A DNA stretch of 64,000 bases from an uncultured Phycisphaerales bacterium (lineage in GTDB: Bacteria > Planctomycetota > Phycisphaerae > Tepidisphaerales > Tepidisphaeraceae): NCBI GenBank assembly GCA_963758525.1, contig CAVWVQ010000003.1, positions 3,008,001 to 3,072,000 on the forward strand, given 5' to 3'. A program made the translations under genes and the position numbers. Every line of letters starts with the position of its first letter. The first letter of the stretch is position 1. Of this stretch, positions 1 through 64,000 are shown piece by piece. The notes beneath the pieces are model-generated. The model made no database searches and was not told the origin of the DNA. It saw only the letters and a program-made list of their open reading frames with translations.

Positions 1-2
1 CT

Positions 3-3002
3 GCGACAGCCGGCGAGGCATGGTCAGTTGCGGCCTCGGCGGACGGACATTACGCTTTCGTTGCTGGCAGCAATTTCGTTCAAATCTTCGACATCAGCAA
101 TCCTTCGTCGCCCGTCGCAGTCTCCACCTACCCGATCAGCGGGGTTGGGTTTGGTGTGGCCGTGGCCAATGGGCTGCTGTATGTCGCTGGCGGCGCAGAT
201 GGGGTGCTGGTGCTCGACCCGACTAATCCGGCAGCCCCGCAACTGATAGCGTCTTACAAGTCGGCTTGGGGTGCCTTTGATGTATCCGTGGTCGGGAGCA
301 ACGTCTACGTCGCAGACGGCGAGGGTGGTATCGACGTCCTCACCCTCCAGGATTTGCAGCCGCCGTCAGTCGCGATCACGAGCTCCTCTTCCGGCTCTGC
401 TTACTCAACTTCGACCGGCACGATTAATCTCAGCGGCAGCGCATCGGACAACGTGGGCGTCACTCAGGTTACATGGTCGAATAGCGACGGTGGCAGTGGG
501 ACCGCGACTGGAACGGCAAGCTGGTCGGCACATGCAATTCCACTTCAAGCAGGCGTTAACGTGCTCACGGTGACAGCAATCGACGCGGCTGGGAACCAAG
601 GCACGGCCGTGCTCAATGTCACCTACACGCCGGTTCAATCTTCACAGACTATTACGTTTAGCGCCGTCGCAGCTCACACGTTTGGAGATCCACCATTTGC
701 GCTCAACGCAATCGCGAATTCCGGGCTTCCTGTGAGTTTCAGTGTTGTCTCAGGGCCGGCGACCCTACTTGACAATACGCTAGCGATCACCGGCGCGGGA
801 ACCGTAGTGGTCAGCGCCACGCAGGCCGGAAACGCGTTCTTCAGCGCTGCTGCGCCTGTCAGCCAATCGTTCGCAGTCAACGAAGCAAGCCAAGCCATCG
901 CCCTCGCGACTCCGAGCGGTCTCACATTCGGCAGCGCACCGTTCGCCGAAACCGCTACGGCTGACTCCGGATTGCAGGTGTCGCTGAGTGTTGTCTCCGG
1001 CCCCGCGACCGTTACAGGAAATCTGGTTACGCTCACGGGGGCCGGCGGCGTTGTACTCCAAGGCTCGCAAGGGGGTGACGCAAATTATAACGCCGCCGCG
1101 AACCAGACCGTTTCATTCAATGTGGCGCAGGCTCCGCAAACGATTTCCTTCGGCACGCTCAGCAACCAGCATGTTGGAGACGCGCCGTTTTTAGTCACTG
1201 CGACGACCAGTTCCGGCCTGGCACCGACTTTCAGCCTGGTGTCAGGACCGGCAACAGTGTCGGGAGGAGTCGTCACGATTACCGGCCCGGGTACCGTTAT
1301 TTTGGCTGCGGCACAGAGCGGCAACACCAATTATCTGCCAGCCACGAGCGTCAATCGGAGCTTTACTTCACTGCCGGCACCGGTCGTTACCACGCTAACA
1401 AAAAGCAGCACCACCACCCTCAAGTTCGGCCAGAGCGTAACGTTCACCGCCGCAGTCAGCTCCGGCGCCGGGACGCCCACCGGCAGCGTTACGTTCAAGG
1501 ACGGCGCTGCCGTGCTTGGGACCGGCAGGCTCAGCGGCGGTACTGCCACGTTCACGACTGCCTCGATGGCGGTGGGAAGCCATTCGATCACCGCCGTCTA
1601 CAGCGGAGACGTGAATTTTGTGGCCAGCACGTCGCACTCGCTCACGCAGACGGTTAGTCAATCGACGACGACGACGAAGTTGAGCAAGAATTCCACGGCC
1701 GCGATCAGGTTCGGGCAGAGCGTGACGTTTACAGCGACTTTGGCCGCTGTCGGCCCCGGGGCGGGAACGCCGACGGGTGCGGTTACTTTCCTGGAGGGAG
1801 CGACTGTTCTGGGCGTCAGTCCTCTCGTCAACGGCGTGGCGACCTTCACGACCGCGACGCTCGCGGCGGGAAGCAATTCGATCAAGGCTACGTATGGCGG
1901 AGATACGAACTTTGCCGGCAGCACGTCGGGCGCGATCGCCCAGACCGTTACTCAGTCCGGGACGACCACCACGCTGACCAAGAACACGACGACTGCCATC
2001 AAATATGGGCAAAGCGTGACGTTTACGGCGACGCTGGCGGCCGTCAGCCCCGGCGCGGGCGTGCCGACGGGCGCGGTCACCTTTATGGACGGAGCCGGCG
2101 TCCTCGGGAGCGCGGCGCTGGTTAATGGCGTTGCGACATTCACGACCGCGACACTTCCGGCGGGGAGCAATGCGATCAAAGCCCGGTATGGCGGAGATGC
2201 CAACTTCACCGCCAGCACGTCGGGTTCGCTGACGCAGACGGCGCAGCCGATTACCTACGAGGCCGAGAAAGCCGTCCTCGGAAACGGGACCGTCGCCGCG
2301 CAGGACAACATCGGCTATACCGGCAGCGGCTACGCGGACTTTGGCGCAAAGAATTCCACCGTGCAGTTCACAGTGAACGCGTTCGCGGCCGGCACGGCAA
2401 CGCTCTCGTTCCGGTATGCCAATGGAACCACGGCGGCGCGCCCAGTGAGCGTCACCATTAACGGCACCCTCGTCGGCTCGATTGCATTCTCCCCAACCGG
2501 CGCTTGGACGACCTGGGCCACGACCGCGTTGAACGCCGCGTTGCTCGCCGGGAGCAACACTATTTTGCTCACCGTCACAGGCGTGGCGGGGCCGAACCTT
2601 GACTCGCTGGCCGTCAGTCCGGTGCCTCCGTTGATTTACGAGGGAGAAAGCGCTGTTCTCGGCGGCGGCACCGTCGCCGCGGTGGACAACGCGGGCTACA
2701 CCGGCGCTGGCTACGCCGACTTCGGTCACAAGAATTCGACTGCGCAGTTCAATGTCGTCACCAGTGCGGCCGGCGCCGCGTTTCTGACGTTCCGCTACGC
2801 CAACGGCTCGACCGCGGCACGCCCGGTGAGCCTGTCAGTCAACGGGACGGTGGTATCCACGCTATCCTTTGCCCCGACCGGGTCATGGACCAACTGGACG
2901 ACGACGACACTGAGCACGCCGCTCTTGAGCGGCAGCAATGTGATCCTGCTGACCGTCACCGGCAGCGATGGGCCGAACCTGGACTCGCTGACTGTCAGTT
3001 GA
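3..3002 (+). CDS. Large secreted/surface protein (5' partial): LVIVD-type beta-propeller repeats, Ig-like domains, three Big_3-type Ig repeats, two C-terminal CBM35/CBM6-like modules
   Basis: Frame is open from base 3 (ATAGEAWSVAASADGHYAFVAGSNFVQIFDISNPSSP...). Contains LYVAGGADGVLVLD repeats, GQSVTFTATL...PTGAVTF..G repeats and two YEAE/YEGE...GYTGSGYADF...FRYANG modules. Confidence 0.85.
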   Translation, partial: ATAGEAWSVAASADGHYAFVAGSNFVQIFDISNPSSPVAVSTYPISGVGFGVAVANGLLYVAGGADGVLVLDPTNPAAPQLIASYKSAWGAFDVSVVGSNVYVADGEGGIDVLTLQDLQPPSVAITSSSSGSAYSTSTGTINLSGSASDNVGVTQVTWSNSDGGSGTATGTASWSAHAIPLQAGVNVLTVTAIDAAGNQGTAVLNVTYTPVQSSQTITFSAVAAHTFGDPPFALNAIANSGLPVSFSVVSGPATLLDNTLAITGAGTVVVSATQAGNAFFSAAAPVSQSFAVNEASQAIALATPSGLTFGSAPFAETATADSGLQVSLSVVSGPATVTGNLVTLTGAGGVVLQGSQGGDANYNAAANQTVSFNVAQAPQTISFGTLSNQHVGDAPFLVTATTSSGLAPTFSLVSGPATVSGGVVTITGPGTVILAAAQSGNTNYLPATSVNRSFTSLPAPVVTTLTKSSTTTLKFGQSVTFTAAVSSGAGTPTGSVTFKDGAAVLGTGRLSGGTATFTTASMAVGSHSITAVYSGDVNFVASTSHSLTQTVSQSTTTTKLSKNSTAAIRFGQSVTFTATLAAVGPGAGTPTGAVTFLEGATVLGVSPLVNGVATFTTATLAAGSNSIKATYGGDTNFAGSTSGAIAQTVTQSGTTTTLTKNTTTAIKYGQSVTFTATLAAVSPGAGVPTGAVTFMDGAGVLGSAALVNGVATFTTATLPAGSNAIKARYGGDANFTASTSGSLTQTAQPITYEAEKAVLGNGTVAAQDNIGYTGSGYADFGAKNSTVQFTVNAFAAGTATLSFRYANGTTAARPVSVTINGTLVGSIAFSPTGAWTTWATTALNAALLAGSNTILLTVTGVAGPNLDSLAVSPVPPLIYEGESAVLGGGTVAAVDNAGYTGAGYADFGHKNSTAQFNVVTSAAGAAFLTFRYANGSTAARPVSLSVNGTVVSTLSFAPTGSWTNWTTTTLSTPLLSGSNVILLTVTGSDGPNLDSLTVS

Positions 3003-3161
3003 TGAGAAGACCGCGAGCAGGCTCGGCGGCTGCGCGGGGAGCCGCAGTGAAAAGAAAGGTGCCGCGAAGGCGCACGCAGCAAGACACGAAGAGAAGAAGA
3101 GATAAGCCTGTGGGGGCACAGCGCCCCGATCGAGCGCAACTTGTCACTTCCGACGCAACCA

Positions 3162-3185
3162 GCACGGGCAAGATGCCCGTGCCAC
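3162..3185. repeat. REP-like short palindrome GCACGGGCAAGATGCCCGTGCCAC
   Basis: Related copies at 8300-8323, 51126-51148 and 51288-51311, all intergenic. Confidence 0.7.
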
Positions 3186-3679
3186 GGGGACGCGCGCAGT
3201 CCCAGAACTTGGCGAGGGGGGGCCGGGGTTCTTCTCCAGACAGCTGTTTGCCATATCGTTCAAGCTTCGCCTCGAACGGCTGTAAAAAGCGCGGGAGGGC
3301 CGCGTCCTGACCATCGAGCAGGCACGGCAGGAACTGCGAACTCATTCAGGGCCGTGAGGCGCTTCTGGAACTGCAAGGGCTCCAGTTCGTTGGCATTTGC
3401 GATTTCCTTCGCGTTTGTCTTCGCTGCTTCGCGTCTTCGCGGCTCTTTTCTGTCTTGCCCGCGTCTGGTCCTGCGATAAACCGGGCAGCGCTCTGCATCG
3501 CAAATGATTTTTTGCCGTCCTCGTCGGCTCGGCGTGCTAACCGTTACAGATCGCCCAGCATGGAAATGCCGCAAGTATGGTATTTGCATTACAGAAAAAG
3601 ATCGCGTGCCAAGTCGCGTAAAGTGCGTATCCTCTCGCTCGCGTTTCGGATTCGCCAATGTTGAGCTGAGGGAAGAAGT

Positions 3680-6204
3680 ATGTCTGATCTTGCGCATCGT
3701 CGTGGGAGAAATCAGCTCGGGTTGAGCCGGTTCGGGAAGCGGAAAGCGCATGCGGTGGCGGAGCTTCTCGAAGGGCGCCGATTGTTGTCGACCAGCACGC
3801 TCAGCGCGAATGATGCGATTGCGTTCCAGCAGATTGTGATCGACAAGAGTCCCGGGACGGTGCCGGTCGTCAAGCGGCTGGTGGACATCACTAACAGCGG
3901 ACATCAGGACGCGGTCATCGGGCATGAATCGACGCTCGGCGGCGGCGGCCTGTTCTGGTATCAATATCCCGTCTCGGGCAATCCCAGCGCCACCTGGTCC
4001 AAGTACACGATCGACGCCAAGGCAGACGTCTACGAGTCGATCTGTGCCGCCGACATCAGCGGGCACGTCGACGCCCATGGCAACCCCGTCAACGATCTGG
4101 TGGTGTGTGAAAGAGGCACCGTCGTCTGGTATGAGAATCCCCTGGGTGACCAGAAAGATCCCACCACCAGTGCCTGGACGAAGCATGTGATCGGAACCAT
4201 CTCGCAGGGCGACACGCACGAGATGTATCTCGCAGACCTGGACGGCGACGGCCAGCTGGACGTGGTTTGTAATACATCCATCTTCTTTCGAAAGCCCTCG
4301 GGCGGTTGGATTCAGATCGCGACTGCCAACTACAATCGCACCGAGAAAGGCTTGTCTCTGTTCGATTCAGGCTCGGGTCTGGGAGCTATCGATTTGCTGG
4401 GCACCGGTAACAGCCCCAATTTTCAGCTCGGCTGGTACGAGAATCCGCGCGACGCGGGGAATCACACCGGCAACGCGCAGTCCGACCCGTGGGTTTTCCA
4501 TCCCATCGGGCCGGCGTACGGCAACTACGTCACCGGCGACGGCATCTCCTATGCCGCGATGGACGTCAACGGCGACGGGCATGAAGACATCATTACCTGC
4601 GACGGCGAATATGCCCAAGGCGACGGTGATGATAACGGCGGAAATGCACTGACCGGCGGGCTGATCTGGTGGCAGTCGCCCGCGAACCCAGCCACCGGGA
4701 CCTGGATCAAGCACACGATCGACGCGAGCCTCGATGAAGTCCACAACCTGATCGTCGCCGACATGAACGGCGACGGTACGCCGGAGATTCTGACCTTTGA
4801 GCAGGATCAATCGCCGCTGGGGCGACTGATGATCATTTACAACGAGGGAGGCACCGGGCAAAACTGGCTGGAGCAGGTGATCGCGTCGGATGCCATGCCC
4901 GCGTCGGGCGGCGGCACGGGAGGGCAGAACGAAGGCGTCGGCGATGCCAACAGCGATGGCAGCCTCGACATCCTCACTTCGCCGCACGGCTTTTATTCGC
5001 AGATCAATCCGATCAGCCTGTATCTCAATCTGAACACCATCGACGCCGTCGTCAAACCCAAAATCACCAGCGCGTCCGGCTCGACGAGCGTGAACGCTGG
5101 CGGTTCAGTGACGTTTGCAGTCTCCGCGACGGGCACCGGGCCATTGACGTATCAATGGCAGCAGAACGGAGCGGACATCGCCGGCGCGAACGCCAGTTCC
5201 TACACCATCACGTCCGCTCCGGCCAGCGACGATCAGTCGGTCTTCCGATGCATCGTCGGCAATCCCGCGGGGCTGATCCCCAGCCCCGGGGCGACGCTCA
5301 GCGTCGTGCAAGGCCCGCAAACCGGCACGACCACAAAGCTGACCAAAAGCACCACGGCGGCCATCAGATTCGGCCAGAGCGTCACGTTCACCGCCGCGCT
5401 TTCGCCGGTGAGCCCCGGCACTGGCACTCCCACCGGGACTGTCACCTTTATGGACGGGGCCACTCCGCTCGGCACCGGCTCGCTCAGCGGCGGCCTTGCC
5501 ACGCTGACCACCGCATCGATGCCGGCGGGAGTAGACTCCATCACAGCGGTCTACGGGGGCGACGCGAACTTCGCCGCCAGCACGTCGAGCGCGGTCAAGC
5601 AGACGGTTCAGCAATCGGGCACCACTGCAAAGCTGACGAAGAATACAACGACGTCAATCAGGTTCGGCCAGCGCGTGACATTCACCGCAACGCTGGCTGC
5701 CGTCGCCCCAGGCGCTGGCACGCCCAGCGGCACGGTCACGTTCAAGGACGGCTCGACCACGCTGGGCACCGCAATGCTCAGCGGCGGCGTCGCGACGTTT
5801 GCAACATCGTCGCTGCCGGTGGCGAGCAACTCGATCACCGCCATCTACGGCGGCGACACGGATTTCACCACCAGCACGTCGAGCTCGGTGACACAGACGG
5901 TCAACAAATCGTCGACCACCACGCAGCTGAGCAAAAGCACCACCACCCCGATCCGCTCCGGCCAGAGCGTGACGTTCACCGCGACCCTCGTGGCGGTCAG
6001 TCCGGCGCGGGGACGCCCACGGGGATCGTCACCTTTTTCGACAGCGGCAGCTCAATCGGCACCGGCACGCTCAGCGGCGGGATCGCGACGTTCACCACCA
6101 CGATGCTGCCGCTCGGCAGCAACTCGATCACGGCTATGTATGGTGGAGACGTGGACTTCAGCGGAAGCACGTCCAACGCGCTCACTCAGACGGTTACGAG
6201 CTAA
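3680..6204 (+). CDS. Secreted FG-GAP/VCBS-repeat protein with an Ig domain and three Big_3 repeats; frameshift near 6002
   Basis: ELLEGRRLLS planctomycete leader; DLDGDGQLD, DVNGDGHED and DMNGDGTPE motifs. The last Big_3 repeat continues in the frame of ORF 5155..6204 (GAGTPTGIVTFFDSG...QTVTS*). Confidence 0.8.
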
Positions 6205-7546
6205 GAGGTCTAATGGGCAGCGCACGAAAAAGATTTTTTGGTGCCATCGTCACGATCAGATATGCCGCGAAAAGCAGAAGAATCGCCCGCAGCGGCATGG
6301 CGTAGCGGTTGTACACCTGTGTTACGAGATACGGCACGATCGCCAGCAGCGCGATGCCCAGAAGCGACACGCCCCGATGCTTGAGCCGCCAGGCGGTCCA
6401 GGCGCCGGCGAGGCCGAGGGTGACGACCAGAGCGTTAATGAGGTAACGGTCGTAGTCGAAGTCTCGCCACAGGTACGCGCCGGTGCGGCCGGTGTCGTTG
6501 ATGAAGGCGTGAACCGATCGCTCGCCGCAGAGAAACCAGAATCGTGCTGGCGAGGCATGATACTCTTCGGCGAAGCGTCGGCCGCAAAGGGCGAAGTATT
6601 TGTTTTCCCCCAGGCCGAGCACGAGGCGGTGCTCGGCCGCGTTGCGGGAGGGATGAGCATCGAGCACGGCCAGCGTCATCCAGCCGTAGCTGCAGGGCTG
6701 ATTCGCGAGCCAGAGTTCGACGTTGGCATTGCCGCGGACGAGGAGGACGCGATCGAAAGTTCGGTAATTGCGAATGGTCCACGGCAACAAGACCGCGCAC
6801 GCCGCGATCGCCGCCACGAGGGCGAGGAACGCCTGGTGAGGCCAACTCCGCCTCGAGGCGATTCGTGGCGACTGTGCTAGTTTCACAAAACGGTTCCCAC
6901 GCGCTGCAAGCAGCACGATCGCCGGACATGCGAGTACGTAGCTGGTGTTGGTCAGCAGCAGCAACCCGAGGGTCGCGCCCAACCCGGCGAACTCTGTTAT
7001 CGTCACTTTCTCGCTGCCCGCGAGTTGCAGTGTCCAGCAGAGTATCCACAAGAACATCGCCAGCGCCAGGTAGTTGTCCCAGAGGCTGTCCACCACGTGG
7101 AGAAACATGGGATGGACGAGGAATAGCACTGCGGCCAGCGCGCCGACGTTGCGATTGGAGAATTGCTTCCCCAGCACAAACAGCGCGGCCGCGCACGCGG
7201 CACGACAGAAGATATTGAAAACGACAATCGAGCTGAGCACCGCCTGGCTGTGATCGCCGCAGAGCCGATAGGCCAACGACATCACCAACGGATAAACCGG
7301 GGGACACCAACTGGTGGGCGGCGCGTGCGACGTGTCGTCGAACGGACTGAGAAAGCCATCCCCCCTGGCCAGATGCCGGGCGATGTGATCCTCCTCGCTG
7401 AATCCGTCTTCGAACTGATGTGCCGGCGTAAGGAGATAAGCGAAGCCGCTCAGCAATGCCGCGGCGACAATCCAGCGCAGCAGACGGCCGTCGCTGAGCG
7501 AACCGCGGGCAGTCGATGTTTGGGGATGGATCGCGAGCGTCGTCAT
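6194..7546 (-). CDS. ArnT/PMT-like (GT39/GT83) polytopic membrane glycosyltransferase
   Basis: IARHLARGDGF...PTSWCPPVYP N-terminal motif, many TM segments, LLPWTIRNY and RYAMP motifs; start placed at MTTLAIH. Confidence 0.75.
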   Translation of the reverse strand: MTTLAIHPQTSTARGSLSDGRLLRWIVAAALLSGFAYLLTPAHQFEDGFSEEDHIARHLARGDGFLSPFDDTSHAPPTSWCPPVYPLVMSLAYRLCGDHSQAVLSSIVVFNIFCRAACAAALFVLGKQFSNRNVGALAAVLFLVHPMFLHVVDSLWDNYLALAMFLWILCWTLQLAGSEKVTITEFAGLGATLGLLLLTNTSYVLACPAIVLLAARGNRFVKLAQSPRIASRRSWPHQAFLALVAAIAACAVLLPWTIRNYRTFDRVLLVRGNANVELWLANQPCSYGWMTLAVLDAHPSRNAAEHRLVLGLGENKYFALCGRRFAEEYHASPARFWFLCGERSVHAFINDTGRTGAYLWRDFDYDRYLINALVVTLGLAGAWTAWRLKHRGVSLLGIALLAIVPYLVTQVYNRYAMPLRAILLLFAAYLIVTMAPKNLFRALPIRPLSS

Positions 7547-7650
7547 ACGGGCAGCCAAAGGAGTTATCGGGATCGGGGTGAGGTAGCTTGAAGGTTGGTC
7601 TGCCGGTCCGGCAATGTGCAGCCGGAAATTCGCGCGCCCGCAGTCGGCGG

Positions 7651-7720
7651 GTAGGGCGGGATTCATCCCGCCGCGCGTTTTGTAAGACTACGGACCGCGG
7701 CGGGATAAGTCCCGCCCTAC
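7651..7720. repeat. GTAG-type REP doublet (REPIN-like)
   Basis: GTAGGGCGGGATTCATCCCGCCG plus inverted copy CGGCGGGATAAGTCCCGCCCTAC; the same unit occurs at 35768-35835. Confidence 0.8.
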
Positions 7721-8030
7721 AGGAGACCGACCTGCGAATTCAGATGGAATGCACCACTAATGCCCTTACGCGAACCGCGCCGGCAATCTCCCAGGCTCCG
7801 CGCGAATCCATGAAGAGGGAACACGAATCTGCACCAATGGGCACGAATCCTCACGAATAAACGCGGGGAAACCTCCTTCGTGAAGATTCATGCGAAATGC
7901 GTGTCGATTCGTGTTCTGCATTATTCGTTCACTGCGTACCGGGCGGGATCGCGCAGGGCCATTTAAGTTAGAGTGAGGGCCAGATCGGGGAAAGGCGTTG
8001 AGAGGCGCCAGGACGCTTGCACACAACGCA

Positions 8031-8072
8031 GCCCCCACCCCAACCCTCCCCCGGAGTACCAGGGGAGGGGGA
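8031..8072. repeat. Intergenic hairpin repeat CCCCCACCCCAACCCTCCCCCGGAGTACCAGGGGAGGGG
   Basis: Imperfect palindrome in the intergenic space between the divergent GT and prfA genes. Confidence 0.5.
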
Positions 8073-8452
8073 AAGGCCAGGCCCGCGGAAAATATTACAC
8101 TCCCGCGGCCGGCTCATAATCAACGTGTGGCTCATAATCGGCGTTGCCTTGGACTATTGCGTGGGTATGCTTTGCGTATGGTCTGCAACCTTTTCACCCG
8201 CCGTTAGCTGCCTCGGAATTGCAAGTGAGCTCTGAACCTTCGTCCGCCACCAGGAGGAGTGTTAGAGCGAGTCGAATTCCTCGCGGCAGAACCGTCCCCG
8301 TGTCGTGGGCGTCCCGCCCATGCTAGTTGCATGAGAAGTAAGACAAATCGGATATCGCAGGTTGATCCACCGCTTCTTTTCTTTCCGCGTCGCTAACACG
8401 CGCGGGAGGCCCGTGCGACGGGGAAAGTTTCTCTTTTTTTCACGGAGTCATC

Positions 8453-9550
8453 ATGGCCGCCCCGGCCTCGCTCATTCGCAAGCTCGAAGAAATGCAGGGT
8501 CGTTACGAGCAGTTGCAGGCGCAGCTGAACGATCCCGAAACACAGTCCAACCCCCATCGGATCATTGCCGCCAGCAAGGAATCGGGGCAGCTCGGTCCGC
8601 TGGTGGGAAAGTATCGCGAGTATCTCACGGCGACGCGCGACCTGGAATCAACGCGCCTGCTCGCTCAAAACACGGATGACGCCGAGATGGCGGAACTTGC
8701 GGCGTCGGAATTGCCGGGAAACGAAGCGAAAGTGGAGGCGCTGCTGAGCGGATTGAAGGACGAATTTCTCGCCGCCGAGCAGGCGCCGGTTGAATCGTTC
8801 TTTCTGGAACTTCGTGCCGGCACCGGGGGGGAAGAGGCCGGGCTGTTCGTTCGTGACCTGTTTGAAATGTATCGGCGGTATGCCGATGTGAAGCGCTGGC
8901 GGTTTGACGTAAGCGATTTCTCGGAAAGTGAGCGAGGCGGATTCAAGGAAGTGATCGTCAACGTGAGATCGCCCGACGCATACCGGCATCTGCGGTTTGA
9001 AGGGGGCGGGCATCGCGTGCAGCGCGTGCCTGAAACCGAGGCGCAGGGAAGAATTCACACCAGCGCCGCCACCGTCGCGGTGCTGCCGGAACTGGCGGAC
9101 GTGAAGATTGAGATCAATCCCAAGGACGTTGAGGAATTCGGCTGCCGGGGGGGAGGCCCGGGCGGTCAGAACGTGAACAAAGTCGAAACCGGCTGGCGGA
9201 TACTGCATAAGCCCAGCGGATTGCAGTTCAAAATGACAGAGCACAAGAGCCAGGCGATGAACAAGGAACGCGCCTGGGCGCTGTTGCGGGCGACCTTGTA
9301 TGAAACCGAGCGCGCCAAGCAGCACGCGGCAGCCACACTGGCGAGGAAGACGATGATGGGCAGCGGCGACCGGTCGCAGCGCATCCGAACGTATAACTTC
9401 CCGCAGAATCGCTGCACCGATCATCGCCTGGGGGGAGAGGGAGGCGGCGAGAAGAACTTCAATCTCGAACAGATCATGCAGGGCCAGATGGACCCGCTGA
9501 TCGACGCACTGCTCGAACTCGACAAGCAACAGCGACTGGCGGAACTGTGA
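8453..9550 (+). CDS. prfA: Peptide chain release factor 1
   Basis: GGQ motif, PxT (PET) stop-codon discriminator in HRVQRVPETEAQGRIHTS, RIRTYNFPQNR. Confidence 0.95.
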   Translation: MAAPASLIRKLEEMQGRYEQLQAQLNDPETQSNPHRIIAASKESGQLGPLVGKYREYLTATRDLESTRLLAQNTDDAEMAELAASELPGNEAKVEALLSGLKDEFLAAEQAPVESFFLELRAGTGGEEAGLFVRDLFEMYRRYADVKRWRFDVSDFSESERGGFKEVIVNVRSPDAYRHLRFEGGGHRVQRVPETEAQGRIHTSAATVAVLPELADVKIEINPKDVEEFGCRGGGPGGQNVNKVETGWRILHKPSGLQFKMTEHKSQAMNKERAWALLRATLYETERAKQHAAATLARKTMMGSGDRSQRIRTYNFPQNRCTDHRLGGEGGGEKNFNLEQIMQGQMDPLIDALLELDKQQRLAEL

Positions 9551-9573
9551 AGAGACTGATACAGATCTGCCGT

Positions 9574-10938
9574 CTACCGCGACACCGATCCTAGTGCATA
9601 GTTTTTGATAAATGTTGTCAGCTCAGTCGTCGGCCGGCGACGTGCCTCATCGAGGATTAATGCATTGCGAAAACGTCCCAATTGCAGATACGCACGGTAG
9701 TCATCGGGCATCGTGACGTGCAGGCTCTGCAGGCTCGTCTGGCCGCTCATGACACGCTGGAACGATTCCTCGCGATAGTAATCTTCCCGCCCTCCGCCAG
9801 CTTGTTTGAGAGCGGCGGAGAGCCACGTGCCGGGATCGGATGCCGGACCCTTTGCGATCGCCGAAAGCAACGCGCGCTCCTGAGGCGTCACGATTTCGAT
9901 CCGGCCGATCATCAAGCGTTTCACATCCGCATCGATCGAGAGCTGCAACGGCAAGACGCGATCCGTCCATGTGGCCGGGACCATAAAAAAGAGTCGCAGC
10001 CCCGGCCGGCGGAAGTAGGAAGCTTCCCAGGTGTTGAGCAGGGCGTCCGCCTCATCAACGAACAAGCCGCGATGGATCATCTCGGTCTTGAGGGCTGCAC
10101 GAATGAGGGCAACGTTGTCCGCCGAGTATTCGCGATCAGCCAAGGTCGCGGGGGCGAGCATGCTGTCGACTTGCTGTCCGTTGGGTCTGCCGAGCGATCG
10201 CATTGCGCAACGACCGTCGGCTTTCACGTCAACGAGCCAGAGGGTTCGCATTGCATCGGGCGAGTCCGCGTGAATCGTCAGGTCCGAGCCGCCGCTGTCG
10301 AGCGACACGTGCAGCGGCGGAGCAATGTTCCCCACGCCGCGATAGAAAAGAAAACGCTCGCTCTCCTTCTTGCCGGTGGTGACGCCTGCAGCTGCGACCG
10401 CCCGGGGCGCGAGCCAGACCTGGGCGTTCGTCTCGGGCCCTGGGAGATCCGAGCCGACGACGAGCCCGCGCCACGCCAGCGTTCCGCTGGTCGCGGCATC
10501 GAGGGTCCCGGACCGGCCGTCGAATCCGATGCGTTCGATGCCCGGGGCGGAAACTTCCGCGTCGGGGTAATACTGCGTGAGCCAGCCCCCGTGAAACGTA
10601 ACATCGACATCGAGCTTCATCGATTTGGGACCATTCGCCGGAAGGTGAAAGTAAATCACTGGCGTCTCAAGCCGGACCAGCACGTCGGGATCGCATCGCG
10701 GCACGCCCTTGAAGAGCACGGCGGGCACCTCTGAAGGACCGTTGATCAGGCGGTGAAGATCATGGACGAACGGGGGCAGCGGCTCGTCGTCGGTGTTGAT
10801 GCCCCCAATTGGCGTCCCGCTTTCATCCTCCAGAGAAGTGAAAGTGCCCCACTCATGGACGATCAGGCGCTCATCTCCTCGCGCCGACGCGGCCAGGGAA
10901 ACCGCCAACAGCGCGACCGCCAATGGACTTCGGACCAT
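9574..10938 (-). CDS. Secreted hypothetical protein (VHEWGTFT-motif family)
   Basis: Signal peptide; VHEWGTFTS, ETPVIYF, ERFLFYRGVG and GLFVDEADALLNTW motifs. Confidence 0.7.
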   Translation of the reverse strand: MVRSPLAVALLAVSLAASARGDERLIVHEWGTFTSLEDESGTPIGGINTDDEPLPPFVHDLHRLINGPSEVPAVLFKGVPRCDPDVLVRLETPVIYFHLPANGPKSMKLDVDVTFHGGWLTQYYPDAEVSAPGIERIGFDGRSGTLDAATSGTLAWRGLVVGSDLPGPETNAQVWLAPRAVAAAGVTTGKKESERFLFYRGVGNIAPPLHVSLDSGGSDLTIHADSPDAMRTLWLVDVKADGRCAMRSLGRPNGQQVDSMLAPATLADREYSADNVALIRAALKTEMIHRGLFVDEADALLNTWEASYFRRPGLRLFFMVPATWTDRVLPLQLSIDADVKRLMIGRIEIVTPQERALLSAIAKGPASDPGTWLSAALKQAGGGREDYYREESFQRVMSGQTSLQSLHVTMPDDYRAYLQLGRFRNALILDEARRRPTTELTTFIKNYALGSVSR

Positions 10939-11163
10939 GCCCGCTCCCGTGATTGAGGGGTTCGATCAACACGAGCATGCATCCACGGGAAAAAAGTTTC
11001 AAGAAATCCGCGCGGGCCGGCAGGGCGGGCGGGGCTGAGCCGGCTGAGCCTCTTGCCCCTCCCCCGGTATTCCGGCTTTCCGCTCTGAATTGCAAGCTCC
11101 CGGAAAGTCGGGCACGCCCGGCAGGGCCGAGGCGTGCGCAACGCGCAGCCGCGCCGGTTGTTT

Positions 11164-15149
<3,986 letters not shown>

Positions 15150-15169
15150 GGGAATTCCTCGGCTTTGTT

Positions 15170-16297
15170 TCAGTACGCAAAGGTCACATGCGCCGAAATT
15201 GCGTCCAGATCGCCGGTCTGGTCGCTGAAGTCGTGACGATATTCGCCGCGCAGCTCCAGCCCGCGGTAGAGCTGCACCGCGGCTCCGCCGCTGACTTCGT
15301 GACGGTGCTGCGCGACGCCGGTGACGATTCCCTGGTTGTCGTCCAGGAAGCTCCACCTCGCGAAGATGCGCCAGCGGTCGGTGATGTCGTAATTCCCCAG
15401 CAACAGCAGCCCGCCCCAACCGAGCGTCCCGCCCGACGGACCGTCCAATGCCAGCAGCGCTTCTCCGTCAATGGTCAACGCTGCCGTGGCAAGCCAGGCA
15501 GCCCTGGCATCGACAAAGTAGAGCGTCCCGCCGCGCTCGGCATTGAATTCGGGGCCGTTCCAATTTTCCAGAATCGACGCGCTATAGACCTCTTCGTCGT
15601 CCGACTCCGGCTCGGAATAGGTACCGCCGTCTGCCTCGCGAGGGTACTCTTCCTTCCGGAAGCCTGGGCCGATCCAGTTGGTCAGCGCCAGGTCAAGTTC
15701 GTGCGTCGGACGATACTCGAGCGTGAGCCCCGCCGAGGGCGGTCCCTCCAGGTTCGAGCTGCCCTCAAAATTGGCCGCGATGAAGGGGCGTGCTGTAATG
15801 TGCGTATTGCCCAGGGGCTGCGTGAGCATCACGCCGAGCAGGTCCTGTGGCTCGGCGCCAAAGAGCAGGCTGGTGCTGCCGCCAAGGCGATCCCATGCAT
15901 TGCGCGCCTCCGCGCCGAAGGACGCGTTAAACTTGCCAACGGTAAGGAGCGTCGCGTATTTCTCGGAGAGGTTGGCGGTAATGAATGCCTGCTGGAGCTG
16001 GCCGCGCGGGGTTCCATTGGAATCGAGGAAATGCACGTCCGCGGTGGCGGCAAGGTGATCGCCAAAGCGCTGCGTGGCACCCAGAGCAAGATCCAGATCC
16101 CAATAGTTGTCTCGATTGTGCGGGATCGCCGGGGTGTAAGAAGTCCATCCCCAGACATTAACATCGAGATTCTGCGCGATGGCCGGGGGAAGCAACTTCT
16201 CAAGGGAAGGGCCCTGATCGTCACCCGCCTCCTGCGCAAAGCAGGGCGCGAAACTGAGGAGGGCGGTCAAGAGGATGACGGCGTGATATCGGCGCAT
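15170..16297 (-). CDS. Outer-membrane beta-barrel porin-like protein
   Basis: Signal peptide, LQQAFITANL, LTVGKFNASFGAE, amphipathic beta strands, C-terminal aromatic residues (FAY). Confidence 0.7.
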   Translation of the reverse strand: MRRYHAVILLTALLSFAPCFAQEAGDDQGPSLEKLLPPAIAQNLDVNVWGWTSYTPAIPHNRDNYWDLDLALGATQRFGDHLAATADVHFLDSNGTPRGQLQQAFITANLSEKYATLLTVGKFNASFGAEARNAWDRLGGSTSLLFGAEPQDLLGVMLTQPLGNTHITARPFIAANFEGSSNLEGPPSAGLTLEYRPTHELDLALTNWIGPGFRKEEYPREADGGTYSEPESDDEEVYSASILENWNGPEFNAERGGTLYFVDARAAWLATAALTIDGEALLALDGPSGGTLGWGGLLLLGNYDITDRWRIFARWSFLDDNQGIVTGVAQHRHEVSGGAAVQLYRGLELRGEYRHDFSDQTGDLDAISAHVTFAY

Positions 16298-16461
16298 TGC
16301 AAGGCGGTTCGTCACGAACGCCTAGCAATTCAATCGGCGGAAAGCAGACATGGAATTACGGATATAAGTTATATCCGTGGTGCGCAGCGTTATGGTCAGT
16401 ATCAATCCGGCATCCGGAGCGGACGGGGATAAAAAGGTGAGTCAGAGCGCTGAGAACGCGA

Positions 16462-16710
16462 TCAGCCGGCGAAGACTTCGTAGCCGATGTTGGCGTGCTG
16501 CTCGCCGCCGGTCGCTTTGGGCTTTGCGGGCTTGTGCACAACCTTCGGCTTTGCGACCTTGTGCGGCTTCACGACGATCTTCTTCAGCGTCACAGGCGTG
16601 GTGGGGATGGTGATCTGAACCAGCGAGGCGCTGAGGAGTTGCCGCGACTCAAGTGTCTCCACGCGGGAGATCACTGAGCCTGAACCAATTTGACGTCGCT
16701 TGAGTCCCAT
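16462..16710 (-). CDS. Small protein with a planctomycete extracellular leader and a Lys/Pro/Val-rich tail
   Basis: VETLESRQLLS motif followed by KKIVVKPHKVAKPKVVHKPAKPK. Confidence 0.65.
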   Translation of the reverse strand: MGLKRRQIGSGSVISRVETLESRQLLSASLVQITIPTTPVTLKKIVVKPHKVAKPKVVHKPAKPKATGGEQHANIGYEVFAG

Positions 16711-16868
16711 GATGTCACTCACTTCCGATCACTGCTGTCGCCCAACGCAAGTGCAGCTTACCCGAACTTTGGCAAGAGGGCGAGGGGAAAATGAGCACAA
16801 CCAGCCGCCTGGACGTTAATTTAGGTTATTTGGACGTGCGGTACACGGCCGGCAGGCAGTTTCTGCGC

Positions 16869-17914
16869 CTATTTGACGCGGGCGGCGGTTTTCAACTTCT
16901 CGATCTCGTCTTGCAATCTTCGAACTTGCGTCCGTAAATCCGGCAATTGGCGGAGAGCCGCCTGCTCGCGGAGGCTCTGCCGATGCGGAATTGCCGGCGT
17001 TCCACTGACGATCATCTTCGGCTCAACGTCCTGGGCAACTGCACTGCATGCCGCCGCCATCGAGCCGTCTCCCATTTGAATGTGATCGCGTACCGCCGCC
17101 TGGCCGCCCAACACAACGCCGGCGCCAAGCTTGCAGGACCCGGCAAGACCCACCTGACCCACGATGATGCAATGCGGCCCAATCTGCACGTTGTGCCCGA
17201 CCTGCACCAGATTGTCGATTTTGCTGCCCCGGCCGATGCGCGTTGCGCCAAACTTGGCTCGATCCACACAGACGCATGACCCGATCTCAACATCGTCTTC
17301 GACGATCACCGCGCCGATGTGCGGAATTTTGACGTGCTGCTTTCCATCCCAGCGGTACCCGAAGCCGTCCATCCCGATCACGCTGCCAGCGTGAATCGTA
17401 ACCCGATTGCCGATGGTCACGCGCTCGCGCACCACCACGCCGTGGAACAATTGGCAATCGTCGCCGATCACAACATCGTCGCTGAGCACGACGTTTGCCT
17501 GCAAGACGCAACGCGACCCCAGACGCGTGCGCGCGCCGATGATCACATGGGGACCAATTGCCGCATCGGCCGGAACGACCGCGGAATTTGCGACGTGAGC
17601 CGTCACATGAATGCCCGGCAAGGGCCGCGGAATCGGAGCGGCAAAGAGCGGCAGCACTTTCGCCAGTGCCAGTTCCACGTCATCGACGACCAGCGCCGGC
17701 CGGCTCCACGTTTCCGGCAGACGCACCTTGCGCCCGCGAGCACCGCGGCCGCCAATGTCGTGTCGAGCTGCGGCAAATAAGCGTCAGACGAGAGCAGCGA
17801 TAAATCGCCGGCCCCGGCGTCGCTCAACGCGGCAACGCCAGTAATCGTCATCTCGCGCGCACCGGCGGGTTCGGGAACGCCCAGAAGTGAGGAGATTTCA
17901 AAAAGTGACGGCAT
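16869..17914 (-). CDS. lpxD: UDP-3-O-acylglucosamine N-acyltransferase; frameshift near 17730
   Basis: N-terminal ITGVAALSDAGAGDLS, hexapeptide repeats, GSKIDNLVQVGHN; follows bamA-skp. Confidence 0.93.
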
Positions 17915-17928
17915 CTTTCCGAAGTCGC

Positions 17929-18567
17929 CTACTTCCCGGCTGCCTTTTCCTTCGCATACTGCGCGTCTAACAGCGTCAGCACTTCGTCGCTGATGTCCGC
18001 CTTCTTCGACGTGAACAATACGTCTTTCTGGTTGATCACCGCGCGAAGCTGATCGAAAGTCATCCCTTCGGTGTTGCTCAGATCCGAGCCTTGATCGGCA
18101 AGCACCACGTCAATGCCGTCCTGCTTGGCAACCTGCGCGACGGCAGACTGGATCTTGTTGAAGAGCAGGATCATCGTGTCCTTCTGATCTCGCTCGGCCT
18201 GCAGACGCACGAGCTTGCCCCACGAATCAAAGTCGGCCATCGCTTTGTCCAATGCGTCTTGTGCCGTCTTGAACTGCGGATTGTCGGGGGCAATTTCGTG
18301 CAGCCCGTCCTCCATGCCCTTGATCTTGGTGCGGCGATCATTCTCCTCGGTGGAAATCTCCTGCCGTTTCGCTTCGAGCTTGGCCTTGAGATCCTTGGTC
18401 TGCTGCATGTCGCTGAAAATCCGGGCAGTGTTCGCAACCGCAACATGCGGGAGTGAGCCCTGGTCAGCATGCGAAACGCCTGGCAAGAGCATGACCAGCA
18501 TCGCGGTCAGGAACGCGGGCGCTCCGCCAAGGGAAATTGCGACTGCGGAGCGAGGGTCAGACTTCAT
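17929..18567 (-). CDS. skp: OmpH/Skp periplasmic chaperone
   Basis: VAVANTARIF, coiled coil, VAKQDGIDVVL, DISDEVL; lies between bamA and lpxD. Confidence 0.85.
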   Translation of the reverse strand: MKSDPRSAVAISLGGAPAFLTAMLVMLLPGVSHADQGSLPHVAVANTARIFSDMQQTKDLKAKLEAKRQEISTEENDRRTKIKGMEDGLHEIAPDNPQFKTAQDALDKAMADFDSWGKLVRLQAERDQKDTMILLFNKIQSAVAQVAKQDGIDVVLADQGSDLSNTEGMTFDQLRAVINQKDVLFTSKKADISDEVLTLLDAQYAKEKAAGK

Positions 18568-18584
18568 GGAAAATCCTTTCACGG

Positions 18585-18709
18585 TCAGGGTTCAGGGGTC
18601 AGGGTGTCAGGGGTCAGGGTGTCAGGGTTCAGGGTTCAGGGTTCAGGAGGGAAGGTCTTCTCTTGCTGAACCCTGAACCCTGAACCCTGACACCCTGAAC
18701 CCTAACCCC
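18585..18709. repeat. Inverted pair of short tandem heptamer arrays (TCAGGGT)n ... (CTGAACC)n
   Basis: About 8-9 units of tcagggt/tcaggggt/tcagggtg facing about 6 units of ctgaacc/ctgacacc across a short spacer. Confidence 0.85.
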
Positions 18710-18724
18710 TCCGTTTCTCACAAG

Positions 18725-21110
18725 CTACTGGAGCAAACCAAAGGAGAAACTCAGGACCTCCGTATTGTCCTGCGAGCTCTTGGTTACGGGGAAGCCAAAG
18801 TCGATTGCCAGCGGAACTTGTCCAAGGAACGGCAAAGTGAGTCGCACGCCGGCTCCGACGCTGCTGCGGATTGTACCGAAGCGGACGCCACTCTCAACGT
18901 CGCCCGCGTCGGAGAAGACCACGCCGCGGAGGTTTTCGCCGTAGATGGGGAAGTTCAGCTCGACGGTGCCCGTCAGCGAGAAGTTGCCGCCGACCGGATC
19001 ATCCCCCAGCCCGCCGCGCGGGCTGACCCCGCGGTAACGAAACCCGCGCAAGCTTCCGATCCCGCCGCCATAGAACCGCTCGTAGAAGACCGAATCGCCG
19101 CTGATGAAGCCCGCGTTGGCATGGAAGCCCAGCACGGTGCGACGATCGATCAGATCTTCGAAAACTGATTTATAAGCGTCGTAGCTGGCCTGATACTTTT
19201 GGAAATGGAGGTCGCCGCCGAGCAGTCCGTAGCCCTCGACGCTCGCCTGTGTGACCGTCCCTTTATAAGGGAGCACGCCGGGATTGGTCGTATCGCGCCG
19301 CAGCTGCGCCGAGACGCTGGTCAGCGGATGGTGGCCTTCCGCCTCGAGAATCTCAAAAGGTCTGAATCTGGCGTCATCGATCCGGCCGATTTTCACTTGC
19401 TCCGCGCAGACTCAGCGAACCCGACCAGATGTAATCGAACCGCTTGCCGAACGAAACGCGGTCGCCGAGCCGTCGGTCGTCGTAATGCTCCCGAATGCGG
19501 TCGTGCAGATAGACCTCGTCGGAGAAGCTGTACGGCTGATCAAACATCCACGGCTCGCTGAAACGCAGCGACGCGTTGGTCTGAATCGTTCCCGGCTCGA
19601 AGCTGGCGCGAAAGTCCTGGCCCGCGCCGGTGAAAGCGTGATCGGAGAAGGTGTCGCGCCAATCGTTGGGAATGTTCGTGATGTCGAAGTTTCGCTGCTC
19701 GTAGGTGATATTGCCGCCCACGCCCCCGTTGCTGTTGATCCCCGCGCCGATGTTGAACGACGCGGTGCGATTCTCCGTCACTTCCACCAGCAGATCGCGC
19801 ACCGCCGGATCTTCGCCGATCGGGGTCATCTTGACGTCGCTGAAGTACGGCAGCGCCTTGACGCGATCCTGCGCGTCCTGCATCTCGCCGGAGTTGTAGA
19901 GGATTCCCGGAGAAAAGGCGTGAAACTCCCGCAGCACCAGCTTGTCCTGGCTCTTGTTGTTTCCCTTCACGTAGATGTTGCCGATCCGGAACGGCTTCCC
20001 CTCGTGCACGACATAGATCAGCTCCACCTTCCCCGGCTCATCGAGATACACCGTCTTAGTGTCGACGCGGAGATAATCCTCATCGCTCGATTGCGGCTCG
20101 TAGATAAAGCCAAACGGGCTGTAGTCTCGCACGATCTTTCGCACGTCGCGATCGAGCACTTCGCTGTCGTACGGGCTGCCGCTGGTGAGCTTTAATCCGC
20201 TGCGCAGCGTCGCTTCGCCGAGGCGGGTGTTCCCCTGGAAGCTCACGCGGGCGACGTCGTACCTGCGGCCTTCGGAAACCACGAAATCCACTTCCAGCTC
20301 CGACTGGTCCGGCGACCAGACGAGCTTCCGTCCGACCTTCACGTCGAAAAAACCCTTGTTCTGATAGAAGCGCCGCAGGGAGGCAATGTCCTCATCCACC
20401 TCCTGCGGGCTATACGTTCCGGGCCGGAAGATGAAAATCCACGAAGACGTTTTGATCTGGTCCTTCAGCTTGTCCTTGTCGAACGAGCGGACTCCCCGGA
20501 AATCGACATTGCGGATACGAACGCTTGGCCCCTCGACGATATTGAAGATCAGCTCGCCATGCGTCAGCGCGTCGTCGGAGACGCTCACTTCGGTGAACGG
20601 ATAATTCTTCTCGCGATAGGTCGATTCGATCGCCTGCTTGGAGAGTGCGATCCGAAAGTTATCGATCGCCTGCCCTTCAATGGTGTCGATCGCGTTTCGG
20701 AGTGTCTGATCGTCGACGTGCTTGTTCCCGTGGAAGCGAATGGCCCGAAGCAGCTTCTGTTCAGTGACAATAAAGACCACAACCACGCCGCCCGTCTTCG
20801 TCGGCTCGACCTTCGCTTCCACGTTGGCAAACTTCTTCAGCTCGAAGACGCGCTGGTAATCTTCCTGCACCGTGGCGGGGTCGAACTTCTCGCCCTCCCG
20901 CGTTCGGATGAGGTTTCGAACGATCGCGTTGGAGACAGTGGTGTTGCCGAGAATCCTGACCTCTTCGACGATCCGTCCCTTGAGATCCGGGGAAATCGCC
21001 GGCGGCGCGGGAAGCGTCTGCGAGAAAGCGAAGGGAGAGAGCGAGAGAAGACAGACAAGGCAGGAGATGCGGGCGAGATACGTCGCTGATCGAGGCTGGG
21101 TTTGTTTCAC
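18725..21110 (-). CDS. bamA: Outer membrane protein assembly factor BamA; frameshift near 19400
   Basis: POTRA repeats (YQNKGFFDVKV), ERFYGGGIGSLRGF motif, barrel C-terminus FSFGLLQ; start codon uncertain. Confidence 0.92.
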
Positions 21111-21415
21111 GCTCGCTCTGGTCCGCAAAGAGTCACGATCAGCACACTTTCGAGGCGTCACGTCTGTCACGCTATAAGCGTCGCGAAGTGTAACGGAGGG
21201 GAAAGCGATGTCAAAAACGCCGGGAGGGCATCTGCTTGCGTTGCTCGTCACATTTCCCCGGCTCGAGACCGTCACAGGATGTGCCATCGCGAGGATCCGC
21301 CGCCTCGCCGTGGAGCTGAAGCTCGCCGAAGTTTACGCCGGCGTCGATTTTCAACTCGCGCCCGACTGATGCGGCAATACGCTATCCGTGTGGCAGCCTA
21401 TCGAATTAGAATGCC

Positions 21416-22730
21416 TTGATGATCCGCAAGGAAATCCTGGCTTTGCGCTGCTTGCACCCCGTCGTTGCTCTCGCGCTAATTGGTATTCTGTGTCCTCTCG
21501 CCCGAGCCGGGGAGGCGACGCTGCAAACGCGCGCCGATGACATCGCAAGTCTCTTCTCGGATAACCCCGGCCAATATGGCCGCGTCTTCGCTCCCAGCTT
21601 TCTGGCCGCGGTTCCGTCCGCGCAACTGACAACAATCTTTCGCCAAACATTTCAACAATGCGGACGATGCAGGGCGGCAAAGCTGCTCCATGCGCCGAAT
21701 TCGGACTCGGGAGAATTTGAGTTCGTATTCGAAAAGGGATTTTTATCGTGCGCTCAACTCGTTATCGATCATGCTGCTCCTCACCTTGCCATCGGGTTCT
21801 TCATCGGTCCGGCTCGGCCTGACGCAAAATCGCTGAATGATGTCATTGCACAGCTCCAGAGCCTGCCCGGCGCCACATCACTCCTGGTGGCAGTGATAAA
21901 ACCCGACGGCCTCCACCCGATTGCCCAGCTCAACGCCGACAAGACGATGGCTGTCGGCTCGACATTCAAGCTGTATGTGCTGGCCGAGCTGATTCACGAA
22001 ATCGACACGCAGCAACGCCACTGGGCCGATGTCATTGACCTCGAACCCTCGGCCCGCTCTCTGCCGAGCGGCTTTTTGAACAAATGGCCCGCAGGCGCGC
22101 CGCTCACGCTTCACACACTGGCAGCGCTGATGATCTCGCAGAGCGACAACACCGCCGCCGACCAATTAATTCATCTGCTGGGTCGCGACAACATCGAGAA
22201 GATGCTTTCCGTCACAGGACACCATCAGCCGCAGCGCACGATCCCGTTCCTCACCACGCTGGAAATGTTCAAACTGAAGGGCGAACCGAGTGGAAAGCTC
22301 GTCGCTGATTATCTCGCCGCCGGCGCCGCGGACCGTTTGAAATTGCTGAATGGCCGCGTCGCGGAGTTTTCCCGCGATGCGATCGAGCTGCCGTCGAAGC
22401 CAAGTCATATCTCCGATGTCGAATGGTTTGCATCCGCCACGGACCTTGGAAATGCGATGCATTGGCTGCTCGATCACACGCAAGACAAACCCACCGCACC
22501 CGCGCGAGATTCTCGCCATCAATCCGGGACTCGCGTTGTCCAGGCAGGATTGGAACTACATCGGCTACAAGGGCGGCTCCGAAACGGGCGTGCTGAACAT
22601 GACCTATCTCCTGCAAACCCGCGACAAACGCTGGCTGACGTTCTCCGCCAGTTGGAATGATCCGCAAAACGCACTCGACGAGCCGAAATTCTTCGGGCTT
22701 GTGCAACGCGCAATCGAACTGGCGCAGTGA
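21416..22730 (+). CDS. Serine hydrolase, class A beta-lactamase-like (Cpe/LpqF-like); frameshift near 22505
   Basis: SxxK (GSTFK) and SDN motifs; KGG (YKGGSETG) lies in the second frame, ORF 22350..22730. Confidence 0.82.
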
Positions 22731-22818
22731 ACTGCGTCGAAAATTGACGCATGAAGCGCTAGGGATATCATACCTTTCCTAAAGGACGCTCTTCACTTTC
22801 GCAAAACGGGATCGGTGC

Positions 22819-23897
22819 ATGCAATCTGGCGGACCTGGAAGTCAAGGCGGCGGCATCTCCGGTACCGGCCAGACGCGCCAGGTCGGAACGCGCGAGCAGT
22901 TCTCCGCTGAAGAACTTGCCATCGTCATGTCTCACTTTGACATCGGCGTGCTCGACTCGATCGTCGATTATCCGCGCGGCTCCCGCAAAGCCCCCAAGCT
23001 CCTGGTTGTCAGCGAGCAGGGCAAGTTCCTTCTCAAGCGCCGCGCCCGCGGCAAAGACGATCCGTACAAGGTCGCCTTCTCCCACGCGCTGCAGCTTTAC
23101 CTGGCGAGCAAGCAGTTTCCCCTGCCACATCTTGTCGGCACCAAGAAGGACAACAATTCGATGCTCCAGTGGCGCAACGCCGTGTACGAGCTCTTCGAAT
23201 ACATCCCCGGCCAGGGATATCCCCAGACGCTCGAAGCCACCTTCGACAGCGGCCGGGTGCTCTCGCTGTATCACAAGCTGCTGCAGGATTTTCAATCTGA
23301 GTGGAAGCCCTCCGGCGGCAGCTACCATCTGGCCGCCGCGGTCGAACAGGGCCTGGCGCTATTCCCAACCAGGTGGGCGATGCCGACGCCGGGCCGCTCC
23401 TCGAATTTCTCCTCGAAAGTTATCGCCACGCCGCCCAGATGGTCGAGAGCCTCGGGCTGGAGCGCTGGCCCAAGCAGATCGTCCACGCCGACTGGCATCC
23501 GGGAAACATGCTCTTCCGCGACAACCATGTGGTCGCCGTCATCGACTACGACTCAGCACGTCTTCTCGCCCGCATCATCGACGTCGCCAACGGCGCGTTG
23601 CAATTCTCCATCATCGGCGGCGATGAAGACGTCTCCAAATGGCCCGACAAGCTGGACGAGGGCCGATTCAAACGCTTCCTCCGCGGCTACGACCAGGTCA
23701 TGCTCCTCTCCGAAGCAGAGCTGCGTTCCATCCCCTGGCTCATGGTCGAAGCCCTGATCGCCGAAGCCGTCTTCCCCATCGCCGCCACCGGAACCTTCGG
23801 CCGCATGGAAGGCTTCGCCTTTCTGGAAATGGTTCAACGCAAGATCCATTGGATGCAAAAGTCCGCCGACAGCCTCGTCGAGCTCGCCGCCGGCTAG
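22819..23897 (+). CDS. Phosphotransferase (APH / type II homoserine kinase-like); frameshift near 23357
   Basis: FLLKRR in the first frame; IVHADWHPGNMLF and VIDYD in the second. Confidence 0.82.
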
Positions 23898-23911
23898 AGG
23901 CGATTTCATAA

Positions 23912-24003
23912 CCCCCCACGCCGAGTCTGAGGTACTGCGAAGGCTCGGATCGAAACGCGCGAAAATCCGAGCCTTCGGAGTACCTCAGACTCGGCGTGGG
24001 GGG
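23912..24003. repeat. Long intergenic palindrome (39-bp arms, one mismatch)
   Basis: ccccccacgccgagtctgaggtactgcgaaggctcggat / atccgagccttcggagtacctcagactcggcgtgggggg. Confidence 0.9.
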
Positions 24004-24079
24004 CGGATTGTCAGTTCGGAGCCGTGCTCTTACCCGCGCGACGCTGCCAATCGCGTTGGTCGCGCGTATGATTACCGCG

Positions 24080-24877
24080 ATGTCTTTGTTTCCCCGGTCT
24101 CCGTGCTTGCCGGCAGTATTGCTGCGCGGATGGTTGTGCGCAGCGATGACCTGCGCCGTCGCGTGCGCCAGTGCCGGCGCTGAACCGGTGACGCAACCCG
24201 CAACCCAGCCCTCTGCCGCGCTCGATGCCATCAAGCGCTCGTTCGAACAGCTCTCCGATGACGACCCCGGCGTTCGCGATGAGGCGTCAACCTGGTTGAT
24301 GCAACTCCGCCGGGACGATCTCCCGGCTTTGCGCAAAATCGTCCAGGACGCATCGCCGCTGACGCCCGCGCAGGTCGAAGCGTTGCCCGACATCGTCAAC
24401 CAGGTCTATCTCTCCGGCGACCACTACGACTCACAATCGGATGCCGGCTTTCTGGGAATCCAGACCCGCGCCGTTGATATCGCGTCCACAAAGGGCGCCG
24501 CCGACGATCGCAACTACAAAGGAATTCTGGTGCTCAACCGCGTCCCGGGATTCTGCGGCGCGCGAGCGCTCCGCAACGGCGACGTTATTATCGGAATCGC
24601 CGACATGCCCGAGCTCGGCTTCATCGATCCCGACAGCTTCCGTGAAAACATCAAGCAGCATCACGCCGGCTCTACCGTCCGCTTCCAAATCCTGCGTCAC
24701 GGCCAAGTCCGCGAAGTCGCGGTCACGCTTGACCCTCGCCCCGTGATCGCCGAGCAAGAGGACCTGCTCCTCGATATGGTGCAGAAACGGCAGCACGCGT
24801 TCGAGAGTTATTGGCAGGCGACTTTTGCACCGCTGCTAAAGGAAGAAATATCCTCCGCGGATGCCGCGACGAGATAG
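24080..24877 (+). CDS. Exported PDZ-domain protein with an N-terminal HEAT-like helix
   Basis: LSDDDPGVRDEA, GFLGI, LRNGDVII, ILRHGQVREVAVTL; start uncertain. Confidence 0.75.
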   Translation: MSLFPRSPCLPAVLLRGWLCAAMTCAVACASAGAEPVTQPATQPSAALDAIKRSFEQLSDDDPGVRDEASTWLMQLRRDDLPALRKIVQDASPLTPAQVEALPDIVNQVYLSGDHYDSQSDAGFLGIQTRAVDIASTKGAADDRNYKGILVLNRVPGFCGARALRNGDVIIGIADMPELGFIDPDSFRENIKQHHAGSTVRFQILRHGQVREVAVTLDPRPVIAEQEDLLLDMVQKRQHAFESYWQATFAPLLKEEISSADAATR

Positions 24878-25178
24878 TGGCTCCGTGCGTCCAACTGCCA
24901 AATCCGCGAATGGCATTCCGAACGCCGGATGCGTTTGCCTCTTTCGTCGCTTGCTGGGACGCGTCCTTTCGAGCGGCAAGAGAGATTGTTGCGAAAAAAA
25001 CGCAGGCGACAAAAAATGTGCGCGGCGCACGAAGCCTTTTTACAGATTGTTGCGCGCGGTAAGCCGCAAACTGAAGAGCCGCGAAGGAGCGAAGAAAAGA
25101 CGCGAAGGAAAGACAAACAAAGAGAATTGCGGGCCGCTTTCTTCGCTTCTGGCCTTGCTGCTTCGCTGCGGCTGGCTA

Positions 25179-25376
25179 TCACGCGTCCGGCGTGCGCCCT
25201 GCGCGCGTCTTCCGGAAGCCGATGAACATTTAAATCAGGCCCCAGGCAATCATGCCGTAGTACAGCGTCCAGATACCACCGTCGGCGGCAGTTGCCGACC
25301 AGTACGTCAGCCCGCTGCAGGTGATCCCGGCCAAGGCGATGGCTGCGCCGAAATACAGATCGAAACGCCCGCTCAC
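25179..25376 (-). pseudogene. Small two-TM membrane protein with an internal TAA at 25230-25232 (or a shorter 48-aa CDS)
   Basis: MSGRFDLYFGAAIALAGITCSGLTYWSATAADGGIWTLYYGMIAWGLI*MFIGFRKTRAG...; the hydrophobic helix continues past the stop. Confidence 0.5.
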
Positions 25377-25442
25377 CTTTGCCGGACCACGTGGCAATAC
25401 AGAGGTGAAGGTTGCGTCTGCTCCCACCGCGCAGCGGTTTAG

Positions 25443-27378
25443 GTGCGCCTGCGAGCGTACCAGCATAGAGAGGTGCAAGTCCTCTCCGGGCATAGCGTTC
25501 TCCAGCCCGTAACTGAAAGTAACTGCGTGGCCGTGAGGCCAGGTGGAGAGCAACTGGAGGTGAACGACCAGTCCGAAACACAAGTGAACTCGATTCGGCC
25601 TGAAACGGTGACGAGCCTGCCTAAAAGTGGCGAAGTCCAGACCCGCGAGGGAGCGATGCATCTTTCAAGGGAAGCCCGGTGAGCTGAAGGGTAACGTGCA
25701 GAGAGGCGACGAGCCTCTCGTAAAGCGATGCCGGGGCCGTGAGGGTGATTGGAGTCGGAATGGTTGGAAGTGCTGGTGCGTGAAGCAGGGAGACCTGTTC
25801 CGGAAAGCGAACGGAGTTCATACGCCGTAACCAGTCGGCGTCGAAGAGCCGCCGGGGCAGGAGTCAGAGCGTCCGTAGTAGCGACGAAACGCCTTAACGG
25901 GCGTGGAGCCAAGGGACGCAGGAAAGTGGATGCGGGATGAATAGACCAATGGAACAACAATCGGCGCGAGTGCCCCGACTCGGGGCTAAGCAAGCCGAAG
26001 AATCCCATCGCATCGCGGGCGCAGGCTCGCGATGGGCATGGGCGGAACCATCGGTCTGGACAGCGCGCATGTTGCAGGCCCTTGAACAAGGGGTCAAAGG
26101 AGGCATCTGGTTCAGCCTGATTGATAAAGTCTACAAACGCAGCAACCTCTGGTCGTCATGGAGTAAGGTGGCGGCCAACAAGGGAGCGGCAGGCGTGGAC
26201 CATGTGACGGTGAAGCAGTACGAGCGCCATGTGGAAAAGCACATCGAGCATCTGACGGAAGAACTGAGGGCCGGGACGTATCGGCCCAAGGCGATCCGCC
26301 GGTGCTACATCCCCAAACCCGGCAGCGCCCAGGGGCGACCGCTGGGGATACCGACTGTGCAGGACCGCGTGGTTCAGGGCGCGCTGCGTCACGTGCTGGA
26401 ACCGATCTTCGAGAAGGACTTTCACGAGCACAGCTACGGCTTTCGCCCCGGAAGGGGATGCAAAGACGCGCTGCGTCACGTGCAGAAACTTTTGGACGAC
26501 GGATACCGGTACGTGGTAGACGCGGATCTGAAAAGCTACTTTGACACGATCCCGCACCGGCAGTTAATGGAGCGGGTGAGCCAGAAGGTGGCCGACGGAC
26601 GAGTGCTGAAACTGATCGAATCATTCCTCACGCAAGGCGTGCTGGAAGGACTGGACCAGTGGACGCCCGCATCCGGCGCGCCGCAAGGCGCGGTGCTCAG
26701 CCCACTGCTGAGTAACGTCTATCTGGACCCGCTGGACCATCTGATGGCCCGGCAGGGATTCCAGATGGTGCGCTACGCGGATGACTTTGTGATCCTGTGT
26801 CAGAGCCAAGAGGAGGCCGAGCGGGCGCTGGCCGAGGTGCAACGATGGACGGCGCAAGCCGGTCTGACGCTGCATCCGGAGAAGACACGAATCGTCGATG
26901 AGCGACAAAAGGGCTTCGACTTCCTGGGCTATCACTTTGGCCAAGGTCAAAGAGAACCCGGGAGCAAGAGCCTCAAGAAACTCAAAGACACCATTCGTGA
27001 AAAGACCCAACGTCGGAACGGCACTCGAATGGTCTGCATCATCGGCACGGTCAATCAGACGCTGCGTGGCTGGTTTGGCTACTTCAAACACAGCCGACGC
27101 GAGACGTTCGCTCCGCTGGACGCGTGGATCCGTATGAGGCTGCGAAGCATCTTGCGGCGACGCCACGGCGGGCGTGGACGTGGCGGTGGTCGTGACCACT
27201 ACCGCTGGCCCAATGCATACTTTGCCAAGCTGGGACTTTTCTCGCTGTTACAAGCCCATCGCTTGGCCTGTCAACCCGCTCGAACGGGAACCCACTGACT
27301 GGAGAGCCGGATGCGGGAGAACCGCCAGTCCGGTTCGGCGGGAGGGGAGGCCGGGAAACCGGCCTTCCCTACCCCGAT
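25443..27378 (+). mobile_element. Complete group II intron (1936 nt) carrying an RT/maturase ORF
   Basis: 5' GTGCG; domain V GAGAGCCGGATGCGGGAGAACCGCCAGTCCGGTTCG (AGC triad); domain VI ending CCTACCCCGAT. Removing the intron restores the GTTGAAC core site. Confidence 0.93.
25937..27298 (+). CDS. ltrA: Group II intron reverse transcriptase/maturase (RT + X, no endonuclease domain)
   Basis: GAAGVD, RPLGIPTVQDRVVQ, SYGFRPGR, DADLKSYFDTI, GAPQGAVLSPLL, RYADD, LRGWFGYF; no HNH tail. Confidence 0.95.
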   Translation: MNRPMEQQSARVPRLGAKQAEESHRIAGAGSRWAWAEPSVWTARMLQALEQGVKGGIWFSLIDKVYKRSNLWSSWSKVAANKGAAGVDHVTVKQYERHVEKHIEHLTEELRAGTYRPKAIRRCYIPKPGSAQGRPLGIPTVQDRVVQGALRHVLEPIFEKDFHEHSYGFRPGRGCKDALRHVQKLLDDGYRYVVDADLKSYFDTIPHRQLMERVSQKVADGRVLKLIESFLTQGVLEGLDQWTPASGAPQGAVLSPLLSNVYLDPLDHLMARQGFQMVRYADDFVILCQSQEEAERALAEVQRWTAQAGLTLHPEKTRIVDERQKGFDFLGYHFGQGQREPGSKSLKKLKDTIREKTQRRNGTRMVCIIGTVNQTLRGWFGYFKHSRRETFAPLDAWIRMRLRSILRRRHGGRGRGGGRDHYRWPNAYFAKLGLFSLLQAHRLACQPARTGTH

Positions 27379-27487
27379 TTCAACGGATAGAGTTCTCTGG
27401 CCGTCCACGCGACGCGGCCGGGAACGTGAAACTGAAGACAAGCTAACGACGCGACGCGGGACGGTCCAGAGCAACGCGGGGTTATGC
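27379..27487 (-). other. attC recombination site of an integron-type gene cassette (R' box interrupted by the intron)
   Basis: Minus strand reads GCATAAC-cccgc-GTTGCTCTGGACCGTCCCGCGTCGCG...CGCGTCGCGTGGACGGCCAGAGAAC-tctatcc-GTTGAA|C, an imperfect stem with unpaired (extrahelical-like) bases. Confidence 0.8.
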
Positions 27488-27865
27488 CGCAACTCCGGAT
27501 CGCCTAGCAGACCGGCCCGGCAAGAAAAAATGTGACGGCAAGATCGATAAATACGGCGATTGCCGGACATAGGAAAATCGCCAGAAGATATAGTGCTTTT
27601 GCCCCGCCGGACGCGCCAGTTTGGATTAGCAAGAAATGGACAAAGGAGCCTAATACGCACATGCAATCGATCGCCAAGCAGGATAGCCAGATCGCGCCAA
27701 CCCGCTGGTAATTGCTGCCCGCTGCGAACTGCAGGACGATGCAGACGATGTTGATGATGGCAACTACAAGGACAAGATGCCCAGCCGAACGCCGAAGCCG
27801 ACGATCGCTCTCCGATACATTCCCTGGCGACGGGGTCGAGTAGTCGAGCACGCGTTGCCGCATAA
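27384..27865 (-). mobile_element. Single integron-type gene cassette (482 bp)
   Basis: Begins G|TTATGCGGCAAC with the ATG inside the core site. Its own attC begins GTTGCGGCATAAC, complementary at 12/13 positions. Confidence 0.78.
27504..27863 (-). CDS. Cassette-borne hypothetical three-TM membrane protein
   Basis: 119 aa, VLDY N-terminal motif, three hydrophobic segments, lower GC; fills the cassette. Confidence 0.75.
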   Translation of the reverse strand: MRQRVLDYSTPSPGNVSESDRRLRRSAGHLVLVVAIINIVCIVLQFAAGSNYQRVGAIWLSCLAIDCMCVLGSFVHFLLIQTGASGGAKALYLLAIFLCPAIAVFIDLAVTFFLAGPVC

Positions 27866-27955
27866 CGAAGAGGACTTTATGCAGCGTGCGGCCAAAACCA
27901 TGACCAGACGGAACCGGTTCGTCGCACGCTGGATAAAGTCTGTTGAACTGAACCG
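27866..27955 (-). other. Upstream half of a palindromic attC-like acceptor site
   Basis: 20-bp inverted arms at 27873-27892 and 27921-27940 (2 mismatches). GTTGAACTGAACCG at 27942-27955 mirrors CGGTTTAG|TTCAAC across the intron junction. Confidence 0.65.
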
Positions 27956-28106
27956 ATCGTCAGTTTCTATGGGGATTGTATCGAGTTGCCGGGGCGGTGT
28001 CCCGCTCGGACTGATGCATGCCGCGGTTTGCGCCGCTGCATGATTCTTGGGAGAGGCGTTGCCGTGCGACTCCGCTCTGCTGGATTGTCGCCTTGAACCA
28101 CCGGGA

Positions 28107-28285
28107 AATCAAACGGGGACAGCCGTCTATTATTTTTCATCGCTGCCTCACGCTTTCTGCGCCCCACGCCCCGATTCAGCCCATGGTACGCGATTCCACC
28201 AGGAGCGATGCGGGCCGTCCTCGGCATCTCTCCACTTGAGCCGATCAGCCGCCGTTTGGAAATAGGCGGCCGTCCCCGTTTGATT
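28107..28285 (-). mobile_element. Truncated REP-associated tyrosine transposase (RAYT, Y1) remnant between 25-bp inverted repeats
   Basis: MPRTARIAPGGIAYHGLNRGVGR from 28227 resembles a RAYT N-terminus; IRs aatcaaacggggac(a/g)gccg(t/c)ctatt at 28107-28131 and 28261-28285. Confidence 0.7.
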
Positions 28286-28352
28286 CCCCCAAAACCGCAC
28301 GTCTGGTCTTCTCCCGCACGTTGCTCGTCTTCTGCTAACCAATGTGGAAAGT

Positions 28353-28452
28353 TCACCGCAGAGGGCGCAGAGTAACGCTGAGGCAGAAAAGACGACGAGG
28401 CTGCAAGTCGCTTTTCCCTTCCCTCTGCGCTCCTCCGCCTCCTCTGCGGTAA
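28353..28452. repeat. Intergenic inverted repeat of the ACCGCAGAG..CGCAGAG type
   Basis: tcaccgcagagggcgcagag ... ctctgcgctcctccgcctcctctgcggtaa. Confidence 0.6.
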
Positions 28453-28956
28453 ACATCGCATCCGATTTGACGGATTGTGGCACGGATCGCCTGACGGCGT
28501 CGCCGGTGATTGCGATTTGTCTTTTGGCCGCCATGAGTCCCGCATCAAAGATCTGAGCCCCAGCCGCTTGGCGATCTCGCGAGTCCATGAACCGCCGCAA
28601 AACGGGGCAGCGCGGTTTGAAGCGTTGGCTTATGCCGGGCTGGGACAAATAATGTGACATTTCGTGACATTACGTGCCATTTTTTTGGGTGAACTGAGTT
28701 GCGGGCTTCCGGATGGCAAAATCCGGGGCGACAGTAAATGTCGCATCGCGAGGCGGGGATTTCGTAGATTGACGGCGTGAATCGGGGCGGTGGAGAAGCC
28801 GGCAGCACGAAGCCAGGAGTTCAGGAGTCAGGAGTTTGGGCACGCCCGCGGCATCGGGGCGGCAAAAACATGCGGTATGTCTTGCTCCGGTGGGCCATCG
28901 CCCTAAAATGGCCGCCGGCGGATTCCGGACGCAGAGGAGATTGGACTTTTTGGCGG

Positions 28957-30450
28957 ATGTTTGAGCAGTACCAGGTCAACGGGCTCTTCGACGAGATGTT
29001 CGAAGCGCCGGGCGAGCCGCGGAAGCACTATTCCGCCGTGGCTTCGCGGCTCAAGGCGCTGGGCCCGGCGGCGTTTGCGCGGCGAGTGCGCATGGCGGAC
29101 CTCACCTTCCGCAATCAGGGGATCACATTCACCGTCTACAGCGACCGCCGGGGCGTCGAGAAGATCTTTCCGTTCGACCTGGTTCCCCGGCTCATCCCGG
29201 CCGATGAATGGGACCTGATCGAGCGCGGGCTGACCCAGCGCATCACGGCGCTGAATCTGTTCTGCCAGGATATTTATCACGAGCAGCGCATTCTGCGCGA
29301 GGGGATCATTCCGCCGGAGCTGATTTACGGCGCGAAGATGTTTCGGCGGGAGATGTTCCACGTGAATGTTCCGCGGAACATCTACATCCATATTTGCGGC
29401 ACGGATCTCATTCGCGACAAGCAGGGGAAATATTTTGTTCTGGAGGACAACGGGCGCACGCCGAGCGGCGTGAGCTACGTGCTGGAAAACCGGGCGGTGA
29501 TGAAGCGCGTTTTTCCCGCGCTGTTCAGCGCGTATCGCGTGCGGGCGATCGAGGATTATCCGCACAATCTGCTGCAGTGCCTCAAATACGTCGCGCCAAG
29601 CCGGACGGATGAGCCGAGCATCGTGGTCCTCACTCCCGGCACCTACAACTCGGCCTATTTTGAGCATAGTTTTCTGGCTCGGCAGATGGGCGTCGATCTG
29701 GTCGAGGGGCAGGATCTGGTTGTCGACAACTCGTTTGTCTACAAGCGGACCACCGCAGGGCTTCGGCGTGTTGATGTGATTTACCGCCGGCTCGACGACG
29801 ACTTTATCGATCCGCTCTGCTTCCGGCCTGACAGCATTTTGGGCTCGGCGGGGCTGATGAACGCGTATCGGTGCGGCAACGTCGCGCTGGTCAACGCGGT
29901 CGGCACCGGGGTCGCCGACGATAAGGCGATCTATCCGTTCGTTCCCGACATGATCAAGTTTTACATGTCGCAGGAAGCGATACTTCCTAACGTGCCGACG
30001 TACATCTGCGCCAAGCCGGCGGATTGCAAATATACGCTGGAGAATCTCGACAAGCTGGTGGTCAAAAGCACCAACGAATCGGGCGGCTATGGAATGCTGA
30101 TGGGCCATCAGTCAACCAGGGAAGAGCAGGACAAATTTGCGGAACAGATCAAGGCCGACCCGCGAAATTTCATCGCGCAGCCGGTCGTGGAATTGAGCCA
30201 GCATCCCAGTCTTGTCGAGGACCGCTTTGAGGGACGCCGAATCGATCTGCGGCCGTATATTCTGTACGGCGAGAAAGTGATCGTCATGCCCGGCGGGCTG
30301 ACGCGCGTGGCGCTGCGCAAGGGGAGCCTGGTGGTGAACAGCTCCCAGGGGGGCGGCAGCAAGGATACCTGGGTGCTGGAGGATGCGGAGGGATCCGAAC
30401 CGACGATTTCCGAGACCGCGGAAGCGGCCGAAGCCAGAGGCAGCTCATGA
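28957..30450 (+). CDS. Circularly permuted type 2 ATP-grasp protein
   Basis: [64 protein letters not shown]; start placed at MFEQY. Confidence 0.93.
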
Positions 30451-31454
30451 CCGAGATGAATGTTCAGGTGTCTCCGCGGCTTTCGCTGCACCGCGCCGCG
30501 CGGCCGATGCTGGCGCGCGACGCCGACGCGATGTACTGGATGAGCCGGTATGTGGAGCGCGCGGAGCACATCGCGCGTCTGCTGCTGGTCAATTCCAATC
30601 TGCTGATCGACGTGGGCGATCTGGCGCCGCGCCTGCAGCAGCAGCAGTGGGAAAGCGTGCTGACGATCATGCACACGCCCCCGCCGCCCGCCGACGGGTT
30701 GGACATCGGGCCGCGCATTCAGCGCTACATGGCATTCGATCACGACAACCCCAACAGCCTGGTGAGCTGCTTCACCCGCGCCCGCGAAAACGCGCGGGGC
30801 ATTCGCGAGAACATTTCGGCCGAGATGTGGGAAAGCCTCAACACGCTCTACTGGTCGATCACCTCCGATGAAGCGCCGGCCCGGTTCGAGGACTCTTCGG
30901 ACGACTTTTACCGGCAACTGATGATCGGGTCGATGCTCTATCAGGGGCTGACCGATCAGACGCTCGCCCACGATCAGCGCTGGCAATTCGCGCAGCTTGC
31001 CAAGTACCTGGAGCGCGTCGATGTCACGTGCCGGGTGATCGAGGCGAAGTTCAACATTCTGCGGGACACCGAATTTCTTGAGAACGCCCTGCGCAATATT
31101 CACTGGATGGCGGTCCTGCGAAGCTGCTGCTCGATCGAAGGGTATCGGCGCAATTACGTCGGCGACATGGACCCGTCGCGCGTGGCTTCCTATCTGATTC
31201 TCGAGCGCCACTTTCCGCGCAGCATTCGTTATGGGGTGATGATGGCGCACTGCGCGATCGCCGCGATTCGCTCCGAGGTGAACCCGCTGGCGATCGATCC
31301 GGCGGAGCGAATTCTGGGCCGGCTGAACGCGCAGCTCGAATACGCCGAGCCGTCGGAGATCTTCAGCGAGGGACTGCCGAGCTATTTGCAGAAGATTCAG
31401 GACGCGATCGCGGAGACTGCTGTCGCGGTGCAGAAAGCGTACTTTCTGCACTAG
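30447..31454 (+). CDS. Alpha-E domain protein (DUF403)
   Basis: [36 protein letters not shown]; overlaps the ATP-grasp stop codon (ATGA). Confidence 0.92.
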
Positions 31455-31676
31455 AGCAGGGGGTTGCAAAACGGGCTCTAGGCGCGTCGCAGCTTGCCGC
31501 AATTGCCAAAATCGGTGCATAACTGGAAGATTTCGATGCCCTGTTGAACAATTTCGCTGGCGGGGGTATCGCTTGTGCGCAATGTTTCTGAGCGGGGCTA
31601 AGATCATGCTGTCTGTACGAAAGCTCGCGACAGCGGACCGTTAGCGGCGGATCGTCAGAGGCGCTGGAGAAAACGT

Positions 31677-33703
31677 ATGCATCGAATTCGAATTGGTCAC
31701 AAACCCCGCCGCATCCATCGTGCGCCTGCCTTCGAGACGCTGGAGTCGCGCCACCTGCTGTCAGCGGCATCGAGCATCTATCTGCACGATGACATGCAGA
31801 TTCTGAAAAATGCGTCCAGCGGGACCACGGTGCAGGGGTTCACGCCAAGTCAGATCAAGAAAGCCTACGGCTTTGACAGCGTCACCTTTAACAGCGGGGC
31901 GGTGACCGGCAACGGGAGCGGTCAGACCATCGCGATCGTGGATGCCTTCAACGCGCCGTATATTTCCAGCGATCTGGGAGTGTTCGACGCGCAGTTCGGC
32001 ATCAGCGCGCCGCCGAGCTTGAGAGTCGTGAATCAGAGCGGCGGATCGACGCTCCCGGCAAACGATCCGGGGTGGGCCGGGGAGATTTCGCTCGACGTCG
32101 AGTGGGCGCATGCCATCGCGCCGGCGGCGAATATTCTGCTCGTTGAGGCCAACAGCGCAACCCTCACCGCCCTGCTGGCGGGAGTCAACTACGCCCGGCA
32201 CGTGGCGGGCGTCTCGGCGGTCTCGATGAGCTGGGGCGGCAGCGAATTCTTCAGCTTCAACGGCACGGAATTCACCGGCGAAACGCAGTACGACTCCGAC
32301 TTCACCACTCCTTCCGGTCACGGCGGCGTCACCTTCATCGCATCGGCCGGCGACAGCGGAACGTTCTCCGGCGTTCAATGGCCGGCAGTGTCCCCAAATG
32401 TGTTGTCCGTCGGCGGAACCAGTCTCTACACCAGCGCGGACGGCACCTACAACTCGGAGTATTCGTGGGTGGGAACCAGCGGGGGCTACAGCGAGATTGA
32501 GCCAACTCCCTCCTATCAGAACGGCGTCGATTTCGCGGGAACGCGCAGCTCCCCGGACGTCGCGTACGTTGCCGATCCAAATACCGGCGTGGCAGTCTTC
32601 GATTCGTATCCTGACGGCGGGTACGTCGGATGGCAGGTGGTGGGCGGCACCAGCGCCGTGCGCCGCAGTGGGCGGGGCTGATTGCGATCGCGAATCAGGG
32701 ACGCGCCCTCTCGGGTCTCGGCACGCTCGACGGTGTGTCGCAGACGCTCCCGATCATCTACAGCCTGTACAGCGCGCCGGGGACGAGCGGCTATTCCAGC
32801 TACACATCCGACTTCAACGACATCATCGACCCGCGCAACTTCTTCGAAGCCGCCACGCCCGGGTACGACCAACTCACCGGCGTGGGGTCGCCCAAGGCGT
32901 TTAATGTGGTCGATGCATTGGCGGACATCTCGCCGGGGAGTCAGCCGATAACGCCCACTCCTCCGACGACGCCGGTGCTGCCTCCTTCGACCATCGAGGC
33001 GACCATCATTTCCTCGCTGCCGGTTTCCGCGGTGGGCGACACCATCGGCTCGATGACGCTGCGGCTGTTCAATACCGGCGCCACCGCGTTCAGCGGGCCT
33101 CTCTCGGTTGCGCTCTACACCACAACCGACGGTTCGATTACTGCGAGTGACACGCCGTTTGAGACCGTGACGCTGGATCAGGTGAATGTCGCCGCCAACA
33201 AAGCATCGAAGGTGGTGGTCCACTTCAAGTATCCCACGAACGTTCCCAATGGCAGCTATCAGTTCGCCGCCGCCGTCACCGCTACCGGCGCCGGCACGGC
33301 ACCGGCCGATGCCGTCGCGTCCGATTCGGTCAGCATTGCGGCCCCGATTGTCGATCTCGACGCCAAGGCACTTCAGAAGAGCACGGCCGTCAATCCAGGC
33401 CATCGCAAGTCGATCGAAATTCGCATCACCAATACCGGCAACTTCACCGCCTCGGGCGTGCTGACGTTGAATCTCTATTCATCGACTGATACCACGCTCG
33501 ACGCCTCGGATCCGATGATTCTCTCGTTCGGAAGGCGCATCGCGCTGCGGCCCGCGCGTTCGATGCTGGTGAACCTCCGCTTCGTGGCGCCGTCGTCGTT
33601 GGCTGCGGGGTCCTACAACCTGATCGCGGCGGCAAGCTCGTCTATTCGGCCGCCCGATGTCGATTCGGGCGACAAGATCGTTGTGATCGCAACGCGGGGA
33701 TGA
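31677..33703 (+). CDS. Secreted S53 (sedolisin/kumamolisin) peptidase with C-terminal CARDB-like domains; frameshift near 32658
   Basis: FETLESRHLLS leader; EISLDVEW, SAGDSG, PDVA and GGTS, then GYDQLTGVGSP in the second frame. Confidence 0.88.
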
Positions 33704-33718
33704 TCCAGCCGAGAGCCG

Positions 33719-35386
33719 TCAGTCACGCGGACCCGGAGGAAGGTCGAATGGAGGCCCGCCAGGCGGCCCGCCGAAACCGGGCGGTCCCCCGCGGCCCCCA
33801 AAGCCTCCGCCGGCGGGATGATTCGGGCGTTGCTTGTCGCGCGGATCTTCCGTGCCCCAATATCCTCCGATCAGATACGGGAAGACGCCGGGTGTGACGT
33901 GATAGTGCCAGCCGCGCTGGGGGTCGAAGTGCAGGTTGAAGCCGTTGAGCGCGTGTTCGCCGCGAGCATCTTTGGCCATCAGATTCTTGCTTTCGTAGGG
34001 ACCGTAGACGGGGAAACCGTCAAAGGCCCAGCCGATCAGCGGCGAGTGCTTGCTGCCGTCGTCGGCCCAGGGGGAATTCAGGCAGATCGGATACTTGTGA
34101 TAGTGGTACAGGTTATCCTGATTCGGATGGCCGCAGCAGCGGTCCATCAGATCGCTGGCATCGCGATTCCCCATGTCGAACGGATTGAAGAAGACCACGC
34201 CGTTGACGGCGATGCCGACGGGCCCCATCGGCAGGGCATGATTGGAGTTGTCTGTCGTCGTGACAAAGTGCCTCGGATTCACCTTCGGATCCAGCGGAAG
34301 GTAAAACGTCTCGTCCTGCTCCTGGATGGAATTGGGGTTCCCATTTCCAGAAGAACGCTCGGCGGGGAACTTAGCAGTGGGGTGATTCGGAATCCCGCGC
34401 GAGTGAATGATCATGGTCGTTTCGTCAAAGCTCACCGTGACGTTGTCCAGCACGACACGATCTGAAGTGACGATCGCGCCCGAATCGTCCTTCTCCCCGG
34501 CATGCAGCACGGCGGTCATGTTTCCCGCAAACGGCGCACTGTAGACAGCGTCGTGATAGAGAAGCCGATCCGCGTTGGACGCGTCGAATTTCTTCGGCGG
34601 CGACTCCTCGTTGTCCTTCGCCCAGTAGAACCAGCGGCCGCCGATGGCGATCAGTTTGCCGGGCGGCGCAGTCGTCTCCACCGTTTGGGTCGCGCGGGGC
34701 TTGGGCGCGTCGACCGGCTCAGGAATCCGGATGAGGCTGAAATCGTCGACAAAGAACTCGGAGTTGGCAGCGTTCGTTGCGGCGCCATGCCCGAAGCCGA
34801 CGCAGAGCCGAAGTTGTGTCACCTGCGGGAACGGGAGCCAAAAATCGAGCTGGTAGGTCCGCCAAGCTTCCGCGCCGTTGCGGTGACGCACGCCGTTGAC
34901 GGTCAGATCCCGGCGAGCTTCCTCCACTTGCGGATAGATTGACATTTCCTTGGCATCGTAGGAAGTGCTCCCATGGTCCCCCAGGAAGAAGACCTTCATA
35001 TACAGGTCGTCATTTCTGACTGCGAAATTTTCCTCCGGCAGCCCGCGAAACGTAAACCGGAACCATCGTCCAGCCGCCGCGTCGATTCCGGTTACCACCT
35101 GCGCAACCTCGCCGGCAGGCGGGCCTCCGCTCTGACGTTTGGCGGATTGCAATGCGACACCGAAGCTCGAAAAATCACGATGCAAGTCTCCGAGGAAGCG
35201 ATACTCAACGGCGCCCGCGAGCGCATAACCAACCGGTGCGCCATCGGGGCCGCGCGTCTCAAAATCTGGGTTGGCAACGAGGTTGCCCGTCGTTGCCGAG
35301 GGCCGGTCCGCAACGGCCGCTCCGAGCAGCCCGACGAACAGCAGCGCGCCGAGGGACTGGACCGATCGTGGAAACTGCAGCCGCAT
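33719..35386 (-). CDS. Exported YHYH-domain protein
   Basis: GIAVNGVVFFNP, DRCCGHP, YHYHKYP, HSPLIGWAFDGFPVYGPY, WHYH; Gly/Pro tail. Confidence 0.85.
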   Translation of the reverse strand: MRLQFPRSVQSLGALLFVGLLGAAVADRPSATTGNLVANPDFETRGPDGAPVGYALAGAVEYRFLGDLHRDFSSFGVALQSAKRQSGGPPAGEVAQVVTGIDAAAGRWFRFTFRGLPEENFAVRNDDLYMKVFFLGDHGSTSYDAKEMSIYPQVEEARRDLTVNGVRHRNGAEAWRTYQLDFWLPFPQVTQLRLCVGFGHGAATNAANSEFFVDDFSLIRIPEPVDAPKPRATQTVETTAPPGKLIAIGGRWFYWAKDNEESPPKKFDASNADRLLYHDAVYSAPFAGNMTAVLHAGEKDDSGAIVTSDRVVLDNVTVSFDETTMIIHSRGIPNHPTAKFPAERSSGNGNPNSIQEQDETFYLPLDPKVNPRHFVTTTDNSNHALPMGPVGIAVNGVVFFNPFDMGNRDASDLMDRCCGHPNQDNLYHYHKYPICLNSPWADDGSKHSPLIGWAFDGFPVYGPYESKNLMAKDARGEHALNGFNLHFDPQRGWHYHVTPGVFPYLIGGYWGTEDPRDKQRPNHPAGGGFGGRGGPPGFGGPPGGPPFDLPPGPRD

Positions 35387-35507
35387 TGGATGACCTCCGT
35401 GAGATGGCACTACAGGGCCGATACAACGGATCAATGGACGAGCCCGCCGTTTCGGTAACCGCCGTCATGGAAAAGCTGATCGCAGAAGCGCGCGAACCCG
35501 CTGCCCC

Positions 35508-35605
35508 AAAGCCGCCGGCTCCGCCGGCGGGAATTTCTGCGCGTTCGTACTAATAACACTGCTTCGGGACAACGGGAAGTTCCCGCCGGCAGAGCCGGCG
35601 GCTTT
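35508..35605. repeat. Intergenic inverted repeat (30-bp arms)
   Basis: aaagccgccggctccgccggcgggaatttc / gaagttcccgccggcagagccggcggcttt. Confidence 0.75.
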
Positions 35606-35767
35606 CTGGGGTTCCTGGGGACGATCGCCGGCGGTGTCGCTAAAAGCGTTCAATGAACTCGATAGCACTATTTTCAATCGGGACTGGACGTTCGCGTATA
35701 ACGCGCCAGAGGGGCGACGCGATCGGGGGTGTAACTTTTATTTGTGGCGATTGCAGATTTTGCGATC

Positions 35768-35835
35768 GTAGGGCGGGATTCATCCCGCCGTTTTCTCAGC
35801 CGGCCAACAAATCGGCGGGATGAATCCCGCCCTAC
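35768..35835. repeat. GTAG-type REP doublet
   Basis: GTAGGGCGGGATTCATCCCGCCG plus a perfect inverted copy; same unit as 7651-7720. Confidence 0.8.
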
Positions 35836-35949
35836 TCGGAGCCGATCGCCACTTTCGAGCGCTACACCCCGCGATCGGCTTTTCCGATCATGCAGCTTGC
35901 AAATCCACGCTGTTGCGGCGACAACAGACGGCCAACCGCACCCTAACGC

Positions 35950-36912
35950 ATGCTTCTGAAAATCAAGCACCAAACCGATCTGACGTACTCCTCGCTGATC
36001 AGTGAATCCGTCATGGAGCTGAGGGTATCCCCGCGCCAGGAGCAGGATCAGCATCGGCTGTCTTTCACCCTGGCGGTGGGCCCGCCGACCTCCGCGCTCA
36101 GCTACTTTGACTGGCTCGGGAATACGGTTCACGCGTTCTCCGTGAATCCGGTGCATCGCCAGATCAAGATCGTCGCGACCAGCGTCGTGGAGACGGATCG
36201 GCCGCGCAAGCAGCCGGAGCGTTTTGCCGACACCTGGCCGCTTCCGCCGGGGTCGTTCGATTACAGCTTCTACGATTTCCTTCAGTTTGGCGGTCCGATC
36301 GTCGACGTGCCCAAGCTCCGCGAATTGATCGAGATCGTTCATCCGCAACCGGGCCAGTCGTTGGGCGAACTGGCGCTGCGCATGCTCCATCTCATCAACG
36401 AGAAATTCACCTATGAGAAGGGCGTCACCACCGCGGCCAGTCCGATCACCGACATCCTCGACGTCGGCTCGGGCGTCTGCCAGGATTTTAGTCATCTGAT
36501 GATCGCCCTGGCCCGCGCGATGAAGATCCCCGCGCGTTATGTCAGCGGGCTGATTCATCCCGACGCCCAGCGATATCGCGGCTTCACCCAGACCCACGCG
36601 TGGTGCGAACTGTACTTTCCCACGGCGGGCTGGATCGGGTTCGACCCTGCTAACAACTGCATCGTCGGCGGCAACTTCGTCAAAGTCGCCATCGGCCGGA
36701 ATTTCAACGACGTGCCGCCCAACAAGGGCCTGTATCGCGGGAACGCGAAGGAATCGATCGATGTGACAGTGCACAGCGAGGAGTTGACGCAGATCCCCTC
36801 GGAGCTGGCGGCCGAGCGCATGGAATCGCTGCCGATCCCAACGCTGTCGGAGGGGAGATTTGGCCCCAGGGCGCTGGCGCTGGCGAATCAGCAGGAACAA
36901 CAGCAGCAATAA
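35950..36912 (+). CDS. Transglutaminase family protein (Bact_transglu_N + core)
   Basis: GVCQDFSH, PARYVSG, HAWCE, GWIGFDPANN, GRNFNDVPP; Gln-rich C-terminus. Confidence 0.9.
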   Translation: MLLKIKHQTDLTYSSLISESVMELRVSPRQEQDQHRLSFTLAVGPPTSALSYFDWLGNTVHAFSVNPVHRQIKIVATSVVETDRPRKQPERFADTWPLPPGSFDYSFYDFLQFGGPIVDVPKLRELIEIVHPQPGQSLGELALRMLHLINEKFTYEKGVTTAASPITDILDVGSGVCQDFSHLMIALARAMKIPARYVSGLIHPDAQRYRGFTQTHAWCELYFPTAGWIGFDPANNCIVGGNFVKVAIGRNFNDVPPNKGLYRGNAKESIDVTVHSEELTQIPSELAAERMESLPIPTLSEGRFGPRALALANQQEQQQQ

Positions 36913-37073
36913 GGGGAAGGCACCGGGGGAAGGCACGAAGGCATTGAGGCACCAAGGCACGAAGGGGGAGGATGGGGAGGCGTTGCTGGAAATCCGAATG
37001 ACGATACTCGAAATCAGAGTCGAATTTTAATTCGAGGATTCTAGCTTCGACATTTGGACTTTTTTCGTGGCGT

Positions 37074-37879
37074 CTACTTCACTTCCTCCGTCCAAACAGT
37101 GAACTTTTCCAATATGGCTGCGCCAAACGATGTCGTCAGCGCCACGTCGCATGCGTCGCGGCCGCGGGCTTGCAGCACCCGGCCGATGCGCGGCTCGTTG
37201 TGACGGGCATCAAGCGTGTACCAGCGATGGCCGAGATAGACCTCGAACCACGCGGAGAAATCCATTGGGAACGGCGCGGGGGGACGCCGATGTCACCGAG
37301 ATAGCCGGTCGCGTAGCGGGCGGGAATGTTCAGCGCGCGGAGCAGCGTCACGGCCAGGTGCATGAAGTCCCGGCAGACGCCTTTGCGCTCGACGAATACG
37401 TCGTATGCAGTCTTGGTTGACCTGGCAAATTCATAGCCGAAGGTCACGTTGTTGAAGACCCAGTCCATGACCGCCTGGACCCGCTCCCACGTCGGGGGCG
37501 TCTGCCCGAAAAGTCCCCAGGCGGTGTCGAGCATCCGATCCACCTCGCAATATCGGCTGGCGAGCAGGAACTTGAGAATGTCCTTGGGCAATTCATCCAC
37601 CGGGTGCAGGCGGGCACCGTGAATCGTCGCTTCGTGAAGGCCGCTGTCCTGGGCGACGTTGTCGTAGAGAATGCGAAATTTCCCGGCCGGCGCGATCAGA
37701 CGCGCGGCCCGATTCCCGAACCAATCCTTGAAATCCTCAACCTTTACCTTGGGCTCGACGATCAGCCGTTGAGGCTTTTGCAGGACGTGAGCCTGCTCGG
37801 GATGGGTGTAAAGCATCACCAGCATCGAAACCGGAGCGGGAATATCGAAAATCAGCTCGAAGCCGATGTGAATCAGCAT
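37074..37879 (-). CDS. Transglutaminase family protein; frameshift near 37280
   Basis: GVCRDFMHL and IPARYATGYLGDIG, then MDFSAWFEVYLG and ARGRDACDVA in the second frame. Confidence 0.88.
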
Positions 37880-38040
37880 GATATCTTTCTGGTCTCTGGC
37901 GCGGTCCTTTCCGGCTCTGAGCGTAGCGGAGCGCGCAGTGGGGCGTCAACGACTGAATTGCGGCGCCCGCACGCTCGCCCTACCGGCTTTGCAAGTGGAT
38001 TGGTAGGATATCGGCTCGCGCTCGAAAGGACTCGGGAGAG

Positions 38041-38892
38041 ATGACGTATTGCCTTGGGATCGTAACGAAACATGGGCTGGTGATGGCCTCGGACTCGCGC
38101 ACCAACGCGGGGTACGATCAGGTCAACATCTGCAAGAAGATGCACACGTTCGTTCAGCCCGGCGAACGGGTCTTCGTCGCGCTGACCAGCGGGAGCCTGT
38201 CGCTCACGCAGTCGATTCTCACATTGCTGCGCCGTGACTTCGACGCCGGAAAAGGGTTGGCCTCGGCGAGTTCTCTCTACGACGCGGCCCGGGTGATCGG
38301 CGAGCAGGTTCGCCGCGTCTCGGACATGGACCGCGCTGCGCTGGAACGCGACGACTATCGCTTCAACGTGAACACGATTCTCGGAGGCCAGGTCAAAGGG
38401 GAGCCGCCCAGCCTGATGCTGATTTATCCGCAGGGCAATCCGCTGCAGGTCAGCGAGGATTCGCCCTATCTTCAAATTGGGGAAACCAAATACGGCCGGC
38501 CGATCCTCGATCGCGGTATCCGATACGATGTGACCACCCTCGAAGAAGCCGCCAAGTATGCGCTGCTTTCGCTCGACTCGACCATGAAATCGAATGTTAC
38601 GGTCGGCCCGCCGATCGACCTGCTGGCCTATCTTCCCGACGAACTGGACATCACCCGTCATCGGCGGTTTGAAAACGACGATCCGGATCTGAGCAAGATT
38701 CGCGTGAGGTGGGAAGGCGCATTGCGGCAGGCAATTTCACGACTGCCCGACGTTCGCTTCACAAGCCGTCGCGGCGCGGGACAAGCGCCCAATGACGACA
38801 CAATTCAGCTCGTGGAGCGTGCCGGGCAGTCGCTGGAGCCGACTGCGGAATTGCAGGCTCAACAGGCGCAGGAACGCCGGTCACAACGATAG
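38041..38892 (+). CDS. Proteasome-type protease (Anbu, Ntn hydrolase)
   Basis: MTYCLG N-terminal Thr, SDSRTNAG, QIGETKYGRPILDR, SLDSTMKSNVTVGPPID. Confidence 0.92.
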   Translation: MTYCLGIVTKHGLVMASDSRTNAGYDQVNICKKMHTFVQPGERVFVALTSGSLSLTQSILTLLRRDFDAGKGLASASSLYDAARVIGEQVRRVSDMDRAALERDDYRFNVNTILGGQVKGEPPSLMLIYPQGNPLQVSEDSPYLQIGETKYGRPILDRGIRYDVTTLEEAAKYALLSLDSTMKSNVTVGPPIDLLAYLPDELDITRHRRFENDDPDLSKIRVRWEGALRQAISRLPDVRFTSRRGAGQAPNDDTIQLVERAGQSLEPTAELQAQQAQERRSQR

Positions 38893-38896
38893 TCTA

Positions 38897-40715
38897 TTAA
38901 CGAGCGCTGTTCGCCCTTGAACTGACGCGATGAGGGCCGGCGGAGATCCCGTCAACCATGAGCGTCGCGTTCAACTGCTTTGCCTTCACGACTTTTCCGT
39001 CGAGAATCATGTCGTCGCTGGCGCCAGAGCGGGCGGGCAGCTCAACCGCTGCCGTCGCACCCGGCGGCACTTCAATGTCGAGACTTGCGGTGTCACTGTT
39101 CCACGACACACTCACCGCGCCCCGCGGAGTCGGCACCTTGCCGCGAATCCATTTCAATGCGCCGGGCTGCGGAGCAATGAGAATTTTCGTGTAACCCGGC
39201 TCAAGGGGACGTACGCCCAGGACATAACGCGAAATGATGTTTGCCGGCGCAACCCCACGCATGATTCCAGTCCAAATTGTGTTTGGATGCAGAATCCCAC
39301 GCCTCCAGAGTCATGGTGGAGCCCATTTCCATCATGTGCCACCAGCTGTGCACCGTTTTGGCCGTCATGAGCTGGATGGCGTACTCGTCCTTATCCGCGG
39401 CGAACATCGCCTCGAGCAGATACTGTGCGCCGTAAACGCTGCACGCCATCCCGCGCGATTGCACGAAATCGACGACTTTGGCTCTGCAGGGTTCGGGGAC
39501 AAGTCCGAAAGCCAGCGGAAACATGTTCCCATGAAGCGAATAGTGCGCGCTGCCTTCGCCGTCGGTGTAAAGCCCACGTTCTTTGTTGAAGAAGGCGCGA
39601 TTAAATGACTGGTAAACCTGTTTCGCCTTCGATTCCAACTGAGTCGCGTCGGTTTCCTTGTTCGAAAGCGCGCGAAGCAGCGCCATCTGTTGCAGCGCGT
39701 GATAATAGAATGCGTTTACGGCAGTGTTGTATTCCGGCCCCAACTGGCGACCGCGTTTCTCGCCGGGAAATGACTCATCGCCGCTATATCCGTCGCGGTA
39801 GGCCTTCGGCCAATCCACGATCGCTCCGGCGCGCAGCAGGCCGTCCGCGCGGGCCTTGTCCATCAGCAATTTGGATTTGAGTGCATCCCAGTGATCGCGC
39901 GCCAGTTGGATGTCGCCGGTGGCCATGTAATCTTCGGCGGCAATCATCGGCATGTGGAAGCTCCACTCCGTCGGCCAGGTTGGATGCTGCAGCAAATAGT
40001 CGAACGTGCAGCGGGCCACGCGCGGATCGAGATCGCAGGCATAAAACGAAAGCTGATTGATGTAAGCGTCCGCTTCGTATGGCGTTCGCTCGCGGTCGCC
40101 GTCAATGAAAATGCCAAAAGCCGATGTCGCCTCAATCGTGTGTTTGCAAAGATGCCATACGTTGTTCAGCATCTCGTCCGAACTTTCAAAGCCTGAGGCG
40201 CCGTCATTGAACGGTGCGTGAACGAATAACTGGATCGCGCCGGTCTTTTCCAAGCGCGGCAATGACTCGCCCTCGATTTCCGCGTAACGGAATGGAGCGA
40301 TCTCGCCGAGGCCCGGAGTTGGTTCGGACGCATTTCCCTTTGGATGTTTCACTGCAGGAAGATCGAGTTGATAACCTTGCTTGTCGGGCTGCAGTTTCAA
40401 GGTGCCTTCGCGAAAACTAACGGAGCCGCCCGGGCTGCGGTCGATCGCGCCGCCCGCATCCAACTTTTCGCCCAGGCGCACCTTCAATTCGGCCGGCAGG
40501 TCCGCGCCTGAACCGGACGTGGCAAGATCAATCTTCAAGCTGCCGTAAGCGTCTTCGCCAAAATCGGCGAAATAGACCGCGCCACGTTTCTCGAATCGCA
40601 CTGGCGCAACCGGCGTGATGTCCGGCTTGACGCGCTCGACCGCGACCGCCGAAGACGTCAACAACACGAGGATTGAAATCAGATTCAAGATCGAACGGGA
40701 TATTTGCACACACAA
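38897..40715 (-). CDS. Alpha-L-rhamnosidase family (GH78) protein; frameshift near 39253
   Basis: DFGEDAYG, DGDRERTPYEAD, EAWD...NHAWG, then PANIISRYVLGVRPLEPG in the second frame; start uncertain. Confidence 0.85.
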
Positions 40716-40822
40716 CTCCAGTCAACAATCTGTATCTGCGCCGCCCCGGATAATTCAGAGCGGAGTAGTCTGACTCCTGCGACTTCCGCCATTGCGTCTT
40801 CGTTGCGAGTTACCGTGCGTTG

Positions 40823-43411
40823 TCACCGAGTAGCGCTTGATCCATTTGTAGCCGGCGGCGATGACGCCGGATCGGGGTCACCGACCCCGACTACAGTGCT
40901 CGATATCCGCGCCGTCGCCGGCGCCAATCCTTCTCGGGTTGCCGTGAGGGTGATCTCGCCGGGTTGCAAGGTTGAACGAACCGCGACGCGATTGATCCCG
41001 CACTCGGTATTCAGATAGAGATTGTTCGTCGAGTTGGGAATACCGCTGTTATATCCCCCACGCCAGATGGCTGGACCCGTAAGCTTGAAATCCACCCGTG
41101 CTTCATCCGTCGGGCAACGGCGACCTTGCGCATCGACCGCTTCGACATCGAACAGCACAACGTCCTCGCCGTCCGCTTTTAGGCCGCCCGGTCCGGTGAT
41201 CGGCGTCAGTTTCAGACTCTTTGCCGGGCCGGCCGTCTCAATCTTCTGCTGAGCGACCACTTTCCCCGACGAGATAGCGACTGCCTTAATCTCGCCTGGG
41301 ACGAAAACAATTTCCGGGAAGGAATAGATGTAGCCGTCGGTGGGCGTGCTCTGCTTTCCCTTCGACTGTCCGTTAACGAACAGCTCCACGGAGTCGCAAT
41401 GGCTGGCGGCAACATACACGGTCTTGTGTGTGCCCCGGGGGTAGGTCCAATGCCCGATGACGTGTAAGTCGGGAGACTCATTCTGCATCACGCGATAGAC
41501 AAAATAAGCTTCCTTCGGCAGACGGACTGAATCCACTTTCCCACTCACCCGGCAGACCTCGCTGGAGTCCTGACGCCCATCAGCATTCGAATCCGAGAAG
41601 TAGATCGAGGCGTAGCCGGCCCACTTGGAATGAGACGGATCGGTGTTTGAAATCTTGTTCAGTTCGTAGTCGTGATAGCGTGTTGCTGCCGCCAGCGCGA
41701 ACGTCTCTGAATTCAGATGCCAGGTGTCATTCGGTCCCGGCTTGAACCCCATGTGCGGCGGTGAAAAATCGTCCCAGAACCGCCGCGAAGATTCTTCCCG
41801 GAAATCCTCCGCCTCAAGGAACGGCGCGCGATCGCGACGCTCGGCGCTGTAGCCGCGGAACAAGTCGGCCGGGCTTTTCAGCTTGTCGGTGCGCGGATCC
41901 TGGCCGATCATCACGCCGAAGTACTCGGCGATCGGCGTCGCTTCGCGATCGTTGAGCGATCGGCAACCCAACGCGCGGCCGCCATGCGGATCGTATTGTT
42001 TGCGCAGGTCCAGCATCTGCTGCAAGTGTGCGGCGCTGATGTGATTGTTGCCCGCTTCCCAGAACAGGATGCTCGGCTGATTGCGGAAATAGATCATCGA
42101 GTCGCGCATCACCTCCACCCGCTGCTCCCACTGGCGACCCTCAACGTCCCCTTCCTTGTCGCCGGCGGGGCATATTTCCACGATGCCCGCGCGGTCAAGT
42201 GCCTCCACATCCACCCGCTGCGGGGAGGTGTGCATCCACCGAACATAGTTGCCATGACTCGCGCGAATCATCGAAGCGGTCAGATCGTGCATCCATTCGG
42301 GATACGCCTGCCCAAGCCCGGCCCAGTCGTTGACCGAGCGCTGCGCGTACCCTTTGAGGTAGACGAACTTGTCGTTGAGCCAGAGGCCCCCCTTCCCCAC
42401 TCCGCCCCTGAACTCACCCTTGCGAAAGCCGGTCTTTATCCTGCAGACATCGACCGGCTTCCCGTCGACCAGGAGGATGGAATAGACATCGTAGAGATAC
42501 GGATCTTCGACGCTCCAGAAGCGCGCGCCCGTCAACGGACCGCTGGCCGTCACCACGTCCTTTTGCCCATTCACCAGGTCCGATGCTTCACCGCCGAACT
42601 TCGCCCGCACAATTCCCGCGCCATCCACCACGAAGACGTTCAGCGTGATCGATTGATTGTCCGTCTCCTCATTGCAGACCTGCGCCTCGACCGTCACTTT
42701 CGCCGTCTTCGCGGCAACATTGAAGTCCTCCGCATACACGTACACGCCCGTCGTTTTGAGGTTCTCGAATAGCGGAAGCGTCTGATAGACCTTGCCAGTC
42801 AGGTGCAGCCACAATCTTCGATTCAGTCCACCATAATTGGGATTGAACGCACTCCCTTCCCACTCGTAGCCCGTACCGGTTGACTCTTCCTGATAATCCT
42901 TCGAGTTGTCCACCTTGACCGCGAGAACATTCTCCTCGTCACCAAAGCGGGCAAATGGCGTCAGATCGAAGCCCGCGCCGGTGATGCCGTTTTCGCATTT
43001 GCCAACCGGCTGGCCGTTCAGAAAGAACCGGCCGGCCTGTCGCATTCCTTCAGATTCGAGGAAGACTTTCCCACCTTTCGCACTGGCCGGTAGTTTGAAG
43101 TGCCTTCGATACCATCCCACCCCCATGTACTCACCGCTCTTGTCGCCGCTGCTGTGACTGATGAACGAGCGGTAGGTGTCCGTGTCGTTCCAGGTGTGTG
43201 GCGTGCTGACGGTGCTCCACTTGCTGTCATCGAAACTCGCCGCTTCCGCGCCAGGGGCATCGCTGCGCACGAACTTCCAGCCTACGTTAAAATCCAGAGT
43301 TTGCCGTGCCGTCAGCGGCGGGGAGTAGGCCGGTCCTTCCGCCATGGCGGGCCGGAGGAAGCAGACCCAAAGAAAGAGGGCAAAGAGAACTGAAATCCGA
43401 TGCGGTTTCAT
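40823..43411 (-). CDS. Glycoside hydrolase family 2 (beta-galactosidase-like, DUF4982)
   Basis: FNVGWKF, GWYRRHF, NYGGLNR, RNQPSILFWEAGN, Ig-like C-terminal domains. Confidence 0.88.
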   Translation of the reverse strand: MKPHRISVLFALFLWVCFLRPAMAEGPAYSPPLTARQTLDFNVGWKFVRSDAPGAEAASFDDSKWSTVSTPHTWNDTDTYRSFISHSSGDKSGEYMGVGWYRRHFKLPASAKGGKVFLESEGMRQAGRFFLNGQPVGKCENGITGAGFDLTPFARFGDEENVLAVKVDNSKDYQEESTGTGYEWEGSAFNPNYGGLNRRLWLHLTGKVYQTLPLFENLKTTGVYVYAEDFNVAAKTAKVTVEAQVCNEETDNQSITLNVFVVDGAGIVRAKFGGEASDLVNGQKDVVTASGPLTGARFWSVEDPYLYDVYSILLVDGKPVDVCRIKTGFRKGEFRGGVGKGGLWLNDKFVYLKGYAQRSVNDWAGLGQAYPEWMHDLTASMIRASHGNYVRWMHTSPQRVDVEALDRAGIVEICPAGDKEGDVEGRQWEQRVEVMRDSMIYFRNQPSILFWEAGNNHISAAHLQQMLDLRKQYDPHGGRALGCRSLNDREATPIAEYFGVMIGQDPRTDKLKSPADLFRGYSAERRDRAPFLEAEDFREESSRRFWDDFSPPHMGFKPGPNDTWHLNSETFALAAATRYHDYELNKISNTDPSHSKWAGYASIYFSDSNADGRQDSSEVCRVSGKVDSVRLPKEAYFVYRVMQNESPDLHVIGHWTYPRGTHKTVYVAASHCDSVELFVNGQSKGKQSTPTDGYIYSFPEIVFVPGEIKAVAISSGKVVAQQKIETAGPAKSLKLTPITGPGGLKADGEDVVLFDVEAVDAQGRRCPTDEARVDFKLTGPAIWRGGYNSGIPNSTNNLYLNTECGINRVAVRSTLQPGEITLTATREGLAPATARISSTVVGVGDPDPASSPPATNGSSATR

Positions 43412-43495
43412 GTCGAACCCTCGGTCGGTAAGCGTGTGGGGAATTCCGGTTGGACGGGAGCGGAGATCATCTCGCTTTAATCAATACTGAGTCAC

Positions 43496-44002
43496 TCATT
43501 GGGAAGACGGCATCACCTGAACCAACTTCCGGGTCGATCCGTCAGGGCAGACGGTCCTCTGCGCCTTCTCGTATTCCTTTGCCGTATTCGGCGTCAGCTT
43601 GATCCAGGCAGCGACGCCGGGTCGCTTCACCATCTCATGAAGTTCAACCCTTACGTATCCACGGCGTTCCAACGGCGCGCTTGCAATCTTCTGCCTGTCG
43701 TCCTCGTCGTATCCGGCGAGATAGCTCACAAAAGGCTTCCCATCATCGCATCGATAGACCTCGACGCGATACGCTAGCTTGCCGTTATGATCGAAGGGTG
43801 GAACATTGCCGGCATCGTCCTCGAACCATGTCTTTCCATCATCGTCGGAATAAAAGTCCTTCGCGGTGATGGACGGAAGATTCGCGCCGCTGTGGGAGAG
43901 TTGGCGCCAGATCAGCAGGACGCCGATCACAATCAGCGCGGCGGCGACAATCACCGCGGATGTCCCGTTTTTTGAAAGCAGTCTCCGGATATCCATCGCC
44001 AT
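43496..44002 (-). CDS. Membrane-anchored hypothetical protein (FYxDDDG..VPPFDH..KRPG..CPDGS family)
   Basis: Single N-terminal TM; paralog at 61201-61653. Confidence 0.8.
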   Translation of the reverse strand: MAMDIRRLLSKNGTSAVIVAAALIVIGVLLIWRQLSHSGANLPSITAKDFYSDDDGKTWFEDDAGNVPPFDHNGKLAYRVEVYRCDDGKPFVSYLAGYDEDDRQKIASAPLERRGYVRVELHEMVKRPGVAAWIKLTPNTAKEYEKAQRTVCPDGSTRKLVQVMPSSQ

Positions 44003-44050
44003 ATTCCCATAACCCAGGATCTGATTTGAATGGAATGATCAGCGTGTCCG

Positions 44051-44995
44051 TCAGGGTAATGTGTCTGGCAGTTCGTTCGTGCCGTACGGGATTCGGTTGT
44101 TGCCGAAAGAGCGTATTCCATAGTTGTTCGCGAAGTCGTAGTTCGCGGACTGGACCATGATGGACTGCTTGAATGGATTCAGTCCGTCGGCCTTTGTCTC
44201 CAAAAAGTCGATGGCTGCGCACGCCTCCCAGACCTGATTGTAACCGTTCGTACCCCAATTGCTCTGGATGTATTGGTACAACTCCCTGCTCTCGACAAAC
44301 TCGACGTGGCCGTCAGTGAAACCCATGTTCCACCCTGCTGATCCAGAGTTGTTCGTGTGAGTGATCGAGTCAGGCCACCAGATGCTGTCGATCACAAGTG
44401 CCCTGTTTCTGGGGAAGGCACTCAACTTTGTAAAGCGTGTTGCGCTGCCATTGGGTCCTGCCCGGAGGTGCGGATTATAAAAGTAACTGGAGACCGCGTT
44501 TGCAGGGGAAGCGGTTGCGCCGGATTGAGTGGAAGGACACCAAAGCCACGGCACATTGGTGTTTGCGCCGTCCACCACCCAGCCGCCGCTTAGATAGCCG
44601 AGCGACACCAACCGGCCAATATTAGCAGTGGTGATGTGCTGCGCCGCGTGGTTATCGTAGTTGTATGAATTGTACCAAGCCCAGGTCTGCGTCCCCAGAG
44701 AACCGATGTCGCCCCAGCCATTGAAGTTGGGGCCTTCCGGACTCGCTTCATTTCGCCATCGCTCAGGCAACCCGCCCTTGTAGTCCAGCGCGTAAGTGAG
44801 GCTGGCCGTTACGATCTGGCGCAAATTGCTTGCACAGGTGATCTGTTGCGCGCTGCGCCGCGCATTGGATAGCGCCGGAAGAAGAATAGAGATGAGCAGC
44901 GCGATGATTCCAATGACGAAAAGCAGTTCGACCAGCGTAAATCCGGTTCGGGATGGTTTTCCGGGTGAAAAACTGAGTCTGCCATCGGCTTTCAT
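44051..44995 (-). CDS. Prepilin-type N-terminal cleavage/methylation protein with an H-X9-DG C-terminal motif (DUF1559-like)
   Basis: [46 protein letters not shown]. Confidence 0.9.
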
Positions 44996-45040
44996 AAAAC
45001 CTCCAGTTCAAGTCATGTCGCTGGCGCATCTTCGCATTCA

Positions 45041-46693
45041 TCAGGGCGTTAGGCGACTAGTTGTCTTCAAAACGGCGTCGGCCAGCATTGTTCCTTCCAT
45101 CAGGCCCCGCCCCGCTTCGGTGATGGCAACGGTGAGGAACCGGTCATCGGGCCGCAGCGCCGCCTCGATCGGAAATGCGCCGTTCACACTCGAGAACGTC
45201 TTCTGGAAGCGCGCTTGGCCATCGACGATGAGGTACAAATTCCCCCTCGGCTGTTTTGAAGCCTCCGGGAAAATGCTGCTTACCAGGCAATGGAAGCTCG
45301 CCAGTGCAATACCTGGGTGCAATCGGCGAATCGCCGCCAGATCCAGGGTCAGGCCGCGGTTGGTAACCATGTAAAGCACGCTGTGCTCCGGGCCGGCGTA
45401 TCGATTCAGCAGCGGCGCGCTCTTGCCCGACAGCGACGGAATGCGCCCGCCGGTACAGATGTTCTGCACGCTCCTGTTGCTGGTGCTGCGGAATGCGAAC
45501 GTATGCAAAGCCGAATCGACCTGTACCGGCCCGTGAGTTCCGTCAGGAATGAAACACCCATCAAGGATCGGCGTGCCGGTGATCCGGTGATAGATGTTGT
45601 CGCCCGCGACATCCCCCACCTGCTCGAACACCCCCACGTGACCCATCGAATCGATGTCCATTCCGCGCCGCCGGGTGGTGCCGTCGCCGCCCGAGATCAG
45701 GTCGACAACGTCCAACGTGGTCGGCTCATCACTCAAATTTCGGACGAATCGTTGCGGCTGCACACCGGCGGGATCGATCTTCAAATCGGTCCCCGTTGCA
45801 TTGGCAGCCTGACCTTCAGTCAGCACCAGAGTGGCTGACGAATTGCCAATTCGCGGCTCAACGCGCACACTTCCCTTGAAGACCTCGATCGCGTCGGATC
45901 CGTCGGCGCTGACCTCCACGCCAAATTCCGTACCCAGATCGACGACTCGCGTGATAGCTGTTTCAACTGCGAAACCGACAGCGGCGGGCGGCACTTTCGC
46001 CGTAAGCTGACCTGCAGTCAGCTCGACAGCGTTGGCGGCCCGGACTTGGAACCGCGCCGGCGCCTCAACGACCATCGTGGCGCCGGTGTCGAATTTGATC
46101 TCGGCGACACCGCTTTCCAGAACCAGCGGCGTTGCGGGCAGTCGTTGGTCCGCCTGAAGCGCGCCGGTCGTGCCGCTCCATTGTGCATTGACACTTGATG
46201 CGACGGTCGCGAAGGAGCGCGGCCGGGCAATCTGCCAATAAATCGCAAGACCAGCCAGCAGTGGGATCATGATCGAGGCGGCCCAGAGCCAGCGGGATCG
46301 AAGGATGCGAAGTGATCGTGCCGGCGGCACGATAACGGTAGCCGCCGGCAGCGCCGACTGAGTTTCGTCACGTTCGGGCTCAGGATTCAGCGCCGGTAGA
46401 ATCATCGACTCATTGAAATCAACACGTCGCGGCCATTCCGGCAAGTCATCTAGCTTGGTTTGGTCCCCCGCGGGGCCACTGCCGGTGCTGGCGCCTTCCG
46501 AAACCGCTTCAATCAGGGCCGACCCGGTGAGACATAATCGAACAAATGCCGCGCGCTTGGCGGGATCTGTTCTGAGCTGCGCCTGGAGCTTCTCAACGCC
46601 ATCCGTGCCAAGTTCGCCCTCCAGGTAGCAAAGCGACAAGCGCAGGAACTCGGGGTCTGCTTCCGAGAGACGGGCGGGGGGCTGTTTAGACAT
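45041..46693 (-). CDS. FecR-domain anti-sigma factor
   Basis: N-terminal YLEGEL, TM segment, LESGVAEIKF, VVDLGTEFGV; C-terminal carbohydrate-binding-like domain. Confidence 0.85.
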   Translation of the reverse strand: MSKQPPARLSEADPEFLRLSLCYLEGELGTDGVEKLQAQLRTDPAKRAAFVRLCLTGSALIEAVSEGASTGSGPAGDQTKLDDLPEWPRRVDFNESMILPALNPEPERDETQSALPAATVIVPPARSLRILRSRWLWAASIMIPLLAGLAIYWQIARPRSFATVASSVNAQWSGTTGALQADQRLPATPLVLESGVAEIKFDTGATMVVEAPARFQVRAANAVELTAGQLTAKVPPAAVGFAVETAITRVVDLGTEFGVEVSADGSDAIEVFKGSVRVEPRIGNSSATLVLTEGQAANATGTDLKIDPAGVQPQRFVRNLSDEPTTLDVVDLISGGDGTTRRRGMDIDSMGHVGVFEQVGDVAGDNIYHRITGTPILDGCFIPDGTHGPVQVDSALHTFAFRSTSNRSVQNICTGGRIPSLSGKSAPLLNRYAGPEHSVLYMVTNRGLTLDLAAIRRLHPGIALASFHCLVSSIFPEASKQPRGNLYLIVDGQARFQKTFSSVNGAFPIEAALRPDDRFLTVAITEAGRGLMEGTMLADAVLKTTSRLTP

Positions 46694-47210
46694 GCTCTCC
46701 ACCTTTCAGTGCGATCTGTCTGGAAACGCAATCAGCCAGCACCGCGTAAATCCGGCTGAATGTCGTGTAGAGACTCACCACCGGGCGATTTAACTCCTTT
46801 GCCAGATCGGCGTACTTGGCCTTTTCAGTATATCGTCGGTGGATGAGGCCACGCGCGTTGGGAGGGAGTCTGTCCACGCACCGCCGCATGGCGGCGGCCA
46901 TCAGCTCACTGTCGTCCTGATCGTGTCCCTCCCATTCCACTTCCAGGGCTTCCATGAGATCGTCGTCGAGCGAAAGATGGCGCTGCCCCTGTTGGCGAAG
47001 CACGTTCAACGCCCGCAGTCGGGCCGCGGTCCGCAGCCAGTTGAGAAAATGTCCCTCATCGCGAATGCTGTCGCGCTTTTCGATCGCCAGCACGCAGATG
47101 TCCTGAAAGACGTCCTCCGCCAGCTCGTAGCGCCGGACCATCGACCGGATAAAGGCCAGGACCTTCACCCGCTCGGAAACCAGAAGTCGAACTAGCTGGT
47201 CCTCTTTCAT
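46686..47210 (-). CDS. ECF RNA polymerase sigma-70 factor
   Basis: AEDVFQD, FLNWLRTAAR, CVDRLPPNAR..RY, region 4 HTH; overlaps the FecR gene. Confidence 0.9.
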   Translation of the reverse strand: MKEDQLVRLLVSERVKVLAFIRSMVRRYELAEDVFQDICVLAIEKRDSIRDEGHFLNWLRTAARLRALNVLRQQGQRHLSLDDDLMEALEVEWEGHDQDDSELMAAAMRRCVDRLPPNARGLIHRRYTEKAKYADLAKELNRPVVSLYTTFSRIYAVLADCVSRQIALKGGEHV

Positions 47211-47345
47211 CGTGGGCGCATGTGAAGGGCCATTCGAGACGGAACGCAACAACCCCTATCAGTAGACTGTCGCAGGCCGGCAAATCAAAACACCAGAGCG
47301 GATTTTTGTGGGCGTGCGCGAATATCCGGAGGGATGCCATTTGAC

Positions 47346-47415
47346 TCTGTAGCCGGGGGCGCTGACCCCGGAATTCTCCTCCACGATGTTCCGGCGTCAG
47401 CGTCGCCGCTACAGA
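47346..47415. repeat. GTAG-type inverted repeat
   Basis: tctgtagc..gcgctgac.ccggaa / ttccggcgtcagcgtcgccgctacaga. Confidence 0.6.
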
Positions 47416-47787
47416 AGAGGGATTCAACCCCGGTTCACCGGAAAAACGCGCACGCCCATAGCGTCGCAGTTCCTCTATGTTCTCACGGTTTGAAAGGGGT
47501 TCCTCTTTTTTTTGTTGAGTTTTTACGGCATGCGACAGTCATCAATAGGAGGCGGTCTGACACCGTGTCGGAGAACGTTCTGAGCAGGCCCCTGGGCGTG
47601 TGACAGTTTGGCCATGCCGCGCAGATATCCCATTGAAGGCCAGAGGTGGCGGATCTCGGTCCGTATGGAGCGCGGAGCATTAGACGTAACGACACCGCGC
47701 CCGTGGCCGGCAGGTGAGCGGCTGGAACGCCCGCACAAGACGGAATGGATGCGCCTGCCTTATGGCGGGGCGACTGGAGAGAGGATC

Positions 47788-50700
47788 ATGACGAATAATC
47801 GCGCAGCTTCGATATCTGCAACCCGCATATCTCCCAAATCACGGAGTCACCGGCAATTAGAAGTCCGACGCCGGCGACTGACTCGCGCTTGTGCGGCCGT
47901 TCTTACCGCTGTCGGAGCGACGGCTGCCTTCAGTCCCGCGATTTGGGCTGCAAATACGGCTTACACAATTCCGGCAGGTTCTTCCGGTAACTTCAGCGCG
48001 GTCACACTCACACCTTCGGGGACGCCCGGCCAGGGCGACCTGTTGATGGATTCGGCAGCCACCACTCCAGCAAGCTTCACTTTGACGCTAGATGAGAACC
48101 TTACCGTCGGCACAATCAAGTTAAACGCTAGCGGCGGCCACACCGGCACTTTCACCTCGGACGGCACGCACGTTTTCACGCTGGACAACACTGGCGGTAC
48201 CGCTACAAACATCTTCGGCGATACGAACGCCTCCATCGGCGAAAACGCCAACTCCGGTGTGTTGACGGTCGGGCCCAACATCGTGATTGCCAACACGAAC
48301 CTCGACATTGGTTCCCCACAGAAGGGTACCGTCTCGATCACCGGGAATATCACTGCATCGACGGCGCAAACTCTCAATCTGGAAAACAACCAGACAACGG
48401 GCACCACAACAATTGACGCAATCTCCGGAAATATTGGGGCATCCGGCAGCGCCATTGCCATCGTTGATGCCTCCACCGGTAGCTCCTTTGCAAATTTCAA
48501 CCTCACCACCGGCACCATCGGCGGTGCCTCTGGAACCGGGGCGGCTGTCACCATCACCAACCAGGCCACCGGCGCTTCGCCGTTCGCTATCTCTTCCACG
48601 CTCGGTGCCACGGTGTCGAGCATCACGCAAAACAGCACCAACTCGATCATGACCATTTCTGGAACCAACTCCAGCTTCACCGGCACGACGAGCATCCAGG
48701 CAGGTACGCTGACCCTGGGCAGCACCACGGCACTGGGGAATTCGGCCGTGAAGTTAGCCAACACAAGCGGTGCGACCCTCAACCTGACCTCTTCCACGAC
48801 GATCGGTTCGCTCGCGGGCGGCGGCACGACGGGGGGAAACGTGACCCTGAATGCGAATACTCTGTCGGTGGGCAGCAACAACACCAGTACATCCTACGCC
48901 GGCGTGATCTCGGGAACCGGCGGCCTGACCAAGATCGGTTCTGGTGTGTTGACACTTACCGGCGCGAACAGTTATCCAGGCTCGACAACGGTAAACGCGG
49001 GCACGCTGAAGCTCGACTTCACCGCTTCGGGCGCACCGACGACCAATATCATCAATAACACCCCCCTGAACCTCGGCGGCGGCACGTTAAGCGTGGTCGG
49101 AAATAGCGCCTCCAGCACTCAGTCGTTCGGGAGCTGGGCGGTCGCAGCAGGAGCTTCCACGATCTCGGCCACCGGCTCGGCCTCGGTTTCGTTGGCGACG
49201 ATCACGCTCACGGCTGGGGCCGGTGTAGTCTTTAGCGGCCCACTTACCACTACTTATGCAACTAATGGGTCCGGCGTCATCACTCCCACAACTGTCAATG
49301 CAACCGGTACCATTACCACCAGCTCGACCGGCCTAACTGCTGCAGTAGCGTCCGGCGGAGGACTTCTCGCGGGCGGTAATAACACGAACAACTATGCAAC
49401 CGTCGGGCTCTATGATTGGGCCTCCACGGACACGGCCGCCGGCGCTGCGGGGAGCACGATTATCGGAGGCTCGCAAGTCAGCGGGTTTTATACAGTTCCT
49501 GGAAACAATGCAGGGAATACCTTTACAACCCCGAACTTGGATATCGCTACGCAACAAGCTCCAACGCTCAACGGGACGAGTGATGTTCGAATCAGTGGTG
49601 GCAATGCAGTGGTTGACTCAATCCGGTTTAATAGCGGACATGCGCCGTATATTACGGTGAGTAACACTCTTGCCACCGGTGGCGTTTTAGTGACGCCCAA
49701 TATGGGTCAGGTGAATGCCGGCATCGACCAGATACGACTGAACGGCGCAGTGAGTACTCAAATCGTGCAGAACAATACCTTGGGCGTATTCGTGCTGGGG
49801 CTGAACGGCAAATCAGACTTCGCCACTGGAAACGCCGGTGATTCGGTGGTGATCTCGGGTTCCGGCGCGGTATTCCTGAATCCCGTCGCGGGGACGGGCA
49901 TCAAATTCAATTATCTCAGTTCAAGTGGTGTGCTGACAAATTCCAGTTCGGGCGTCTACGACTCGGCCCAAATCAACAGCGCGGCGCAGGGACCAACTTA
50001 TATCAATGGCGGCGTCACGGTGATCAATACTGGCGCCGCGCTCTCCAATCCGGCCACCGTTGGAACAACGGGGGGTAGCGTAGGTTCAGTCAATCTGAAT
50101 GGAGGCACACTTATGGGTGCCATTAATAGTTTCAGCCTCATCAGCGCAGGAACAAATGTTGGCAACCGAGCAGTGTTCCTGGGGAGCAATGGTGGTGGAC
50201 TAGCGGCGCAATTCGGCACTACTCTGACGATTCCTGGCGTAATCAGCGGAGCCGCGGGCAGCGGACCGCTCACAATTGGTATTGCCGGCTCCACGGCGAA
50301 CGGCAATGTGGCTGGTTTGGTACCAGGCACCGGAACTGGCACGGCTAACCCGGCGTTTAGCGCCACCGGAACCGTCCTATTGAACAACGCGAATACGTTT
50401 GCAGGTGGTACAACGATCATGACCGGCACACTGCGGACGGCCAACGCGAGCACTCTGGGAAGCGGAACTGTTGCAATCAACAGCACAGCCACCCTGGCAG
50501 TCGGCGCCGATGCCAGCACGGTCGGGAATCTCACAACCGGTGGCCAGACATGGAATACCGGCGGCACGTACACAGCGAAAATTGTTGCAGCCGGGACCGG
50601 CTCCAGCGGCACGCCGACCGCGCAGGCTGGTGGCACGAATTGGGACTTGATCAATATGTCCGGGCTGACGGTCGCATCGACCAATGGCAGCCCCTTCACG

Positions 50701-51078
50701 ATCACGTTGACCGCTCCCAGCGCGACAGGTGGTTTCACAAAGACACTGAATTATGACTGGGTGATTGCCAGCGTGGGAAGTGCGTCGGGGATCTCCAATG
50801 GGACCCTCGCCACAGCCAGCAACACCGGCAATCCCGGGACGTCCGGATTGTTCACCCTGGACACCAGCAACTTCGTCACCGCAAACGGCGGCTCGTTTCC
50901 GATCGCATCGAGCTTCTCGCTCCAGCTTGATGGCCTCAGCGGAAGCCAAACGTTGGATGTCGTCTACAATGCTACCCCCGAGCCCGGGACAGCACTGCTG
51001 GTTCTCGGCGGAGCGCTACCGATGATCTTGGGTCGTCGACGACGAGCAAAACGGATCGAGAACGCAGCAAATGCGTGA
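47788..51078 (+). CDS. Autotransporter-associated beta-strand repeat protein with PEP-CTERM sorting signal
   Basis: GGLTKIGSGVLTLTGANSYPGSTTVNAGTL repeats; C-terminal TPEPGTALLVLGG...RRRR. Confidence 0.9.
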   Translation: MTNNRAASISATRISPKSRSHRQLEVRRRRLTRACAAVLTAVGATAAFSPAIWAANTAYTIPAGSSGNFSAVTLTPSGTPGQGDLLMDSAATTPASFTLTLDENLTVGTIKLNASGGHTGTFTSDGTHVFTLDNTGGTATNIFGDTNASIGENANSGVLTVGPNIVIANTNLDIGSPQKGTVSITGNITASTAQTLNLENNQTTGTTTIDAISGNIGASGSAIAIVDASTGSSFANFNLTTGTIGGASGTGAAVTITNQATGASPFAISSTLGATVSSITQNSTNSIMTISGTNSSFTGTTSIQAGTLTLGSTTALGNSAVKLANTSGATLNLTSSTTIGSLAGGGTTGGNVTLNANTLSVGSNNTSTSYAGVISGTGGLTKIGSGVLTLTGANSYPGSTTVNAGTLKLDFTASGAPTTNIINNTPLNLGGGTLSVVGNSASSTQSFGSWAVAAGASTISATGSASVSLATITLTAGAGVVFSGPLTTTYATNGSGVITPTTVNATGTITTSSTGLTAAVASGGGLLAGGNNTNNYATVGLYDWASTDTAAGAAGSTIIGGSQVSGFYTVPGNNAGNTFTTPNLDIATQQAPTLNGTSDVRISGGNAVVDSIRFNSGHAPYITVSNTLATGGVLVTPNMGQVNAGIDQIRLNGAVSTQIVQNNTLGVFVLGLNGKSDFATGNAGDSVVISGSGAVFLNPVAGTGIKFNYLSSSGVLTNSSSGVYDSAQINSAAQGPTYINGGVTVINTGAALSNPATVGTTGGSVGSVNLNGGTLMGAINSFSLISAGTNVGNRAVFLGSNGGGLAAQFGTTLTIPGVISGAAGSGPLTIGIAGSTANGNVAGLVPGTGTGTANPAFSATGTVLLNNANTFAGGTTIMTGTLRTANASTLGSGTVAINSTATLAVGADASTVGNLTTGGQTWNTGGTYTAKIVAAGTGSSGTPTAQAGGTNWDLINMSGLTVASTNGSPFTITLTAPSATGGFTKTLNYDWVIASVGSASGISNGTLATASNTGNPGTSGLFTLDTSNFVTANGGSFPIASSFSLQLDGLSGSQTLDVVYNATPEPGTALLVLGGALPMILGRRRRAKRIENAANA

Positions 51079-51125
51079 CCGATGCTAGACGCAAAGATCG
51101 TCAGGGTGCGTGACGCCGCATTGAA

Positions 51126-51311
51126 GTGGCATGGGCATCCTGCCCATGGCCGCGGTACCCGCGGCGTTGGCCGGTACTCCGGCCAAACAAGCAGGAGCGC
51201 AGCGATCTTTTTGCTCTCAAAAGTAGAGGACGCTCCGCTCGGGCGTGTTCGACCGGAGTACCGGCCGATGTCGCGGTGTACCGCGACCATGGCGCAAGAT
51301 GCCCATGACAC
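51126..51311. repeat. REP doublet enclosing a second inverted repeat
   Basis: gtggcatgggcatcctgcccatg ... catggcgcaagatgcccatgacac, with inner ggccggtactccggccaaaca / tgttcgaccggagtaccggcc. Confidence 0.7.
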
Positions 51312-51557
51312 CGTTTGTGCCGCCGAATCCGTCACGCACCCAGATCGTCAAGCCATAGAATGAAACTCAAGCTTACTGCCGACGTAGCGTTTCGGCCGGC
51401 AGGGCCGGCATCCTCGCGGGGTATTTGTTCGTCGTGACCTGCCCGCCGGCGCGCGCGGCGTTCGGACTCACTTCGGACACCGGCCATTATTCCCGCGATA
51501 CTGGAGCCGGCCTGGCCTTCAAGATCGACCGGCTCAACTGATGTATCGCCAATTCCA

Positions 51558-54222
51558 ATGAAACTTCGCATCCTATCAATCGTCGCCTGCGTCGCCCTGC
51601 ACTTGAGCGGCGCGTTCAGCTCGGGCAATGTCGCCGGGGGTGTTCGGGACGGGGGGAAGCCGGTCACGGTGACATCCGACGCCAAGACGATGACCCTGAG
51701 CAACGGGATCGTTTCGATCGTCTGCGATAAGGCATCTCCCGCCGTCCCCCGGATCAACTACACGTACGACAACGGTGCGGGAGAGACGACGTTGCCGCTG
51801 CTTGCAGGCGGAAAGCGCGGTGGAGAGTTTTACTGGGAACTGGGAGGAGTCGGGGGTGGGCCCTTCCAGTGCGAGACCGTGGTGAATCCCGCGATCGGCG
51901 ATTCGGCGCACCTCAAGGGAGAGTATGCGGAAATCGCGCTTTTGGGCCCGTCGCCATCGTCCGGAGTCGCGGAGATTCACTACTCGATGCTGAGGGGATC
52001 GCCGGGGTTTTACATCACGCTCATCCTCAAACACCGCAAGGCGGATCAGGCGATGGGGCTGGGAGAGATTCGCACCAACGTCTATCTGTCGCCGACGTTC
52101 ACGTGGCAGAGCGTCGACCAGGAACGGAGCCATCAATACAACATCGGCGGGCAGTCAGCGGGCGTGGCAGGCGCGCCCAAGGAATGCACCCGCTGGACAT
52201 CGGGCTTTGCGGCCGGCCAGATTGAAGACAAATACAAGTGGAGCGCGCATGTCGGCGAAGAGCGGGCGTGGGGCTGGAGCAGCGTGACCAATGAGCCGGC
52301 CGGCTTCAAGGGGCACAACGTGGGCGTGTGGAACGTCCTGGGAAGCGCGGAATTCTACGCCGGCGGACCGCTCAAATCCGATCTCATGGACGCGCCGATG
52401 GTGAACATGTTCAACAGCAGCCATTACCAGATGGGCCTGGACACTAAATGCGACGCCGGTGAGGAGTGGACAAAGAGCTACGGACCGTACTTTTTCTATT
52501 GCAACAATATTGCCGCCAACGTGTCCAATGCGAGCAAAGCGGCGGCCGCTCTGTTTGCCGATGCCCAAGCGCAGGCCGCGGCCGAGCGATCGGCATGGCC
52601 CTACAAGTGGTTCGTGAACCCGGCGTACATTCCCGCATCGGGCCGTGGGACGATCAAGGGCAGAATCGAGATCGAAGATCGATTCAATCCCAACGCTGCA
52701 CCCGCGGACCTGTGGGTCGGCGTCGCGCGCAAGCCGCGCTCGACGGACGGCGTCGTCGATTTTCAGCAATGGGCCAAGCCATATCAATTCTGGGTGAAGA
52801 CCGACGCAAATGGAAATTTTGTAATTCCTGGTGTCATCGCTGATGACGATTACACGCTCTTCGCCTTCGGCCCTGGCGCGGCGGGAACTTTTCAATCACA
52901 ATCTCTCGGCGACGCCGCGCCGGGCATGATCGATATTCCAATTTCACCGTTCAGCGTGAAAGTGACCGGGGGCGGCACGCGGGATCTCGGCGTTGTCAAA
53001 TGGACGCCTGCGCGCGTGGGCCCCACGGTCTTTGAGATCGGAGTTCCTGACCGAACGGCCCGCGAATTTCGCCACGGCGACGACTATTGGCGAACGGACA
53101 CGAGCCCTGATCCCGCCGCGCCAAATCCTGTGTGGAGCGGCTTCCTCCAGTACCGCTTCGATTTTCCCGCTGGTCCTCATTACACGGTCGGGAAGAGTCG
53201 CTGGGCCACCGACTGGAACTTCATTCAGCCGGTGGTCCCCGATGCTCAGGGCAACTATGGGGGATCGATGTCAACGATCACCTTCAATCTTGCCCGGGCG
53301 CCGCGGCCGGATGCCAAGGCTTCGTTGTACCTCGCGATTGCATCGGACTACATGGGCCCGTTGGTGATCCGCCTGAATGATACCGATATCGCTGGCGCGC
53401 GCGGATTTGTGCCACATTATTCCAAGAGCGACACGAGTATTCGCGAAGAGATCAATGGAGCATTCTCGGATATTCGCTTCACGATTCCCGTGACACTGCT
53501 GAAAAAAGGTCCTAACACGATCACCTTCGACATGCGCAGAGGCGGATATTTCGCCAATCATGCGATGTATGACTACATCCGTTCTCGAACTCACCGGCTA
53601 TGTGCCGCCTGCCCCGGCGGAGGTCATCGCCTACCCGGGCAGCGGTTGCGCGCTCGTGCGCTGGCCCGTGGTTCCAGGCGCCACCAGCTACAATATTCTC
53701 CGTGGAACAGGCGACAGCGGCGCGCATTCCGTTCTGGCCTCCGGCGTCACAGGTCCGGTGTGCGGCAGCGGTCCGACGCACACCAGCTATGTCGACACTG
53801 CTGCATCCAACAGCGGCATCTACACGTATGCCGTGCAGTCCGTCAATACGGTTGGCGCCAGCGGGGATTCCCCAGCCAGCGCGAAGGTGACTCCATCCGC
53901 ATCCGCGGCAACCACTGCGCCGCTCGCGCCGCAAGCAGCGGTGGCTGTCGCAGGGGATCATTCCGTCACGCTCACCTGGAAGCCCTCGGCAGGCGCCAAC
54001 TGCTATACCATCCGACGCTCAATTCTGGTCAGCGACGGCGGCGGCGCTTCGATTCCCCTTCCAGCCATAACTCTCGCCAATGGTGTAGTCGAAACAACCT
54101 TCACCGACGCCAGCTGCACGAACAACACGACTTACGGCTACGCCCTCTCCGCGTCAAACGCCGCCGGCACGAGTGCCGATTGCAGCGAGGTGGTTGCCAC
54201 TACCAATCGGCAAGCGCGGTAA
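51558..54222 (+). CDS. Rhamnogalacturonan lyase (PL4) with C-terminal Fn3 domains; frameshift near 53583
   Basis: YSMLRGSPGFY, EDKYKWS, YQFWVKTDANGNF, FEIGVPDRTAREF, MYDYIR-LELTGY; Fn3 repeats in ORF 53560..54222. Confidence 0.85.
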
Positions 54223-54410
54223 GTCACCTGATGGGAACCTAACGGGACAGGGAACCTAAATGGACAGGTCCGATTGTTTCGAAATCAGATGGGGGAACCT
54301 AGCGGGATAGGCCAGTCGTTCTGAAATCACATGTGCGCCGGTGTCCATTGGTCGCGTACCAAGACAAGCTCGCGAGGGGCCTGGGGATTGATCGCGGCGA
54401 GGAAGGGAAC

Positions 54411-55778
54411 TCAGATCATCTCCAGCACCAGCAGATTCCAATCCATAAAGCCTTTGTGACTCAACGCCGCTCCGGTGTCGGGGTGGTAGTACTCGTTCAA
54501 CGAGCCGTTTTTGGCCAGATCGGTGGAGAGGAGTCGCAGCGTCTTGTCCGCCAGATCGCTCGCCTCATCGTGGAAGCCAGAATCTCTCAGTCCCTTCCAA
54601 ACAAAATAATTCACGATGATCCAGACGGGGCCGAGCCAGTTACTGGGATTCGAGCTGAAATCAAGACAGTACATGGACTCTTTTGACGAAAGCGATCTGA
54701 CTCCCCAGTTGCCGCGAAGCCGATCATCCGCCAGATAATTGGTCTGCACCAGCGCCTTGGCCTGATCCGCCGTAGCCAGGCCGCACCAGAGCGGCAGGAA
54801 GCCGGTGAAGGTCTGCACCCGCAGGGGCAAACAGTGCCAGGACATATCCATGCCCGTCTTCAAGCCACGAATCAGTTCCTTGCGCCGATCCACGCATTGG
54901 ACGTCGACGGTGTAATAAAATTGATCGCGCGGATCCCAGCAACATTTCTGAATCTTCTCTGCCAGCGCGGCGGCCTGGGCGCCGAGGCGCTGCTGGTCAT
55001 CGGCGCGCTTGAGCCGGCGCGCCAATTCCGTCGCCGCTTTCAGGTCCTCATAAAAAAGGCAGTTCAGCAGCAGATTCGCGGAAGAAAAGAACGGTCGTCC
55101 AAATGTTGTCGGATCGTTGTCGTTTCCGATGGCGACATCGTTTCCCCACACCAGAAGTCCAACCGAACTTTGATTACCGGAAACCCACGAAGCATAAAAA
55201 CGCAGGAGCTTGTCGAAGTACGGAGCCAGCCAGTCCACGGAGCCGGTTTCAGTTGTGGACAGAAGTGCGAGTTGTCCAAAAACCGGCTTGGCTTGATTTT
55301 GCGATTTGTTCCTGTCCTTCTTCAGGGCTCCAAGGGGATCGGCGCTATGCACGTCGATCACCATGGGGATGCGGCCTTCATCCGACTGGTGATCGAAGAA
55401 ATTCCTGAAGCTGCCGATGGCATGCTCGCCCACCTTTTTGCGAAAAGTGGGATCATTTGAGATTGCGGCGAAGCGGAAGAGGCCGCGCGTGGTCCATAAG
55501 GTGTCCCAATCCCAAAGGTTGGTGGCATATGCCTTGCCCGGCAGGCTGCAGGCAATGCTCGGATGCACGAGGAGACCCTGGGCGGGCCGCAATAACTGCG
55601 GCGCAGTTTTGCCAAAGTAATGAAGCAGTTGGTCGGCCGCCTCCTTGCGGGCATCCGAGGACCACGAAGAATCTGAGATCGGCTGAGTGGCTGGTGCCGG
55701 AACCGAGTCGGCGCCTTCACTAACGAGAGATGAAGCACCAAGCAAAGCCGCTCCGGCGACAAATTCACGTCTCGACAT
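54411..55778 (-). CDS. Tat-exported (alpha/alpha)6 glycoside hydrolase (trehalase/GH63/MGH1-like)
   Basis: SRREFV Tat motif, LWDWD, GNDNDP, NWLGPVW, LNEYYHPDTG. Confidence 0.82.
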   Translation of the reverse strand: MSRREFVAGAALLGASSLVSEGADSVPAPATQPISDSSWSSDARKEAADQLLHYFGKTAPQLLRPAQGLLVHPSIACSLPGKAYATNLWDWDTLWTTRGLFRFAAISNDPTFRKKVGEHAIGSFRNFFDHQSDEGRIPMVIDVHSADPLGALKKDRNKSQNQAKPVFGQLALLSTTETGSVDWLAPYFDKLLRFYASWVSGNQSSVGLLVWGNDVAIGNDNDPTTFGRPFFSSANLLLNCLFYEDLKAATELARRLKRADDQQRLGAQAAALAEKIQKCCWDPRDQFYYTVDVQCVDRRKELIRGLKTGMDMSWHCLPLRVQTFTGFLPLWCGLATADQAKALVQTNYLADDRLRGNWGVRSLSSKESMYCLDFSSNPSNWLGPVWIIVNYFVWKGLRDSGFHDEASDLADKTLRLLSTDLAKNGSLNEYYHPDTGAALSHKGFMDWNLLVLEMI

Positions 55779-55927
55779 TCTGGGTATAGGGGACAAAGTA
55801 ACCTCAATTCGCAGGATCGGGTCTCCCTCTCGTGCAACATAATGCCGCCTGCTCCGCGGCTCGGCGTCTGGCGCGACATACGCTACGCTTCGACTGCAAC
55901 TGCATCAGCCGCGAATCGTTCTCCTAT

Positions 55928-58624
55928 TCAGTGCCGGACCGAAAATTCGTACGCGCCAGAGCCTACTTCATAGACTGCGCACCCATTTTCCATGTGCACG
56001 AATTGAAGACCGGGCACGGCGCCGGTTGCCTTGCCACTTTCCGTGACTGACCCCGGTTCCACGGCCGGGACATAAATTCTCGCAGTTGTGTTGGGCGGAA
56101 TGGTTACGGCCATCGTCAGGCGATCGCCCGACCGCCTCCATTCACTGGAGATCATGCCTCGCGCGGATTCGTAGCGCGCCTTCGCCCATATGACGTCGCC
56201 AACGGGGGTGGGTCGGATGATAATCTTCTTGAAGGCGATGGAGGCCGGATCACAACGGATGCCGGCAAGGTCGCTGTAAAACCATTCCATGATGTGCCCA
56301 AGCATAAAGTGATCCTGAGACGCGCTCCCGTCCCATCCTTCAGTGAGCGCCGTGGCGCCAGTCTTAATGATGTATCCGTAGCCGGGGCGGTCGGAACGAT
56401 TGTTCAGGTCGAAGATGACATCGGAGCGGCCGCCGTCGGCCAGGGCCTTGAGGAGGTATCGATATCCGACGTCTCCAGCGGTCAGACGGTTGTCGTGTGC
56501 GCGGATCCCCTCCACAAGATTTTGGAGGATTGCGGCCCGATCTTCCTCTGGCGCCAAGCCCATGACCAGCGGAAGAGCGTTGGCCGTCTGGCTGCCCGTG
56601 GCGTAGCTGTGAGTATCGGGATGATAGAGGGACCGGTTGAACGCCTCGCGCACTTTGCCGGCAAGATTGTGATATGCCTCCGCCTCATCGGCCTTGCCCA
56701 GGAGCCTGGCCGTCTGCTCGAGAACCGTCAGGTCGCGGTAGTAAAACGCGGTGGCGGTGAGTGATGTCGGCGTCAACTGGGCATTCCCCGGGCGCTTCGG
56801 ACCCAGATCGAACCAATCGCCCAGCCCCTGGCTGACGAGATGCTCTTTGGCTGTGGAGCCGAGGTAGGCGACGTATCGCTGCATGGTCGGGTACTGCTCG
56901 CGGAGCACCTGGGCGTCGCCGTACCATTGGTAAAGCTGCCAGGGCAGAAGAACAGCGGCGCTGCCCCATTCGGGGGAATCGCGGAAGCCGCCGGAAAAGA
57001 CCACGTATTCCGGCGCGATGTCGGGAACCAGCCCGTTGTCGAGCTGGGCGTCGGCCATGTCCCGGCAGATTTTCGCCGTCAGCGCCGGGATTGAGAAGTT
57101 GTACATGAGCGACGGCCCGGCGAGGTGATCCTGCTCGAGCCAGCCGAGTCGCTCGCGGTGCGGGCAGTCAGTGAGAATACTCATCATGTTGCTGCGCATC
57201 GCCCAGCGGATCAGCGTGTTGGTGCGATTGAACAGCTCGTTGGAGCAAGTGAATTCACCGGCCTCTGGCGAGGTGCTGGAGATGAAATCGCCTTCGACCG
57301 CCTGCGGCTGCACCCCTTCACACTGGAGATAGCGGCAGCCGTAATAGCTGAACCGTGGCGACCACGACTGCGCCTCGCCGCTGCCCAGCGTGTACTGGAA
57401 ATACGCCGGCCCGCCCCCGGAGCTTCCCTGGCTGACCGTACCATCCTTCTTGAGCAACTCGCCGGGAGTGATCTTGACGATTTGCCCTGCGGAGCCGCTG
57501 ACCACGACGTGCGGGATAACGGCGCAATTCTGACCCAGATCGTACACCCAGACGCCCGGCCTCCGCTGCTTGATGAGCTGCCCCTTGAAGACCTGCATCA
57601 CCCGGATTGGCGGAGCCGAATGACTGGTTCCCAGGAGCGTTCCGCCCGGCCCGGTCGTTTCCACGGCCGGCTTCCAGTCGGTATCGTCAAAACCGGGCGC
57701 GTCCCAACCCGGCTGCTCGCGCCGTGCATCGAAGTCCTCACCGCCATAAATGCCGGAGAACGTGATCGGGCCAGGCGCCCACTTCCATGATCGATCGCTG
57801 ATGAGCCGATCGTGGCTGCCATCGGCGTAATCGATCTCGATCTGCGCAATCAGCCTGGGCGGTCCAAAGCTTCCCTTGAATTTCGTGTAGCGCGGCCCCC
57901 CGACGTTATACATCCCGTTGCCGAGCATCACGCCCAGAACGTTGCGGCCCTGTTTCAGTTGCGGCCCGATCTCGTAAGTAATGTAGAGGCAGGTCTTGCG
58001 GTAATTCGTCCAGCCCGGCTCCAGGAGGTCATCGCCGACCTTGTGCCCGTTGAGATGCAGTTCCTGCTGCCCCAATCCGCACAGATAAACCAGCGCACGA
58101 TTCACCGGCTTGTGAACCTCGAATGAGAGCCGGAAGATCGGCAACGCAGCGGCCTGTCCGGGCTTTGTGCTGCCTTGCTCCTGCGCACCGATCCACGTTG
58201 CCTTCCAGTCATCCGCCCCCAAAAGCCCCATCGTCCAGTGGCCGGCGTCGCTTAGGGATGACCGGCCGTCCTTGTCGAACACGCGCACCGTCCAATAGCA
58301 CGCCTGGCCGGAAACAAGCGCTTTACCCGCGTATTCGACTTGAGTCTCATCCGAAGCGACATTGCCGCTGTCCCAGAGGTCGGGCGGTTGGGCGGTGAGG
58401 CCCTCCCGGCTGCTGGCGACAAGAATTTGATAAGCGGTCTGGCGCTGACCGCGCGTCTCGCTGGCCAGCTCCCAACTGAGCCGCGGGCGAGGATTGTCGA
58501 TGCCCAGGGGCGCGTCCCGGAATTCGCATCGCGTTTGTGCAACGCTCAGCGCTGCTGAAGCTTGCGTCCGCGGCGAAAACGTCAGCAGCAATACAACGGC
58601 AAGCAGCTTGATTGGCATTTTCAT
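55928..58624 (-). CDS. Alpha-L-rhamnosidase (GH78)
   Basis: PRLSW, YDLGQN, TDCPHRERLGWLEQ, GLGDW, GATALTEGW, SQDHFMLG. Confidence 0.92.
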   Translation of the reverse strand: MKMPIKLLAVVLLLTFSPRTQASAALSVAQTRCEFRDAPLGIDNPRPRLSWELASETRGQRQTAYQILVASSREGLTAQPPDLWDSGNVASDETQVEYAGKALVSGQACYWTVRVFDKDGRSSLSDAGHWTMGLLGADDWKATWIGAQEQGSTKPGQAAALPIFRLSFEVHKPVNRALVYLCGLGQQELHLNGHKVGDDLLEPGWTNYRKTCLYITYEIGPQLKQGRNVLGVMLGNGMYNVGGPRYTKFKGSFGPPRLIAQIEIDYADGSHDRLISDRSWKWAPGPITFSGIYGGEDFDARREQPGWDAPGFDDTDWKPAVETTGPGGTLLGTSHSAPPIRVMQVFKGQLIKQRRPGVWVYDLGQNCAVIPHVVVSGSAGQIVKITPGELLKKDGTVSQGSSGGGPAYFQYTLGSGEAQSWSPRFSYYGCRYLQCEGVQPQAVEGDFISSTSPEAGEFTCSNELFNRTNTLIRWAMRSNMMSILTDCPHRERLGWLEQDHLAGPSLMYNFSIPALTAKICRDMADAQLDNGLVPDIAPEYVVFSGGFRDSPEWGSAAVLLPWQLYQWYGDAQVLREQYPTMQRYVAYLGSTAKEHLVSQGLGDWFDLGPKRPGNAQLTPTSLTATAFYYRDLTVLEQTARLLGKADEAEAYHNLAGKVREAFNRSLYHPDTHSYATGSQTANALPLVMGLAPEEDRAAILQNLVEGIRAHDNRLTAGDVGYRYLLKALADGGRSDVIFDLNNRSDRPGYGYIIKTGATALTEGWDGSASQDHFMLGHIMEWFYSDLAGIRCDPASIAFKKIIIRPTPVGDVIWAKARYESARGMISSEWRRSGDRLTMAVTIPPNTTARIYVPAVEPGSVTESGKATGAVPGLQFVHMENGCAVYEVGSGAYEFSVRH

Positions 58625-61086
58625 GGAGGGCTTACCAGTAGCTCCCGTTGTTCGATCAGCTCGGCGCTGACCTGGTCGACCGAGGAAGTTGCCTTCGCTT
58701 TGGCCACCGCATCGAGAGCTTGCGGCGGCAGGCGGGAGCCCAGAGCTTCGGAATAAGGGAGGATTTTCAACCGGATCGCGGACCACTGTTCGGCGGGAAT
58801 GCGCCACAGAGCGATGGAAAATGGATCGCCGTTATAAAAATTATCGTCGCAGAGCTTGTCCGCGACATAGAGCCGTGCGGCATCGCCGATGTAGTGGATT
58901 CTCAGAATCTCCCGTCGCCCGGAGGAGGCGGGGAGATTCAATTGATAAACGGCAGCGGCGTTCCAAGTGGCGTCATCCATGCCCTTCAGAGCCGTCGCGG
59001 CCGGTCCTGCGGGTCGTTGCCGGCTGAGGGTGACCGCGCGCTTCTCGGGCTGGTCAAGTCCATCCAGCGCGAAGCGGGTGAAAAGGCCGTCGGCGTGGCC
59101 ATCAAGCTTGGCGTTGCCGACCTTGATGCTGGCAAGGGCTGGGAACAACGCGAGATCAGCATTTTTGGCGTCCATCGCTTGCAAGCGAAGCTGTTTGCCG
59201 TCCGGCATGATCGTCTGGTCAAAGAGCACGGCACGGTCACGCCCCGCAAACGGAAGGCGATAAAACTCCCTGGCCTGCTCCGCGGAGAGGATCACGAAAT
59301 TGACGGACCCGCCATTCGCGGCAGCAACGCTTACGGCACGGTTCAGGCCGGGCGCGATGTGCTGGATGACGATGTGCCCAGGCAGGTTTTCCTTTTGCCC
59401 GGAATCGACGGTAACGGTCGAGGGATCGGCCGCGAGTGAGATTTCCGCCGGAATGCCGTCGAGCGCGGCGAAGAAATACCAGACCGCGTTCCCGTCCTGT
59501 AAACGGCACAATGGCTGGGCCGTGGCGTAATCGAGCTTCACGCCGTCGCAATCGAGGTTTATGGGCCAGATGCCGTAACTGCCGTTGGCGATGGCAATCG
59601 GCTGGCTCGGCACGGTTTGGGTTCCTTCCGCGGTTTTGAGCGCGAATTGGACGGCGGGATGATCCGGCAGAGGGACGGTTGGCTGGCGGTTATTGAAGAA
59701 CAGGAACCCGCTTTGGCCGTCCCAGCGGATGCACCAGCGCAGTGTGTCGAAATCCTCCAAATCCTTTGGACGGGCGTCAGGATATACAGGGACCGCGCGG
59801 GCGAGGGCCGGGCCGAAATCATGGAGAAAAAGATGTTGCTCGCGAAGGAGGTGATACTGCTGGCGCACCTCGCCGCAGGCTCCCAGCGGCGCCTGAAAAT
59901 CATAATCCTTGAACGGCATCGCGTTGGGTTTCTGTTCATTGAGGCTGGAGAGCTTGGCGTCCGGATTGTTGCCGCCCTGAAACATGTAGTATCCCTGCAT
60001 GTTGCATCCCGAGCCAAGTTTGACCAGGGCCATGGCGGCGATGTCGTCGGGGATGATTTTGATCCTGCGGACGTAGCTGGACATCATCCCGCCGCCGATT
60101 TCGCAGCAGGCATAGGGGAATAAGGCAATGGTTTTCGAGCGGTCGACGCGCTTGGTCTGCATTTGAGCGCCCATCTCGCCGTCGCGGCTGTCGGAGAAGA
60201 CAAAACCCTTGCGATAATCTTCCAGCGTGCCGCCCCAGAAGCCGACGGAGTATGCGCCGAAGAGTGGGAGCAGATCCTGCCTGGGAATGTCCACGCCGTT
60301 CCAGCCGGTCATGGTGTAGAAGGGGACGTCCACGCCGTCCTCCTGCGCCATTTTTTTCAGGGCGAAGAGATAGCGCAGGCTGCCGCACTCGTTGTCCATC
60401 TGCACGCCGATGACCGGGCCGCCATCTTTCCAGAGGAGGCCTTTCATTTGCCCGGCGGTCTGCTGATAAAAGGGCGCGACGAGGCGCAAGAACGCAGGAT
60501 CGGCGGTCCGCAATTTGGTACCGGACTTTTGCACCCAATCGGGGAAGCCACCGTTGCGGGCTTCGCCGTGACACCACGGCCCCATGCGGACGATGGCGAG
60601 CAAGCCGACATCGTGGCAGAGTTTCAAAAAATCGCGGAGCGACTTCCGTCCGCTCCAGTCGAAGCGGCCTTGCTCCTCCTCCTGGTGAATCCAGAAGACA
60701 TAAGTGGAAACGACCGTGATGCCGCCCGCCTTCATTTTCAGCAGTTCGTCCCGCCACTCATCGGCGGGATAACGGGTGTGGTGAAACTCGCCGACGACGG
60801 GAATCAACCGCTGGCCGTCCAGAAGCAGCGACCGATTGTCGGCGGCCAGGATGTGTCCCTCCGGACTCTTGTTTGCGCCCTGGCCGAGATTAACCGGCGC
60901 AGCGGCGGGCACCTCCGACGGAAGCTCGATGGTCAACGGCTCGGCGTGCGCTGGCGCCTGCGTGAAGATGAGCAGTACGGCCAGAAGACAGGCGGCGGCT
61001 CTTGCGGAGAGATCGGTCGCCCGATATGTCCGCGACTCGGACTCGAGCAGTTCCGCGATATGTTCTTGCGATTTTGCTATTGTCAT
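58621..61086 (-). CDS. Beta-galactosidase (GH35)
   Basis: GEFHHTRYP, KMKAGG, YVFWIH, GPWCHGE, QMDNE, CEIGGG, YDFQAPLG. Confidence 0.9.
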   Translation of the reverse strand: MTIAKSQEHIAELLESESRTYRATDLSARAAACLLAVLLIFTQAPAHAEPLTIELPSEVPAAAPVNLGQGANKSPEGHILAADNRSLLLDGQRLIPVVGEFHHTRYPADEWRDELLKMKAGGITVVSTYVFWIHQEEEQGRFDWSGRKSLRDFLKLCHDVGLLAIVRMGPWCHGEARNGGFPDWVQKSGTKLRTADPAFLRLVAPFYQQTAGQMKGLLWKDGGPVIGVQMDNECGSLRYLFALKKMAQEDGVDVPFYTMTGWNGVDIPRQDLLPLFGAYSVGFWGGTLEDYRKGFVFSDSRDGEMGAQMQTKRVDRSKTIALFPYACCEIGGGMMSSYVRRIKIIPDDIAAMALVKLGSGCNMQGYYMFQGGNNPDAKLSSLNEQKPNAMPFKDYDFQAPLGACGEVRQQYHLLREQHLFLHDFGPALARAVPVYPDARPKDLEDFDTLRWCIRWDGQSGFLFFNNRQPTVPLPDHPAVQFALKTAEGTQTVPSQPIAIANGSYGIWPINLDCDGVKLDYATAQPLCRLQDGNAVWYFFAALDGIPAEISLAADPSTVTVDSGQKENLPGHIVIQHIAPGLNRAVSVAAANGGSVNFVILSAEQAREFYRLPFAGRDRAVLFDQTIMPDGKQLRLQAMDAKNADLALFPALASIKVGNAKLDGHADGLFTRFALDGLDQPEKRAVTLSRQRPAGPAATALKGMDDATWNAAAVYQLNLPASSGRREILRIHYIGDAARLYVADKLCDDNFYNGDPFSIALWRIPAEQWSAIRLKILPYSEALGSRLPPQALDAVAKAKATSSVDQVSAELIEQRELLVSPP

Positions 61087-61200
61087 CCTGGCACCATTCG
61101 AACCTGCGGCGGCACAAAGCATTCGCTGATCTCCTGCTCCCTCACTCGTCCGGCAGTCGAGCCAGACCTCCTTTACCTGAGGAGGGTATAGGGGACGTTT

Positions 61201-61653
61201 TCACGGATAGACCGGGCGGGCGTCACTTCCATCCGGGCACTTGGGCCGCTCGATGGCTGCGGCCTTTGGATCCGATTCCGATATCCATTTCCCGTCGCCG
61301 GGCCTTTTGACCAAGCCAATGACGATCAAACCAAACGAATGTGGGGCTTCCAGTTGCCTCTTCGCTTCACCGCTGTATTTCTGGAGATATTGCACAAACT
61401 TCTGATTCCGGCCATCGCAGGTGAATACGACGGTGCGCACCGCCTGAGTGCCGTCATGATCGAAGGGAGGCACCTTTTTACTCTCATCGGAAAAGAGGGT
61501 CGCGCCGTCATCGGCGGTATAGAAACTCAACTGTTTTGGTATCGATGGTTCGGAAGTGCGCATGTAACTCCATAGCACGACGAGCGCGACCACGCTGAGC
61601 GATGCCAAGATCGAGACCCCCTGATGCCGGTTCAACCGTTCACGAAGTCCCAT
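61201..61653 (-). CDS. Membrane-anchored hypothetical protein, paralog of 43496-44002
   Basis: FYTADDG, VPPFDHDG, VKRPGDGKWI, CPDGS. Confidence 0.8.
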   Translation of the reverse strand: MGLRERLNRHQGVSILASLSVVALVVLWSYMRTSEPSIPKQLSFYTADDGATLFSDESKKVPPFDHDGTQAVRTVVFTCDGRNQKFVQYLQKYSGEAKRQLEAPHSFGLIVIGLVKRPGDGKWISESDPKAAAIERPKCPDGSDARPVYP

Positions 61654-61658
61654 GGCAA

Positions 61659-62738
61659 TCACCAATACCACATCTCAAAAAATTTCCAGGTTCCCTCGTG
61701 AATGACCGCCGGAAATCCCTTTGGCAGCGGAAGCGATTGCGGATAACCAATGACGGGCACAGATGCCGCCCAGGGAGGCGACGCCCCGCCGGGGTTATCC
61801 ATTCCGGGGTTCAAAAGCGTTACGCCGCTCAGGTCTATCCACTCGCCGTGACCGTCGCTGAACACTTCATTCACTCCGTCCGTCTTGGGATTGCCGTAGG
61901 TGCCGGGGGAGATATGTACGCCATGATTGGCGATAAAGCCGCTCTGGTAATGCCACGCCACCTTGTCCGCAAACAGGGGCATCGGCGGCGAATCGCTGAC
62001 GCGAACGGGCAATACATCACGAACGAAGGACGGCTGGTTATTCGTCTGGTGGGTCGGAGTCTGGAATACCGCGGAGAAGCCGAGGCCATTGCCGCAGTAG
62101 GCGTAGGACGATTCGATCAAATACGGCGAGCGAGTCTGAAGGTTGGCCGGGAAGGTGTAACCGGGGAATGACCCCCCGTACTGAGCGTTCGGCCAGTGCG
62201 ATACGACTGCCGGGCTTCCCAAGGTGGAGATGGACGATAACGCACTGGGGCATACCCACGTCGAGTCGATTGGGGTGCCGTTGGGCGCGCCGGCCGAATT
62301 CAGAACGTCGGCAAAACCAAATGCGGTATACATCTCATCGGTGACGAATTGGGGATTGAGGTGGGGTCCCACCGACAGATCCTCCACACACAACGGGAAA
62401 TGGCCCTTATATTGGTTGGCGTACATGATCGCCAACTGACCCAGCGAGCGAAGGTTGGCGGCACACGCCGTCCTTCTGGCCATTTCCCTGGCCTTGGACA
62501 GTGCTGGCAGCAAGAGGCCAATCAGCACCGCAATGATGGCAATAACGACCAGGAGTTCTACGAGAGTAAAACCGTGCCGGGGCGAGGCACCGAGGCGCAA
62601 AGGCGCCCGCCGCGGCGGGTAAACCGCGGCACGAATGAAGAAGCGTTCGCGTCGGCTCACTGCGGGCAATTCGACAAGCTTAATGGCTCGTGGGCTGAAT
62701 CGCCGCAAGGCCGAAACTCGGGTTCGAACATGGCACAT
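61659..62738 (-). CDS. Prepilin-type N-terminal cleavage/methylation protein with an H..DGH motif
   Basis: [46 protein letters not shown]. Confidence 0.88.
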
Positions 62739-62835
62739 TTGTCAGACTCCTGCGTGCGGGCCGAATCGGATCTCATCCACATCCGGTCTCTTCCACCTGT
62801 TTCCGTCCGGGGACTGTGGCCGCACACTCACGGCC

Positions 62836-64000
62836 TCAATTGGCGGCTTTATTGTCGGCGACTGCTGATTCAAAGCTGAAATGGCCGGAGGTTGCCGAAA
62901 AGACGGCCGTTCCACCTTCACTTCGAAGCAGTTGGACCCCTTTTGCCGCGGTGGCGGCCATGCCACTCTCACGCACTGAACCACTGTCCGTCGTCGGAAT
63001 ATAAATCACAGCTGAGGTGTTGGCCGGAATCGTGACGTCGAGATTAAAACGCGAACCCTCGACGCTCCATGACGACTCGATCGGTCCACGCACCGAGTCA
63101 TAGCGGGCCGCTGCATGCTTCAATCCAGCCGGTGGAACCGGCTTGATCCGAATCTCCTCGTAACCGGGCTTCAGCGCCGAGATGCCGGCAACGCTGTCGT
63201 ACAGCCAGGCGAGTATGCCGGCGTACATGTCATGGTTGTGACTGCGGGTCTTTTCATACTTCCAGTCTTCGGCAATCGTGGTAGCGCCCTGATTGATCAT
63301 ATACGTATAACTCGGCGAGGATGTCTGCATGATCATGGTCTGTACAAGATCATTCTCTCCCGCCTCGCCAAGCGCCTGCCAGACCGCGGAGACTCCTATG
63401 TCGCCGGCCGTGATGTGGTCCGCCAATACCGGGCCAAACTCACCGGGGCGGCCGACGCTCGGCGAACCGTTTGCTCGTGGATGCACAATCCCAGCGACCA
63501 GGGCTTGGCGCACACCGGCGATCGAGTTTTCCGGAACAATGTCAAAATACAGGGGCAAAGCTTCATCGGCCTGGTTGATCGGCACATACGCTTGCGCCTC
63601 TACGTCGAAGTGCGCTTTCTGGTACGCGGCCCGCACGCGCTCAAAATCCTGGCGAAATCGTTTCGCGTCATCACTCTTGCCGAGCACCGCCGCGATTTCG
63701 GCCATCAACCGCGTATCGAAAACGTAGACAGCGCCCTCCACATTGGCCACCGAGTTGCCTGCCGGCGCCATCCAGTCGCCCAGTCCGTATTTGATCAATC
63801 CGTCGGATTCCTTGGTTTTAAGGTACGCCATGTACCTCTTCATCGTCTCATATTGGTCCGCAAGAATTTTTGCGTCGCCGTAGGCTTGGTAAAGCGCCCA
63901 AGGCGAGATGATTGCCGATGATCCCCAGCACGGCGCGTCATCGTATTTGTCGCCGGGGGGAGTATGAATGGTGTAGAACCATTGAGGCGCGATGTTAGGA
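62836..64000 (-). CDS. Alpha-L-rhamnosidase (GH78), 5' partial
   Basis: YGLGDW, GATTIAEDW, SHNHDM, GPIESSW; frame runs off the window end. Confidence 0.88.
   Translation of the reverse strand, partial: PNIAPQWFYTIHTPPGDKYDDAPCWGSSAIISPWALYQAYGDAKILADQYETMKRYMAYLKTKESDGLIKYGLGDWMAPAGNSVANVEGAVYVFDTRLMAEIAAVLGKSDDAKRFRQDFERVRAAYQKAHFDVEAQAYVPINQADEALPLYFDIVPENSIAGVRQALVAGIVHPRANGSPSVGRPGEFGPVLADHITAGDIGVSAVWQALGEAGENDLVQTMIMQTSSPSYTYMINQGATTIAEDWKYEKTRSHNHDMYAGILAWLYDSVAGISALKPGYEEIRIKPVPPAGLKHAAARYDSVRGPIESSWSVEGSRFNLDVTIPANTSAVIYIPTTDSGSVRESGMAATAAKGVQLLRSEGGTAVFSATSGHFSFESAVADNKAAN

What the first reader, a model, noticed from the sequence alone, without database searches (positions are those of the whole stretch)
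27384..27865. Solitary integron-type gene cassette with no integrase in the window
Seen: the ORF's ATG lies inside the core site (G|TTATGCGGCAAC), and the stop is followed after about 16 bp by an attC-shaped element. That element's R'' region (GTTGCGGCATAAC) is complementary to the cassette's own first bases, and bulged bases sit in the L-box stem. These are the established hallmarks of IntI-mobilised cassettes. No tyrosine recombinase is encoded within 25 kb upstream or 36 kb downstream, so this is a CALIN/SALIN-type arrangement. The cargo is an unknown three-TM protein.
Basis: partly seen in the sequence, partly recalled or inferred. Interest (0 to 1): 0.72.

Follow-up and report, generated by a model that had tools for sequence, protein, structure and literature searches.

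The report
Stray integron cassette between IS91 ends
This is a real integron gene cassette for an unknown membrane protein, stranded far from the genome's own integron between the broken ends of a cassette-shaped jumping gene, where the integron integrase likely placed it; it is ordinary as a cassette, but that jumping gene may seed such satellite clusters.

Summary
The cassette is real. Window 27865-27384 (-) is 482 bp. Its ATG lies in the G|TT core, and a canonical attC (bottom-strand bulges T-N6-C) follows 16 nt after the stop. A model built without this site scores it at 99 bits (next best 13). No tyrosine recombinase lies in the window, but an intI with an array of the same attC family lies on another contig. 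A cargo homolog is a complete cassette in a relative.

'Solitary' is only half right. Upstream lies the right-end hairpin of an IS91-transposase/tyrosine-recombinase element built like a cassette. Downstream lies that element's left end, split by a recently spread non-IIC group II intron that sits in this attC's R' box, behind a small DNA hairpin. Only one site is a canonical attC, so SALIN versus CALIN depends on whether the bulge-less upstream site counts.

Most likely IntI, acting in trans, inserted the cassette at the element's end site, and the cluster then decayed. Relocation of an array piece fits nearly as well. The scan noted this element, and introns homing to its end, before on other DNA.

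The parts
27384..27865 (-). Gene cassette, 482 bp, crossover to crossover
27504..27863 (-). Cargo ORF, 119 aa, three predicted membrane helices; small unnamed family
27378..27487 (-). attC (family A): R'' 27487-27481; bottom-strand extrahelical T 27465 and C 27472; crossover 27384|27383; R' 7-mer cut by the intron after 27379
27860..27948 (-). Site B: right-end hairpin of the IS91/Y-recombinase element; R''/R'-like boxes, 1-nt and 6-nt spacers, 18-bp stem with one C-C mismatch, no bulges; supplies the cassette's upstream crossover
27866..28103 (-). Right-end remnant of the element (78% over 242 nt to G000:C2:272503-272740), with a conserved motif at 27978-27967 (oriIS-like, inferred) and a weak promoter-like match 28003-27975
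28103..28289 (.). 187-bp element with 29-nt terminal inverted repeats that bounds the remnant; interior resembles the start of a Y1 transposase (recalled, no Pfam hit)
27379..27383 (-). First 5 nt of the element's left end (3' exon side of the intron)
25393..25442 (-). Rest of the element's left end (86% over 50 nt to G000:C2:274934-274983), with the mini-hairpin 25426-25438 just before the intron
25443..27378 (+). Group II intron, 1936 nt, AGC triad, opposite to the cassette; RT/maturase ORF 25937-27298; EBS1 loop 25621-25626; DV-DVI 27302-27378
25203..25397 (-). 3' half of a small membrane-protein gene (homolog residues 75-139, in-frame stop at 25232-25230) fused to the left-end remnant; the 5' half was not found in the assembly

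Best explanation
The 482-bp unit is a genuine integron gene cassette (a predicted three-helix membrane-protein gene plus an attC of the family found beside this genome's own intI on another contig) lying between the right and left ends of broken IS91/tyrosine-recombinase elements, and it was likely put there by that IntI acting in trans, which would join the excised cassette's folded attC strand to the element's right-end hairpin. Shown: the cassette starts exactly at the G|TT after the element's end site, its own R'' pairs with its head, and the next unit (an element left end) starts exactly at the G|TT of its attC. Inferred order: (1) the element, which has its own recombinase and cassette-like ends, reached this intergenic region; (2) IntI added the cassette and a second element copy; (3) deletions and a small inverted-repeat element removed both element bodies and half a host gene; (4) last, a group II intron homed into the surviving left-end hairpin, using a 5-base EBS1 guide, and split the attC R' box while leaving the GTT crossover. 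The cargo probably acts as a small accessory membrane protein; its activity is untested. Cassette identity is about 0.95 likely. The confidence given here is for identity plus this route.
For: attC geometry, model score and covariation. T-N6-C bulges are a type that integron integrases excise (PMC3053210 passages). The site shares 74 of 110 positions with the first attC behind intI. intI scores 338.8 bits against a cut-off of 265, with a divergent array. A cargo homolog in G013 is a complete cassette, also with ATG in the core. The element's C2 copy carries Phage_int_SAM_4, Phage_integrase, Zn_Tnp_IS91 and Y2_Tnp. Its left-end motif occurs in 16 of 141 family genomes and at 120 or more metagenome places, with the recombinase within 400 bp in 48 of 67. 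Only 11 of 102 left ends follow a strict attC (5 of 3000 random GTT), so many copies appear to sit outside attC sites. In this genome four loci outside the two arrays have site B followed at its crossover by cassette-like sequence (C2:258564, C3:101360, C3:2143228, the window); in three of them site B is the first att-like site. Intron: 4 full copies differ at no more than 2 of 1936 positions and occupy 4 of 10 such targets. EBS1 pairs 4 of 4 with the exon end in 20 of 22 distinct relatives (mean 3.86 against 1.80 shuffled, 0 of 5000).
Against: Element-cassette-element order is also the rule in the C2 array, so order alone does not separate in-place growth from a relocated array piece. Site B has no extrahelical bases and is not scored by the attC model; that IntI recombines it is inferred only from cassettes following it in arrays. 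The strict attC test behind 11 of 102 is insensitive (3 of 9 known cassettes), so it overstates non-attC insertion. No empty site was found: homologs of the two flanking genes lie on different contigs in G095 and G096. The first 35 or so intI codons are in another frame, in both the main copy and a duplicate fragment, so today's IntI may be inactive. 9 of 12 cargo-homolog loci have no attC. At C3:2143k an attC precedes site B.
Confidence: 0.5

Rival explanations
1. A piece of a main array (element-cassette-element) was moved here as a block, as a multi-cassette circle, by IS91-type one-ended transposition or by recombination between element copies, and then decayed.
For: The same alternation fills the C2 array. 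Both element remnants are about 80% like the long C2 copy, which also fits one two-unit circle opened inside the element. One-ended transposition is reported for IS91 (PMC13181058 passages). Rearrangement is a proposed origin of CALINs (bioRxiv 2022.09.11.507474 passages).
Against: This cassette and this site-B variant are absent from both arrays; the closest site-B sibling is itself outside an array (C2:258.6 kb). No intact transposon flanks the block.
Confidence: 0.3
2. This is the relic of a second complete integron at this locus whose intI and attI were deleted.
For: Deletions have clearly occurred on both sides. A similar intI-less array with an attI-like region exists on C2.
Against: The intI 5'/attI region matches only C1 and C2, not the window. 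No recombinase remnant is found in the window.
Confidence: 0.1
3. It is a true SALIN: one cassette circle inserted by IntI at a chromosomal attG site.
For: Only one canonical attC lies in 64 kb. The route is shown experimentally elsewhere (passages).
Against: Both neighbours are mobile-element ends that meet the cassette exactly at G|TT, not plain chromosomal DNA.
Confidence: 0.07
4. It is not a cassette: a REP-like palindrome beside a chance ORF, or an assembly or binning artefact.
For: The genome is rich in palindromic repeats, and 44 sites pass my loose scan genome-wide. The assembly has 6% contamination and several split genes.
Against: 99 bits on the family model, covariation and head/R'' pairing. 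The cargo family is conserved. A short-read contig matches 27464-27720 with no difference, though it may come from the source sample. Near-identical introns and equal GC tie C1, C2 and C3 together.
Confidence: 0.03

Closest known systems
Integron gene cassettes with T-N6-C/T-N6-G attC sites (PMC3053210, passages read)
   Same: R''/R' boxes, 5-nt left spacer, two same-side bulges six bases apart, G|TT crossover, single ORF, head complementary to R''.
   Different: 110-nt site with a 7-nt right spacer and a long terminal loop; cargo of no described family.
SALIN / small CALIN (bioRxiv 10.1101/2022.09.11.507474 and PMC9024848, passages read)
   Same: Cassette far from any intI; one canonical attC; IntI present elsewhere in the genome.
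   Different: The upstream partner is a mobile-element end hairpin, not an attG site or a canonical attC, and a cassette-type head follows.
IS91-family elements with an integron-like tyrosine recombinase; ISShvi3 next to an attC (bioRxiv 10.1101/542381, PMC9229058, PMC13181058, passages read)
   Same: Y-recombinase plus IS91 transposase; palindrome next to GTTC at the left end, as described for terIS; found in cassette arrays.
   Different: Here both ends are mapped as a cassette with its own bulge-less hairpin site and a repeated 287-bp gene-less form; only the ends survive in the window.
Group IIC-attC introns such as S.ma.I2 (PMC3001079 passages; PMC7923331 parts 1-3 of 7)
   Same: Group II intron without endonuclease domain, on the attC bottom strand, opposite to the cassettes, behind a DNA hairpin with a short guide.
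   Different: AGC rather than CGC triad; RT only 35-37% identical to class C references and on a separate branch; inserted in R' behind the element's mini-hairpin, not in R'' behind the attC hairpin.
Non-C intron types found after terminators (g6, U1, U2; PMC8919778 passages) and IIB introns in arrays (PMC7923331)
   Same: Hairpin-adjacent insertion by introns outside class C.
   Different: Which named type this lineage is was not determined; those papers' passages give no IS91-end target.

Membership tests
Integron gene cassette / canonical attC | R'' and R' boxes with a G|TT crossover; R'' complementary to the cassette's own head | tested here: met
   12 of 14 positions
Integron gene cassette / canonical attC | Folded bottom strand with L box and two extrahelical bases six apart | tested here: met
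   T-N6-C; score equals class 1 controls; covariation
Integron gene cassette / canonical attC | Same site family arrayed behind an intI | tested here: met
Integron gene cassette / canonical attC | IntegronFinder attC covariance model above threshold | not testable with these tools
   Model not held; Rfam gave only the intron. My family model also picks up class 1 attCs weakly, 12-22 bits
Integron gene cassette / canonical attC | Excision or integration by IntI | not testable with these tools
   No circle junction among contigs laid; contigs cannot show absence
SALIN | No integrase gene nearby | tested here: met
   the nearer end of contig C3 is 2.0 Mb away
SALIN | No other att site nearby | tested here: inconclusive
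   Site B abuts the cassette head but is not a canonical attC
CALIN (two or more attC, IntegronFinder 2 default) | At least two attC sites | tested here: inconclusive
   One canonical site plus one non-canonical site
Canonical attC (site B) | 5-nt left spacer and extrahelical bases | tested here: not met
   1-nt/6-nt spacers in 20 of 29 distinct ends (6 from this genome), unbulged stems up to 18 bp
Group IIC-attC intron | CGC triad in domain V | tested here: not met
   AGC here; CGC in the class C controls L308-L310 and in L312
Group IIC-attC intron | Insertion in R'' (TTGT/T) on the bottom strand | tested here: not met
   All 4 full copies lie in R'; 3' exons of controls L309 and L310 fit the R'' position
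Group IIC-attC intron | RT in the class C clade | tested here: not met
   Class C references group apart (SH-aLRT 99, quick tree, 32 rows; L311 is a long, unreliable branch); 35-37% identity
Hairpin-guided homing (works like class C) | DNA stem-loop just 5' of a short IBS1 | tested here: met
   20 of 20 exons fold better than upstream controls; EBS1 covariation
IS91 family (element ends in the window) | Y2 HUH transposase; terIS palindrome next to GTTC; oriIS | tested here: inconclusive
   Transposase only in the C2 copy; palindrome plus GTTC seen at the left end; oriIS label inferred; transposition untested

The most novel reading that the evidence does not exclude
A widespread IS91/tyrosine-recombinase element is a self-mobile cassette that plants its own bulge-less att hairpin around the chromosome, and the host IntI then loads cassettes onto it. 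This would give a third route to CALINs and SALINs besides attG insertion and integrase loss. A non-class-C intron lineage has retuned its guide to the element's conserved left-end hairpin and so rides into attC R' boxes.
Probability: 0.3. Interest if true: 0.7.

Novelty: new member of a known kind. Interest (0 to 1): 0.33.

Why it matters
As given, the finding is one more isolated cassette; thousands of SALINs and small CALINs are catalogued (passages). Its value lies in the flanks. How small integrase-less clusters arise is still open, and this locus offers a precise, testable candidate: cassette capture at the end hairpin of a mobile IS91/Y-recombinase element. It also shows an intron outside class C entering an attC at the opposite end from the known attC introns. 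Searches (introns; IS91 with attC) found only brief mentions (PMC9229058, PMC7923331, bioRxiv 542381). The library lacks most subscription journals and I read no supplements, so absence from print is not established.

Tried and rejected
Cargo function. No Pfam family (18-member scan, best E 0.005 in single members). No PADLOC match. No Foldseek PDB match at E<=0.001. Atlas gave only hypothetical clusters at 0.90-0.91 with recognition below its threshold. A single-sequence word search and viral contigs were blank. L290 and L292 were wrong-frame chance hits. L294, L301 and L302 (weak hits in long ORFs) were left out of the context count.

I first read the upstream site as a second ordinary attC and dropped that. 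I first read the downstream gene fragment as a decayed cassette and dropped that too: 0 of 3 homologs have an attC.

The intron was considered as IIC-attC and rejected. EBS2 pairing was only eyeballed and is not claimed. The first EBS1 count (13 of 23) used boundaries shifted by 2 nt in several rows and was redone (27 of 81 loci were parsable).

A fold-based attC classifier for element insertion sites flagged 74 of 300 random sites, so its 41/6/78 split is not used. No empty site was found in relatives.

No RNA holder was listed. No 482-bp circle junction appeared in three contig sets, which cannot show absence. The promoter-like match upstream is weak (2 found, 0.5 +/- 0.8 expected). The careful RT tree did not finish; the quick tree is quoted.

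Full report
1. Observation. The described unit is in the sequence. On the - strand a G|TT crossover at 27866|27865 is followed at once by the ATG (27863) of a 119-codon ORF. Sixteen bases after the stop comes R'' (27487-27481), and the next G|TT lies at 27384|27383, giving 482 bp. The head pairs with its own R'' region at 12 of 14 positions, as do 18 of 23 segments of the genome's arrays at 10-13 of 14. The site folds with a 5-nt left spacer, a 7-nt right spacer and bottom-strand bulges T and C six bases apart. It scores as high as two class 1 attC controls, and one such hit arose in 100 shuffled windows. T-N6-C sites are excised by integron integrases (PMC3053210, passages). A covariance model from 11 array sites without this one gives 99 bits, next best 13.2. 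The family shows compensatory change at 6 of 21 pairs. No tyrosine recombinase lies in the window.

2. The integron it belongs to. The window is G000:C3:3008001-3072000. The nearest named relatives of its proteins are planctomycetes. One of 14 TIGR02249 matches passes the cut-off, at C1:197972-198829, and is followed by an array of about a dozen cassettes. A second array lies on C2 behind an attI-like region without a full intI. The window's attC shares 74 of 110 positions with the first attC behind intI. Eight loci outside the arrays, the window included, carry whole or partial sites of the same two families. Against current activity, the first 35 or so intI codons are out of frame in the main copy and in a duplicate fragment. 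The assembly also has other split genes, so this needs checking.

3. The flanks. Upstream, 28103-27866 is 78% identical to the right end of a 2.5-kb unit in the C2 array. Downstream, 27383-27379 plus 25442-25393 matches that unit's left end. The C2 unit encodes an integron-like tyrosine recombinase and an IS91 transposase. A 287-bp gene-less form with the same ends recurs eight times in the arrays, three of them with the intron. The left-end motif is in 16 of 141 family genomes (2 control matches) and at 120 or more metagenome places, with the recombinase close behind in 48 of 67. It is a palindrome next to GTTC, as described for terIS (PMC13181058, passages). The right end is a hairpin with R''/R'-like boxes but 1- and 6-nt spacers and an unbulged stem in 20 of 29 distinct ends; the attC model does not score it. 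Such recombinases are known as an integron-like subgroup (bioRxiv 542381, passages), and ISShvi3 beside an attC has been mentioned (PMC9229058, passages). A 187-bp inverted-repeat element bounds the upstream remnant. The downstream remnant is fused to the 3' half of a membrane-protein gene whose 3 of 3 homologs are not cassettes and whose 5' half was not found in the assembly.

4. The intron. Window 25443-27378 (+) is a 1936-nt group II intron. Four full copies, on three contigs, differ at no more than two positions and all lie at the same base of the element's left end; 6 of 10 such targets are empty. In attC terms it sits on the bottom strand within R', leaving GTT and three more bases. It is not IIC-attC: the triad is AGC, the RT is 35-37% identical to class C references and groups apart, and the known position is R''. 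It works like class C, however. Relatives (80 loci) sit behind REP-like hairpins, and their EBS1 loop covaries with the exon end in 20 of 22 distinct cases. Here a 5-bp mini-hairpin precedes the exon end TTTAG, matched by CUAAA. Non-C types after terminators (PMC8919778, passages) and IIB introns in arrays (PMC7923331, parts 1-3) are reported. I did not assign a named class (PMC3552965, parts 1-2 of 4; PMC4424553, passages).

5. The cargo. HMMER over 1.84 billion representatives found two relatives, 47% and 28% identical. A profile found homologs in 8 of 140 family genomes and 2 of 400 sampled phylum genomes; a wider profile listed 18 database proteins, some of them its own members. Shared features are an N-terminal LDY motif, three helices, two conserved Asn (one is Asp here) and a Pro. 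AlphaFold gives three long helices, pLDDT 74, pTM 0.52, with no structural or family match. Of 12 homolog loci, 3 (all in G013) lie in attC arrays, one as a complete cassette with ATG in the core; 9 have no attC. Third-position GC is 0.63 against 0.79-0.83 for two neighbouring genes. It is most likely a small accessory membrane protein that circulates both as a cassette and as a lone gene; no activity can be assigned.

6. Mechanism. IntI recombines folded attC bottom strands at G|TT (established knowledge). The exact junctions on both sides show that the cassette entered at the element's end site and that a second element end followed. I favour growth in place: the element reached the chromosome outside an array and IntI loaded it in trans (0.5). 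Four dispersed loci show site B followed by cassette-like sequence, and in three it is the first site. Relocation of an array piece (0.3) fits the order equally well, since C2 alternates in the same way. A lost integron (0.1), a plain attG insertion (0.07) and an artefact (0.03) fit less well. The intron came last, judged by near-identical copies against 78-86% identity of the element remnants. Excision today is doubtful, because the upstream partner is bulge-less with a mismatch and intI may be broken.

7. Comparison and verdict. It is a member of the integron cassettes by every feature testable here. SALIN or CALIN is undecided and turns on site B (definitions: bioRxiv 2022.09.11.507474 and PMC9024848, passages). 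Isolated cassettes are common, so the finding is a new member of a known kind, interest 0.33. The unusual part is its setting. Earlier notes of this scan, read after my own analysis, describe the same element family and introns at its end in other genomes; they are unchecked leads, not support. No supplements were read; intron-class tables in them could bear on the class assignment.

Noticed in passing
G000:C2:265-278 kb and C1:202-209.5 kb: A 287-bp gene-less cassette with the IS91/Y-recombinase element's ends occurs eight times, nearly identical, often as every second cassette and once in tandem; its AT-rich interior may be a promoter (untested).
   Followed up: partly
G000:C3:101273-101365; L165: A site B made of two right arms in inverted order, with GTT crossovers pointing both ways; a similar inverted pair of left ends is in L165. 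This would fit recombination of a bulge-less hairpin on either strand.
   Followed up: no
G000:C1:204862 and C2:274989: The element's left end starts inside a family-A attC (loop or left arm) rather than at R', so it may insert or delete at non-canonical G sites.
   Followed up: no
G000:C1:205.9-206.4 kb: A duplicate intI 5' part with attI sits inside the array, followed by further cassettes; it shares the frame break of the main intI.
   Followed up: partly
L103, L105, L106: Three of 80 intron relatives sit behind mini-hairpins much like the element's left end, at slightly different offsets.
   Followed up: no
L285:4287-6285: A Thiodictyon plasmid integron carries an annotated IS91 transposase plus site-specific integrase as its second unit.
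   Followed up: no
window 28614-28830: A dispersed repeat of 130-210 bp with about a dozen 71-78% copies in the genome; REP-like palindromes at 28351-28454 and 25050-25130.
   Followed up: no
window 18725-21287, 21416-22730, 22819-23897, 31677-33703: Several genes (BamA-like, serine hydrolase-like, kinase-like, subtilase-like; labels recalled) are split across frames, which suggests indel errors in the assembly.
   Followed up: no
window 25232-25233: A contig from run X1 differs at the in-frame stop of the downstream gene fragment (4 differences in 151 bases), so it may be another strain or an error.
   Followed up: no
G000:C3:2745193-2745877 and C3:832840-832914: Fragments of two related, more divergent group II introns at other targets.
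   Followed up: no
L304 (G013): A neighbouring cassette encodes another protein that starts with the same LDY-type motif but has a different body; the motif may be a shared N-terminal signal.
   Followed up: no
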